A program made the position numbers and the translations under genes. Positions 1 to 64,000 of a stretch of DNA of 64,000 bases are shown here, in pieces. The DNA is from Octopus vulgaris. Lineage: Eukaryota. The DNA lies in assembly GCA_951406725.2 (NCBI GenBank), contig OX597814.1, positions 172,050,001 to 172,114,000 on the forward strand, in the 5' to 3' direction. Each line of letters opens with the position of its first letter. Position 1 is the first letter of the stretch. A model generated the notes under the pieces. That model had not been told where the DNA came from and made no database searches. It saw only the letters and a list, made by a program, of their open reading frames with translations.

Positions 1-559
1 TATTCCTTCTCTGAGGATATGGTGACAAAAAATAATGTAACTTATAACTTATCGTCAGAAAACATTTGACGAAAAATGAAATATTTCTTAAAATTTTTGT
101 GCGTAACATTTGCATTAATGGTTTTTCCCATATAAAACAAGTTAAAGTAGATAGTCCATTGTAAAAAAAAAAAAAAGCTATGTTAGGTATTTTGAGCAAG
201 GTAACTTGTTGGAAAATCTTATCTTGAGTCTGCGTCAGCTATACAAAGAAAGAAAGGGAAAAGAGAGCACAGATAACTACTGGCATTATGTAACCTAAAC
301 AGCACCAGAAATTAGCTGTTGGCTCTTTGCCCAGTAGACTAGACCATAGAAGTGTTTAATTGACTCAGTTACCATGAAAATTGAGCAATCGAAAGGAAAG
401 GAATGAAAATTACCTAAAATTAAAAATGAACTAGCAAAATAAAAAAAAAGAGGAAAAATAAGCAGCTGTATAGTGGTTGTCATATTTTTTATGATACTTA
501 AGCACACATCTATATCATCGCACAAATCAAAGGTATATAATTACAGGTACAATCCGTTC

Positions 560-1182
560 TGGGTCGGGAGATACTTCAATTAACATCGACCCTAACTTAT
601 TTCTTTTGTTGAAACTCGAAATGGTGAAAAGTTGAGTCGACCGCAGCAAAATTCGAACTCAAAACACGAAGACAGACGAAATTCCGCGATGTGGTTTGCC
701 CGGCGTACTAACGATTCTGCCAGCTCGCCACCTTCTCCGTCCCTAATATTCTTTTCTACTATAGGCACAAGCCCTGAAATTTTGGTGGGAAGAGGAAAGT
801 CAATTACACCAATGCTAGTGTCTTACTGGTCGTCGACCCAAAAAGGATAAAAGGCGAAGTCGACTTCGGCTGAATTTCAGAACGTAAAGACGGACGAAAT
901 GCCGCTAAGCATTTTGCCAGTGTGCTAACAGTTGTACCAGTTCGTTGCGTTCTCTGTCTGTAATATTAATTTTAAATTTTGGCACAAGGCCAGCAATTTC
1001 TGGGAAGCGGATAAGTAAGTTACATCGACCCGGGGACCCAGCTGGTACTTATTTTATCAACTCCCTAAAGGAAGAAGGGCAAAGTCAACCACGACTGTAT
1101 TTGAACTGAGAACGCGCAGACCGACGAAACACCACTAAGCACTTTACCCTGCATGCTAACGATTCTGCTAGTTTGCCGCCTT
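560..1182 (-). mobile_element. Three tandem, diverged copies of tRNA-derived SINE family A (Meta-domain-like core)
   Basis: Repeated reverse-complement matches to the family A consensus (ggcggcgagctggcagaa..gttcaaattccgccgaggtcgactttgcctttcatcctttcggggtcgataa..gtaccag), which occurs more than 25 times in the window. Boundaries approximate. Confidence 0.8.
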
Positions 1183-1598
1183 TCACCGCCCGTAATATTG
1201 AAAAGTTTGCAAGTACACATACGTATGTTCTTTTGTTCTTGTTTATCTCTTCTTAATTGAGTTAATTCTATTTAATCACGGATTTTTTTCTTAATAGAAA
1301 AGCAATAGTACTTTACCTCACACAGTCCTCTGAATATACACACAATATTAGAATTATATGCTTGAACACACAGTTCTCCTGGATTGCATTGCAAGTTTCA
1401 GGTGAATGCATCATGTTAAAAACAAGTTAAAAATTAGGGTTTAAAACAGCAGGCAAGTCAAAGTTCTTGCACGCAAGATGGAGTATTTCCGCCTCTGGAA
1501 TTCGTTCCACTCTAGGTACTTGTTAGTTAATTAGTAACTATTGTTGTTGCAGCTGTTGTTGTTATTTAGGATACAAGGCATCTAACCATGTCCATTCA

Positions 1599-1671
<73 letters not shown>

Positions 1672-1672
<1 letters not shown>

Positions 1673-1828
1673 CGTGGCTGTATGGTAAGAAGCTTGCTTC
1701 CCAACAAAATGGTTCTGGGTTCAATCCTTACTGCGTGGCACCTTGTGCAAGTGGGTTCTATTATAGCCTCGAGCCGACCAAAGCCTTGTAAGTGGATTTG
1801 GTTGGCGGAAACTGAAAGAAGCCCGTCG

Positions 1829-1830
<2 letters not shown>
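1672..1830 (+). mobile_element. 5' half of tRNA-derived SINE family B (CORE-like)
   Basis: gtggctgtatggtaagaagcttgc..ggttcaatcc..ggcaccttgtgcaagtg..ggaaactgaaagaagcccgtcgta matches the copies at 8125, 17605 and 27833. Flanked by (TA)n. Confidence 0.8.
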
Positions 1831-1902
<72 letters not shown>

Positions 1903-3522
1903 GTAAATATGCATGTATGAATGTGAATATTACACACACACACAAACACGCACACGAACACACACACACGCACGCACACACACACGCACACACACACACA
2001 TACACGCATGCGTTCGATTGCTAATGAATGCCTTCAGTTATCTGTGCATATGTTATTTTTGCTATTCTTATTAATCTTGTTTAGTGCTAGATCGACACTG
2101 ATTCACTAGATATTTGATCGATCGCATCCCACTCGTGATAATCCCATCGTATTTTTAGACAAGACATGCATCAAGATTATTATCCAAATTGAATATCATT
2201 CTTTTCTTTCTTTTTTTTTTTTTTTTAGACAATAGGGTTAATCTGCAGTGAGTTTTGGGTTCTGTTTCTAGGCCTCTTATAGAGGTTTTCCCTAGGTACT
2301 CGTCATGAATACGTGCTTACGAATATACGAAATATATGTTTCGTTGTTAGAGAACATTTACGTGAGCGTATGCTTACATCTGAATGTGTATGTGTGTGTG
2401 TGTGTGTGTAAAATTTGAGGGTATACGTATGTGTTTGTGTTCACGTGTGATGGTGTAACTAATGATTACACTCAGTTCTATATAAATCGCTATGCGTGGA
2501 TGCCTTTACTATTCTGTAACGATATTTGGGTATTCTTAGAGAGGTGTTCATCAGTATATATATATATGTGTGTATATGTGTGAGTGTGTGTGTATGTATA
2601 TACATACATGCATATATTTACACACACACACACACATATATATATATACATATATATGTACATACATATATATACATATATGTACATACATACATCATAC
2701 ATACCTATATATATATATTTATATACATATATATATATACATACATATATATATGCACACATATATATACACATACATATACATATATACATACATATAT
2801 TTATACATATATATACATACATATTATATACAAGCATATATAAACATACATATACACACACATATATATATACATTCATATATATTTGTATGTATGTATG
2901 TATAAATGTGTGTATACATACATATATATATATGTGTGTGTGTGTGTGTATGTGTGTGTGTGTGGGTATGCGTGTATGTATGGATGCTTGGATATATTTT
3001 TCATCCATGTGCGTGCGTGCGTACCTTTGCGCGCGGGTGCGTGTGTATGTCTGCATGACTAACTTGAAAACACTCCTCGGCGGAAAAGAGGCCTTGCTCG
3101 TTCGAGCGTACTCTTTTCCCCTTATTCTGTATTCGCAGTCTTCTGGCCGTTGTTCGTTATCTCGTCTATCAGGAAACCTAGCGCTGACACAGACATGATA
3201 ACAACAATTTTCGGTCATCGACACACGCACATAACCACTTCCAGGATTGCACACACGCATCTATATACAGTTATTCATTTATTTCATTACGCATTAGTAC
3301 TTGTTTACACATACGCACGCTTACGTATACATACTTGCGTACAATGACGTACACATTCGCACACATATAACACATGACACATACATATTTATCTATATGT
3401 GTATACACACATACATATGCATATACACAAACATATATACACGCACGCACATAGACACACAGACAGATACACACATATATACATACATATAATGAATGTG
3501 TGTGCGTTGACATCCAGTGAAG

Positions 3523-3643
<121 letters not shown>

Positions 3644-5216
3644 GTATACATGTGAGTGTATCGAGTATGTACATGTATATACATATACATACACACATAT
3701 ACAAATGTTCAATACATACATGCATACATACATACATACATACATACATACATACATACATACATACATACATACATACATACACTCACACAAGCATCCA
3801 TGTGTGCGGTTGTATGTTTGCGTAGAACCATATGTATTTACTCACACATACACACACGCAACCGGACGTATCCTCGAAGATATAATATTACATACACATC
3901 GGTTATATACTGCTAACACTTTACACCCAGAAACACTTCTGTAAGCAATAGGTGTCGCATTTAGCAAACACGTGACTTATAGCCTAGCGTTTATTGAAAA
4001 TTGTCAAGGTGCGTCCATTTCTGGTCACTGCGTGGACATCGAATCAAAATTTTCATATTAATAGTAAAAAGTGGGGGCGGTATAACGTCGATCCTAGTGT
4101 CGCCAGCGCTATTGCCTGTGTATCATTAAAACAAGCCAGGAATATTTTCCCTCTGGTTGTTGAGCCGAGCTCAATCGAGCAATGCAATCGTCGCTTTTGA
4201 AAATCTAACCATTTTGATACGGCGTAAAAGCTAACTAATCGTTGAATGGTGTCGGTGGCGGCGGTGATGGCAGCGGTGGTGGTACTGCTGGTGCTAGTGT
4301 TGGAGTGGTGTTGGGTAACAGTGGAATAAGTTATAAGTTGTTGTAGGTGGTGATGGTGGCGGTAGTTGCGGTGGCGGTGGTGGTGGTGGTGGTGGTGGTG
4401 ATGGTTTTGGTAGTTGTGGTGATAGTGGTGGTGATGATGTTGGCAGTGATGGTAGAGGTATAGTTATGGTGATGATGTTCGTGTTCGTATTGTTAGTAGT
4501 AGTAGTAGTAGTAGTAGTAGTAGAGGTAGTGGCGGTGGCGATCAAAATACGAGTAAAAAGAGAAAGAGATATAGGGAAATGGAGAAATAAAATGAAGATA
4601 GAATGCAAATAAATAGTAAGAGTTTCTTGGAGATTCTGTGAAGAATTAAAGCGAAGCAAAGCAGCGAGAAACACAGTGAAGGATGAGAAATGAAAGGAAG
4701 AGTGGAAGAGAAGGAACGATAGATAGACAGATAGATCGATAAAGAGAAAGAGAGGGGGGCGATTATGTAGACAAACCGTGTTTTCTCTTTATTCGATAAT
4801 CTTCGACACTGATTAATTGGTTGTTTATGGTGTCTTCTCATAAATGCCGGGTGTTTTATGGCTGTGCTGACTTTCGGAGAAATGAATTAGATGTTACTCT
4901 TCCAGTGTCATATTCATATCTTTCTGAAATAATTATCCTCATTGCGAAAGCGAGCGTTGATTTTTCTTTTATTTGTTCATCGACGCCATCTTTCTTGTTG
5001 ATGACCTCGCCGCGTCGTCGTGTCGCAGTGAAAGTAAACCGAAAGTTTTGATTACTTCCATAACTCATATAATTCGAACCAAGTTAAATATTTAAGGCGA
5101 ACAACAAAAAGAGATTATAACCCTCGAAAATTTTCAAGTAAAGAAGAAAATATTAAAAATAAGTGCTTTAATATAGATATGAACATTAAGGAACGATAAA
5201 AGCTGTGGAGAATGAA

Positions 5217-5251
<35 letters not shown>

Positions 5252-5412
5252 AGAAGAAGAAGAAGAAGAAGAAGAAGAAGAAGAAGAAGAAAAAGAATAA
5301 GAAGAAAAAGAAAAAAGAAGAAGAAGAAGAAGAAGAAGAAGAAGAAGAAGAAGAAGAAGAAGAAGAAGAAGAAGAAGAAGAAGAAGAAGAAGAAGATGAT
5401 GATGATAATGAT
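5217..5412. repeat. (GAA)n trinucleotide microsatellite grading into (GAT)n
   Basis: Directly visible; it accounts for the poly-K/poly-E ORF 5212..5475. Confidence 0.95.
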
Positions 5413-5796
5413 GATGATGAGGAGGAGGTGGAGAAGGAGGATGGTAGTGGTGGTGATAAGTTTATGTGTATTTAATGATTCAGGTAATATTTTTAGAGTA
5501 AGAGGTGAAGAAAAAGGTCGAGGGATATAGATAGAGAGGTGGGCTAAATGTTTTGAGAGTATTTAGTTTCTTCCCTTTAGGGTATGAGTTCAAATCCTGC
5601 TGAAATTGATTTTTTTAAAAACTTTCATCTTTACTGATATAGTGATTTCAGAATAATCTCATTTCAGCTTACCTCTTAGTAAGATTCTAACTGAATTAAA
5701 AGGAAAATGGAAAAAATATATATTGAAACATCGGTTTCAGATTACCCCTACGGTGGCTACTGGAAGCTGATTTCATATGCTCCCTAACTATATATA

Positions 5797-7054
5797 CAGA
5801 GATTGGACAAAATAATGGAAACACCTAGCATCATAGCATCATAATTTTGAAATATCTATAAAACTGTCAAAAGCTTGTTTATTTTTATGTTTTTTTTATT
5901 CATTATTAGTGTTGCTTAATGTGTTTTGTTAAAATTGCTGTTTCTTTTCAGATATCATCAGAAAAAGGTAATTAAAATTCATTAAAATGACAGATCTTTC
6001 GGATTGTTGGTGCTCGTATAGCAGGTGCTAGCGTAACGGAAACAGCCGAAGTGTTCGGTGTATCAGCAAGTACTGTCTCGAAAGTTATAACAGCCTTTGA
6101 GAAAGTGGGAAAAGCCTCCTCTTCGAAACAAATCTCCGGAAGAAAACCAAAACTTTCAGATAGGGACCGTCGGACTCTTACGCGAATTGTTAGAAAAGAT
6201 CACAAAAGTACAGCTCCCAAAATTACTGCAGAACTTAATGTCCACCTCGAGAACCCAGTTTCCACAAAAACTGTTCGCCGGGAGCTGCACAAAGCCAGAT
6301 TTCATGGGAGGGCTGCAATATGAAAACTACTATTTTCAAAACAAACGTTGCAAGCGTTTAGAGTGGAGTAAAAACCTACAGATTTGGTTCCTAGAGCAGT
6401 GGAAGAATATAATTTTCTCGGGCGAGTCATACTTTACTTTATTTCCGACCACCGGCCGAGTAGACGTGTGAAGACAGCCAAAAGAAGCATTTGACCCAGA
6501 CTGCCTACTTCCAACTCTTAAACACAGAGGCGGATCTGTAATGATCGGGGGCGGGGCTATATCTTGGAAATTCGCTGACCAATGGTTTCCCTTCTTGACA
6601 GAATTAATAACCAAGGCTATCTAAGCATTTTATCTGATCAAATTCATCATGTGGTTGCGGAACTGCTTCTGGGGAGAAACGCAATCTTTCAGGATGATAA
6701 CGTACCAATTCACACAGCTAAAGTTGTTACTAAATGGCACGAGGAACATTCTAGTGAAGTTGAACATCTTATCTGGCCACCACAGTCTCCAGATTTCAAT
6801 ATTATTGAACGTTTATGGTGCATTTTAGAAAAAAACAAGTAAGGAGTCGGTATCCTCCATCATCATCACCACAAGAACTGGAAACTGTTTTAGCTGAAGA
6901 ATGGACAAAAATTCTTTTGGAAACAATTCAAACTTTGTATGAGTTCATACCTCGTAGAATTCAAGCTGTAATTACTGCCAAAGGCCGTCCTACTCCATAT
7001 TAAAATTAATTTGTTTGAAATTTTAAGGTTTTTCCATTACTTTGCCCAATCTTG
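5797..7054 (+). mobile_element. Full-length decayed Tc1-family DNA transposon
   Basis: TA target duplication at 5795-5796 and 7055-7056. About 30-bp TIRs: cagagattggacaaaataatggaaacacct / aggtttttccattactttgcccaatcttg. Internal transposase fragments. Confidence 0.93.
5987..7003 (+). pseudogene. Tc1 DD34E transposase pseudogene
   Basis: HTH region with GRKPKLSDRDRR, then IIFSGES (first catalytic D mutated to G), FQDDNVPIH, WPPQSPDFNIIERLW and C-terminal KGRPTPY*. Split over four ORFs by frameshifts and stops. Confidence 0.92.
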
Positions 7055-7484
7055 TATATTGGCTTCTAAAGGTTGGGAATGAAGACTAGTCTATTTATTT
7101 TTCTTTAGTACTTAATTCATCGACCCCTAATGATGAAAATGGTTTATTCTATTAATGACCTGTGTTTGTATTTGGCATTCTTTTGTGGGGTGGGGGTTGT
7201 TTCCCATATTCATATAAGCATCAATCTGAGTGACCTGATCTTTGTAATTTTGTTAATTAGATTTTACTAAAGTTCTGTATGGAGAGGTTAATGTCGCTTT
7301 ATATTTCACGTCTCTCCTCAATTTAATTAACTTTACTAATAATTGTTTCTAATTTAATGTATGGCCAGATATTTTATGAGAGGAGTTAGTCGATTACATC
7401 AACTTGTGTACTTGACTAGTACTTTACTTTATTATGACTACCGACGTCGCTTCTGTTAAAATCCACCTCGTTATGATCTTACTA

Positions 7485-9050
7485 AAGATGTATGCCCCGA
7501 TCGCCTTCCTTGCGTGGGAAATCTAATTTGTCTATATTTTCAATGACATTGACAATTGCAGTAACAACACAAAGTAGTTTCAGAGTTCTTACATCCATCT
7601 TATTTCCAATTGAGACGGTCAAATTCGGCAACCATGTTAGACATCACAAACGTACGAGCGATATGCTTGTAGTCTGAGAACTGTGATGATCTTATTTTGT
7701 ATACTTCTTTTGAGATATTCATTTATTATTTCTCACTCCTTCCCTGTTAATACCACCATCATAGCCTGACATTCTCATCTTTTCCATGATACTTGCATTT
7801 CTAGACTTTCTACAATGTTTTAATTTTTAAATATAAAAGTAACTGGAGATTAAGTCACAAACGCATTGTACGTATTCAAAAGTATTTCACCCTCAGTAGT
7901 ACCACCATATATACACATTGGGATTCAATACATTTCATTTCAGTGTCTGTATAATACTGAGCCTTTCAGTCATATTAAAAGGTTATTAGATAATAATAAC
8001 CTTTTAATATGACTAGTTCTCAGTTCATACAGCAATAGGTTATCCACAAAAATAAGATAAGAGACATTTTTGCATTAACGGTATCCATTTCTATAATGAT
8101 AATGTTTTGTGAGTACATTTTGTGAAGCGCAGGAGTGGCTGTGTGGTAAGTAGCTTGTTTACCAACCACATGGTTCCGGGTTCAGTCCCACTGCGTGGCA
8201 CCTTGGGCAAGTGTCTTCTACTATAGCCTCGGGCCGACCAAAGCGAAAACTGAAAGAAGCCCGTCGTATATATGTGTATATATGTATGTGCGTATATGTT
8301 TGTGTGTCGGTGTTTGTCCCCCTAGCATTGCTTGACAACCGATGCTGGTGTGTTTATGTCCCCGTCACTTAGCGGTTCGGCAGAAAGGACCGATTGAATA
8401 AGTACTAGGCTTACAAAGAATAAGTCCCGGGGTCGAGTTGCTCGATTAAAGGCGTGCTCCAGCATGGCCGCAGTCAAAAATGACTGAAACATTTGATAAT
8501 GGAATTCACGAGAGAAGAAAGACTAACACTGACCAGCTATCACCCTCCTGGTTGCATTTTTGGTAATGTAATATATGGAATTTGATAAATGTATTCGTGT
8601 GTCTCGAAAAAGACCTATTGGTTAGTAGACGCTAAAGAACAGTTGCTAGTTGTACAAGCATTTGGATAATTGTAAAACTGATAATTCACCCGTGCGGCGT
8701 ACTATCGAATGCTTCTTGAGAGTAAAGCTCTGCTAGATTCACGTTCTTCTGGTGCTTTGTTGAGTCTTCTTGGATAATTTTATTAATACATCGCAGTTCC
8801 ACACGATACTGCACTTCTTTATTCTTCCTACTTGCTCGAGGGTTATGTTATTCTTTGTAGTCTAGGGCAATGATCTCGTGAGAGATTTACGTTCCTGAAG
8901 GATATTCTATGGATAATATTCCGGGTGTCAATCAGTCGATAAATTTTAGGTTCATTGGACTTATTATTTAGTGAAATAGAAAGAGTAATAGGTAACAGCC
9001 TTATGGGCAGATGTGATGTACCATCCATGTTATTTCTGTTACTGAGTAAT
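7485..9050 (-). pseudogene. Heavily decayed reverse transcriptase of an R4/Dong-like RLE non-LTR retrotransposon, interrupted by a SINE
   Basis: Manual minus-strand translation gives motifs in the expected order: NEPKIYRLI (cf. PKNYRPI), INKIIQED..QEAFDSTPHG*II (cf. INKMILE..KKAFDSVPHSWI), QEGDSWSVLVF (cf. QGDSLS), VSYLIFVDNLLLY (cf. ISHLLFVDDLKLY), MDVRTLKLL..IDKLDFPRKEGDRGI (cf. DRLYIPRKEGGRGL). Confidence 0.75.
8125..8491 (+). mobile_element. SINE family B, near full length
   Basis: tRNA-like head with A/B boxes (tggctgtgtgg..gggttcagtccc), CORE-like ggcaccttgggcaagtg, internal (TA/TG) tract, 3' end cagcatggccgcagtcaaaaatgactgaaac. Confidence 0.9.
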
Positions 9051-9105
9051 CAAATATCGGTGGTAAAAGGCGACATTTTTGGTAGCAATATTATCACGTT
9101 CTAAA

Positions 9106-9556
9106 GGCGGCGAGCTAGTAGAATCGTTACCGTGCCGGGGAAATGCTTAGGAATATTTCTTCCGTTCTGAGTTCAAACGCCGCCGAGGTCGACTTTGCTA
9201 TTCATCCTTTCAGGGTCGATTAAATAAGTACCAAATACGCACTGGGGTCGATGTAATCGACTTAATCCCTTTGTCTGTCCTTGTTTGCTCCCTCTATGTT
9301 TAGTCCCATGTGAGCAATATATAAATAAATATTAGCACGTCCTAAAGGCTGCGAGCTGGCAGAATCGTTACTGCGCCGGGAAAAATGCTTAACAGTATTT
9401 CTTCCGTTGTGAGTTCAAACGCCGCCGAGGTCGACTTTGCCTTTTATACTTTCGGGGTCGATGGTATAAGTACCAGCTGAAAAGTGGTGACGATATAATC
9501 AATTTATCCTCTCTCCGAACTTTTTGGCCTTGTGCCAAAATTTGAAATCAATATTA
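9106..9556 (+). mobile_element. Two adjacent family A SINEs with different 3' tails
   Basis: The first (to about 9327) ends tttgtctgtccttgtttgc..aaata. The second (from about 9347) ends ggccttgtgccaaaatttgaaatcaatatt. The duplicated flank aatatta(t/g)cacgt(t/c)ctaaa brackets the first copy. Confidence 0.85.
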
Positions 9557-10089
9557 TTACGTTATAAGTGCTAGATATGAGAGTTTCCATTTTAACACTT
9601 TGTTTCAATATTTTCTCAGTACTATGTTATTTGTTTTATACAAGAGCACAACTCTAGTTTATTCATCTATTCAACTTGCTTGCTAAATTTATATCTTCCC
9701 TATTTAGACTTCCAGTACCTTTCAGCCATATAAATGAATGTCTATTTTAGAAGTTATGCTCCATATCGAAGATGCGACAGACTCATACAGAATTTTCTGT
9801 TTATAATAAACGTGTTGAAGCAAAACGTGGTGCCATATCCGAAAGATATAGCTGCACATTTTGTCTCAGCTCTTGGGGTTTATAATTCAATGTTTCCTTT
9901 TTGTTTCATCAAGCTATTTTTTTGTAAATTTTGTTTTCTTTTTTTTCGCAAGTTTTGCATCAGCGATAGTATATCTAAAGTATCTTGGTAAAAATGAAAT
10001 ATATTTATAATTAAGAGCTCCCCTCCGTCTCAAGATTTCTATTGCAGAAATCCAAAAATGAAATCCATTGTAATATGTATACTTTCTAA

Positions 10090-10850
10090 GACGGTGAGCT
10101 AGCAGAACTGTTAGCATCCCGGGCAAAATGCTAAGTGGCATTTCGTCCGTCTTTACGTTCTAGGATCAAACTCCACCGAGATCGATTTCTCCTTCTATCT
10201 TTTCGGGGTACCAGCTGAATATCTCCCCCGAAATTTCAGGACGTAACAGAATCTGAAACTAATATATATGTATATACATCGTGACTGGGTGACTGTGGTA
10301 TTTTCCTGCTATTTCATTGTCTGCATGCAGTTCTAGCTGCAAAAAGAATTTTCGTATTACTCAACCTGCTTTTTGGTTATTATTTTGTTCAAATCAAATT
10401 AGGAACGACTTTGTCTTTCCACCTTAACAGCTCGGTGAAATAATATACCAGTCAAATCATGGGTCTGATGATAATCAATTATGATTTTTATCACAAATTC
10501 ATCGCCTTTTACTTGTGTTGTATTTGTGTCAAAATATCGCAGACCGCTACTCAGAGGTTTATATTTCCAACTACCTGTTCGGTCAGACTTGTTTCATTTT
10601 TTTGCTTAAAACCGTAAATCATATATCATTTCATTACGTTGGCAGCTTTGAAGATGGCGAGCAGGTAGAATCGTTATCACGTAGGAGAAAAAATTTTAGC
10701 GACATTTCGTCCATCTTTACGTTGAGTTCAGATTCTGCCGAGACTGACTTTGCATTTCATCCTTTTCGGATCGATAAAAAAAACCAGTTGAACTGTGAGG
10801 TCGATATAATCGGTTGGCCCCCTCCTCCAAAATTTCAGGCATTGTGCACA
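10090..10850 (+). mobile_element. Two diverged family A SINEs (about 10090-10260 and 10655-10850)
   Basis: Similarity to the family A consensus. Confidence 0.75.
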
Positions 10851-10947
10851 CGGGCATGTATGTATGTGTGTGTGCGTGCGTGTGCATGTGTGTGAGTGTG
10901 CGTGTGTTCCCTTCTAGTACCAAAAAATACTTTCGCCAGATCAGGAT

Positions 10948-11061
10948 CAATGTCCAGTCAGCCGTGCCAAATCGCCAATGTCCAATCAGCCGTGCCAAAT
11001 CGCCAATGTCCAGTCAGCCGTGCCAAATCGCCAATGTCCAAATAGCCAGGCCCAATCGGCG
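10948..11061. repeat. 28-bp minisatellite, about 4 copies (caatgtccagtcagccgtgccaaatcgc)
   Basis: Direct head-to-tail repetition without spacers. Confidence 0.9.
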
Positions 11062-11159
11062 ATTAGAATGATTATAATGTATACTTTACTTTCTTCTGAG
11101 TTTATAGCCACGATGGGGACAGATGCTTATATATTTAGCCATTGATATTTTGTCAACTT

Positions 11160-11470
11160 ACTTTTTAATAATAATCCAACATAGAAAAGACGTGTTCGCA
11201 TTTGAGTCTGCCGGAATGTGTACATTCCTCTTTAATAACAATTTAATTTCAAACAGACGATGATATAGCTTCAAGGTTTCAGGTCGTGATTAAATAATTT
11301 ACTTTTTAATTAATAACAATCCAACAGCGAAAAGTCATGTCCACATTCAAGTCTGCCGAAACATGCTAAGAGTGGACACACACATCGCTCTTTAATAATA
11401 GTTTAATTTCGAATAGATGATGATATGGCTTCAAGGTTTCGGGATAAATTTGTCGTGGTTAAATATAACG
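11160..11470. repeat. Diverged tandem duplication, unit about 140-160 bp
   Basis: aatccaaca..gtctgccg..ctctttaataa..tttaatttc..gatgatat(a/g)gcttcaaggtttc occurs twice. Confidence 0.75.
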
Positions 11471-11648
11471 TTATTTATAGTTTCAGATTACTTTTCTTTA
11501 AAACAATAGTTATTTCTAAATTTATATCTGAACATACATAATTTGTTAACATACAATATCCGCGAAAATTTCACCAGTGTTGTCTGCCAAATTTCTATAT
11601 GTATATATGCTGGAGAATACATATATGTACGTATATATATATATGTAT

Positions 11649-11710
<62 letters not shown>

Positions 11711-11719
11711 GTGTATATA

Positions 11720-11870
11720 CAGGGTGGCCCAAAAGTAGGTTTACATTTATCACGTAGGCACTTTAAATTTCTTTTAAAACAATTTATTACATTTAAATTT
11801 CTATCTTACAATTAACTAAATTAGCATAGAATAATAGTTTCATATCTTTTTATAATTAAGATCCAAACTG
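11720..11870 (+). mobile_element. Probable solo left end of a Tc1/mariner-type element
   Basis: TA followed by CAGGGTGGCCCAAAAGTAGGT, a typical Tc1/mariner TIR start. No matching right TIR seen. Confidence 0.45.
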
Positions 11871-11905
11871 TTAATACACACACACACACACACATACATA
11901 CATAC

Positions 11906-12013
<108 letters not shown>

Positions 12014-12052
12014 GGATGGATGGATCGATGGATCGATCGATCGATAGATAGA

Positions 12053-13414
12053 TAAATTTAAATCATCAGAAAATGGAGAAAATTTTGATCAACAAACAAA
12101 CAAATTAACCAACATTGGTTCCAATGTTAGTCGGTGCTTACGAAAGAAATTCGGAAAATAATATTCGTCATCTTCATAGTACACTCGATCTAGTACATGG
12201 AGCTTCATCAGAGTAAATAAAATAAAATAAACAAAGGGAAGAGGAAAGAGCAGGGCCTCGAGATGAGGCCAGAAGGCTCAATATATTAAGATCATGCCAT
12301 GTTGCAGCGTGGAGCTTGAAGTCGATAGGCGAAAGAGTGAACTAGCAGTGATCTAAGGAAATTTTTATGGGTTGTTTCTATATAAGGGGGGGGGGACCAG
12401 GGAGGGAATAGCTATGAAATGAAGTTGGTACTAAAATAAGAGAGAGACTACCAATATGTCTAGAAAAAAGAATAATACTTATGATATCATAAATAGAGCT
12501 AATTAATATTTATCCAAAATAAAACTGTAGAGTTCTTATAATGGTGTACTTACTGAAATATTCTAGAGACCACCACCTGTTGCCCGTAATGGAATTAACC
12601 AAAGTCCATTCATCTCTACAATTGGTCAATTATATTTAAACCAAGGACAAAGTTAAGACGCTTACAGGGGTAGGCGTAAATAAAGAAGTAAATGAACCGG
12701 TAAATAAAAGGTGCGGGGGAGGAAACTGCGACATAAGTGGCACGAGGCCGTTTATGCCTATCTACAACATCTCAACATAACAAATAAAAATAAAATAAAA
12801 ATGAAATAAAAAGTAAAATAAAAAATGTGCCACTTATGTCGCAGTTTTCTCCCCCGCACCTTTTATTTACCGGTTCATTTTATTCTTTATTTACGTCTAC
12901 CTCTGTAACGGTCTTAACTTTGCCCTTGGTTTAAATATAATTGATCAATTGTAGAGATAGATGGACTTTGGTTAATTCCATTACGGACAGGAGGTGGTGG
13001 TCTCTAAAATATTTCAGTCAGTACACCATTTTAAAAATTCTACGGTTTTTGTTTTGGATAAATATTAATTAGCTCTATTCACGATATCATAAGTATTTAT
13101 CGACCCCGAAAGGATGAAAGGCAAAGTCGCCGAAGTCGACTTTGCCTTTCATCCTTTCGGGGTCGATAAATTAAGTACCAGTTACGCACTGGGGTCGATG
13201 TAATCGACTTAATCTGTTTGTCTATCCTTGTTTGTCCCCTCTGTGTTTAGCCCCTTGTGGGTAGTAAAGAAATAGATATCATAAGTATTATTCTTTTTTC
13301 TAGTCGTATTTGGTAAACCCTCTTTTATTTTAGTACTAGTTTCATTTCATTACTATGCACAATTCATTAGTTTGTTGATCAAAAGTTTTCTCCATTTTCT
13401 GATTATTTAAATTT
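12053..13414. repeat. Large diverged inverted duplication (foldback) with a SINE inserted in the right arm
   Basis: 12418-12743 is the reverse complement of 12827-13350 once the SINE is removed, and 12053-12100 pairs with 13373-13414. Central spacer is A-rich, about 80 bp. Confidence 0.88.
13098..13274 (+). mobile_element. 5'-truncated family A SINE with 5' inverted duplication and 15-bp TSD
   Basis: TSD gatatcataagtatt at 13083-13097 and 13275-13289. The 5' end is a perfect hairpin of about 33 bp with a 7-nt loop. Confidence 0.9.
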
Positions 13415-13618
13415 GATTCCTGATAAACTATTCTGTTGTTGTTGTTACCTGTACTCTATGAGCAGGGATAGCATAGGTAATTGATACCGATAGTAAGAAC
13501 GGATACTATTATCCCTTAGACAGTTATTACAACAGCTAACTCATCTTACCTATTTGCATTTTTTTTTTTGCATTTTTTTCCCTCTGTCCTCCCACCTCGG
13601 GATCTTTCTTTCTCCTAT

Positions 13619-13653
13619 GTTTCCGACGAAGAGCTCCGCTCGAAACGTCATAC
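13619..13653 (+). ncRNA. Minimal type I hammerhead ribozyme motif (U4C variant) in a repeat of about 180 bp ending in (TA)n
   Basis: gttt-CCGACGA-A-GAGC-tcc-GCTC-GAAA-CG-TC-atac. Same family as the copy at 28629. Confidence 0.6.
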
Positions 13654-13745
13654 CCTCCTTCTTCCCTTTTTTCCTGAGCGCCCAATAATACTTTATTTGT
13701 TCGACATCCTCGCGTTGTTGTCTTTTTGTTTTCTTGTTTGGATTA

Positions 13746-13808
<63 letters not shown>

Positions 13809-13894
13809 TATCTGACGTAACCGGTAATTCCCGGGAAAGCGGGACTTATCCCTTGGTTCCGTTCTCATAATTGTTTCACTAATCCAATAACAAC

Positions 13895-14250
13895 AATACA
13901 AATTATGTAGCCCTGAAAACGGATGTTGTGCATTTATAGAGAATAGTGAACTGTCTTACACAGGATCTTGTTTTTAAGAATTCCCAATAAGTTATGAATA
14001 CCCAAATTATTAAGTCAGTTATGTAATAACATGAAATTAGTTACCCGATAGTAAGAATTCAAATAAAGTAGCCCCGAAAAGGGCTTTAATGCGTTCCCAG
14101 AGTATATAGAACTTAGGAGGAAATACTAATAAGTTATGTGTACTAAAATCGTGAAGCATATTACGTAATAACAGGCTAAACAGATATGAGATGATAACAA
14201 TTCAAACTAAATAACTCTGAAAAGGGCTTTTGTGCACCCCCAGAAAATAT
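13895..14250. repeat. Diverged tandem repeat, unit about 150 bp, about 2.5 copies
   Basis: gtagccc(t/c)gaaaa(c/g)gg..aataagttatg..gtaataaca recurs at about 13908, 14068 and 14211. Confidence 0.6.
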
Positions 14251-14600
14251 TACCCTCAGAGCGCTAGTGTTGGTATATTCGTGAATAATTCACTAACAGA
14301 AATAAATGGATCTATTGTTTAGAAAAATACTATTTACTTGTTTAAGGGTTGTACTGGATAAATTGCGAAAATAACTAACAGTTCAAATACTAAGAAATAA
14401 GCATACTCAATTTCATTTTTACCAAATACTTGGCTATATATAAGGATCTCTTCCAGGGGCTCTATTATCTATTTTTCCAGAAATAAGTTTTACTCACATG
14501 TCATGTTTCATTACAATCGATAAAACGATGTAGGAGGAGTTAGCTAACAACACCACAAACAAAATTTCCCATATATGTAGCATATATATATATATATATA

Positions 14601-14777
14601 GCCACTACACACATTTTTTTCTCTCCTTGTTTCTCTCCTTGTTTTTTCTGTGTCCCTTTCTGTAGAAGAGCGTAGGCTCGAAACGTAAAAGATTTTTCTA
14701 TTCCTGAGCTTTAAACTAATACATCTGTTTGTTTTGTACACCACCTGTCTTCGTCTTTTGTTTTTTTCGTAACCTCT

Positions 14778-14780
<3 letters not shown>
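14601..14780 (+). mobile_element. Element of about 180 bp embedded in (TA)n, carrying a minimal hammerhead-like motif (14656-14691)
   Basis: (TA)n on both sides. Motif cttt-CTGTAGA-A-GAGC-gtag-GCTC-GAAA-CG-TA-aaag, with an A6U core deviation. Confidence 0.6.
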
Positions 14781-14848
<68 letters not shown>

Positions 14849-15877
14849 TATATATATATATATATATATCAAACTTACTTGGAAAAGGATGCGTGGCGTT
14901 CGATCATATAATAATCAAAATAATATGTAATTATATGCATATATACATACGTATACATACCTACACATATATGTATATATACATGTATATATGGGTACAG
15001 GACATCAAAAAACCTTTGAACACAATGAGAAACGAAAACATAAAAACAAAAACATAGAAACAAACATTTTTTCGAACAACGAAAAATACAAAGAGAAATG
15101 AGACATACAACATAAAAAAAATATTCCCCTTCTTCAGTAGTCACTGTTTCATCTACTCCGCGTTCGAAGGCAAGGACAAGACGCGACTTAGTTGAAACAG
15201 TCCTTCCCGCAAGCAAATTAAATAAAATTTGGGATTTTTTGCGGAGAGTGAAAGTGGTTACAAGAAGAGGATAGTGAGAACAAAACAGTAAAAACAAACG
15301 GTGAAGGCTGTTAAGCCAAGACGATAGAAAAATTATTATGAACGCTAGGAACACGAGCTTATGAAGGAGACAGTATAAGCACGTTTTGTCTTTACGAAGG
15401 TTGTGGGCAGAAAGATAGATTCACTTTCGTCACGTGTCAGCGACGAGAGAGTCGAGGAGGAGGAGTGAGAGAGAGGGAACAGTGAAGAGGAGAGGAGAAG
15501 AATAGGGAAGGGTGAGAGAGAAAACTAGAAAGGATGAAGAACAAGAGAGGGAAAGAGATAGACAGAGAAGAGATAGTAAAGTTATGACCTGACCAAGAAT
15601 TATTGTTTTCGTTTCATCATGGCTTCCTTCTGAAAATGGTGGTATAAGAGAAAACTCAAAGACTAACAACTAAGAGATTCAATCAAATAAACTAACTATT
15701 CTACCGGCAATGGGTAATTTTCCTCGGTGTATACAACTCAATAAAATTCAACATCGTTGAGTTATATAGCTCTATACAGCTGAGTTATGATCTGTAACAG
15801 CTGGAGGTTAACTATATTTCATCTTGTCTGGATAGCTTAGTTATACCGAATCGATTTTTAATAAAGACTTTTATTGC

Positions 15878-16479
15878 AGACGCGGTTGTATGGTTTAGAA
15901 GCTTGTTTGGCAACAACATGGCTTTGCGTTCAGACCCACTGAACGGTACCTCGGATAAGTGTCTTCTCCTATAGCTTCGGACCGACAGATGTTTCCTTCT
16001 ATGAATTTGGAAGAGGGAAACTGTGAGAAAGCCCGTAGTGTGTGCGTGTGTGTATTGTGTGTGTGTGTGTATATTGTGTGTGTATTGTGTGTGTGGAGGC
16101 GCAATGGCCCAGTGGTTAGGGCAGTGGACTCGCAGTCATAGGATCGCGGTTTCGATTCCCAGACCGGGCGTTGTGAGTGTTTATTGAGCGAAAACACCTA
16201 AAAGCTCCACGAGGCTCCGGCAGGGGATGGTGGTGATCCCTGCTGTACTCTTTCACCACAACTTTCTCTCACTCTTACTTCCTGTTTCTGTTGTACCTGT
16301 ATTTCAAGGGGCCGGCCTTGTCACTCTCTGTGTCACGCTGAATATCCCCGAGAACTACGTTAAGGGTGCAGGTGTCTGTGGAGTGCTTAGCCACTTACAC
16401 GTTAATTTCACGAGCAGGCTGTTCCGTTGATTCGGATCAACCGGAACCCTCATCGTCGTAACCGACGGAGTGCTTCCCC

Positions 16480-16550
<71 letters not shown>

Positions 16551-16735
16551 GGATTTGTCCCTTTCACGCTTGACAGGCGGAATTAATATATTTACGTTTC
16601 CGTAGTGGTTTGGTAGAGGAAACCGACAAAGTAAGTACCAGACTTAAATAAGAACTGGTGTATATTTGTTCAACAAAAAACCCCTTCAACGCGGCACACC
16701 ATCATGGTAGCTGTTCAGCATCTGAAACAAGTAAA
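15878..16735 (+). mobile_element. Diverged family B SINE split by a family C SINE inserted in its internal (TG)n tract
   Basis: 5' half about 15878-16040 and 3' half about 16550-16735. Confidence 0.7.
16093..16476 (+). mobile_element. tRNA(Arg)-like SINE family C, tail type 1 (resembles octopus OR-type SINEs)
   Basis: Head gtggaggcgcaatggcccagtggttagggcagtggactcgcagtc..ggtttcgattccc with A/B boxes. Tail ..gttgattcggatcaaccggaaccctcatcgtcgtaaccgacggagtgc. The OR name is from recall and unverified. Confidence 0.8.
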
Positions 16736-17604
16736 AAAAAATATTGTTACTTCTCTAGTGGACCCCGAATCAACTCTCATATAGATTTGTTTTCATAATT
16801 AAATTTTCAAGTTAATTGACTAAGTAATCCTGATATGATCACGTGATCGTATATGATTTTGCTGACATGATACATTTTAATTTATTTTAATTTACTTAAT
16901 TATAGAAGATACTGCTAGCTCGCTTTTTATTCAATTGCTGACGTGTGTAATTCAATTATTTTGAGTAGCATCTTCAATTACATTGATCTCAACAATTCAT
17001 ACACACACAAATTAATAAATCTATTTTTCATAAATATTTTTAATTATCCACTCGATCGATTGTATTAATCGATATTTACTTATTAATGGTATTTACTTAT
17101 TTACTTGATAAACAGATTAATTGCTCCTATAACATAATCAATTAGTGATTATTAATAAATAGTTTTATCTAGTTGAGTTATATAGCTATGTATATATACA
17201 TATGCATGTCCATATGTATAAGTGTGTATGTGTATATACAGATATGTATGCAAGTATGTTTGCTTTTATATACATACATACTTACATACATGAATATACA
17301 TACATACATACATACATACATACATACATACATACATACATACATAGATACATACATACATATATATATACACATATAAAGACACATATACATACGCACT
17401 CAAAAATATATGCGCGCATGTATATATGCACGTGTGTGAAATTGTATATAAATTAAATGTTCTTTATTAATTTTTTCCATCCCTTACTACCCATTTATCT
17501 GTTTTTATTCACCATTTAGACATTGATTTTTCTTACTAATCAACTTATTCAGTCCCCTTACGGAACTTCATATTCTTTTTCTTTCTTCTTTTTTCTTTTT
17601 TTCT

Positions 17605-17992
17605 TTTTTACTTGTTTCAGTCATTTGACAGCGGCCATGCTGGAGCACCGCCTTTAGTCGAGCAAATCGACCCCGGGACTTATTCTTTGTAAGCCCAGTA
17701 CTTATTCTATCGGTCTCTTTTGCCGAACCGCTAAGTGACGGGAACGTAAACACACCAGCATCGGTTGTCAAGCAATGCTAGGGGGACAAACACAGACACA
17801 CAAACACATACATATATATACATATATACGACAGGCTTCTTTCAGTTTCCGTCTACCAAATCCACTCACAAGGCTTTGGTCGGCCCGGGGCTATAGCAGA
17901 AGACACTTGCCCAAGATGCCATGCAGTGGGACTGAACCCGGAACCATGTGGTTGGTTAGCAAGCTACTTACCACACAGCCACTCCTGCGCCT
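17605..17992 (-). mobile_element. SINE family B, full length, young
   Basis: Near-identical to the copies at 20040 and 27833. Confidence 0.92.
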
Positions 17993-18144
17993 ATATTTTT
18001 TACTTTCTATTTTTCATGCCTTCCGCCTTTCTTCGTTTTCTCTTCTCTCATTTGTGGTAAAAAATTTTCGCTTTGCAGCTACGTACTTCTCTGTTCGATC
18101 CCATTTCGCGGTATCTAGAGTAAGCGTACTTACTCTATCTAGAT

Positions 18145-18477
18145 CAGTGGTTCTCATCCGAGGTCCATATGGCCCCTCAGGGTCTATATAAGATTGGGGG
18201 CGGGGAGACCACACAGTAAAATAGTAAATTGGAGATCCACTAAAATATTCTAAGAAACCTTGAAAAATTTTTGCTTTAAAAAAACCAATGCTTTAGTGTG
18301 TATTGCAAGAAACAGCTAAGTTTCTTTCTCTAACATTCTACATAGTTTTCCATATACACAACTCAATGTGTGAAAAACTAAATAGCAATTTGTAAAACTA
18401 GTTTTTAAACATCGTATGCCTATGGAGATCAACCAGAATAAAATAGAGAACTTAGGGATCCATAGGTAAAAACCCTG
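18145..18477 (+). mobile_element. hAT/Charlie-like (MER5-type) MITE, decayed
   Basis: Starts CAGTGGTTCTCA, has internal g(a/g)(a/g)tcca motifs, ends ..aaccctg. Imperfect 8-bp flanks atctagat / aaccagat. Confidence 0.55.
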
Positions 18478-18669
18478 AACCAGATGATGGTTCACATAAC
18501 AAACAATCAGGCCACTCACTCTGTGGTAAGCACGGAGACCCGATCACCTGTCTGAATGTATTTCATTATCTTAAAGCCTTTCTCGCTACTTAAATATAGA
18601 GTTTGGACATGTAAGAAACAACAGTTAAATTTCCTTCAAATCGCATTGTTGATCCATAAAGAAGGAAAT

Positions 18670-19160
18670 ATGCATTCTTCCTACTATAGGCACAGAAGAA
18701 CAAAATTTTTAGGATGTTAGGGCTAGTTGATTACATCGACCTCAATGGTCAAGTGGTACTTATTTTTTCGTCCCTCAGTCTCGATCTCAGTGGAGTCTGA
18801 ACTCAAAACGTACAGCCGGAAAAACTCTGGGGGACAAGCGATCCTGCCAGTTAGCTGCCGTAGATATATATATATATATATTAGTTTCAAATTTCGACAC
18901 AAAGCCAGAAGTTTGGGGCGAGGAGCTAAGTCGATTACATCGAGCTCAGTTCTTGATTGGTTCATAATTTATCGACCCCGAAGTCGATATTTACTTATTA
19001 ATGATATTTATTTATTTACTTTATAAACAGATTAATTGCTAGTTGAGATTAATTGCTAGAAAAGTAAAGTCGATCTAGAGGGAATTTGAACTCAGTGTGT
19101 GAAGACGGACGAAATATCGCTAAACATTTTGCCGGGTGTGCAAACGATTCTACCAGCTCA
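18670..19160 (-). mobile_element. Diverged family A SINE pieces
   Basis: Reverse-complement family A core and tail motifs. Confidence 0.7.
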
Positions 19161-19185
19161 CAGATGGCAAATGTATGGAAGTATA

Positions 19186-19398
19186 TGATGGAGTGCTGAA
19201 AAGTTCCTGGCTTTAATGGTGTCGCGAAAAGCCTGGTTAGAGGCCCAGCCTTACAAGTTCTTTTACAGGACTTAGAAAATCTGAAGGACCATTGCAATAA
19301 GTGTGTGAATCTGAGAAGGGAATATGTTGAATAAAATCGTAATTAACTGATCTTCGTGTATTTTTCCCCAAAGCCATGAACTTTTCAGCGACATCTCG
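19186..19398 (+). mobile_element. Non-autonomous mariner deletion derivative
   Basis: TA flanks. TIRs ..gctgaaaagttcctggcttt / aaagccatgaacttttcagc..cg. Encodes a mariner C-terminus GLENLKDHCNKCVNLRREYVE*. Confidence 0.8.
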
Positions 19399-20039
19399 TA
19401 TATTGGTTTCAAATATTTTGGCTCAAAGCCAACAACTTTGGGGCAGTGGTAAATAGATTACATCGATCTACTTGCTCAACTGGAACTTATTTTACCAACC
19501 CCAAAAGGATCACAAAGTCAAACCCGGCGGAATTTTGAAATCAGAACTTAAAGATAGACGAATTGCCGCTAAGCAATGGGTGTATATATATCAATGTCAA
19601 TATAGATATTTTATGTGTCTGGAAAGAAAAGCTAGGATGGGTATGGTTGGAACGCCTTCAATCATAAGTGACTTCGATCATGTCTGACTTGATTGTCAGA
19701 AAGGACTAAAACACACACACAAAAAAAGAAAAACTAATCCAATTTTACGATTTCTTTTTCCTTAATTTTCACAAATCTGTGAGGACAAGTAAAATGGCGT
19801 GGATACTTCTTTGATAAAGACACAGAAAGAAAAAATAAGGAAAAAAAGAGAAAAAAACATTTTCAGTAAATCTGCATCTGTCCTTTATTGGTTTTTTCAC
19901 TAATATTGCTCTTATATTTTATGTTTCATTTCATAGTTTTAATTCTTAAGCTTTTATTTCTTATCTATCTCCTTCTTTCGCCATTCATTAGTCCTATTTT
20001 AACTTTATTTTAACATCACTGAAAATACTCTTTCTCTCT

Positions 20040-20404
20040 TTCTCTTTTACTTGTTTCAGTCATTTGACTGCGGCCATGCTGGAGCACCGCCTTTAGTCGA
20101 TCAAATCGACCCCGGAACTTATTCTTTCTAAGCCCAGTACTTATTCTATCGGTCTCTTTTGCCGAATAACTAAGTGGCGGGGACGTAGACACATCAGCAT
20201 CGGTTGTCAAGCAATGCTAGGGGGACAAACACAGACACACAAACACACACATATATATATACATATATACGACAGGCTCACAAGGCATTGGTCGGCCCGG
20301 GGCTATAGCAGAAGACACTTGCCCAAGATGCCACGCAGTGGGACTGAACCCGGAACCATGTGGTTGGTTAGCAAGCTACTTACCACACAGCCACTCCTGC
20401 GCCT
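20040..20404 (-). mobile_element. SINE family B with small internal deletion
   Basis: Matches the 17605 copy. Confidence 0.9.
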
Positions 20405-20689
20405 ATTGTTGCATTATAAGAAAAAAACATTACATTATCATCATCATCATCATCGTCGTCGTCGTCGTCGTCGTTGTTGTCGGTGCGATTGTTTCATTTT
20501 CTTTCAGATTCATTCGTGAAGGTTTCTAAACCAGAATTTCATTAGATAAGATTGTTGAACTTTTTCTATTCTGTTAGCCTGAGTAAACATTACATCAACG
20601 CCATTATTAAGTCAATCCTCCTACACTTCATTTTCTAAATTCTCTCCTTGCGCGCGCGCGTGCACAGACGCACAAACACACACACGTAT

Positions 20690-20691
20690 GA

Positions 20692-20724
<33 letters not shown>

Positions 20725-20819
20725 CTAAAAAATAAGTGTGACTGAAAGAAAGTAAAGAGAAACAAAAATAGAGAAATGCATTGTGAGTTGTGTGTATAAG
20801 TGAGTATGTGTGTGTGTAT

Positions 20820-20850
<31 letters not shown>

Positions 20851-21392
20851 CAAACATACATATATACGTACATATACATATATACATGCATATATATATT
20901 ATATGTGCATATATATATACATACATATATACGTGCATATATACATAATATATACATACATACAGGCATACATATATATGCATATATACGTACATATATA
21001 CATATATATACATACATACATATATATATGCATGCATATATTCATACATATATACATACGTATATATACATACATATATATACACATATATATATATACA
21101 TACATATATATATACATGCATGTACACATACGTATATATACATACATATGCACATACATATATACATACATATATATACATATACATATATATCTATACA
21201 TATATATATATACATATATACCTATACATATATATAAATACATATATATATACATATTTATGTATATATATATATATATATGTGCGTACATATATATAAA
21301 TACATATACATACATATATATGTGTATATATATACATATACACACGAATATATACATCCAAACATATATATTATACACACACATACACACAA

Positions 21393-21447
<55 letters not shown>

Positions 21448-21450
21448 AAC
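20690..21450. repeat. Long compound (TA)/(CATA)/(CA) low-complexity tract
   Basis: Directly visible. Similar tracts lie at 2555-2965, 3520-3790, 37870-38760, 43530-43920, 51480-52270 and 62500-62900. Confidence 0.95.
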
Positions 21451-23199
21451 ACCTACATAAATATTACAGAAAGATACAAGAGAAAGGAAAATGAAGCTAC
21501 GAACTAAAGAATCAACATAAGATAAAGAAAAAAACTGTAATGAAAGAAATGTAGAAAATAAGAGGGAAAAGCAGAAAAGTAAAAGAAAAGATAAGAAAAC
21601 CCTATAAAACAGTAAACAAAGAGAAAACCAGAAAAAAAAGATAGGGGTAAGATAGGGGAAAAGACTATAGTAACAAGCAACAAGAAAATAAAAGTAAAAA
21701 GTTCAAATAAAATCAGAAAAAAAAAATGCAGTCACAAAGATTGGTAGAAGAAATGAAAGAAAAGAGCAAAGGTCTAAAAAATAAAATGAAAATAAAAAAT
21801 AATGTGTAAAAGCGAGGGGAGGGGTCTGGGGTGGTGGTGACGGGTGAAGAAAATCTTGAGAAATGCAAAATACAAATGTTTCTGAAACGAATACCTAAGA
21901 TGGAGGGGAAAAAAACTGACACAGAACAGAGGAACCTGAATAAATAAATAAATGAATAAATAAATAAATATTCACGAAATAAATAGCCTATTCCTCCACC
22001 CTCCAAGTCTTGAGTTTAATGGCCCTGGGATAGCTTAACTGATCCAGCTGGTCGTTAGTGTCAGTAGTGACTAGCTCCGCCTACCTGTCGGTTCGCTACA
22101 CTCTTATTTATTATTGTGCTACTACTAATGCGTATATTTTGGGTTTTTTTTCCCTCGTCGTTCTTTTTTACTTAGATTTTCTGCCGTCCTCCTTTCCACC
22201 ACCCTCCTAAAATCCTTACACAGAGAAGGGAGGTGGGAGACCAAGATCTTATAGTCACCGTCTCACCGTAACTTTCACTGATACTACTATTTAACTTCAC
22301 CCACCACCTCCTCCTCATTTATTTCTTGATTTTTTTTTCCTTTTCTTTTTAATTCTACCCGCTAGGCGTCGTCGAATTATTTCTGCCCAAATGACTGACT
22401 GACTGACCCAGGAAATGGCAGCCATTTTAGTTGATTGCTCACTCTTTTGAAAGTATTTATTTTACTGTATAGTAAAGTCAGTCCCACGGGTTCTGTGCAC
22501 GCCTCCCACAAGCTTAACAGCGTTAAAGAGTTAAGGATTTGGGGGTAGCAAGTTAACATAAGCAGGCATTAATGATGGGAGTGGACAGAAGAAATACAAT
22601 AATGAAGAAAAGTTTAATGATGTGGAGTGAAGTTGGTTTAGTCCAAATGAGATGACTGGAGGCGAATGAATTTTGAACAATTCGGGTTTAAATACTGGAA
22701 AATTGCCTACAGACGGGGACGTACATTTTAATACTTCAAGCATGCCCTTTTTAGATGTGGCCTTGTTCTCTAATATAGTCTACTATCATTTGCAGGTCAG
22801 CCAAAAAATATGCTGTTTACATAATATAAAAGCATAAGGCCGTCCCAACGTTTGAGCCTCTGAGTAACCGTTAAAACTATTAGAAATAGCAGCCAAATTG
22901 AACTGAAATCACACCTCGCTGTATAAAACAAGGATTCGCCATGTTGGATTATGTAGTACATTGTCAATTTCTGCTCGGGACACTCAGGCTAATCAACAAC
23001 AACAAAAAGCATAGTGCAAAAGACAGTTGATATTTTCTACTTACAAAATTCTCTTGAATTTTATTGCGCTCGTACATCCCTCAGAAAAGCTAATTCCATG
23101 ATGGGAAATCAACTTAAATAATACTTGGAATGTGACACAAGTGAATTCCTAAGATACATTTTCAATCAGAACCTCATTAGTAGTAGTGAGGAGGATAAT

Positions 23200-24182
23200 A
23201 ATGGTTTCAAATTTTGGCTCAAGACAAGCAGTATTTAGGGGAGGCGGTAAATCATTACATCGACTCCAGTGCATAACTGCTACTTATTTTATCGACTCCG
23301 AAACGATGGAAGCGTAGTTGACCTGAGTGGAATTTGAACTCAGGACGTAAGAACTGGAAGAAATGTTGCTTAGCATTTTGTCCGAGATGCTAAAGTTTCT
23401 GCAGCTTGCTGTCTTAGTAATTATTTCTATTATAGGTACAAGGCTTGAAATTTTGGTGAGAGAAAGTAAAGAAACTAATCGATTGTACCAGCCCGGTGTT
23501 TAACTAGTACGTATTTTATCAACGCCGAACGGAAGGCAGAATTGACCTCAATGAAATTTGAACTAAGAACGTAAAGACGGACGAAATACCTGTTTCTTTA
23601 TTAGCCACAAGGGGCTAAACACAGAGAGGACAAACAAGGACAGACAAACGGATCAAGTCGATTACATCGAACCCAGTGCGTAACTGGTACTTAATTTATC
23701 GACCCCGAAAGGATGAAAGGCAAAGTCAACCTCGGCGGAATTTGAACTCAGAACGTAACGGCAGACGAAATACGGCTACGCATTTCGCCCGGCGTGCTAA
23801 CGGTTCTGCCAACTCGCCGCCTTAATAATTTTGATTATTTGCACAAGGCTTCAGGGAAGCGGATAAGTCGATTACATCGACCTCAGTGTTCAACTGGTAC
23901 TTACTTCATCGACCTCGAAAGGATGAAAGACAATGTCAACCTCGGCGAAATTTGAACTCAGAACGTAGCGGCAGACGAAATACCGCTAAGCATTTCGCCC
24001 GGCGTGCTAAAGTTTCTGCCAGCTCGCCGCCTTAATAATAAAAATAATGACAATATACGTGTATAATAACGGTTTCAGATTTTGGCACAAAGCCAGCAAT
24101 TTTAGGGGATTGGTTAAGTCGTTTAAAGCGGCTCCAGTGCTCAACTTATATTTATTTTACAAATAAAAAGCAATAGCCAAGC

Positions 24183-24231
<49 letters not shown>

Positions 24232-24470
24232 TGATGATAATAATAACAAGAAGAAGAATCCTATCTACGATAGGTACAAGGCCTGAAATTTTGGGGGAGG
24301 GGCCAGTCGATTAGATCGACCCCAGTACGCAACTGGTACTTAGTTTATCGACCCCGAAAGGATGAAATGCAAAGTCAACCTCGGCGGAATTTGAACTCAG
24401 AACGTAGCGGCAGACGAAGTACCGCTAAGCATTTATCCTGGCGTGCTAACGATTATGCCAGCCCACCGCC

Positions 24471-24523
<53 letters not shown>

Positions 24524-24735
24524 GTTTCAAATTTTGCCATAGGGGCAGCCACTTTGGAAGAGAGGACAAGTCGATTACATTGACCCCCTCCCCCAATGTT
24601 TTACTGGTACTTAATTTATCGATCCAGAAAGACTGAAAAGCAAAGTCGACTTCGGCAGAATTTGAATTCAGACGGACGAAATGCCGCTAAGCATTTTTCC
24701 CGGTGTACTAACGATTCTGAGAGCTCACCACCTTA
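23200..24735 (-). mobile_element. Dense co-oriented cluster of about 7 family A SINEs, including a nested young copy
   Basis: Repeated family A units with three tail types, separated by (AAT)n. The young Tx1-tailed copy at about 23591-23822 abuts ggtatttcgtc of an older copy. Confidence 0.85.
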
Positions 24736-25071
24736 TAAGTGTCTAATGACAAACATCTTTACATTTCAACAATCAAATCGCTAACCATGGTAATTTGATT
24801 GACTGGTTTCTTATTTTATCGCTCAGTGAAGAAGTAAAGCGCTGACCTTAGGATAATTTCACTTAATAGCACGAAGGGGCGGAATCAAATACCACAAGAT
24901 ACTTTCCCTAGGATACTTTTTGTGTACTCAACAGCGACTAGCAAGGTGAAAAGTCATCAAAACTTCTCCAATGCTCACGAGTTAACTTGTACTAAATATT
25001 CTATATATTCCTTATGTGGTCTATTTGAGGTGAATACTTCCTGTTTGTTTAATTTATATGGATATGAGGTC

Positions 25072-25722
25072 ATAATAATAAAAATAATAATAATTGTGTA
25101 CAGTGCTCAGGTGCACTACAACTCATCTAAAGTGTATATATAATCAGGTGTAGTTTCGGCGGATTTCGGAAAGCATGAGGGCCTTAAAGGATGCAGTGTC
25201 ATGGCAGTCAACAACTGACGCAGGCAGTTTATTCCATGCTTCAGCAACTCTGAGCGTGAAAAAATGTTTCCGAAAGTCATGGGAGCTGTGTTGTTTTCTG
25301 ACTTTGTAGGCATGTCCACGTGTGTTAGACACATGGAGATCAAAAAGGTGTTCAGTGTTGTTGTTGGTGAGGTGGTTGATAACCTTGTGGGTGTTTACCA
25401 AGTCCGTCGCCAGACGCCGGAGCTTCAGTGAATCCATGCCCAGGGAAACAAGGCGCTCAGAATATGGTAGGTGTCTGATGGAGGGTATGCGTTTGGTTGC
25501 ACGTCTCTGGACAGATTCCAGGAGGTCAATGTTCTGAGCAAGATAGGGATTCCAAACTGATGATGCGAATTCCAAGTGTGGTCGTACCATAGCTGTATAC
25601 AGTTTTAAATAGATGGCTGGAGAGCGGCTAACAAAAGTCTTGCTGAGTGATGCCAAGACACCCTCGGCCTTCTTGACAATTTTAGAGATATGCTTTGTCC
25701 AACGCAAATCACTGCTGACAGT
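25072..25722 (-). mobile_element. 3' fragment of a CR1/L2-group LINE (RT C-terminus, short 3' UTR, (TTA)n tail)
   Basis: ORF 25144..25782 contains LYTAMVRPHLEFASSVWNPY..LESVQRRATK..YSERL..LGMDSLKLRR..TRGH..FFTLRVAEAWNKLP. It is uninterrupted and 5'-truncated at about 25722. Confidence 0.92.
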
Positions 25723-25796
25723 GCTGCTAAGTCGTTGTATATGACATAACCAAACGTGCGTGCATGTATGTATGTCCATCAATCAATTAATCAATC

Positions 25797-25849
<53 letters not shown>

Positions 25850-25902
25850 GCTATCTAGCTATCTATCTGTCTATTTGTCTGTCTGTCTATTTATCTATCT
25901 AT

Positions 25903-26046
25903 AGGCGTAGGCGTGGCTGTGTCGTAAGGAGCTTGCTTACCAACCACATGGTTTCGGGTTGAACCCCACTGAGTGGGACCTTGGACAAGTATCATCTACT
26001 ATAACCTCAGGGAATTTTGTGAATGGAAACTGAAAGAAGTCCGTCG

Positions 26047-26126
<80 letters not shown>

Positions 26127-26365
26127 CATCTGTGTGTGCGTGTTTCTATGTGTGTGTGTATTTGTGCCTGTGTTTGTCCCCCCATCACCGTTTGCCCGCC
26201 GGTGCTGGCATGTTTACATCCCCGTAACTGAGCATTTCGGCAAAATAGGCCCAAAAGAATAAGCACTAAGTTTTAGAAAATAAGCCCTGCGGTGGATTTG
26301 TTTGACTAAAACCCTTCAGATTGGTGCATCTGTATGGCTTCAGTCGAATGACTGACAAGAGATGA
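25903..26365 (+). mobile_element. Diverged family B SINE with internal (TCTA)n
   Basis: Head, CORE-like block and 3' half are recognisable. Confidence 0.75.
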
Positions 26366-26401
26366 AAGACTCGCGCGCACAAAATTTATATATATATATA
26401 A

Positions 26402-26798
26402 CTAGCAGTATCGCCCGGCGTTGCTCGGGTTTGTAAGGGAAATAACTATATAAGCATTTTTAGAGAGTTATAACCAAAAAATAGCAAAAAAATGCATTAA
26501 AAATGGAAAAAAAATTATGGTAATTTTTTTTAAAATCGTTGACTCATCGTAGACATTTTTAGTGAGTTACTTCCCTTATATAATAGCGAAAAAATGCATT
26601 AAAATTGAAAAAAATGATGGTAATTTTTTTTTTAAATCATAGACTCATCGTAGACGCGCGCTAATACCCAGAAGGGCTCGATATGAATCACGACTATAAG
26701 ATACCCGGTTTTGGTTAAACTGCACCGCAAAATGTGGGAGTAGTTAGGAATCTAAATCGTAGGAGACAGACACACAACTTCACTTTTATATATAAAGA
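26402..26798 (-). mobile_element. Non-autonomous Helitron
   Basis: On the minus strand it starts TC and ends with hairpin cccgagcaacgccggg followed by CTAG, inserted between A and T. Homologous to the 40353 and 41212 copies. Confidence 0.9.
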
Positions 26799-26806
26799 TA
26801 AAAGGG

Positions 26807-27122
26807 AATGGAGAGTTCAAATTGACATATCTTAATTTATTAACACAATGTTATTATTATTATTATTATTATTAATATTATTATTAGAATAATATAAAAA
26901 CATTAAAAAAATATATAAATACAATCCCTACAATTTTTTCGATTCAAACAAAAAGCAAATTTATAAAATTCATATTATTATAAATTTGCTGTTGGTTTTG
27001 GGGTTTGGATCGAAACAATTTTAGAGATTGTATTTATATTTATTTTAATATTTTTATATTAATGTAATAATGATATAATACTATGTTAATTTATTAACAT
27101 ATGTCAATTTGAACTCCCCATT
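26807..27122. repeat. AT-rich foldback/MITE-like inverted repeat, diverged arms of about 150 bp
   Basis: Ends aatggagagttcaaattgacatat / atatgtcaatttgaactccccatt; inner gcaaatttataa / ttataaatttgc. Confidence 0.75.
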
Positions 27123-27261
27123 TAATTTTTATTATTGTATATTGTGTATATATAGTGATTTATACTGTAGAAATTTTTCTACTAAATATTATATATTGGG
27201 TATTGAACAGTTAACCAATGAAAATTGGATGTTTTACATCCCTATGAGAATATATATATAT

Positions 27262-27320
<59 letters not shown>

Positions 27321-27832
27321 GACAGACAGACAAACAGACAGAGGGAGGGAAAGAGAGAGACATACGCACCAAAAGTGCATAAAAATAATAGGTCAACAAT
27401 GAAAAAAAAAGAAAAAGAAACAAAAATTTATTTCCTACGTCCTGCATCTCTGTTCCTGAGAAACGGTTTCAAATACTTATATCGGTTATCTGTCGTTTCT
27501 ATCGTATTTATATGTATTGGTTAAAATGTGATATAGGTTTTAACAAGATTTTATATCTTTTTATGAATGACAAACTAAAACCGCTGAGGTTCTCAGTTCA
27601 ATAAAGAAACCCAACAGGGCTAAGGAAAATTAATGATATTTCATACGTCAATATGGATATTAAACGTAGGGCAAGCAGCAAGCAAAACTCCAAACGTTCC
27701 GGATTCGAACATCAAAGAGACGACTTTCTTTCTTTTCTATTTTTTTCCTTACAAGGATGTAAAGAAGGCAACACCGGCTGTCAATCAGTGGTGGGTGAGT
27801 GACATACATACGCACACACACACAGACACATA

Positions 27833-28248
27833 TACTCTTTTACTCTTTTACTTGTTTCAGTCATTTGACTGTGGCCATGCTGGAGCACCGCCTTTGATCG
27901 AGCAACTCGACCCCAGGACTTATTCTTTTGTAAGCCCAGTACTTATTTTATCGGTCTCTTTTTTCCGAACCGCTAAGTAACGTGGACGTAAACACACCAG
28001 CATCGGTTGTCAAGCAATGCTAGGGGGACAAACACAGACACACAAACACACACACATACACATATATATATATATACATATATACGACAGGCTTCTTTCA
28101 GTTTCCGTCTACCAAATCCACTCACAAGGCATTGGTCGGCCCGGGGCTATAGCAGAAGACACTTGCCCAAGATGCCACGCAGTGGGACTGAACCCGGAAC
28201 CATGTGGCTGGTTAGCAAGCTACTTACCACACAGCCACTCCTGCGCCT
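27833..28248 (-). mobile_element. SINE family B, full length, with (AAAGAGTA)n tail
   Basis: Matches the 17605 copy. Confidence 0.92.
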
Positions 28249-28514
28249 CATATATTATTTTATTCTTCTATATATTTCAGCCCTAAGGCTGGGGCACCGA
28301 TGTCTATTATAATAATGAGTTTGTTTGTAAGTTTGTCCAAAATCACGCAATAGGGGAGTAGCAGAGTAAGTAAGACTAAAAAAAGAGAAAAGAGACAAAA
28401 TGGTAATAACAATGAGAGAGGGAGTGGTATCAAACAGCGCCTCTCTCTCTCTCAACAAAAACCTTTACACTATCTCTCTTTCTTTCTCACTCTCTCTCTT
28501 TCTCTCTCTCCCAT

Positions 28515-28555
<41 letters not shown>

Positions 28556-28628
28556 AATGTGACCTCGTGTGTACCGTTGGCGATTTTTTTCCTCCGTCTT
28601 CCCTTCTTTGGATCTTTCATTTTCCTAT

Positions 28629-28663
28629 GTTTCTGACGAAGAGCTCCGCTCGAAACTTTAAAC
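28629..28663 (+). ncRNA. Minimal type I hammerhead ribozyme motif in a repeat of about 200 bp (28557-28765) bounded by microsatellites
   Basis: gttt-CTGACGA-A-GAGC-tcc-GCTC-GAAA-CT-TT-aaac. The CUGAnGA/GAAA core is intact and stem III is degenerate. Confidence 0.6.
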
Positions 28664-28764
28664 CCTCCTTCTTTCCTTATTTCCTGAACGTCCAATAATA
28701 CTATACTTGTTCCACGTCCTCGCGTTGTTGTGTTTTCTCTTTGTGTTTTCATGTTTGGATTAAC

Positions 28765-28826
<62 letters not shown>

Positions 28827-28896
28827 AATTTATCTATCTATCTACAGACGCATACACACAATCTCTTTCTCATCTCTCTTTTTCACTCTCCCTCTC

Positions 28897-28942
<46 letters not shown>

Positions 28943-29293
28943 TTTTTACCGCATGAAACGGGAAAAGATCTTGAAGACAAACTTCATCGCCTTGGCAAAA
29001 TTCTTCATTCATAAATATTTATAAACATTACTGTATCGGTAAGTATTTGTAAATATTTATAATTACCTTCCTTTTATATTTAGTTTTCTTTAAACAGACA
29101 ACATTACCAAGCTTTCTTTCAATAGAAAATATTGTAATTTTATGACTTAAAAATTATTACTTATTTACTTCTATTCTATTCTATCAACTTTGCAGCATTT
29201 TAAGCAGAAAAATCTTCCAGAACAGTCAAACATCCATAGAGGTACAGAAAAAATAATTTTGATGTGCAAAAATCTTATTTACTTATCCTTTAT

Positions 29294-29598
29294 CCCGTGA
29301 TCACGTGACCGACCAGACCATCAGATGTTGTTACACATCGCTGGTCACAATACGTTCGCATTGTTTTAGCCTTCGAATGACGCCACCCCGCTGGCTAAGC
29401 GAGCAGGCCAACAGAAGAAAGAGTGGGAGAAAGAGTGGTGAAAGAGTACAGCAGGGATCACCACCCCCTGCCGGAGCCTCGTGGAGCTTTTAGGTGTTTT
29501 CGCTCAATAAACACACACAACGCCCGGTCTGGGAATCGAAACCGCGACCCTGCGACCGCGAGTCCGCTGCCCTAACCACTAGGTCATTGCGCCTCCAC
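29294..29598 (-). mobile_element. SINE family C, tail type 2, with 13-bp TSD
   Basis: TSD acttatcctttat at 29281-29293 and 29599-29611. Same tRNA head and body as the 16093 copy but an unrelated 3' tail. Confidence 0.9.
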
Positions 29599-29678
29599 AC
29601 TTATCCTTTATATTGTTATTAATGTTTACCGGGATAAAAAATAAGCGTTCATCAAATAAAAATGAAAATGTCGTTGCT

Positions 29679-29750
<72 letters not shown>

Positions 29751-29969
29751 GAGAGGGAGAGTGAAAAAGAGAGGCTGATAGACAGAGACAGAGAACGCGT
29801 AGACGTTGCTGGAAAAAAATAAGTCGCTGTGTGTATGCCGTTAGTGTAATCCTGTGTAATTTTGGACTTTGTATGGTTACGTATAGACACACACACACAA
29901 ATATATTCATTTGTTTTGAAGTTTGTGTTCCGTTATATTAAATATACTCATCCATCTGCTAAGGAGAAT

Positions 29970-30508
29970 TAATCAGACAAAGGCGAAGAACAGCCAGTCA
30001 CACTCAGGAAGAACTGGACGCAAGAAGATTAAACAATAGATTAAGGTTATTAAATCAATCACAAGAAGTGAGACAAGAGAGACGAGCGCAAGAGCATGAA
30101 GACAGGCTCGAAGACACCAAAATGAAAAGAAGCGCCTAACTGCACAAAGGAGCGATATCCATAGAGAGAGAACAGCACAAAAGCGCCAAGATGGAACAGA
30201 AGAGCAAGCAGCAGTGAGGAGAGAATACCTAAGAATGAGATCATCGCATAGGCGACAAGATGAAAAGGAAGAAGGAGCAGCACAAAGGAGAGAGATCGGA
30301 AGAGAGAGAACATCCAGGAGAAGAATGGAAGAATTTATTAATACTGAAACGGACCGTCCAAAACAAGGCGAACTCATTGCTGGTAGGGTTTTTCACTAGA
30401 TACGTGATGTTGAAGCAATTACTGAGATAAAGGTTGTAATGTTTTTATTTTAATTTGATTTTCCGCACCATTTTCATGCCGTCGTTTCTGACGGTACGGT
30501 TACACTAG
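29970..30508 (+). mobile_element. Helitron-like remnant encoding 23-aa STPR-like repeats
   Basis: HQNEKKRLTAQRSDIHRERTAQK / RQDGTEEQAAVRREYLRMRSSHR / RQDEKEEGAAQRREIGRERTSRR. A 3' hairpin ccgtc-gtttct-gacgg is followed by CTAG|T at 30505-30509. 5' boundary uncertain. Confidence 0.65.
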
Positions 30509-30555
30509 TATATATATATATTAATCGAAGTGTACAATATTATATATTCATTATG

Positions 30556-30639
30556 ACTGATCTTACCAATCGGTTTCGCACTAGGAGTTCAACGGAGTGT
30601 TAAGTCTGATTATATAACCATGTGTTCATCAGAGATAGC
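30556..30639 (-). ncRNA. Type I hammerhead ribozyme motif
   Basis: Minus strand: atct-CTGATGA-ACAC-(loop of about 40 nt)-GTGC-GAAA-CCGATTGG-TA-agat. Confidence 0.7.
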
Positions 30640-30664
30640 TGTTATATAATAAAATATAGCGACT

Positions 30665-30717
<53 letters not shown>

Positions 30718-30784
30718 GGATATCTCTCCTTTGTGCAATTAGGTGTTCCTTTTCATTTTGATGTCTTCGAGCCTGTCTTCTTGC

Positions 30785-30954
30785 TTCATTTAAAGCGACT
30801 AAACCTAAACAATTAACTGAAAAAAGATGGGACGTACCACTGGGAAGTGAACACGACATCAATGTAAGCATGTAAAAGCATTGATGTCATGTTCACTTCC
30901 CAGTGGTTCGGCCCATAATTTTTTCAGTCATTTGTTTAGTCGCTTTGAATGGAA
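30785..30954. repeat. Imperfect inverted repeat with arms of about 75 bp
   Basis: accactgggaagtgaacacgacatcaatg / cattgatgtcatgttcacttcccagtggt, plus outer aaagcgactaaac / gtttagtcgcttt. Confidence 0.85.
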
Positions 30955-31005
30955 CATATATTATTGCAAATAATATATGATGATATATATATATATGTAT
31001 ATATA

Positions 31006-32276
31006 CAGACATGCACGAAGTATATAGCAAATTTTAATTTTCAAAATTTCTTAAGCGTTTTTAATGTTTTCAGCGGAGTAGAATTTACAATGTAATTATG
31101 CTTTTTCATTCCAGGTGCCATTATATTAAACATATGCGAAGAGTAACCATGCCACGCACAAAAAATTCAGCAGAACTGTCAGATTTTCAAAGGGGTCGTA
31201 TTCTTGGGCAATCTGAGTCTGGTCTTAGCCAGCGAAAAATTGCCGAAAATCTTCAAATTCCTCTTGCTAATGTTCATAGCATTATAGTGCATTTCAATAG
31301 CCAAGGAAAAGAATCAAAAGGTTCACGTCCCGGCCGACCTGGGCCCTCGGTAAGGAAGCTTCGCTGTTTGAAGAGAATTGTGGAAAACGAAGCTCGTTCG
31401 AAGGCTTCTGACATTGCAAAAGTTAGTCCAAGAACGTGTGTTACATATCTGCATAATCTTGGGTATTATGGACGAGCATCTAGAAGAAAGCCTCTCCTTC
31501 AACCAATTAATATCACGAAAAAAACAACAACAAAAAAACAAGAAATAAGCTAAGGAGATGTCAGAAAAATCCAGTTCATTTTGGGATAGAGTGATTTTCT
31601 CAGATGAATCCAGATTTGCATTATTTTCAGACAGTGGACGTGTTTGGGTCTGGAGGCTTTCCAATAAAGAATTTGATTTGAAACGACTCCAACCAACTGT
31701 GAAACATGGGCGGTATCTCTGTAATGCTATGGGGCGCTCTCAATGGTGGTTCTGAGCTGATCGAAGGTGTTGGAACCATAAACTCTGAAAAATACATCGA
31801 AATACTTAAGCAAGGGCTACTTCCGATGTATTCACACGATAACATAACGAAAAATGAGATTTTATTCATGGAAGATGGGGCTCCATGCCACACAGTGAAA
31901 AGGAATCAACAATGGTTGACTGAAAATGGGATCAAAAAGCTTCCTTGGCCAAGCCATCTCCTGACATGAACCCAACTGAAAATCTTTGGAGCATACTAGA
32001 TAGAGCAATATGAAAAACTCGACAGAAACCTAAATCTAAAGATGAATTGCTTCGATTATTGCATGAAAAGTGGGCAAAAATTCAACAAGAAACAATCACA
32101 AAGCTCATCAGTTCAATGCCAAAAAGAGTTTCTGAATTAAAAACTGCAGAGGAAATGTCAACTAAATACTAAAGTATGTAGTCCTACCTATCGATTATAT
32201 TTCAATTGTTAGCTTTGCATATTAAATAAGAGATTTTGAAAATCAAAGGTGTCTATTTACTTCCTGCATGTCTCTG
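31006..32276 (+). mobile_element. Full-length decayed Tc1-family transposon (second family)
   Basis: TA at the left end. Imperfect TIRs of about 50 bp: cagacatgcacgaagtatatag..ttttcaaaat / attttgaaaa..ctatttacttcctgcatgtctctg. Confidence 0.9.
31149..32172 (+). pseudogene. Tc1 DD34E transposase pseudogene
   Basis: MPRTKNSAELSDFQRGRI..RPGRP..RRKPLL, WDRVIFSDESRF, FMEDGAPCH, LPWPS..PDMNPTENLW, ..STKY*, with frameshifts. Confidence 0.92.
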
Positions 32277-32789
32277 TGTGTGTATGTATATATACATTAC
32301 GATGAAAGTAAACAAACAAACGAAGTTTGCTTTAGAAGCGTTGAGATGTCTTGGAAAGTTAAAGAAGTGATTTTAAATTCTAAAACGCAGGATAATGCTA
32401 ATAATATAACCTGAACAGGATAAGCTACCCCTATTTTGCAGAAAAAAGTGTTGGCGGCCAGCTGGAAGTACGTGTAATACTACTGCTGGATAGCACAAGG
32501 TGAAATCTGAAAGTGGACGAGCTTTATACTGTACTCTGCTATGTTCTTAACAGAATATAGCAAATATAGCATAACTATATATATATATATATATATAAAT
32601 ATATGCTATATTTATATATATATATATATATCTATAGCATAACTATATATATATATATATATTATATAGAGGGCATTATTACACATAAATGCCACACGCT
32701 AAGAGGGACTTTCAAAGTCATTACTACCAAAAATAAACGAATCGTACCGAATGTAGCTCTCGAAGTAAGACATTTAAAAAAAGAATTTA

Positions 32790-32853
32790 GTTCCAGATCA
32801 CCTGTGATTTCGCAATTAACGTATTATCTACGTCTTTTGTTCATCAGTGAAAC
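32790..32853 (-). ncRNA. Type I hammerhead ribozyme motif in a (TA)n-flanked element of about 390 bp (32670-33060)
   Basis: Minus strand: gtttca-CTGATGA-ACAA-..acgta gataa tacgt..-TTGC-GAAA-TCAC-ag-GTGA-TC-tggaac. Confidence 0.75.
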
Positions 32854-33097
32854 ATATTCAGAACATATCATAAATAAACAAAACCTACATACCCGGCGGA
32901 ACCAAACAGACAACTGTCGCCTCCATCGTAGCACATGGAAATGTTCAATCATCATATATTCATGTAAATGGCGGGCTTTTTCGAACTGCATTTCGGTGAG
33001 AAACGTGTTTCTTCGGAACAAATTTTACAATTAAGGATAAAATCTTAATAAGAAATCTTTATATATATATATATATATATATACATACATACATACA

Positions 33098-33129
<32 letters not shown>

Positions 33130-34084
33130 ATCGACGGACTTCTTTCACTTTTCGTCTAACAAATCAATTAAGAACGCTTTGGTCGGCCCGGAACTATAGT
33201 ACTATAGTAGAAGTCACTTGACCAAGGCGTCACGCGGTGGGAATGAACTCATAATCATATGCCTGGGAAGCAAACTTCTCACCACACAGCCACGACTTCA
33301 CTCTTTGTCTAGATAAAGGTGATCGATCTGATTAGTTTCCGTGTTTATTATCGCTTTCAAAGAGATCCATTATTCGCTTTATTAACCACAAGAATTATTT
33401 ATTTCTAGAAAATATGACTTTCGACATAATCAATTTGATCTAAATCAATTTGCATAAGAGAGCAAGCGCTGCCTGTGTGAAACAATTAGATAATTGCATG
33501 TTTACATCCCGTTAGCTAGCGTTTCGGCACAAAGGACCGATAGAATAAGTAACAGGCTTACAAAGAATAAGTCCTGGGGTCGATTTGTTCGACTAAAGGC
33601 GGTGCTCCAGCATGGCTGCAGTCAACTGATTGAAACAAGTAAAAGAATGAAAGAATATGTATGTATGCATATGTATATACACATGGAATATTACTCACAG
33701 ATACACATAAAACTGCGTTTATTTATGAATACGCGTGTGTATCAGTGTGACAGGTCGTGTGCTATTGGTGGGGGTGTTTTTAAATTCGTCAGCGGACACG
33801 GATGAGTGACTGCCAACCACAAGCCGCTGGCCACTTGGATATTTTCCTGGCATATTAGGTTGGTGACATGCGCGGTATAAAGAAAGCCCCGTGCAGTTTA
33901 GACGATACGCTCTGTTTGCCTGACCCGAGTGTGGATAAATAGAGGTCAGACTAGAATCATATGCTTCAAAGCGTCAATACAGTGGGTTTCACACACGCCA
34001 AGATCCTTTGCAAACGAAGTAATACCAATGCACATGTTCGGATACTCAACGCATTCTTAACCCTTATTACCAGATTCTAATGTC

Positions 34085-34123
<39 letters not shown>

Positions 34124-34126
<3 letters not shown>

Positions 34127-34500
34127 CTTCTCTCTCTCTCTTTCTCTTTCTCTCTCACACCTTCCATCTCTCTCCCTCTCTCACACCTTCCCTCTCTCAC
34201 ACCTTCCCTCTCTCACACCTTCCCTCTCTTCCTCTCTCACACCTTCCCTCTGTCTCTCTCCCTCTGTCTCTCTCCCTCTCATACCTCTCACACCTTCCCT
34301 CTCTCCCTGTCTCACACCTTCCCTCTGTCTCTCTCCCTCTCCCTCTCTCTCACCTTCCCTCTCTCTCTCTCATTCTCACACATCTCACACCTTCCCTCTC
34401 TCTCCCACTCTCACACCTTCCCTCTCTTTCCCCTCTCACACCTTCCCTCTCTCTCCCTCTGTCACACCTCCCCTCTCTCTGTCACACCTCCCCCTCTCTC
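34124..34500. repeat. Pyrimidine-rich minisatellite, unit about 16-18 bp (ctctcacaccttccct)
   Basis: Directly visible between (CA)n tracts. Confidence 0.9.
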
Positions 34501-34617
34501 CCGCACACACACACACACACACACACACACATTGGCACATATAGTCCGATGAAGCTTAGCAGGCAAAAAAAAGTTGACGTCACAAATATCCCTCATCTCT
34601 TAAAAGTTAAATATTAA

Positions 34618-35130
34618 AGGCACAAGCGCGGCTGTGTAGCAAGAAGTTTGATTCTTAAGAACATGGTTCCTGGTTCAGTCCCACTGTTTGGGACCTGGGG
34701 CAAGTGTCTTCTACTATAGTTTCGGGCTGACCAAAGCCTTGTGAGTGGAAACTGAAAGTAGCCCGTCGTATACACACATACGCATGCACATGCGCGCTCA
34801 CACACACACATACATACATACATACATACATACATACATACATACATACATACATACATACACACACATACACACCACACACATATATGTATATATCTCT
34901 CTATGTGTATCTTTGTATCAGTGTTTCTCCCCCAACCACCGCTTGGCAACAGGTGTTGGTGTGTTTACGTCCTCATAACTTTACAGTTCGGCAGATGTGA
35001 CCGGTAAAATAAGTACCACGCTTAAAAAGATAAGTACTGTGGACGATTCATTCGACTAAAAATTCTTCAAGGCGGTGCCCCATCATGGCCGCAGTCTAAT
35101 GACTGAATCAAGTAAAAGATAAAAGATAAA
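34618..35130 (+). mobile_element. SINE family B with expanded internal microsatellite
   Basis: Head, CORE-like block, 3' half and (AAAAGAT)n tail are present. Confidence 0.85.
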
Positions 35131-35509
35131 AGCTGTACCCAACTAAAAGAGCATTGTGTAATTCTTCGCTTTAATGTTGAATTGCTTTTATATATAATTT
35201 TCATGACTTTTCTGTGATACACGATCCCTATTGATCGATTTTTTTTTCCTTTTTACGATCCCTTTTCATCGAAAACCTACCCAACTTTTTTTTTTCTCTC
35301 TAAAAAGAAAAGCTCTACTTTGTAATTTGTCCCGTCTTTGTTCAGCCCTGTGTGGCTAATAAAGAAATATATATAATTTGACAAACATAACGTACAAACC
35401 AGGATTTGAGCACTTCATCGAAATATGAAAAATTTATGTTTTTTATGCATCCAGGTTGGTTACCTGGGTTTCTAAGCTGCAGTACCCTAAGAAGGCTGTG
35501 TTTACAAAT

Positions 35510-37005
35510 ATTCTTTTCTACTCTAGGTACAAGGCCCAAAATGTTTGGAGAGGTGGGGTGGGGGTAGTCGATTAGATCGACTACAGTATGCAACTGGTAC
35601 TAAATTTATTGATCCCAAATGGCAATGTCGACTTTGGCGGAATTTTAACACAGAACGTAGCGCCTGACGAAATACCTATTTCTTTACTACCCACAAGGGG
35701 CTAAACACAGAGAGGACAAACAAGGACAGAAAGAGGGATTAAGTCGATTATATCGACCCAAGTGCGTAACTGGTACTTATTTAATCGACCCCGAAAGGAT
35801 GAAAGGCAAAGTCGACCTCGGCAGAATTTGAACTCAGAACGTAACGGCAGATGAAGTACCGCTAAGCATTTCGCCCGGTGTGCTAACGATCCTGCCAGCT
35901 CGCCGCTTCGTTTACAAATACATAGTAAGGGTGGTTAATGAGTAGAATCGATCAGATGACAGACAAAACGTCTTGTGGTATTTAGTCTTTTGGCGGCGAG
36001 CTGGCAGAAACGTTAGCACGCCGGGCGAAATGCTTAGCCGTATTTCGTCTGCTGTTACGTTGTGAGTTCAAATTCCGCCGAGGTCGACTTTGCCTTTCAT
36101 CCTTTCGGGGTCGATAAATTAAGTACCAGTTCTGCACTGGGGTCGATGTAATCGACTTAATACCTATGTCTGTCCTTGTTTGTCCCCTCTGTGTTTAGCC
36201 CCTTGTGGGTAATAAAGAAATAGGTATTTAGTCTTTTGTTGTATGTCAACATTCCACCGAGATTAACTTTGCCTTTTAGCCATCGAGGATCAACAAAAAA
36301 TAATGAAAAAAAAAACAGTATCAGGGTACTGGAGAATATGTAATCGACAATTCCCATCCTTCTAATTAGAGGCCTCATGATTATATAAGAAATCACTGTT
36401 ATTTGATAAGCAAAGGCGGAGAGCTAGCAGAATCGTTAACAAGTCGGACAAAATGCTTACTGGCATTTCTTCCGACTTTACGTTCTGCATTCAAATGCTA
36501 CACGCGTTAACTTTGCCTTTCATCCTTTCGAATATCGATAAAATAAGTACCGGTTGACAAGGCTAAGCTGAGAGAATTGTCATCGAGTCGGACAAAATAC
36601 TTGGTGCTATTTCTTCTGAATTTATATTTTGAGTTTAAATGCCGCCGGGGTCGTCCTTGACTTTCATGCTTTCGGTGTCAATAAAATAAATACCAGTCAA
36701 GCAATGGGGTCGATGTAATCGACTTGCTTCCTCCCCCAAAATTGCAAACCTTGCGCTAGAATTTGAAACCAATATTTATTTCTTTACTACCCACAAGGGG
36801 CTAAACACAGAGGGGACAAACAAAGACAGACAAACGGATTAAGTCGATTACATCGACCCCAGTGCGTAACTGGTACTTATTTAATCGACCCCGAAAGGAT
36901 GAAAGGCAAAGTCGACCTCAGCGGAATTTGAACCCAGAACGTAACGGCCGACAAAATACGGCTACGCATTTCGCCCGGTGTGCTAACGTTTCTGCCAGCT
37001 TGCCG
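35510..37005. mobile_element. Cluster of about 7 family A SINEs on both strands, with nested young copies
   Basis: Young copy 35992-36222 (+) has the 15-bp TSD ggtatttagtctttt. Other young copies lie at about 35677-35906 (-) and 36777-37005 (-). Confidence 0.88.
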
Positions 37006-37916
37006 TCTTCTAGAATTCGAAACCAATATTATTCGAATGGCATATATATTTTTAGTAGTTACTTACATCACTGTAATTTCTAAGTTCAAATCCCAGTGGG
37101 GACGATAAAATAAGCACGACTCAAGTATTTTAGTCAATTAGATCAACAAATTGTGGACATCTGCAAAGTTAGACATAAAAATATCATTGCTTCAGTTTTA
37201 CTTAGACTACAGATGGAATGATGAACATCACCACAGCTCATTTGTATTTCACAAGAGACTACAGGGCCATGTGGTTGCAGCCAAGTTTATAGAAATTAAT
37301 AAACACTGATGCAAATGTTATGGCAGCTATTGATGTTGTTGTTTTTGTTGTTGTTGTTGTTGTAACTCTTACAACTGTTACTGCTGTTGGCATTGTTACT
37401 GTTGTTTTCGTTGCTGTTATTGTTGGTTTTTCCATTACCGTTATTTGTGTTGTTTGTTGTTCAATGAACTCGTTTCATTTCTCAGTAGGATAACTGGAGG
37501 CAGAGTCATTTGGCAGAAAATTTCAATGCTGAAACCTTCGCCGTGTTCGCTTCTCAGCTGTGGAGCTTGGGAGAGTTTGTGAGACAGAATTCCTACAAGC
37601 TGAACCGTGAACATCAAAACTTCATTCATGACTGCACCTTGTCGGATCACTGATGTTCAATACATGAAATAATGGATTTTCTATAAAGCAAGCCAAACAC
37701 ACGCGCCTTCTATCCGCCATTTTACTATATGTGGTTTCCAGTTTTCCCCATCTTTCCCTCTCATTCTTATTCACATTGCGTCTCTTTTTCCACTTGTCCT
37801 GCCCGCCCCCCTCTCTCTCTCTCTCCCGCGCACACATTCAACATAACCTCATACACGCACACACACACACATATATAAGAATGTATATATGCATATAGAT
37901 GTATGTGTATATAAAT

Positions 37917-37973
<57 letters not shown>

Positions 37974-38063
37974 CATATTCATCATATATATACATATATA
38001 TATGTATACATATTCATCATATATATATCTAATGTCATTTCTCTCTATCACCTTCTCACCTTC

Positions 38064-38105
<42 letters not shown>

Positions 38106-38261
38106 TCAGGCGCGCGCACAGACGCAGGCATACATCAAGTAATAAAAAAAATATATATGTAGTAATGAAAACAATACCAAAACAAAGCAAACCGAATCTT
38201 ATGCCCCTCCACTGAGACGCAGACCCCCACAAACACAAATAAACATACACACACACATACA

Positions 38262-38308
<47 letters not shown>

Positions 38309-38472
38309 TCCAACTCTTATGCAACTCAACTTCTTTCCCGATCAGTTTCGGGATATTCTCTCTGATATTACCCATTTACCATTCTCCACAAACTTAATGT
38401 TTGAAGGAAAGTGATCGGAAGACACATACGCACACACACATACACACACACATACATACATACATACATGCG

Positions 38473-38521
<49 letters not shown>

Positions 38522-38686
38522 CATACATACACACATACATATATACATACCTACATACCTATCTACCTATCTACATACATACATGCGTTATATATATATA
38601 TATACATGCGTTTTAACATATATATATATATGTATATAAAAATGATATATGTGTGTATGTGCATACATATTTAAATAATTATGTAA

Positions 38687-38758
<72 letters not shown>

Positions 38759-38873
38759 GCATATACAAATATGCATGTGTATTTATTAGCACGCACACAT
38801 GCACTCGCATATAAACATACACATGATCGCACACACATATACACTTACGTATGTGCACGTTACACTTACTTAC

Positions 38874-39087
38874 GTCTTTCCGGAGACCAACAACTTTCTC
38901 GCTCCGGCTTTGGCTTCTCGCTGGAGAATCTCAACGTGAAGAATACTTTGCTGCCAATATAGTGTTGCGAATATTCTGATAGGGTGGGAGTGGTGGTGGT
39001 GTTCGGTGTGTTGTTGTTGTTGTGGTGGTGGTGGTGGTGGTGGCGGTGGTGGTGGGTTGGCACGAAACAACCGACAAACGCAGTGAG
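38874..39087 (-). other. Candidate spliced exon (214 nt) of an unidentified host transcript
   Basis: Minus strand acceptor tcatcttgtttacag| and donor |gtaagt enclose unique sequence plus (CAC)/(AAC) runs. Two frames are open and no protein is recognisable. Confidence 0.35.
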
Positions 39088-39452
39088 CTGTAAACAAGAT
39101 GAGACTAGCAGGGTTGGTGCGGTCTCTCTAAGCTAATACAACCAGCAGAGTGACATTGCTTAATGCAATGCACGATAAAATGCGTTGCTGAATACACTTG
39201 GAGTCAGTCGTGTGTCAGACGAAATCTCGAGAAATGCCGTCTTCGCTGTATATCTGCCTGTCTGTCTGTCCTGTCTACCTGTTTGTGTGTCTGCCTGCAT
39301 ATGTATGTGTGAGAGTGTATCAGAGCGTGTGCGTATGTGTGTGTGTGAGAGATAAAAAGAGAGAGAGGAGGAGAGATACAGAGAGACAGAGAGACAGAGA
39401 GAGAGAAAGAGCGTATGTGTCAGTCTTCATGAATGACAGATTGACTGGCTGA

Positions 39453-39522
<70 letters not shown>

Positions 39523-39566
39523 GCCTGTATGTATCTACATAACTATATCTCACTCTCTTTGCATAT

Positions 39567-39641
<75 letters not shown>

Positions 39642-39901
39642 TGTGAGGGTATTGTGTATATATTCTCCTTAGGGTTGGTTGTAACGCCAGTTCATCGCAT
39701 GACCATTCATTTCAACCAGCTGGGTAGACCGGAGGAATATGAAATGAAGCGTTTGGCTCAAGTACACAACAGATCGAAAGATTCAAGATTCAAGAAACGA
39801 AAACACAATCTTACAATCATGACTGTAGGACATTTACTACTAAACCACGCGCTGTCCACTATACATACATACATACATACATACATACATACATACATAC
39901 A

Positions 39902-39935
<34 letters not shown>

Positions 39936-39967
39936 ATCAAAATAAGCAAGAAGGATATCTAGAGGTA

Positions 39968-40056
39968 ATGCAGTACGATCGTTTCATGCAACTCCATTTA
40001 ATTAAACAAGGCAATCATTACATCAATTTAAAATGCAGAGCAATCTTCAGCTGCAC
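39968..40056 (-). ncRNA. Type I hammerhead ribozyme motif in an element of about 240 bp between (TACA)n and (TA)n
   Basis: Minus strand: gtgcag-CTGAAGA-TTGC..(long AT loop)..GCAT-GAAA-CGATCG-TA-ctgcat. Stem III is the perfect palindrome ACGATCGT. Confidence 0.72.
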
Positions 40057-40175
40057 AAAAACATAAATTTAATTAAATTAGAACATAAGGAAATATTAGT
40101 ATAATTATACCTAAAATCTCCAAGAAGTTAAGGAGATAGACAAAGAACATGCTGTTCTTACTCCAGCATAGAAGT

Positions 40176-40215
<40 letters not shown>

Positions 40216-40352
40216 ACTTTCTTAATCTACTACACCCATAGAAAAGGAAAATAATTGGCTTAATAGTAATTCTTGTTATAGACAAGGGAACGTTTCATGG
40301 AGACGGTTAATGGTTGCTAAATAAGTGGCGAATTCGACAAATTTTAGAATTA

Positions 40353-40865
40353 TCTATATATATAAAACTGTAGTTGTGTGAGTGTCTGTCCCCTTCGATT
40401 TAGATTCCTAACTACTCCCACATTTTGTGCAGCAGTTTAACCAAAACCGGGTATCTTATAGTCGTGATTCATATCGAGCTCGTCTGAGTACTAGCGCGCG
40501 TCTACGATGAGTCTACGATTTTAAAAATAATTTAACATCATTTTTTATTCCATTTTAATGCATAATTTTTCGTGTGTCGATGGCGGCGGAGTTGGCGTCC
40601 ATGGTCACACCTGCACCTGTTTGCTTCTCCCCCTTCTTCCCTCCCTCGTGAAGCTGTGGGGAAGGGAGTGTAAGGAAATCAACGTCGTAAAGCGTTGTCA
40701 AGGAGACCAGCATTCTTTTAGAACAACGACTTCATGGCTTGAAGACACCAAAACAGAAATGGCTAAGAAAGCCCGAATTGGCATCTATAAGGGAAGTAAC
40801 TCTCTAAAAATGCTTATATAGTTATTTCCCTTACAAACCCGAGCAACGCCGGGCGATACTGCTAG
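40353..40865 (+). mobile_element. Non-autonomous Helitron carrying an extra GC-richer segment of about 225 bp
   Basis: A|TC start, cccgagcaacgccggg hairpin, CTAG|T end. The segment 40563-40787 is absent from the sister copies. Confidence 0.9.
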
Positions 40866-41211
40866 TTATTATTAAAATCATCGTACATGATCAGACCATC
40901 TCCACTTTATGTCTTCTTTCAAATTTTAAATCAGTTTGTATTTTGATATTCTCTTAATGACTTTCCAAAAATTATCACTAACTCTAATGTCATTTAATTG
41001 ATTAAACTTTTTCTGTTTTTTTTTTTGTTTTGTTTACTCATTGTATATTATTTACCATGGCTTAAGTATATGTTCTATATGCAGACAGTAACTTAGGGAA
41101 AATTTCTATCTACATGTAAATACTTGTCCAGTTGTCTACCTGCTTATTCTTCTCTCTTCGTATATTTTGCCTATCTGACTACCTATTGATACAAGTATGT
41201 ATAAAAACATA

Positions 41212-41606
41212 TCTTTATATATAAAAGTAAGGTTGTGTGTCTGTCTACTCCGATTTAGATTCCTAACTACTTCCACATTTTGCGGTGCAGTTTAACCAAA
41301 ACCGGGTATCTTATAGTCGTGATTCATATCGAGCCCTTCTGGATATTAGCGCGCGTCTACGATGAGTCTACGATTTTAAAAATAATTTGCCATCATTTTT
41401 TTCCATTTTAATGCATATCTTTTTTAAATATAAGGGAAGTAACTCTCTAAAGATGTCTACGATGAGTCAACGATTTAAAAAAAATTTACCATCATATTTT
41501 TTTCATTTTTAATGCATTTTTTTGCTATTTTTTGGCTATAACTCTCTAAAAATGCTTTATAGTTATTTCCATTACAAATCCGAGCAACGCCGGGCGATAC
41601 TGCTAG
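41212..41606 (+). mobile_element. Non-autonomous Helitron
   Basis: A|TC start and hairpin plus CTAG|T end. Near-identical to the 26402 copy. Confidence 0.9.
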
Positions 41607-41835
41607 TATTGTATAAATAATTATCTATTACCTCCATCTGCGCCAACATTAGCGGCAACGATAATATTAGCAATCTGACCCACAATTCCTACAAAAACAA
41701 CGACAGCAATAAGATCAAAGAACGAAATAAGGTGGCTAGGAAGCCTATACGCAGTCAATCTGCTCTATCTTCCTTAAAAAACTACATTTTTAGGATAAAC
41801 TAAAAATAACAAAAAAATAAATAAAAGGTCTGGTC

Positions 41836-42697
41836 AATTTCTTTATTAACCATGAGGTTGAGAAAAAGAGGGGACGATACGAGGACAGACAAAACAAACA
41901 TTGGGGTTAGGTAATCGAATGAGACGAAACATATGAATAAACGAACAATTAAAATATACACAATTAAATGAGGATGAGTGAGTTACAAAAAATGAAGCGG
42001 AGGACGTTGTTGACCCCACAAACCGCATACACTGAAGACTTTGCTTTCTCTTTTTTATATTCTCGTTTAGACAAGTTCTTTCACTCGCAACATACTTGCT
42101 ATGGACTTCCATCTTTTACGAAACATACTTTGTGACAGGCATTTCTTCTCCAGCCTTATTTTTCGTTTCATGTGGAAGATGAAAAGGTCGATTAGCTCGA
42201 GACTGGAGATGAACATGCCTGTTGCAATTCCTTTCACACTCGTCTTCCATACTACCTTTTTCGCAATAGCAACTACGGAGAGAAAACAGGCTCACTCCTC
42301 CCTATTCATGGAGATCAGCGGAACGATCTTAATTAAAGATTCGCTCGACAGTTGTAATCTTCTCGAATTCGACAGCAGGTGTTCGACATAAGTCCAGAGT
42401 TCAGTCACCTTGGGGCATTGCACAATCGCGTGCAGGACAGTTTCACTGTCCTGCTCGCATATTGCACAAATCGGCGAAGGCGCACACTCATGTCTAAAGA
42501 GCTTATCTCGAACCGGTAAAGCTCCTCTGTAACTTTGCCAGGCCAGGCCAGGGACTTTTGGTAATTATCCATGGCCCCGGCCCGAATGTTCTTTGGAATA
42601 GGTTGGCCAGATTATCTTCGTCGAAGCCTGGGGTTTCACCTAGGACGTCGTCACACTTGAACTCTACTAACCCTCTATAGAAGAACGAGGTAGAATG
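41836..42697 (-). mobile_element. 3' fragment of an L1/Tx1-clade LINE (ORF2 C-terminal zinc finger plus 3' UTR)
   Basis: Minus translation: FYRGLVE..LFQRTFGPG..WQSYRGALPVRDKLFRHECAPSPICAICEQDSETVLHAIVQCPKVTELW..VAIAKKVVWKT..FRKRW..LV* (stop 42067-42069). CxxC..H..C is zf-RVT-like. The UTR ends aataaagaaat. Confidence 0.85.
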
Positions 42698-42770
42698 CGT
42701 CGCCGGGAATCGAACTCAAGATATTATGATCGAGAGCCGAATACCTCTAACTACTAAGCCATACGTCTTC
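42698..42770 (-). mobile_element. tRNA-like SINE head abutting the Tx1 fragment
   Basis: Minus strand gaagacgtatggcttagtagttagagg..gagttcgattcccggcgacgc has A and B boxes. Confidence 0.6.
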
Positions 42771-43535
42771 GATAAACGACTGCGTCAATACAAATAACAT
42801 TAACAGACACGGCAACAGCAACAGCAATAACAAACACAAACAAATGCATTCCCTCACTAATGCCTGTTTTTTTCCTTTCTTGTTGAATCCACCAAATGTT
42901 GGTGGGTAATGGAGGACATTTTTTTTTATCTGATTTTTGTATTTATTCGATTGCGACTGCCTTTTTCATTTTCATTTTACTTCGTCAGACAGACAGGCCT
43001 CCCCTGCTTCAGTTTTAAAAGCCAGGACCTGGTACTGAGATATTCCAATCGGCTCACTTGAGCACCTTCGACGCCTTGCGTATTTCTAGACTACGTGACT
43101 AGGTTTCGATTAAGTGATATCGCTGTCTTGAATTCCATTTTGGTACGATGCGAAAAGTTCAGTTAGTCTACTATTACTTTCCTGATACGAAAATTCTTTA
43201 CCCTTCCGTCGTCCGAACTTGGAAACTTAATCTCTCCCTTCTTTCTTCTTCCCCTTCTCTACCTTTTGTTGGTCTCTTTGTTGTTGTCATTGCTGCTGTT
43301 GTTGTTGTTATTGTTGTTGTAGTTGGTGATGGTGGTAGTGGTGGTGGTAGTGGTAATAGTAGTAGACGAGTGGGTCTGCAGTTGCTATTGTAATTAAGTT
43401 TATGGTGTGATCGTGAGTGTGTTTGTGGAAGTATGTATTTCTGATTGTGTGATTATATATCGTGCATTGATATACATTTGCACATATGTATATACGTATA
43501 CATATGCATACATGTGTGTGTGTGTTTTTGAATGA

Positions 43536-43677
<142 letters not shown>

Positions 43678-43786
43678 GTGTATATATGTATATATATATA
43701 TGTATATAGATAGATAGATAGATAGACAGATAGATATAGATATATAAAAGTATATGTGTATATGAGCGTGTGAATTTGTACAATCA

Positions 43787-43966
<180 letters not shown>

Positions 43967-44474
43967 TCAGTTGGTTGTCTCTGCTTTGATTGAGATTTAC
44001 TCTGACATAAACTGACGTCTACATATCACACACACACACACAAACACACACACAGACACACACACACAGACACACACACACAGACACAAACACACACATA
44101 CACACACATGTAAAGAAACAGCTATACATTCTTCTGTTACTATGAAAAAATAACTAGATATTTTATCTCGTTTTGTTTCACCTACGCAGTTTTACGTTGG
44201 CGGAACTTTACTTCTATTGGTGATCGTAATATTTGTGTTTGTTCTTAAGTAAAATATTAGTGAAAAATGGATACATTTCTACTATGTCTTTCAAGCCGAA
44301 CTCTTTAAGAATATCCGCCCTCCGGGTTAAGTCACGCTGCGCGGAACCTTGGGCAGTGTCTTCGGCTATAATCTTGGGCCAATCAAAACTTTGTGAGAGA
44401 ATTTGTTAGACGGGAACTGTGTAGAGCCAACTATAAGTGTGTGTGTTGTGTTATGTAGTGTGTGTGGATACACT

Positions 44475-44515
<41 letters not shown>

Positions 44516-44663
44516 ATATCTGTGTGTGTGAATACACTCATATATATATATATATATATCCGTAATAATGAAGGGTGAAATTAATTAATTTGGAATAATT
44601 ATCAATTACACCAAGTAGTCTTCGGCATGTAAAAGCCTCATTTGAGGAAAATTTAAGTAATAC

Positions 44664-44931
44664 TAAGCAATAAAGGGTTTAGCAACTAGTTGCCTTACCA
44701 CATACCGAATTTAGAAATAGCAGTCAAAGAGTTATAGCTATTTCTTCTACTAAAGGGAGATCTCAGTAAAAACAGCAATTGGAAGGCAGACACAAACAGG
44801 TTTGTGTCTGCCTTCCAATTGCTGTTTTTACTGAGATCTCCTTTTAGTAGAAGAAATAGCTATAACTCTTTGACTGCTATTTCTAAATTCGGTATGTGGT
44901 AAGGCAACTAGTTGCTAAACCCTTTATTGCT

Positions 44932-44933
<2 letters not shown>
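44664..44933. repeat. Near-perfect palindrome, 134-bp arms, 2-nt spacer
   Basis: 44664-44797 versus 44800-44933, one mismatch seen. Confidence 0.95.
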
Positions 44934-44966
<33 letters not shown>

Positions 44967-45038
44967 TTAGGGAATAAATCCAAATTTACAGGGAAAAAAA
45001 TCAGATTTAGGATTAAATCCAATTTTATAGTAAAATAT

Positions 45039-45340
45039 TATAAAATATTATTAGAGACAAAACCACTATTTTGTAAAACAAACAAGGAAAGACTTAATCA
45101 ATACATAAAATTTTAATAAATAGTCAAAAAAACCGCCACTACAATCGCTTCTTGTCTTGATCGACAATCTTCAGGTGGACTTCAATAATTTGAAACTGAC
45201 TTATTGAAGTCCACCTGAAGATTGTCGATCAAGACAAGAAACGATTGTAGTGGCGGTTTTTTTGACTATTTATTAAAATTTTATGTATTGATTAAGTCTT
45301 TCCTTGTTTGTTTTACAAAATAGTGGTTTTGTCTCTAATA

Positions 45341-45350
<10 letters not shown>
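45039..45350. repeat. Near-perfect palindrome, 150-bp arms, 12-nt spacer
   Basis: 45039-45188 versus 45201-45350, with a substitution at 45148/45241. Confidence 0.95.
45211..45253 (+). ncRNA. Minimal type I hammerhead ribozyme with complete core; mirror copy on the minus strand at 45136-45178 has GAAG
   Basis: ccac-CTGAAGA-TTGTC-gatcaa-GACAA-GAAA-CGATTG-TA-gtgg. Confidence 0.82.
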
Positions 45351-45371
<21 letters not shown>

Positions 45372-45609
45372 TGTGAGTTGAATTAAGCAAACACTATATA
45401 TGAGAGAGATTTTCTTTAAGTATTAGAAATAGTTTTAAAAAAGTTTTTTAGCTGCTATTTCTAATGAGTTCAGTATGCGGCAAAGTAATTTATTTTACTA
45501 AGCCCTTTTATATAATGTAATAATTTGAATTCGCCTTAAATGGTCCCTTTGCATACTGAACACTTGGTGAAATTGATTAATAATTAATTAATTTTACCCT
45601 CAATTGTTG

Positions 45610-45696
<87 letters not shown>

Positions 45697-46607
45697 ATAT
45701 GTATTTACAGGTATGTGTCTTTTGCTTTTTGTTATCTCGGATACCTCACTTGGCAACTGATGTTAACTTAGCGTTTCGGTAAAAGGACCATAGAATAAGT
45801 AACAGACCTTAGAATAAGTGTCGGAGCTCATCTCTTCCACTAAATACCACAAGGCAGTGCCCACAGCATGACTGCAGTCCAATGACTGGAATAAATAAAA
45901 GATGAAGATAAAAGATATTCAATCAGATCCATCCCTATGTGATCTGTCGGCTATGCCTGCTACAACACTGACGCTAAGCTATATCGACCCTAAAGTGGCG
46001 GCTTTTTCCTTGGACAGCATAGGTGGCGTGATTATAGGAAGTCCTCATCCTTAGGCAACCACCAACCTTCTACAAAAACATCTTTCACAGGCCTATGCCG
46101 GCAAATGCAGATATATGATCAGCCTTGACCGACGGAAAGCTTTCTCCAGTGAGGTAGTGTGATCTTAGGAGTAAGGGAGTAGTTATAGTTTAAGGGAAAA
46201 TCACTAACAACGACTGCATTACAAAATACGCTAATTTGGTTGTACGAAGGGGACAGAATGGATGTGGAGGATCAGGACACGGTAAATGGAGCAGTATGGA
46301 GCACCCCAAACCCTTTGTTAGACCAAACCCTTCTTTACTGATAAGATCAACGCGGTTGATGGTGATTAGAAAATTCTGAAGGATGAGGTTGAGGGTTGTG
46401 GTCGTTGTCGTAACTTGTTTCGGCTCTGATCAAGTAAACATATGGTCAAAAGTATCTTAGTTATGATAATTGTGTCATTTATTGAAGTCTCTTCCTCAAC
46501 ATCATCTGTTTCGGTTTTCACCGTAAGGGAATGTCTAAGCGATGATGGTTATTTTTTACTTCGCTGAGATAACGTCAGCATCTAACACTGTATGTCTTTA
46601 AATTCTT

Positions 46608-47016
46608 TGATCTTTTCGGTTTGAACGGCAGTTTTTCTAGCGGTGTCATATGAAATTGTCACCCATAATTATGACCCTAGTATCGATCTATTGCATTTCA
46701 ATCTGTTTTAGGGTTAGGGTGGGGGGAAGGGTGTATTTTTTCTTCACAAATATAAATAAACCCAATCTGTTTCTTAAACGAGGGACATATTCATACAGCA
46801 CAGAATGTTTTCCCCTTAACAGACGTCATTGATTGGTTGAAATTGCAGAAATTGAAGAAAAAACAACAACAAATATCTTACAAACTATAGAATTTTCTCA
46901 ATAAAGCCAAGAGAAAAAGATGTTTTATAAACACATTCTACAAGTATACGAAGTTTAAAAGTGTTTAGTTACGTGGAAATTATAAAAAAAAACTGCCGTT
47001 CAAACCGAAAAGATCC
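46608..47016. mobile_element. MITE with TIRs of about 29 bp and 8-bp TSD (Merlin- or MuDR-like)
   Basis: gatcttttcggtttgaacggcagttttt / aaaaactgccgttcaaaccgaaaagatcc. TSD aaattctt at 46600-46607 and 47017-47024. Confidence 0.88.
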
Positions 47017-48609
47017 AAATTCTTTTTAAATTAGGAAATATATGTTTTTTATTGGCAAAAATTCATTCAACACAATAAGACTCTCTACCTTGATAGGGTA
47101 CAATGCTATATTCCATTTCTCCAAATCATGTCAATTCAAAACTAACATTTTTGAACGTAAAATATTATCAGTTGAAATTAGCTGCTCATTATTTATTTAT
47201 TCATACATTCAATCCGACGAGCTTGTAGACCGATAGAAAAAAATGCTTTACGATATTTGTTCTGACACTTTAGGTTCTGAGTTCAAATTTTAGCAGTGCC
47301 AGTAAGGTAACCACAAGGCGATCGCTTGATCCGTTAAAATAAACAACCATATCGCATTCAAATTTAAACAAAAGAAGATGCGTTCGGTAATGCTGTCTTC
47401 AAAATTTGCACTTAATTTGCAAGAGCCAATGGTAGAAGAGAATAAGAAGTGGATGTATTGCAAGGAATATATTGTGGTGGGACAGTTTATTAAAGATATT
47501 TTGCATAAAGTTTACAATTTGTTAATAAAATTCGTTAAATGACGTTATTAAATTAACTCAGATATGATGTTTTAACTTGTACGAGGACAAGAGACCTTCG
47601 AACGAAGCCTTTGCTGACACTTTCAGAATGATTTGGTTAATTCAGTTGATTTTTCAAATCTAATGTTTTTTATGTTGTTAACTATGAAGGGGAAAGTGTA
47701 AGCAAAAGATTTGATGGGAGCTGGTGGTGAATATTTTGATATTGCAATTCTGGCCTGTTACAGAACAGATATCCGAGTGTGAAATACTGTAGGAATAACT
47801 AACAGAGGTAACACGGATGCATAAATGGAGGCTACGAAAGTGGAGGATGGTGATTCACATAACGTTTGTTTATAGATGCAATAACCATCGTAACGTTGTA
47901 AAAGAGATAGATTAGGGATATAATAGATTCTAGAGTTAGTGATTTCAGTCTGTTGATGAGATTAGATTTTAGTATTCAACTTTAGAACAATGAATTTAAA
48001 GCACCAATCAATGGGTGATTAGGAAAGGACCAACAAAGAACCCATAAATAAAATAGAATAAAATAAAATAACTTAGAAATTGAATTAATTCTTCGGAACA
48101 CAGGTGCAAGTAAAGAAAATTGACATTTGAAAAAGAACTTAGAGTTAATCCTGAAAAGTAAGTCTAAGAGACAAATTAATCAAATGTAAAGTTAAGTCAG
48201 CAAACGTTTATATTGTGAATAAATCTTGATCCATTGTTAGTTATCAATCAGACGATTATAGATGATTGATTAAAGCAACAGTAGATATAATTCCCTTTAT
48301 AGTTAATCTGCAGAGAAGTTCAACAGTCAGTGGCCCTGGTTTCAGAGATTTCAAATGGGTTAATTTTCGATGGAAGTCAATAAAGGTGATGAAAACTTTG
48401 GCGTTAAGAAGCGACTAGAGATCACTTACAGAGTTAATCTGCTATTTCTTGACGTAGATGACACCTTGTCAAAACAGTAAATGGCCGACTATCTATGTAC
48501 TTGTATGTACGAATGTATGTTGCGTCCATATGACCACGCACATGCAATAGCGAATAACATATAAACATTATTCGTTATATGCTGTTCATGCACACACACA
48601 ACCAAATTT

Positions 48610-48655
<46 letters not shown>

Positions 48656-51600
48656 TATACATACATACATACACACACGCATATGTATATATATATATAT
48701 ATATTAAGGTATGTAGAAAAATACAACATGGACAAGAACGTATAACTCTTAGAAGACGACACAATAAACACGGACAGGACATTCGAAACCCTCAGTCTTC
48801 AGTCAAGAACCGGATCATCGTAGTAATTTCGGCTGATTAATCTTGAGATTACTAGATCACGGCCAGCCCTCCAAGAAAAACCAAGCAACGAGCATTAGAA
48901 AAACTAAGCTGGAAGCGTAGATTTCCTGGAAGAAGGATCGAATGCATACGAACACCAGGACAGCAAAAGGGACAGATATAAAAAAAAAAACAAAAAACAA
49001 TAATGGAATACAGAAACATGAAATACAGAAGCATTAACGGTGAAAACAACAGTGTCTTACGACTGATAACAAGCAAACAAATTTTTTCTCTGGCGCAATG
49101 GAAAAAGCCTTTATAGTGGCGGACGAAAACAGCGATGTTAACAAGACGAGGGTCAGAAACTGAAAGGCAGATTTCGGCCAACAGTCACGTGACAGAGAAG
49201 AGGGAAAAGAAAAGAAAGAGAAGCAAAGGAAGAGAGAGAGAGAGGAGAGAGAGAGAGGAGATATATATATATATATATATATATGTAGATAGATAAATAG
49301 ATAGATAGATAGATAGATGTGTGTATGTGTGTGAGTATGTATACGTGTTATGCGGACGTTAAAACCAATAAATATATTTCTGTTATCAGACAGGTGTTTT
49401 GTAGTTTTTGTTGTTGCTGTTGTTGTTGTTGTTGTTGTTGTTAAGCAACAAGTCGGGTAAGGGTGATTAGGTGATGGTCAAGGACTTAGAGGCGGGAGAC
49501 CCCAGACCTTGGAAAAAAAAAACTTTGGTCGTCTTGTTGACACCCGACACCACTGAGAGATGGCCCTCGAAGTCGTTGGAAATGGAGATCTCCAGGTCCA
49601 AATTCTTGAACGGCTGTTGTTGTAGTTGGTGGTGGTGTGTAGTGGTAGTAGTAGTAGTGGTGGTAATGTTGTTTTGCTAAACAACAGCATTTATTAAGTT
49701 CATTGAGTAAACGTTCCGACCCAAATAGTTTTATTTAACGTGTTCACTAATTCTAATTAGTAGAGATTAATTTCAATAAAACTTGACCGATAGTAAATTT
49801 GAGTTGGACCACTTTGCAGAGAGAGCCCTTTCTCTTTGCATTCATGTTTTTGTCTGTGTATATATGTAAGTTATATATAGTAGTAGTAGTAGTAGTAGTA
49901 GTAGTTGATGTTGTTTTTGTTGTTGGTGCTGTTGTTGTTAACACAGGCAAACAACATATAAGTGCTCCTCAATATGAGATTGTGGTGAAGTGTCTTAATG
50001 TTGGCTATCGTCTGATTAGAAAATGATAATAACATTATCTATAGACACGCACGTGCATACATACATACACACATAAAGACACACAGACATACAAATATGC
50101 AATGTGAGTTATATAGACACACACACTCACACAAACATACAGCCGTATACATACATATACGTACACGCTCATATACGTACACACAGAGACATACACAACC
50201 GTATATACTTATATACGTACACACTCGTATACATACACACACACACATACACATATACAACCATATATAAAAATATATGTAGACACTCATATACATACAC
50301 ACCCATAACATAAATCATATATACACATATATGTACACATACATAGATACATGCATATACTTACCTGCTTACATACACACACGGACACACATGCCATTAA
50401 TCTGTGCCCCAGACATATTCATAAATGGTCCTTTGCAATGCCTTTTCCCTCTTTATCCGAATTATCAAAATCTACCATTAAAAAAATCACCACTTTGCAT
50501 GTAGACAAAAGCCAAAAAGTAACAAAACAATTCGTGTAATGTGTGTGTGTGTATGTACGTACATATATGTGTGTGTGTTTATATAAGTATGACGTGCGTG
50601 TGTATTTCCACTTAGAAACACACACACATGTATGTATGTATGTATGTCTATGCATGTATATATATATGCGTGTGCGTGCGTGTGTATGTTTGTATATATA
50701 TATATATATGTGTGTGTGTGTATGGGTGTGGGTGTGTGTGAGTATATATACGTGTATATGCAGGTATAGATGTACATATATATGTATATACACATGTGTG
50801 TATATGTGTGTATATATATACACTAACACATATATTTATTTATTACATATGTAATATATATATACATACACACACATACACACACATATATATAAATATA
50901 CACACACATACACACACAAATACATATACAATGTACATAGACACATATAATCACGCACACATAATCTCTACATGAGAGATAATGTGTGAGTGTGTGTGTG
51001 TGTTTGTGTGTACATGTGTGTGTGAGTGTGTGTGTGTATATATTGTGTCCGTCGCGCTGCCAAATCTTGTAAACATGTAACATGTTCTGTCAGGAATAAA
51101 CAAACGAATAACAAAGCGAAAGAACGAAAAGTGCAGGTGGAGAAGGTGGAAGAGGTGATGGTGGGAAGGAATAGAGAAGAAAAAAAAACCCCAAAAAAAC
51201 CAAAAAAAAAAAAAACCAAACAAAAAAAATAAAGGAAGAGAGAGAGAGAGATTTCTTTAACCAAATCTCTTAACAATAATAACAACACCGGGCAAAACAG
51301 AGATGTGTTAGGCAACGAAGCAAGAGAGAGAGAACTTCAAAAAACCAAACGAAAAACGGCGCGAACAAGACGTGAAGCTGTTTAAAGGACTTCTAATGAA
51401 ACGCGCACATACACACAAACACGCATACACAAATTCACACATTCGCACTAATACGCACATATAAGCTGATGTACATATACGTATACATACATACATACAT
51501 ACATGCATACATACATACATACATACATACATACATACATACGTACATACATACATACGTACATACATACATATATTCATACATACATACATACATACAT

Positions 51601-51879
51601 ACATGCATATATACATACACACACACACACATACATACATACATACATACATACATACATACATACATACATACATACATACATACATACATACATACAT
51701 ACATACATACATACATGCATGCATACATACATACATAAATACATACATACATACGTACATACATACATACATACATACATACATACATACATACATAAAT
51801 ACATACATACATACGTGCATACATACATACATACATACATACATACATACATACATACATACATACATACATACATACA

Positions 51880-51913
<34 letters not shown>

Positions 51914-52035
51914 CACATATATGAAATGATAGGAAATGCACACGTATACGTACGATCACACGCTCGGGCAGGCACAAGTACTCACACGTACAGAAACGAA
52001 AATATAACCACCCGAATACACACGGGCGCGTGGGG

Positions 52036-52089
<54 letters not shown>

Positions 52090-52431
52090 ACACACACACA
52101 TGCGTTTGTGTGGAAGTATTTGTATATATGTGTGTATGAGAGTGTACATGTAGGTGTGTATGCATACATATAAATATATAAAGATATACATTTATATATG
52201 ATTGTGTATGTGTATATACATGTGTGTATGTGTGTGTGTGTGTGTGTGTGGTGTGTGTGTGTGTGTGTGTGTGTGTCTATAGACACTTTAAGTTTATAAG
52301 TTTGCCACCTTACTTAACTGACTTCAAACCTTGGATTCAGTGAACATGACAATTTGTTGATTTTTAATCCGGTTGAAGGATGTCGTGTGGACATGTCGTT
52401 GGCTTATCTCTTAATCTCTTTTTACGTCTGA

Positions 52432-52488
<57 letters not shown>

Positions 52489-52858
52489 CATTATTATTAT
52501 TATTTCTTTTTCATTTTTCATTTATTTATTTTACGTTTTTTTTTATTATTTACTGTTTTTCTTTATCGTTTTTATTTCTTTTTCGTCTTTGGTGTTGTAT
52601 AATACGAGCAATGGGCTTGCAAATCTCTCTCAACGCACTACAACCTCTTCCAACACGCAGACCACAACCACCACCACAACCACCACAACCACCACCACCA
52701 CCACCACCACCACTACCACCACCATCAGTATCATAATCCCCGCCGCCAAACAATCTGGATCTTACCTTTATTCAACCGACCAAACGTTGGACTTCGTAAC
52801 CTTTCGATTCGTCGCGAAGCTTGCTTGCCATTATATGGACTCCATCGCCACTAGAACC

Positions 52859-52907
<49 letters not shown>

Positions 52908-53104
52908 GTATTAACCATAACAGCCGAGGGTCCTTCTACGTGGTTTCTTGATTTGGAAGAAATCCATAACTCCTTTCACAGTGGACAATATCGTCCAGAT
53001 TTTCTTGCTCACAGAAGAAATGGCCGAATGGTCATAGTCGGAATATCTATGATTATATCCGTCTCAACTGGTATCGCCACCAATAATACCACCATCGGCA
53101 GATC

Positions 53105-53490
53105 TTACTCTCTTTACTCTTTACTCTTTTACTTGTTTCAGTCATTTGACTGCAGCCATGCTGGAGCACCGCCTTTATAGCCGAGCAAATCGACCCCAGG
53201 ATTTAGTAGTTATTCTATCGATCTCTTTTGCCGAACCGCTAGGTTACGGGGACGCAAACACACCAGCATCGGTTGTCAAGCGATGTTGGGGGGGGGGACA
53301 AACACAGACACACAAACACACATATACATAGATATACATATATACGACAGGTTTCTTCCAGTTTCCGACTACCAAATCCATTCACGAAGCTTTGGTCGTC
53401 TCGAGGCTATAGTAGAAGACGCTTGCCCGAGGTGCCACGCAGTGGGACTGAACTCGGAACCATGTAGTTGGTAAGCAAGGTACTTACCGC
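53105..53490 (-). mobile_element. SINE family B
   Basis: Matches the 17605 copy and has an (AAAGAGTA)n tail. Confidence 0.88.
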
Positions 53491-53594
53491 TACTATTTTT
53501 TAAAAAGGGCACATGTTTATACAACCTCTAATATAAAGAATAGTACGGGATGGTCATGCCCAGAAATACTTTGATTAAATATCTCTGTTCAAAT

Positions 53595-54265
53595 AATATC
53601 CTTTCTACTAAAGATACAAGGCCTGAAATATTTCTGGAAGGATGAAAGGCAAAGTCGACATTGGCGGAATTTGAACTCAGAACGTAGCGGCAGACGAATT
53701 ACCTATTTCTTTACTACCCACAAGGGCTAAACACAGAGAGGACAGATAAACGGATTAAGTCGATTATATCGACCCTAGTACATGAAAGGCAAAGTCGACC
53801 TCGGCGGAATTTGAACTCAGAACGTAACGGCAGACGAAATACCGCTAAGCATTTCGCCCGATATGCTAACGATTCTACCTGCTCGCCGCCTCTCTCATCA
53901 AATAATATCATTCCCACACGTAAGGTGACGAGCTGACAGAATCGTTAGCGGTATTTCGTCCATCTTAATGTTCTGAGTTCAAATTCCACTGATGTAGACT
54001 CTATCTTTCATCTTTTCAGGGTCGATAAAATAAGTACCAGTTGAGCACTGCGGTCAATGTATTCCACTACCTGCTCCACCGAAATTGCTGGCCTTGTGCC
54101 AAAACTTGAAACCATTATCATTGCGTAACTGGTACTTAATTTATCGACCCCGAAAGGATCAAAGGCAAAGTCGACCTCGGCGGAGTTTGAACTCAGAACG
54201 TAACGTTAGAGAAAATACCACTAAGCATTTCGCCCGGCGTGCTAACGATTCTGCCAGCTCGCCGT
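53595..54265. mobile_element. Cluster of four family A SINE pieces, one nested
   Basis: Family A motifs on both strands. Junction gacgaattacc|tatttc at about 53703. Confidence 0.8.
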
Positions 54266-54389
54266 CTAACCAATTCCTCAATACGTTCGAGCCGGTCATT
54301 TAGCTTTCCGACTCACAATAGACCGTCGCTGTCATCGTCAATGTTGCTGCTGTTATCGGTTTTGGTGGTGCTGGTGTCTTCTTCCAATC

Positions 54390-54604
54390 AGGACTCACGC
54401 CATTAGACACAAAGAATAATCTCTAATTCAAGCCTACTCTAAGCTACTAAGAATGCGTGTGGCAACTTGAAGATCCACCCACCACTGGTGGTTGTCTCGT
54501 GGAGCTTAGGTATTTTTACTCAATAATACCCGGTCTGGGAATCGAAACCGCGTTATTACGACCGCGAGTCCGCTGCTCTAACCACTGGGCCATTGCGCCT
54601 CCAC
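54390..54604 (-). mobile_element. Diverged family C SINE
   Basis: cccggtctgggaatcgaaaccgcg..gagtccgctgctctaaccactgggccattgcgcctccac. Confidence 0.75.
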
Positions 54605-54880
54605 TCTGTTGGTGTTGGGGCTTGTGTTTAGTTCTGATATCTTAAAGTCGTTTCTTCCTTATCTATATTTTGTTTTGTTTTCATTTTTCTATATTGGTTT
54701 TTTTTTTCAGAGAAATTAAAGTGTAACCAACTAAATTAAACAAAACACAAAGTTGAATGTGTATCCAACTTTAACCGGCTTTTTAAAAAATTTTTCGCCC
54801 TCCTCACACACACACTATCGCCAACACTATCATCACCATCGTCATCAACATGAACATCTTTATAGTCGTCGTCGTCGCCG

Positions 54881-54912
<32 letters not shown>

Positions 54913-55254
54913 GTATTTACCTTAACTACCGCTATTATCCCGAGATCCTTTCCGACACGTCCCAACCATATTCTACCTTTTTATCTTGAAAAGAGACTCT
55001 TGCTGGCTAAGGTTTAGAAATAAAAATAACGTGAAAAACAACAACAACAACAATAACAACAACGACAACGACAACAACAACAACAACAGCAACAAATCAT
55101 AACAAACATAACAGCGACAACAACGTTGTTCGACTTAAATGTCGGCATATATTCAGTTATGTGAAGTGGCTTGTCTACCCTCAGCAAGTTACAAATCCAT
55201 TCATAATCGTTTGTCTTTTGTGTGTGTGTGTGCGTGTTCGTGTGTGTATGTGTG

Positions 55255-55314
<60 letters not shown>

Positions 55315-55412
55315 TGCGTGTATTGGTATACCTACGTGCTTGGGAGCGCATTAATATATAAACACATACGTATATCTATCTGTATGTATGTCTGTGCGCG
55401 TGTTTGTATATG

Positions 55413-55450
<38 letters not shown>

Positions 55451-56293
55451 GGAGAGAGTAAAACAGAGAGCGTACATTCAAACACGCAAACATTTTACGC
55501 CAATCAATTTCATTAAATTTTTAACCAGCCTTATTCTATGAGAAATAGCCTAAGATGTTATGCAATGGGACCGAACCTATGAACACTTGGTTGTTAAACG
55601 AAAATTTACGAATCTCAGCCTTGCCAATATGATATGTGTTGTTGTCAGTGTTGTTCGTACCACTGAAAAAAGTAGCCACGATGATGTACAGCTAGTGAAA
55701 TATTGATTAAAAAAGCTCAACTGTAAGGTAAGACTTTTGTTTTTTTAGGTTCAGTGGGGGTTGTTGTTTACTGTAATTATTTTTGTACAAACAAGAAGTC
55801 CTCACTGGATTCTGAACTCTGGTCTGCCTGCAGTTGGGCAAAATGGGTTCACGTTAAGTGAATAGTTTTTCTCACTTAATTGTGAGAATTGTTTTGGGGG
55901 CATATCTTGACTCCAAAAATTTGTTCACTTTAAGTGAATAGTTTTTCTTTTTCAAATAATTCTGAGAATTCTCCGAAGATAGAACAACCTCTTTACCAAT
56001 TTTTGGGAAAGCTGTGTTCCAGTTGTGGCGTTCCAGGTTCGAATTGGATAACCAAATAGGCCTGGATTATCTAGTGGCCAGACGAATTTTTGCATGTTGT
56101 GTTTTTTGAACTATAGACTGTTTTCTTTCTTTCTATCTGTTTTTTGTGATTTTCTTTTTTCTTGAGCTGTTTTCTTTTTTCTTCCTTCTTTTTTGTTGTG
56201 ATTTTATTTTGATTTCTTTCTTTTTCTTCCTTCTTTTTGTTTTTTAATTTTTATCTTGAAGTGTTTTTGAACTTTTTTATTACAAAAAAAAAC

Positions 56294-56920
56294 ATGGCAA
56301 AGAAAAAGGACAATATTTTGGAGTGGGAAATTGTCCCACCCAAAACAGTGGATGAAAGACTTTGAAGAGAGGACGGTGGTGTTGAGGACTTATTCCAAGT
56401 CTCTCTACACCATCGCCCTATTTCAAAAGACTGTTATTGAAAGGGAGTTAGAAGAGTATCTGCAAACTATTAAATTTATCTCATGGGGGTCAACGGTGTG
56501 GTTGCTATTTGACACCCCTGAGGAGGCTCGCAAATTTGCGAGCCAGCCCTTTGAGAGCAAAGAGATTTTGTTTCTTCCCACGTATTGTGGGAAGAAGTTG
56601 ACAAGTAATTGGGTCTATGGGTTGCCACCCAGGATAGAACCCGAGTGGATAGAGGAGACTATCCGCCAGGGTCTGGGTGGCAGTGGAGCCAAGCTTCTCA
56701 ATGTGAACATTTTACCTGCGGCTGATTGGGTTGGGTCAAAAGCTGTTTTGACCCTGTGGACCCAATCAGCCAAGAACCTGGTTTTTCCAGAATTTTTTGA
56801 AATGGCTGGGTGCAGGTGTACGATGATTCTTGAGGGTCGCCCTCCAAGTGTTATCAATGCCTGGAGCCTGGCCATATAAAGAAAAACTGCCCCCAGGAAC
56901 ACAGTAAGGTCCTGGTGCAG
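56294..56920 (+). pseudogene. L1/Tx1-clade LINE ORF1 (gag-like) remnant with CCHC zinc knuckle
   Basis: ATG at 56294 (MAKKKDNILEWEIVPP), frameshift into ORF 56331..56879 (..WVYGLPPRIEPEW..ILEGRPP), then a second frameshift into KCYQCLEPGHIKKNCP. A T-rich putative 5' UTR lies upstream. Confidence 0.8.
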
Positions 56921-56925
56921 TCTAG

Positions 56926-57490
56926 AAAATCCACTCACAAGGCTTTGGTCGGCTCGAAGCTATAGTTGAAGACACTTGCTCAAGGTACCACGCAGTGGGA
57001 CTGAACCCAGAACCATGTAGTTGATAAGCAAGCTACTTACCACCACCAAAAAAACAAAAAAACTTATCTGATCTCGTCCCATTTCTTCATTGCCCACAAG
57101 TGGCTAAACATAGAGGGAGCAAACGAGGACAGACAAAGGGATTAAGTCGATTACATCGACCCCAGTGCGTAACTGGTACTTAATTGACCCCGAAAGGATG
57201 AAAGGCAAAGTCGACCTCAGCACAATTTGAACTCAGAACGTAACGGTAGACGAAATACCTATTTCTATAACTACCTACGAGGGGCTAAACACAGAGTGGA
57301 CAAACAAGGATAGACAAAGGGATTAAGTCGATTACATCGACCCCAGTGCGTAACCGGTACTTATTTAATCGACCCCGAAAAGATGAAAGGCAAAGTCGAC
57401 CTCGGCGGAATTTGAACTCACAACGTAACGACAGGCGAAATACCGCTAAGCATTTCATCCGGCGTGCTAACGTTTCTGCCAGCTCGCCGC
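56926..57490 (-). mobile_element. Family B head fragment plus two nested Tx1-tailed family A SINEs
   Basis: 56926-57042 is family B. About 57081-57259 and 57260-57490 are family A. Confidence 0.85.
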
Positions 57491-58254
57491 TCATTTCTGT
57501 TAAACGCCAAGCACTTATCATTTAGTACTTTATTCTATCCCATTTTGTTTCCGTTCGTTTCTGAACCTCGTTTTACAGGTTTATTTGATTTGAGTGACAT
57601 CGAAATCACCTCCTATGTGTTATCTTTCTGAACGTGTTACCGAGATGAGTTGGAGAGATCCGTGTAAGAGCGCAGGCGGTTGACATATAGCAAATTCTAC
57701 CACTATAAACAAAACTAACTCCGGAGGTGGTGGAAAATCTCACATTCACTAAAACCACAGGTAGTCTTTGTCGCACATAATACCACACCTGTCACATCAT
57801 CACATTACAGTAACCACTATTTTTTTAATTTATTACACACGTATAAATAATATTAGTCAGCTATTGACTATAATATTGTTTTACGTTCACAACATAATTA
57901 TTTCTAGATAGCTTTTTACTGCTTCGTATTTTAAGTATATCAACATTAACCTAACTATAGTTTTTCTTGTGGAGAGTATGTCTGAAGTACATGTTTTTTA
58001 AAGAGCGCCGATCCTCATTGGTAACCAATGAAGTGTTTTGTACATTTATTTAATGTTTCTCTCATCGCTATTTCGGAAAATACAGTGATGTTTGTACTTC
58101 GTTGATGATCTCTGCTTGAGGAAAAAACAAGTCGTTAGTCGTCTCTTGTAGTTGTCGTAAAAGAGAATACAATATCAGTTATTCTCAATTATTGCCTGGG
58201 TTGTTTTTGTTTTTGTGTTCTATAATGGATAATTATTGCTTGTCTGCTTTTTAA

Positions 58255-58590
58255 TATTGGTTTCAAATTTTGGTACAAGGCCAGCAATTTCGAGAAACAG
58301 GGCAAGTCGATTACGTCGACTCCAGTGTTCAACCGGTACTTATTTTATCGACCTTAAAAGGATGAAATGCAGAGTGGACCTCAGCTCGATTTGAACTGAG
58401 AACGTAAAGGCGGACAAAATGCCGCTAAGCATTTTTCCCGGCGGGCTAACGATTCTGTCAGCTCTCTGCCTTGTTACTTATGGATAGATAGGAGCACTCC
58501 GTCGGTTACGACGACGAGAGTCCCAGCTGATACGATCAACAGAACAGCTTGCTCGTGAAATTAACGTGCAAGTGACTGAGCACTCATTAC
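58255..58590 (-). mobile_element. Family A SINE (58255-58470) and a family C type-1 tail fragment (58490-58590)
   Basis: Similarity to the other copies. Confidence 0.75.
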
Positions 58591-58813
58591 ACGATATTGT
58601 TTCATGCGAGTGTGAGTGAGCATATGCATATAGGCACATGAACATGCGCGCATACGCGATTGCTATGAGCATTTTTACTCCTTTACTTTTTACTTCCTCC
58701 CCTTCGGTTTTCCCCTTATTTAACGGTCAATCTAATAGCTCTTTTGTCTTAATAACGGTCAATTACATAGTAATTTCCCTTGGTTTAACGATCATTTTCA
58801 TAGCATATTTTGA

Positions 58814-58888
58814 TTGCCTCGGTAACTGATGAGATGCCGGAACAGGTTTCCGGCCCGGCATCCGAAACTCGGAGTTTTATTATGGCAA
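58814..58888 (+). ncRNA. Type I hammerhead ribozyme motif with extended stem I
   Basis: ttgcc-tc-ggtaa-CTGATGA-GATGCCGG-..-CCGGCATC-C-GAAA-CTC-g-GAG-TT-ttatt-at-ggcaa. Confidence 0.75.
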
Positions 58889-59080
58889 CCGAATAATTGT
58901 CACGTATTATATTACAGATAAATTCCTCTATTTGCATAATAGCGAGGTCTCTTTCATTCTTTTATCTTGGCATCCGAAACTCGGAGTTTTATTATGGCAA
59001 CCGAATAATTGTCACGTATTATATTACAGATAAATTCCTCTATTTGCATAATAGCGAGGTCTCTTTCATTCTTTTATCTT
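58857..59080 (+). repeat. Perfect 112-bp tandem duplication starting inside the hammerhead
   Basis: 58857-58968 equals 58969-59080. Confidence 0.92.
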
Positions 59081-59119
59081 ACCATTACTATGAATACACA
59101 TACACACACACACACACAC

Positions 59120-59155
<36 letters not shown>

Positions 59156-59653
59156 AAATACTAATGATGTGAGGAAAACGCCTCGGGATCTCTATACCTA
59201 TAAGATACAAACACACAAATGGACAAGCATGCACACACCAACATAGATACACGTACACCAGCACACAGACATACAAACACACATTCATACACGCACACCA
59301 GCACACAGACATACAAACACACATTCATACACGCACACACACAGACACAAACACGCGCACAAAGCAAGGCTATAAAATACACGCATCATTACCTCCATTG
59401 GGCTCGCCTTAATGATGATGACCTCTGCTGAATACAAATGACTATTGTGTGCAATGCTGCTAAATTCACACGCATACATCACACACACACATACACACGC
59501 GCGCGCACTCACACACACGAATCCGCGAACCTCCACACACACACACACACACTCGCATATACACGCCCGCACCCACGCATGTTAACGGACAGCCGCAGAC
59601 GCTCCGACGCGGGACACCCCAATATACACACACAGAGATATATTATTATTCTC

Positions 59654-59716
<63 letters not shown>

Positions 59717-59979
59717 ATCCATGTCTCTCCATCTGCCTGTCTGTTTCTCTCAGTTTCTGTGGACCAGTGTGGTCTTGGACTCATGATTGCAAGATGACGG
59801 GGTTCGATTCCTGGGCTGGGCAGCGCGTGTTGTCCTTCAGCAAGGTACTTCATTTCACGTCGTTCTTGACTACTCACTTGAAAATAAATACCTGTTGACT
59901 GTCCCCCCGCCCAACTGTCATATCCTCACTGTTTCACTGAATCAAAGACAAAAGAATCAAGGTAATGAGTATATCTATT

Positions 59980-61204
59980 GGATCTTTTCTATTCTGAAGC
60001 CAGTTTTTTCAAATTTTTCCTACTGAACCAAACAATTTGAAACTTCGTATACTGGTAGAATGTGTCAAAAGTAAACTTAATTGTAAACCAGAATGAAAAC
60101 GGAATTGTAACTTCTAAGTTTAACGTTGTTTAATAATTAGAATTTTAACCAATGATATTCCGTCATTCGGCTTTATTTTATTTACTCCGTCTCGACCACC
60201 AATTTCGTGACGTATTAAACATCTTAAATGTAAACAAGCGCATCCTTCTAATTATTTATTGATGTACATGTGTGTGTGTGTGTGTTTGATGGGGTGTGGG
60301 AGACAGTATGTTGTGTAAGTGAAGTGCTTCTGTTAGTGTGTGTGAAGAGACAGAGAGAATAATGTGTGAAAGAGAGAGATAACTGAAATTTTTACTCGGT
60401 GTATGTGTATATGTATGTCTGCATGTATGTGTGTGTGTGTATGTATCTATGTATGTATGGCCGATTCATCGTAATTACGATGAATCGGCCATACATACAT
60501 AGATACATACACACACACACATACATGCAGACATACATATACACATACACCGAGTAAAAAATTTCAGTTATCTCTCTCTTTCACACATTATTCTCTCTGT
60601 CTCTTCACACACACTAACAGAAGCACTTCACTTACACAACATACTGTCTCCCACACCCCATCAAACACACACACACACACACATGTACATCAATGCTTCC
60701 CCTAGACGGTAACTTCAAAGACAAACTTCCCTCGTCATAAAATCGCTTCCTCTTAGTCTCTTTCGCTCTCATTACTTATGTAAAAAAATAAAAGTTTTTT
60801 TACGGAAATCGACGGAAAACTTGTGCTACGACAAGCGAAACTTCGCCGAAATGTAATATTAAAAAAGCAAAGAGCTGGCAGAAACGTTAGCACGCCGGGC
60901 GAAATGCGTAGCCGTATTTCGTCTGCCGTGTTTGTTTACAGTTTTCCGAACGTTAGTACGTCACAAAAGCGCTTTCTACGTCACACTAATAGAATGCAGT
61001 CAAGTTTTACACATGAAAACAAACAATCTGATTGGTTAAAATTCGCAGTTTTAATCTACGATTAAAGTCATAAAATAGATTTTTCTCAAATAAACTAGTT
61101 CCAACCTGTGTCTTGTTTTGCTAGACTCTATCAGCATACGAAGTTTCAGATTATTTAGTTAAGTAGAAAGATCTGTGGTCCTGGCTTCAGAATAGAAAAG
61201 ATCC
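59980..61204. mobile_element. 1225-bp non-autonomous DNA transposon with 8-bp TSD (Merlin- or MuDR-like)
   Basis: 24-bp perfect TIR ggatcttttctattctgaagccag, extending imperfectly to about 90 bp. TSD tatctatt at 59972-59979 and 61205-61212. Confidence 0.92.
60258..60694. repeat. Spacerless palindrome with arms of about 218 bp
   Basis: Centre ..gattcatcgtaa|ttacgatgaatc.. at 60474/60475. The arms differ only in run lengths. Confidence 0.95.
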
Positions 61205-62691
61205 TATCTATTCTACAAAGGGATCTAAAATATCTGTTGCAATCATGGTACAAGCTACCAAGTCAAAGCGCATCAAAGCAAATCAAAGTGCGCGTTTTTA
61301 TGTCTATTGGTTACGTCCACCATGGGAAGCGTCGTGAAAAATGACCGTTTGTGGTTTCCTACAAATGCAGAAAAACAACAACTCATACTACTCACTCTAA
61401 GTTCTTTTTAAAGAGTTACAGTGAAGCTTGAAAGAAATCTCCATGCTATTTTTAGTAGATCAAGCGACCACGTAGAGAATACGTCGCAATAGCTGTATGA
61501 TATGTATAATTCTTCTTATTGGTCCTTTGTGCATTATCTTTGCAAAAAATGTGATTCTCAGTGTTTAAATACTGTTTAACCAAAGGCTAACCTTGATTGA
61601 GCAAAGCTTTAATCAAAGGCGTTCTGGCTGTGACCATCTTATCAGTTCACAGTGCATTTGCAGATTTATATGTTTTATTTTATATATGTATTCTCGTGAA
61701 CATAATTCCATGTCTACACATGTACATATATACTTAAATCATAACACTCTGGAAAGCTTTATAGATTTTTACCTTTCCATTGATGGCTTGGATCTGTAGT
61801 CTTCAAATCAGCTCTATCTTTTTTGGTTTTGAGAAGCCTAATTTCTCAAGAGTGGTAATTTAAGGCAGTGTGTTACATATCATAGTGCTCCAATAATTAC
61901 AAGTATAAACCAGGACTTATAATCTGATTAGAGTATCTGTAGATTTCTCAATAGTTCAGCGTAGGTATTATCCTTTTCGCTGATCTTTGATTTTATGTTA
62001 ATATCCGTTGGGCAGCTGATTTCCACAACTGCACACAGTTTCTCTTATCTATCCAAAATCTCTATGCCAAGTCTATGTACGTATGTATGTATGTATGTAT
62101 GTATGTATGTATGTATGTATGTATGTATGTATGTATGTATGTATGTATGTATGCATTTTTACATAATGAATTTTGTTGTGTTCACAGTTTAATAAAACAA
62201 TCATACCCAACATTAATACCTCCAAGTTTTCTCTGGTTCTCTTCCGCCACTATTTTGTGTCTCGTATCTTTGGTTTTGATTTTCTTTGCTCACCGATTTT
62301 TATTTTCTATATTTTCCTCTCTTTCCATTTTCTTTCTTTTCTTTACTGTCGTAATGACTTTCTTTATATTTCTTGCTTTCATTCTAATATTTGTGTTCAA
62401 AAATTCTTTTCCTAAAATTCTTTTAAACTATTTTTCTTTTAAATCTCATACCGTATTGTGTCTACCCTCCTCTCATTGATCTTTCCATAAATCCCGCCAC
62501 AAAAAACATACATACATACATACATACATACATACATACATACATACATACATACATACATACATGCATGCATACATACATACGTACATATATACATACA
62601 TATACACACACACATACATACATACATACATACATACAAATATACATACATACATACATATACAAGAACACAAACTTAAATAAAACCAGGC

Positions 62692-62734
<43 letters not shown>

Positions 62735-63311
62735 TTCTCTCTGTCTGACACACACATACACATACACACACATATTCTCTGTCTGCCTGTCTCTATCTGC
62801 CTACCTACCTATATATATATGTGTGTGTGTATATGTGTGTGAGTGGGAGTGTGTGTGTGTGTATATGTGTGTGAGTGGGAGTGTGTGTGTGTGTGTATGT
62901 GTACAGAGAATGTGTGAGAGAGACTGTATGTTTCTGTACATGAATACATTGAATTTTTATACGTGTGCGTATGTGTGTGTGTGTGTGTGTGTGTGCATTC
63001 TCCCATTCTCCTTTTTAAAATTCTTATCGTCTTTATTCTTTTATTTCGTTTCGGCGGGGGTGGGGCGGGAGGGAGTGTCTTCTCACACATTTTCCCCTGT
63101 CTCCTTCACCCCTTTAGCTTTTTATTCATCCATCACGTTCTCTCAGCTGGTGTGATATTCTCGGTAGTCACGCTTCACCGCGTTCGCCCGAATCAGATCT
63201 CAGAATTAAACAAAACAAAATAAAAACAAGCAATGAACGAAACAAAACGAACAAAACAAAATCACCACCAGTAATAGCTTATATACACCCTCTAGTTTAA
63301 AAGTATTCTAC

Positions 63312-63383
63312 TTTAAGCAAACCACACAACACCCTTTTTAAGCAAGCCACACAACACCCTTTTTAAGCAAGCCACACAACACC
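63312..63383. repeat. Tandem repeat of about 25 bp, 3 copies (ttttaagcaagccacacaacaccct)
   Basis: Directly visible. Confidence 0.85.
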
Positions 63384-63714
63384 ATATACACGTTAATACG
63401 CTTTTTTCGTCAGACACTATACGTTTCCAGCGACCATCTTCTACACTTTATAATTTTCGTTATTTTGTTCGCCCTCTTCTTTCTTTGTCTTCCATTTTGT
63501 CTTTTTCCAGCTGAATTCAGTTGGTTCTTAGCGAGGTGGGCCTTTTTTTTTCTTTTTGTTATGTCCCCATTGGTTTTAGGGTGAAATAGATATGTGCATG
63601 GATATGTGTGTAAGTAAGTGTATGTAAATCAGTTATGTTTCATTCTGTGTATGAAAGATATGCGTAGGTTATATATATGCATGTGTGTTGTCCTTTTAAT
63701 ATATCTTGCTGATA

Positions 63715-64000
63715 GGTTGCGAGCTGGCAGAATCATTTAGCTCGCCGGGCGAAATGCTTAGCGATATTTCGTCTGCCGCTACGTTCTGAGTTCAAATTCC
63801 GTCGAGGTCGACTTTGCCTTTCATCCTTTCGGGGTCGATTAAATAAGTACCAGTTACTCACTGGGGTTGATATAATCGACTTAATCCGTTTGTCTGTCCA
63901 CTCTGTGTTTAGCCCCTTGTGGGTAATAAAGAAATAGGTATTTCGTCTGCCGCTACGTTCTGAGTTCAAATTCCGCCGAGGTCGACTTTGCCTTTCATCC
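63715..64000 (+). mobile_element. Tx1-tailed family A SINE followed directly by a second copy starting at ggtatttcgtc (runs off the window)
   Basis: ..gggtaataaagaaata|ggtatttcgtctgccgctacg.. Confidence 0.88.

What the first reader, a model, noticed from the sequence alone, without database searches (positions are those of the whole stretch)
41836..41900. Family A SINE tail matches the 3' end of the Tx1-like LINE: a SINE-LINE partnership visible in one window
LINE 3' end (minus): tttgtctgtcctcgtatcgtcccctctttttctcaacctcatggttaataaagaaat. Young SINE A end: tttgtctgtccttgtttgtcccctctgtgtttagccccttgtgggtaataaagaaat. They are colinear over about 57 nt and terminate at the same point. Established: stringent SINEs borrow the partner LINE 3' end, most such partners are CR1/L2/RTE/I-group LINEs, and Tx1-clade elements are often target-specific. 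Inference: a Meta-domain-like SINE was reactivated by capturing a Tx1 tail and inherited its target preference. I do not know this pairing to be described for cephalopods.
Basis: partly seen in the sequence, partly recalled or inferred. Interest (0 to 1): 0.8.

Follow-up and report, generated by a model that had tools for sequence, protein, structure and literature searches.

The report
Self-targeting SINE with a LINE-derived tail
In what is likely an octopus genome, the young branch of a short jumping element has replaced its old tail with 57 bases that match the end of an L1/Tx1-type LINE family, and six of its ten copies here abut one exact base of another, mostly older copy of itself, which likely means that it borrows a site-selective Tx1-type enzyme, a pairing not found in the papers searched.

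Summary
Confirmed and extended. The LINE end (41837-41893, minus) matches the tail of 10 young SINE-A copies at about 75-77% (0 of 20,000 shuffles reach it). In four public runs this LINE family ends at 41833-41837 in many different flanks and continues upstream as ORF2, so no SINE tail merely landed here. ORF2 is L1-group; Tx1 proper is likely but no named reference was available. Older SINE-A copies carry two unrelated tails, so the tail was swapped. Nine of 10 young copies end in A|RRTAWY, four have clear 15-22-bp duplications, and six abut position 48 of another SINE-A copy. Not supported: a Meta domain, and a target shared with this LINE family (its junctions read TGAC or TC-rich). A 168-bp insert at 35201-35368 matches the tail better (86%), so a sister LINE may be the real partner. 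Precedent: crocodilian SINEU/Tx1-Mar (shared target, no shared tail). Earlier scan notes report Tx1-like LINEs hitting SINEs in other genomes, but no look-alike of this DNA. Repbase, Dfam and SINEBase were not available. New variant of a known kind.

The parts
41837..42695 (-). 5'-truncated L1/Tx1-group LINE copy (end of ORF2 plus 3' UTR); family match extends 4 bases further to 41833
   Evidence: loose ends at 42693/42695 agree 0.70-0.88 (element continues in other copies); loose ends at 41833-41837 agree 0.40-0.60 (many flanks)
42067..42695 (-). decayed ORF2 C-terminus: frameshift near 42572, premature stop at 42292-42294, final stop 42067-42069; zf-RVT CCHC domain at about 42394-42561
   Evidence: translation; PF13966 E 2e-10; 52% to full-length EN-RT-zf protein P0166
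41837..41893 (-). 57-nt LINE terminus shared with the young SINE-A tail
42696..42766 (-). tRNA-like head of another SINE family directly 5' of the LINE copy (not SINE-A); no target duplication around the LINE
35992..36222 (+). full-length young (gamma) SINE-A with LINE-type tail, inserted at position 48 of a decayed SINE-A; 16-bp duplication at 35977-35992 and 36223-36238
   Evidence: downstream target half 63% to consensus against 95% for the insert
36777..37007 (-). full-length gamma SINE-A, 21-bp duplication, inserted antisense into the tail end of an old SINE-A
13095..13274 (+). 5'-truncated gamma SINE-A with a 5' inversion (13095-13129) and a 15-bp duplication, outside any SINE-A
9105..9327 (+). 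gamma SINE-A (variant tail) 18 bp upstream of an old SINE-A; its first ~115 bases repeat the private mutations of that neighbour (extended duplication)
23591..23822 (-). gamma SINE-A followed by position 48 onward of an old SINE-A (75% to consensus)
35677..35908 (-). gamma-bodied SINE-A with old-type head, followed by position 48 onward of an older SINE-A (80%)
53704..53890 (-). gamma-bodied SINE-A with old-type head, followed by position 48 onward of another SINE-A (89%)
57260..57491 (-). gamma SINE-A followed by position 48 onward of another gamma copy
57081..57259 (-). gamma SINE-A remainder (variant tail), the target of the copy above; the one copy of 10 without an A|RRTAWY junction
63714..63936 (+). 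gamma-bodied SINE-A followed by position 48 onward of another SINE-A (cut by the window end)
35201..35368 (+). 168-bp non-SINE insert with an 11-bp duplication whose last 43 bases match the SINE tail at 86%; candidate 3' UTR of a sister LINE family (unproven)

Best explanation
The youngest subfamily of a tRNA-like SINE carries, in place of the two older tail types, the last ~57 bases of an L1/Tx1-group LINE lineage, and is likely copied in trans by the ORF2 protein of that lineage, probably a sister family of the copy at 41837-42695 rather than that exact family. Shown: the shared terminus; that it is the true family end of the LINE; the tail swap; the younger age of the tailed subfamily; 15-22-bp duplications and one 5' inversion; the A|RRTAWY junction; six insertions at position 48 of other SINE-A copies. 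Inferred: one template switch created the tailed master; ORF2p binds the tail (a short hairpin is predicted in the same place in SINE, LINE and the 35368 insert); target-primed reverse transcription starts at RRTAWY; when the target is another SINE-A, the cDNA pairs with the homologous target strand, which leaves an old head on a young body or an over-long duplication in place of a normal one.
For: Tail similarity far above chance. Four of 24 listed runs laid (three organism labels): 1,026-2,264 contigs each, depth continuous from 42695 to the tail and collapsing beyond it (bin 41780-41811: 12-679; bin 41844-41875: 23,895-220,679), loose ends with unrelated flanks at 41833 (35, 27, 33, 22 contigs), 41836 (13) and 41837 (7). 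L1-group ORF2. All 10 tailed copies share one body-tail junction; bodies 93-96% to consensus against 76-92% for 14 old-type copies. None of 11 old tails resembles the LINE or young tail (best 79 of 1,000 shuffles). Duplications start 1 base after AAAGAAAT in the 4 of 10 copies that have one. Six of 14 monomers with RRTAWY at 48-53 are hit, 0 of 16 without. LINE copy differs from its family at about 70 places in 860 bases, an age like that of the young SINE.
Against: Tail identity (~75%) is lower than the decay of the two families alone would give (roughly 87%), and the 35368 insert matches better over 43 bases (86%). LINE-family junctions shown read TGAC or TC-rich, not A|RRTAWY (1,096 loose ends not shown). 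No listed contig spans ORF2 to tail in one piece. The hairpin is weak: z -1.0 (SINE), -1.4 (LINE), -2.9 (35368 insert); consensus energy -1.6 with no net covariation. The target motif was chosen after seeing the junctions, n is 10, and two composites (53891, 35912) have 11-22-bp repeats around the whole composite. Tx1 membership is untested against a named reference.
Confidence: 0.72

Rival explanations
1. One reading: this very LINE family (41837-42695) is the mobiliser and the SINE inherited its target site.
For: It shares the whole 57 bases, including the first 15 that the 35368 insert lacks; similar age; abundant in all four runs.
Against: Only about 75% identity; different 3' junction (TGAC or TC-rich against A|RRTAWY); this copy lies beside another SINE family's head with no duplication.
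Confidence: 0.3
2. The composites (young SINE + position 48 onward) are copies of one dimeric master element, or template-switch chimeras made in one insertion, not repeated insertions into older copies.
For: Two composites have flanking repeats around the whole unit; 53891 and 63716 share a 10-base tail deletion and similar downstream halves; five of six lack a normal duplication around the young copy.
Against: Downstream halves are 63, 75, 80, 89, 96 and 98% to consensus against 93-96% upstream and end in different tails; the 36221 copy has a 16-bp duplication holding the target's private mutations on both sides. It may still account for one or two of the six.
Confidence: 0.15
3. A SINE tail landed at the end of this LINE copy, or the LINE inserts just upstream of SINE tails so that the tail is target DNA.
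For: No listed contig spans ORF2 to tail in one piece; an earlier scan note (e1-7591824) describes a LINE end resembling its SINE target in another genome.
Against: Coverage of the tail at 82% likeness or more equals that of the upstream UTR, though the SINE tail is only ~75% alike; a deletion variant joins the tail to UTR letters (41875, 4 contigs, agreement 0.91); junction letters differ from the SINE's; the 5' flank is not a SINE-A body.
Confidence: 0.04
4. Transfer ran the other way: LINE families picked up the tail from the SINE.
For: Sequence similarity has no direction.
Against: The tail is new in the SINE lineage (older copies lack it) yet present in two divergent non-SINE elements (41837 and 35368, local score 31 to each other), so it is older outside the SINE.
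Confidence: 0.05

Closest known systems
SINEU with Tx1-Mar, crocodilians (Kojima 2015, PMC4494074; passages read)
   Same: A SINE inferred to be mobilised by Tx1-clade LINEs, with strong preference for a site in another repeat; tandem or nested copies at that site.
   Different: SINEU has U1/U2 heads and poly(A) tails, no LINE sharing the SINEU-1 3' terminus was detected, and the target is a Mariner transposon. Here the head is tRNA-like, there is a 57-nt shared tail without poly(A), and the target is the SINE's own family.
Stringent SINE/LINE pairs (Ohshima 2013, PMC3747384, Table 1 read; Ohshima 2012, PMC3472496, passages)
   Same: SINE 3' end derived from the partner LINE 3' end, with a predicted stem-loop.
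   Different: Of 58 pairs only 3 have L1-clade tails (maize ZmSINE2 and ZmSINE3, Chlamydomonas SINEX-3_CR); none is Tx1, none is from an animal L1-group LINE, none from a mollusc.
Tail-swapping SINE superfamilies in molluscs: MetaSINEs, CORE-, V-, MESC-SINEs (PMC4824008 passages and supplement parts; PMC4758252 passages)
   Same: One head and body with exchangeable 3' tails, read as partner switching.
   Different: Partners named in the passages read are CR1 and L2, or unknown; SINE-A shows no Meta domain.
Tx1L in Tx1D (Xenopus), Keno, Kibi, Koshi (as summarised in PMC4494074 passages)
   Same: L1-group LINEs with target preference for repeats; some junctions of this LINE family are TC-rich, as for Kibi.
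   Different: Membership of this LINE in Tx1 proper was not tested against these sequences.
Octopus SINEs OK, OR1, OR2 (Ohshima and Okada 1994; not read, only cited)
   Same: SINE-A may be one of these three described families.
   Different: Not testable here; no tail subfamilies, partner or target preference appear in the citing passages.

Membership tests
L1-group LINE (L1/Tx1) | ORF2 with APE endonuclease, RT and C-terminal CCHC zinc domain | tested here: met
   Window fragment has zf-RVT and is 52% identical to the C-terminus of P0166; relatives P0095, P0119, P0126, P0142 carry EN+RT+zf. EN and RT are not in the truncated window copy.
L1-group LINE (L1/Tx1) | RT closer to L1 than to other non-LTR clades | tested here: met
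   P0166 against PDB: human L1 ORF2p E 1e-50, R2 E 4e-22. PDB holds few clades, so CR1, RTE and I were not compared.
Tx1 clade | RT phylogeny groups with named Tx1 elements | tested here: inconclusive
   No protein named Tx1 was returned. The RT region scores higher with amphioxus and fish 'pol-like' proteins (229-239 bits for 321 aa) than the whole protein does with human L1 (175 bits). Its motifs look Tx1-like from recall only.
Tx1 clade | Target-sequence preference | tested here: inconclusive
   Family junctions show conserved TGAC, and TC-rich flanks in two rows; whether TGAC is element or target is unknown.
Stringent SINE/LINE pair | SINE 3' end homologous to the true 3' end of a LINE family | tested here: met
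Stringent SINE/LINE pair | Conserved 3' stem-loop with compensatory changes | tested here: inconclusive
   Same position predicted in three elements, weak z-scores; 1 of 4 pairs with a double change, covariation term +0.42
Stringent SINE/LINE pair | Same insertion signature and overlapping age in SINE and LINE | tested here: inconclusive
   Age overlaps; junction differs for the 41837 family, is closer for the 35368 insert
Stringent SINE/LINE pair | Tail required for trans-mobilisation | not testable with these tools
   needs a retrotransposition assay
tRNA-derived SINE | Head with Pol III A and B boxes, tRNA homology | tested here: inconclusive
   A-box-like and B-box-like stretches by eye, about 60 bases apart; ARAGORN 0 genes; no tRNA hit in Rfam for 35400-37100 at E up to 10
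MetaSINE | 66-bp Meta domain right after a tRNA-Thr-like head | tested here: not met
   Motif from the start of the domain: 0 hits at up to 2 mismatches in the whole window; no likeness by eye to BivaMeta-SINE1 and BivaMD-SINE1. The paper's consensus figure itself was not held.
CORE-SINE (OR1/OR2) | CORE domain in the body | not tested
   No OR1/OR2 sequence available; SINE-A was not aligned to CORE sequences

The most novel reading that the evidence does not exclude
A SINE that, after capturing a Tx1 tail, became a parasite of its own family: it aims between the A and B boxes of older copies, fuses with them by homology, and its own intact head has lost the target base (C for G at position 48 in 4 of 4 young heads), so that it spares itself. 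The aim may come from read-through RNA pairing with the target rather than from the endonuclease, which would explain why SINE and LINE junctions differ. It would be the first animal SINE with an L1/Tx1-derived tail.
Probability: 0.25. Interest if true: 0.72.

Novelty: new variant of a known kind. Interest (0 to 1): 0.52.

Why it matters
L1-group LINEs are the textbook exception to tail sharing: only 3 of 58 catalogued SINE/LINE pairs have an L1-clade tail, all in plants and algae (PMC3747384). An animal L1/Tx1 lineage that donates a non-poly(A) tail would support stringent RNA recognition as the older state of the group, and give a testable system. SINEs are about 12% of the O. vulgaris genome (PMC13282606) and their partners are not named in the papers read; a SINE that inserts into its own family would help explain SINE clusters and would confound repeat libraries, which would split such composites into false families.

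Tried and rejected
No whole genome is held, so no genome-wide consensus or logo. The search for related loci in metagenomes gave 2 loci of 385 candidates, both distant and without a 3' end. Tail patterns: 0 hits in prokaryote genomes and viral contigs. No RNA holder was listed among the runs. Naming the clade through annotated relatives failed. Extension of homology between the 35368 insert and the LINE UTR upstream of the tail was borderline (155 of 5,000 shuffles) and is not counted as evidence. A common origin of old and young tails, suggested by the alignment, was rejected. The idea that the LINE copy sits inside a CORE-type SINE rests on a weak match of the right flank and was not confirmed. 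Rfam gave only chance hits. Sequence look-ups in earlier scan notes found nothing for SINE, insert or LINE.

Full report
Setting. The window is AT-rich, microsatellite-rich animal DNA. An octopod is inferred: the closest named relative of the LINE protein family is from Argonauta hians (72% over the RT region of P0166). No whole genome is held.

Observation. The minus strand at 41893-41837 reads as quoted and aligns to SINE tails at 74-77% over 56-61 columns. Against the tail at 36165-36221 the local score is 46; 20,000 dinucleotide shuffles give 14.2 +/- 2.5, maximum 29. A scan of both strands ranks ten SINE tails first (65-112), then an insert ending at 35368 (56), then the LINE (46), then background (29 or less).

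The LINE. 42695-42067 (minus) encodes a decayed ORF2 end with one frameshift and one premature stop. It has Pfam zf-RVT (E 2e-10), 507 relatives at E up to 0.001 among 1.84 billion representatives, and 52% identity to the end of P0166, a 1,111-aa protein (a second frame matches the preceding 41 residues at 68%). P0166's best solved relative is human L1 ORF2p (E 1e-50; R2 4e-22), and four full-length relatives have EN, RT and zf domains. So it is L1-group. Tx1 proper is likely (higher scores with amphioxus and fish proteins than with human L1; L1-Tx1 has 80 families in O. vulgaris; motif likeness from recall) but no named Tx1 protein turned up.

Is the tail the LINE's own end? I laid 4 of the 24 listed runs on 41780-42720 at 82% likeness. 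Each gave 1,026-2,264 contigs. Depth is continuous from 42695 to the tail, rises towards the 3' end as 5' truncation predicts, and collapses beyond (12-679 in 41780-41811 against 23,895-220,679 in 41844-41875). Loose ends at 42693/42695 agree at 0.70-0.88, so other copies continue upstream. Loose ends at 41833 (35, 27, 33, 22 contigs), 41836 (13) and 41837 (7) agree at only 0.40-0.60, so the family ends there in many flanks. A variant joins 41875 to UTR-like letters (4 contigs). Limits: no listed piece spans ORF2 to tail; 49 difference rows and 1,096 loose ends were not shown, so the family's tail consensus and rarer junctions are unseen. Most contigs match 4 bases past AAAGAAAT (TGAC, then TG in the consensus of all four runs), and two rows run into TC-rich DNA.

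The SINE. SINE-A covers 5,869 bases, 9% of the window. I aligned 31 monomers, leaving out about six short fragments among the hits. One head and body carry three tails: two old ones ending in ATT-type repeats and the LINE-like one (gamma, 10 copies). Gamma bodies are 93-96% to consensus, the 14 old-type copies 76-92%. All gamma copies join body and tail at the same place, so they come from one master. None of 11 old tails resembles the LINE or gamma tail. The head has A- and B-box-like stretches but no tRNA call. A Meta-domain motif from the supplement of PMC4824008 is absent, so 'Meta-like' is not supported; which described octopus family (OK, OR1, OR2) this is could not be tested.

Target. 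Four gamma copies have duplications of 15, 16, 21 and about 22 bp that start one base after AAAGAAAT; the 13273 copy also has a 5' inversion, an L1-type mark (established knowledge). Nine of 10 junctions read A|RRTAWY, a motif at 0.6% of positions. Six copies are followed by position 48 onward of another SINE-A, and two more lie in or 18 bp from an old copy. Only 14 of 759 RRTAWY sites are such position-48 sites; 6 of 9 gives a binomial p of 3e-9, an overstatement because the motif is post hoc and copies may not be independent. Six of 14 monomers with the motif at 48-53 are hit, 0 of 16 without (three of the 14 are upstream halves that repeat the site). Nesting is shown for 36221, whose 16-bp duplication holds the decayed target's own letters. 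For the other five it is inferred from uneven ages (downstream halves 75, 80, 89, 96, 98%) and from old-type heads on young bodies: four have G at position 48 where the young heads at 35992, 37007, 23822 and 60866 have C. The 9105 copy repeats about 115 bases of its old neighbour, private deletion included, as expected if the cDNA paired with the homologous target. Against this: composites 53891 and 35912 have repeats around the whole unit, and 23822 lacks the target's head upstream.

Which LINE is the partner? The 41837 family shares all 57 bases but at ~75%, less than copy decay explains, and its junctions differ. A 168-bp insert at 35201-35368 with an 11-bp duplication matches the last 43 bases at 86%, ends in AAAGAAATA and folds best (z -2.9). 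It has no coding part, so its identity as a sister LINE's UTR is a guess. I put the mobiliser at about 0.3 for this family, 0.5 for a sister, the rest unknown. A hairpin is predicted at the same place in all three elements but is statistically weak.

Known or new. Ten full-text searches found no Tx1-tailed SINE and no partner for an octopus SINE. Read: Table 1 and passages of PMC3747384 (58 pairs, 3 L1-clade, none Tx1 or mollusc); passages of PMC3472496, PMC4494074, PMC4824008 (supplement part 1 of 4 and search hits), PMC4758252, PMC13282606 (supplement search), PMC5804259, PMC8967140, PMC5786205 (no mention of Tx1 or octopus), PMC13295347. Not seen: Ohshima and Okada 1994 and 2005, Repbase, Dfam, SINEBase, subscription journals and bioRxiv supplements, any of which may hold a prior description. 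The nearest case is SINEU/Tx1-Mar: Tx1 mobilisation inferred from a shared target, poly(A) tail, no shared terminus found. Earlier notes of this scan describe Tx1-like LINEs hitting SINEs in other genomes (unchecked), none on this DNA.

Verdict. Real; a new variant of the known SINE/LINE tail-sharing scheme, with an unusual donor group and self-targeting. Interest 0.52.

Noticed in passing
window 35201-35368 (+): 168-bp insert with an 11-bp duplication whose end matches the SINE tail better than the LINE does; candidate UTR of the true partner family.
   Followed up: partly
window 56271-56929 (+): Decayed ORF1-like frame ending in a CCHC zinc knuckle (PF00098 E 3.6e-6), cut by another SINE near 56920; possibly the 5' part of an L1/Tx1 LINE; link to the 41837 family not tested.
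   Followed up: partly
window 35992, 37007, 23822, 60866 (SINE heads): Intact young heads have C instead of G at position 48, which removes the motif at which young copies insert.
   Followed up: partly
window 9087-9512: Extended duplication of about 130 bp (flank plus old SINE head with private mutations) around a young copy.
   Followed up: yes
window 54119-54266 (-): Young-type SINE-A body without tail, joined to the antisense tail end of an old copy at the same spot hit by the 36778 copy.
   Followed up: no
window 25147-25782 (-): 212-aa open frame that looks like the C-terminus of a CR1/L2-type LINE ORF2 (by eye; no Pfam hit).
   Followed up: no
window 5991-7000 (+) and 31065-31553 (+): Decayed Tc1/mariner-like transposase frames (by eye).
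   Followed up: no
window 8301, 17781, 20221, 28021, 33376, 53291: A second SINE family has an internal stretch weakly like the 5' part of the young tail (score 27, within background).
   Followed up: no
window 44580-45420: Long internal inverted repeats (about 44650-44950 and 45070-45330) between TA microsatellites.
   Followed up: no
window 58857-59080: Perfect 112-bp tandem duplication.
   Followed up: no
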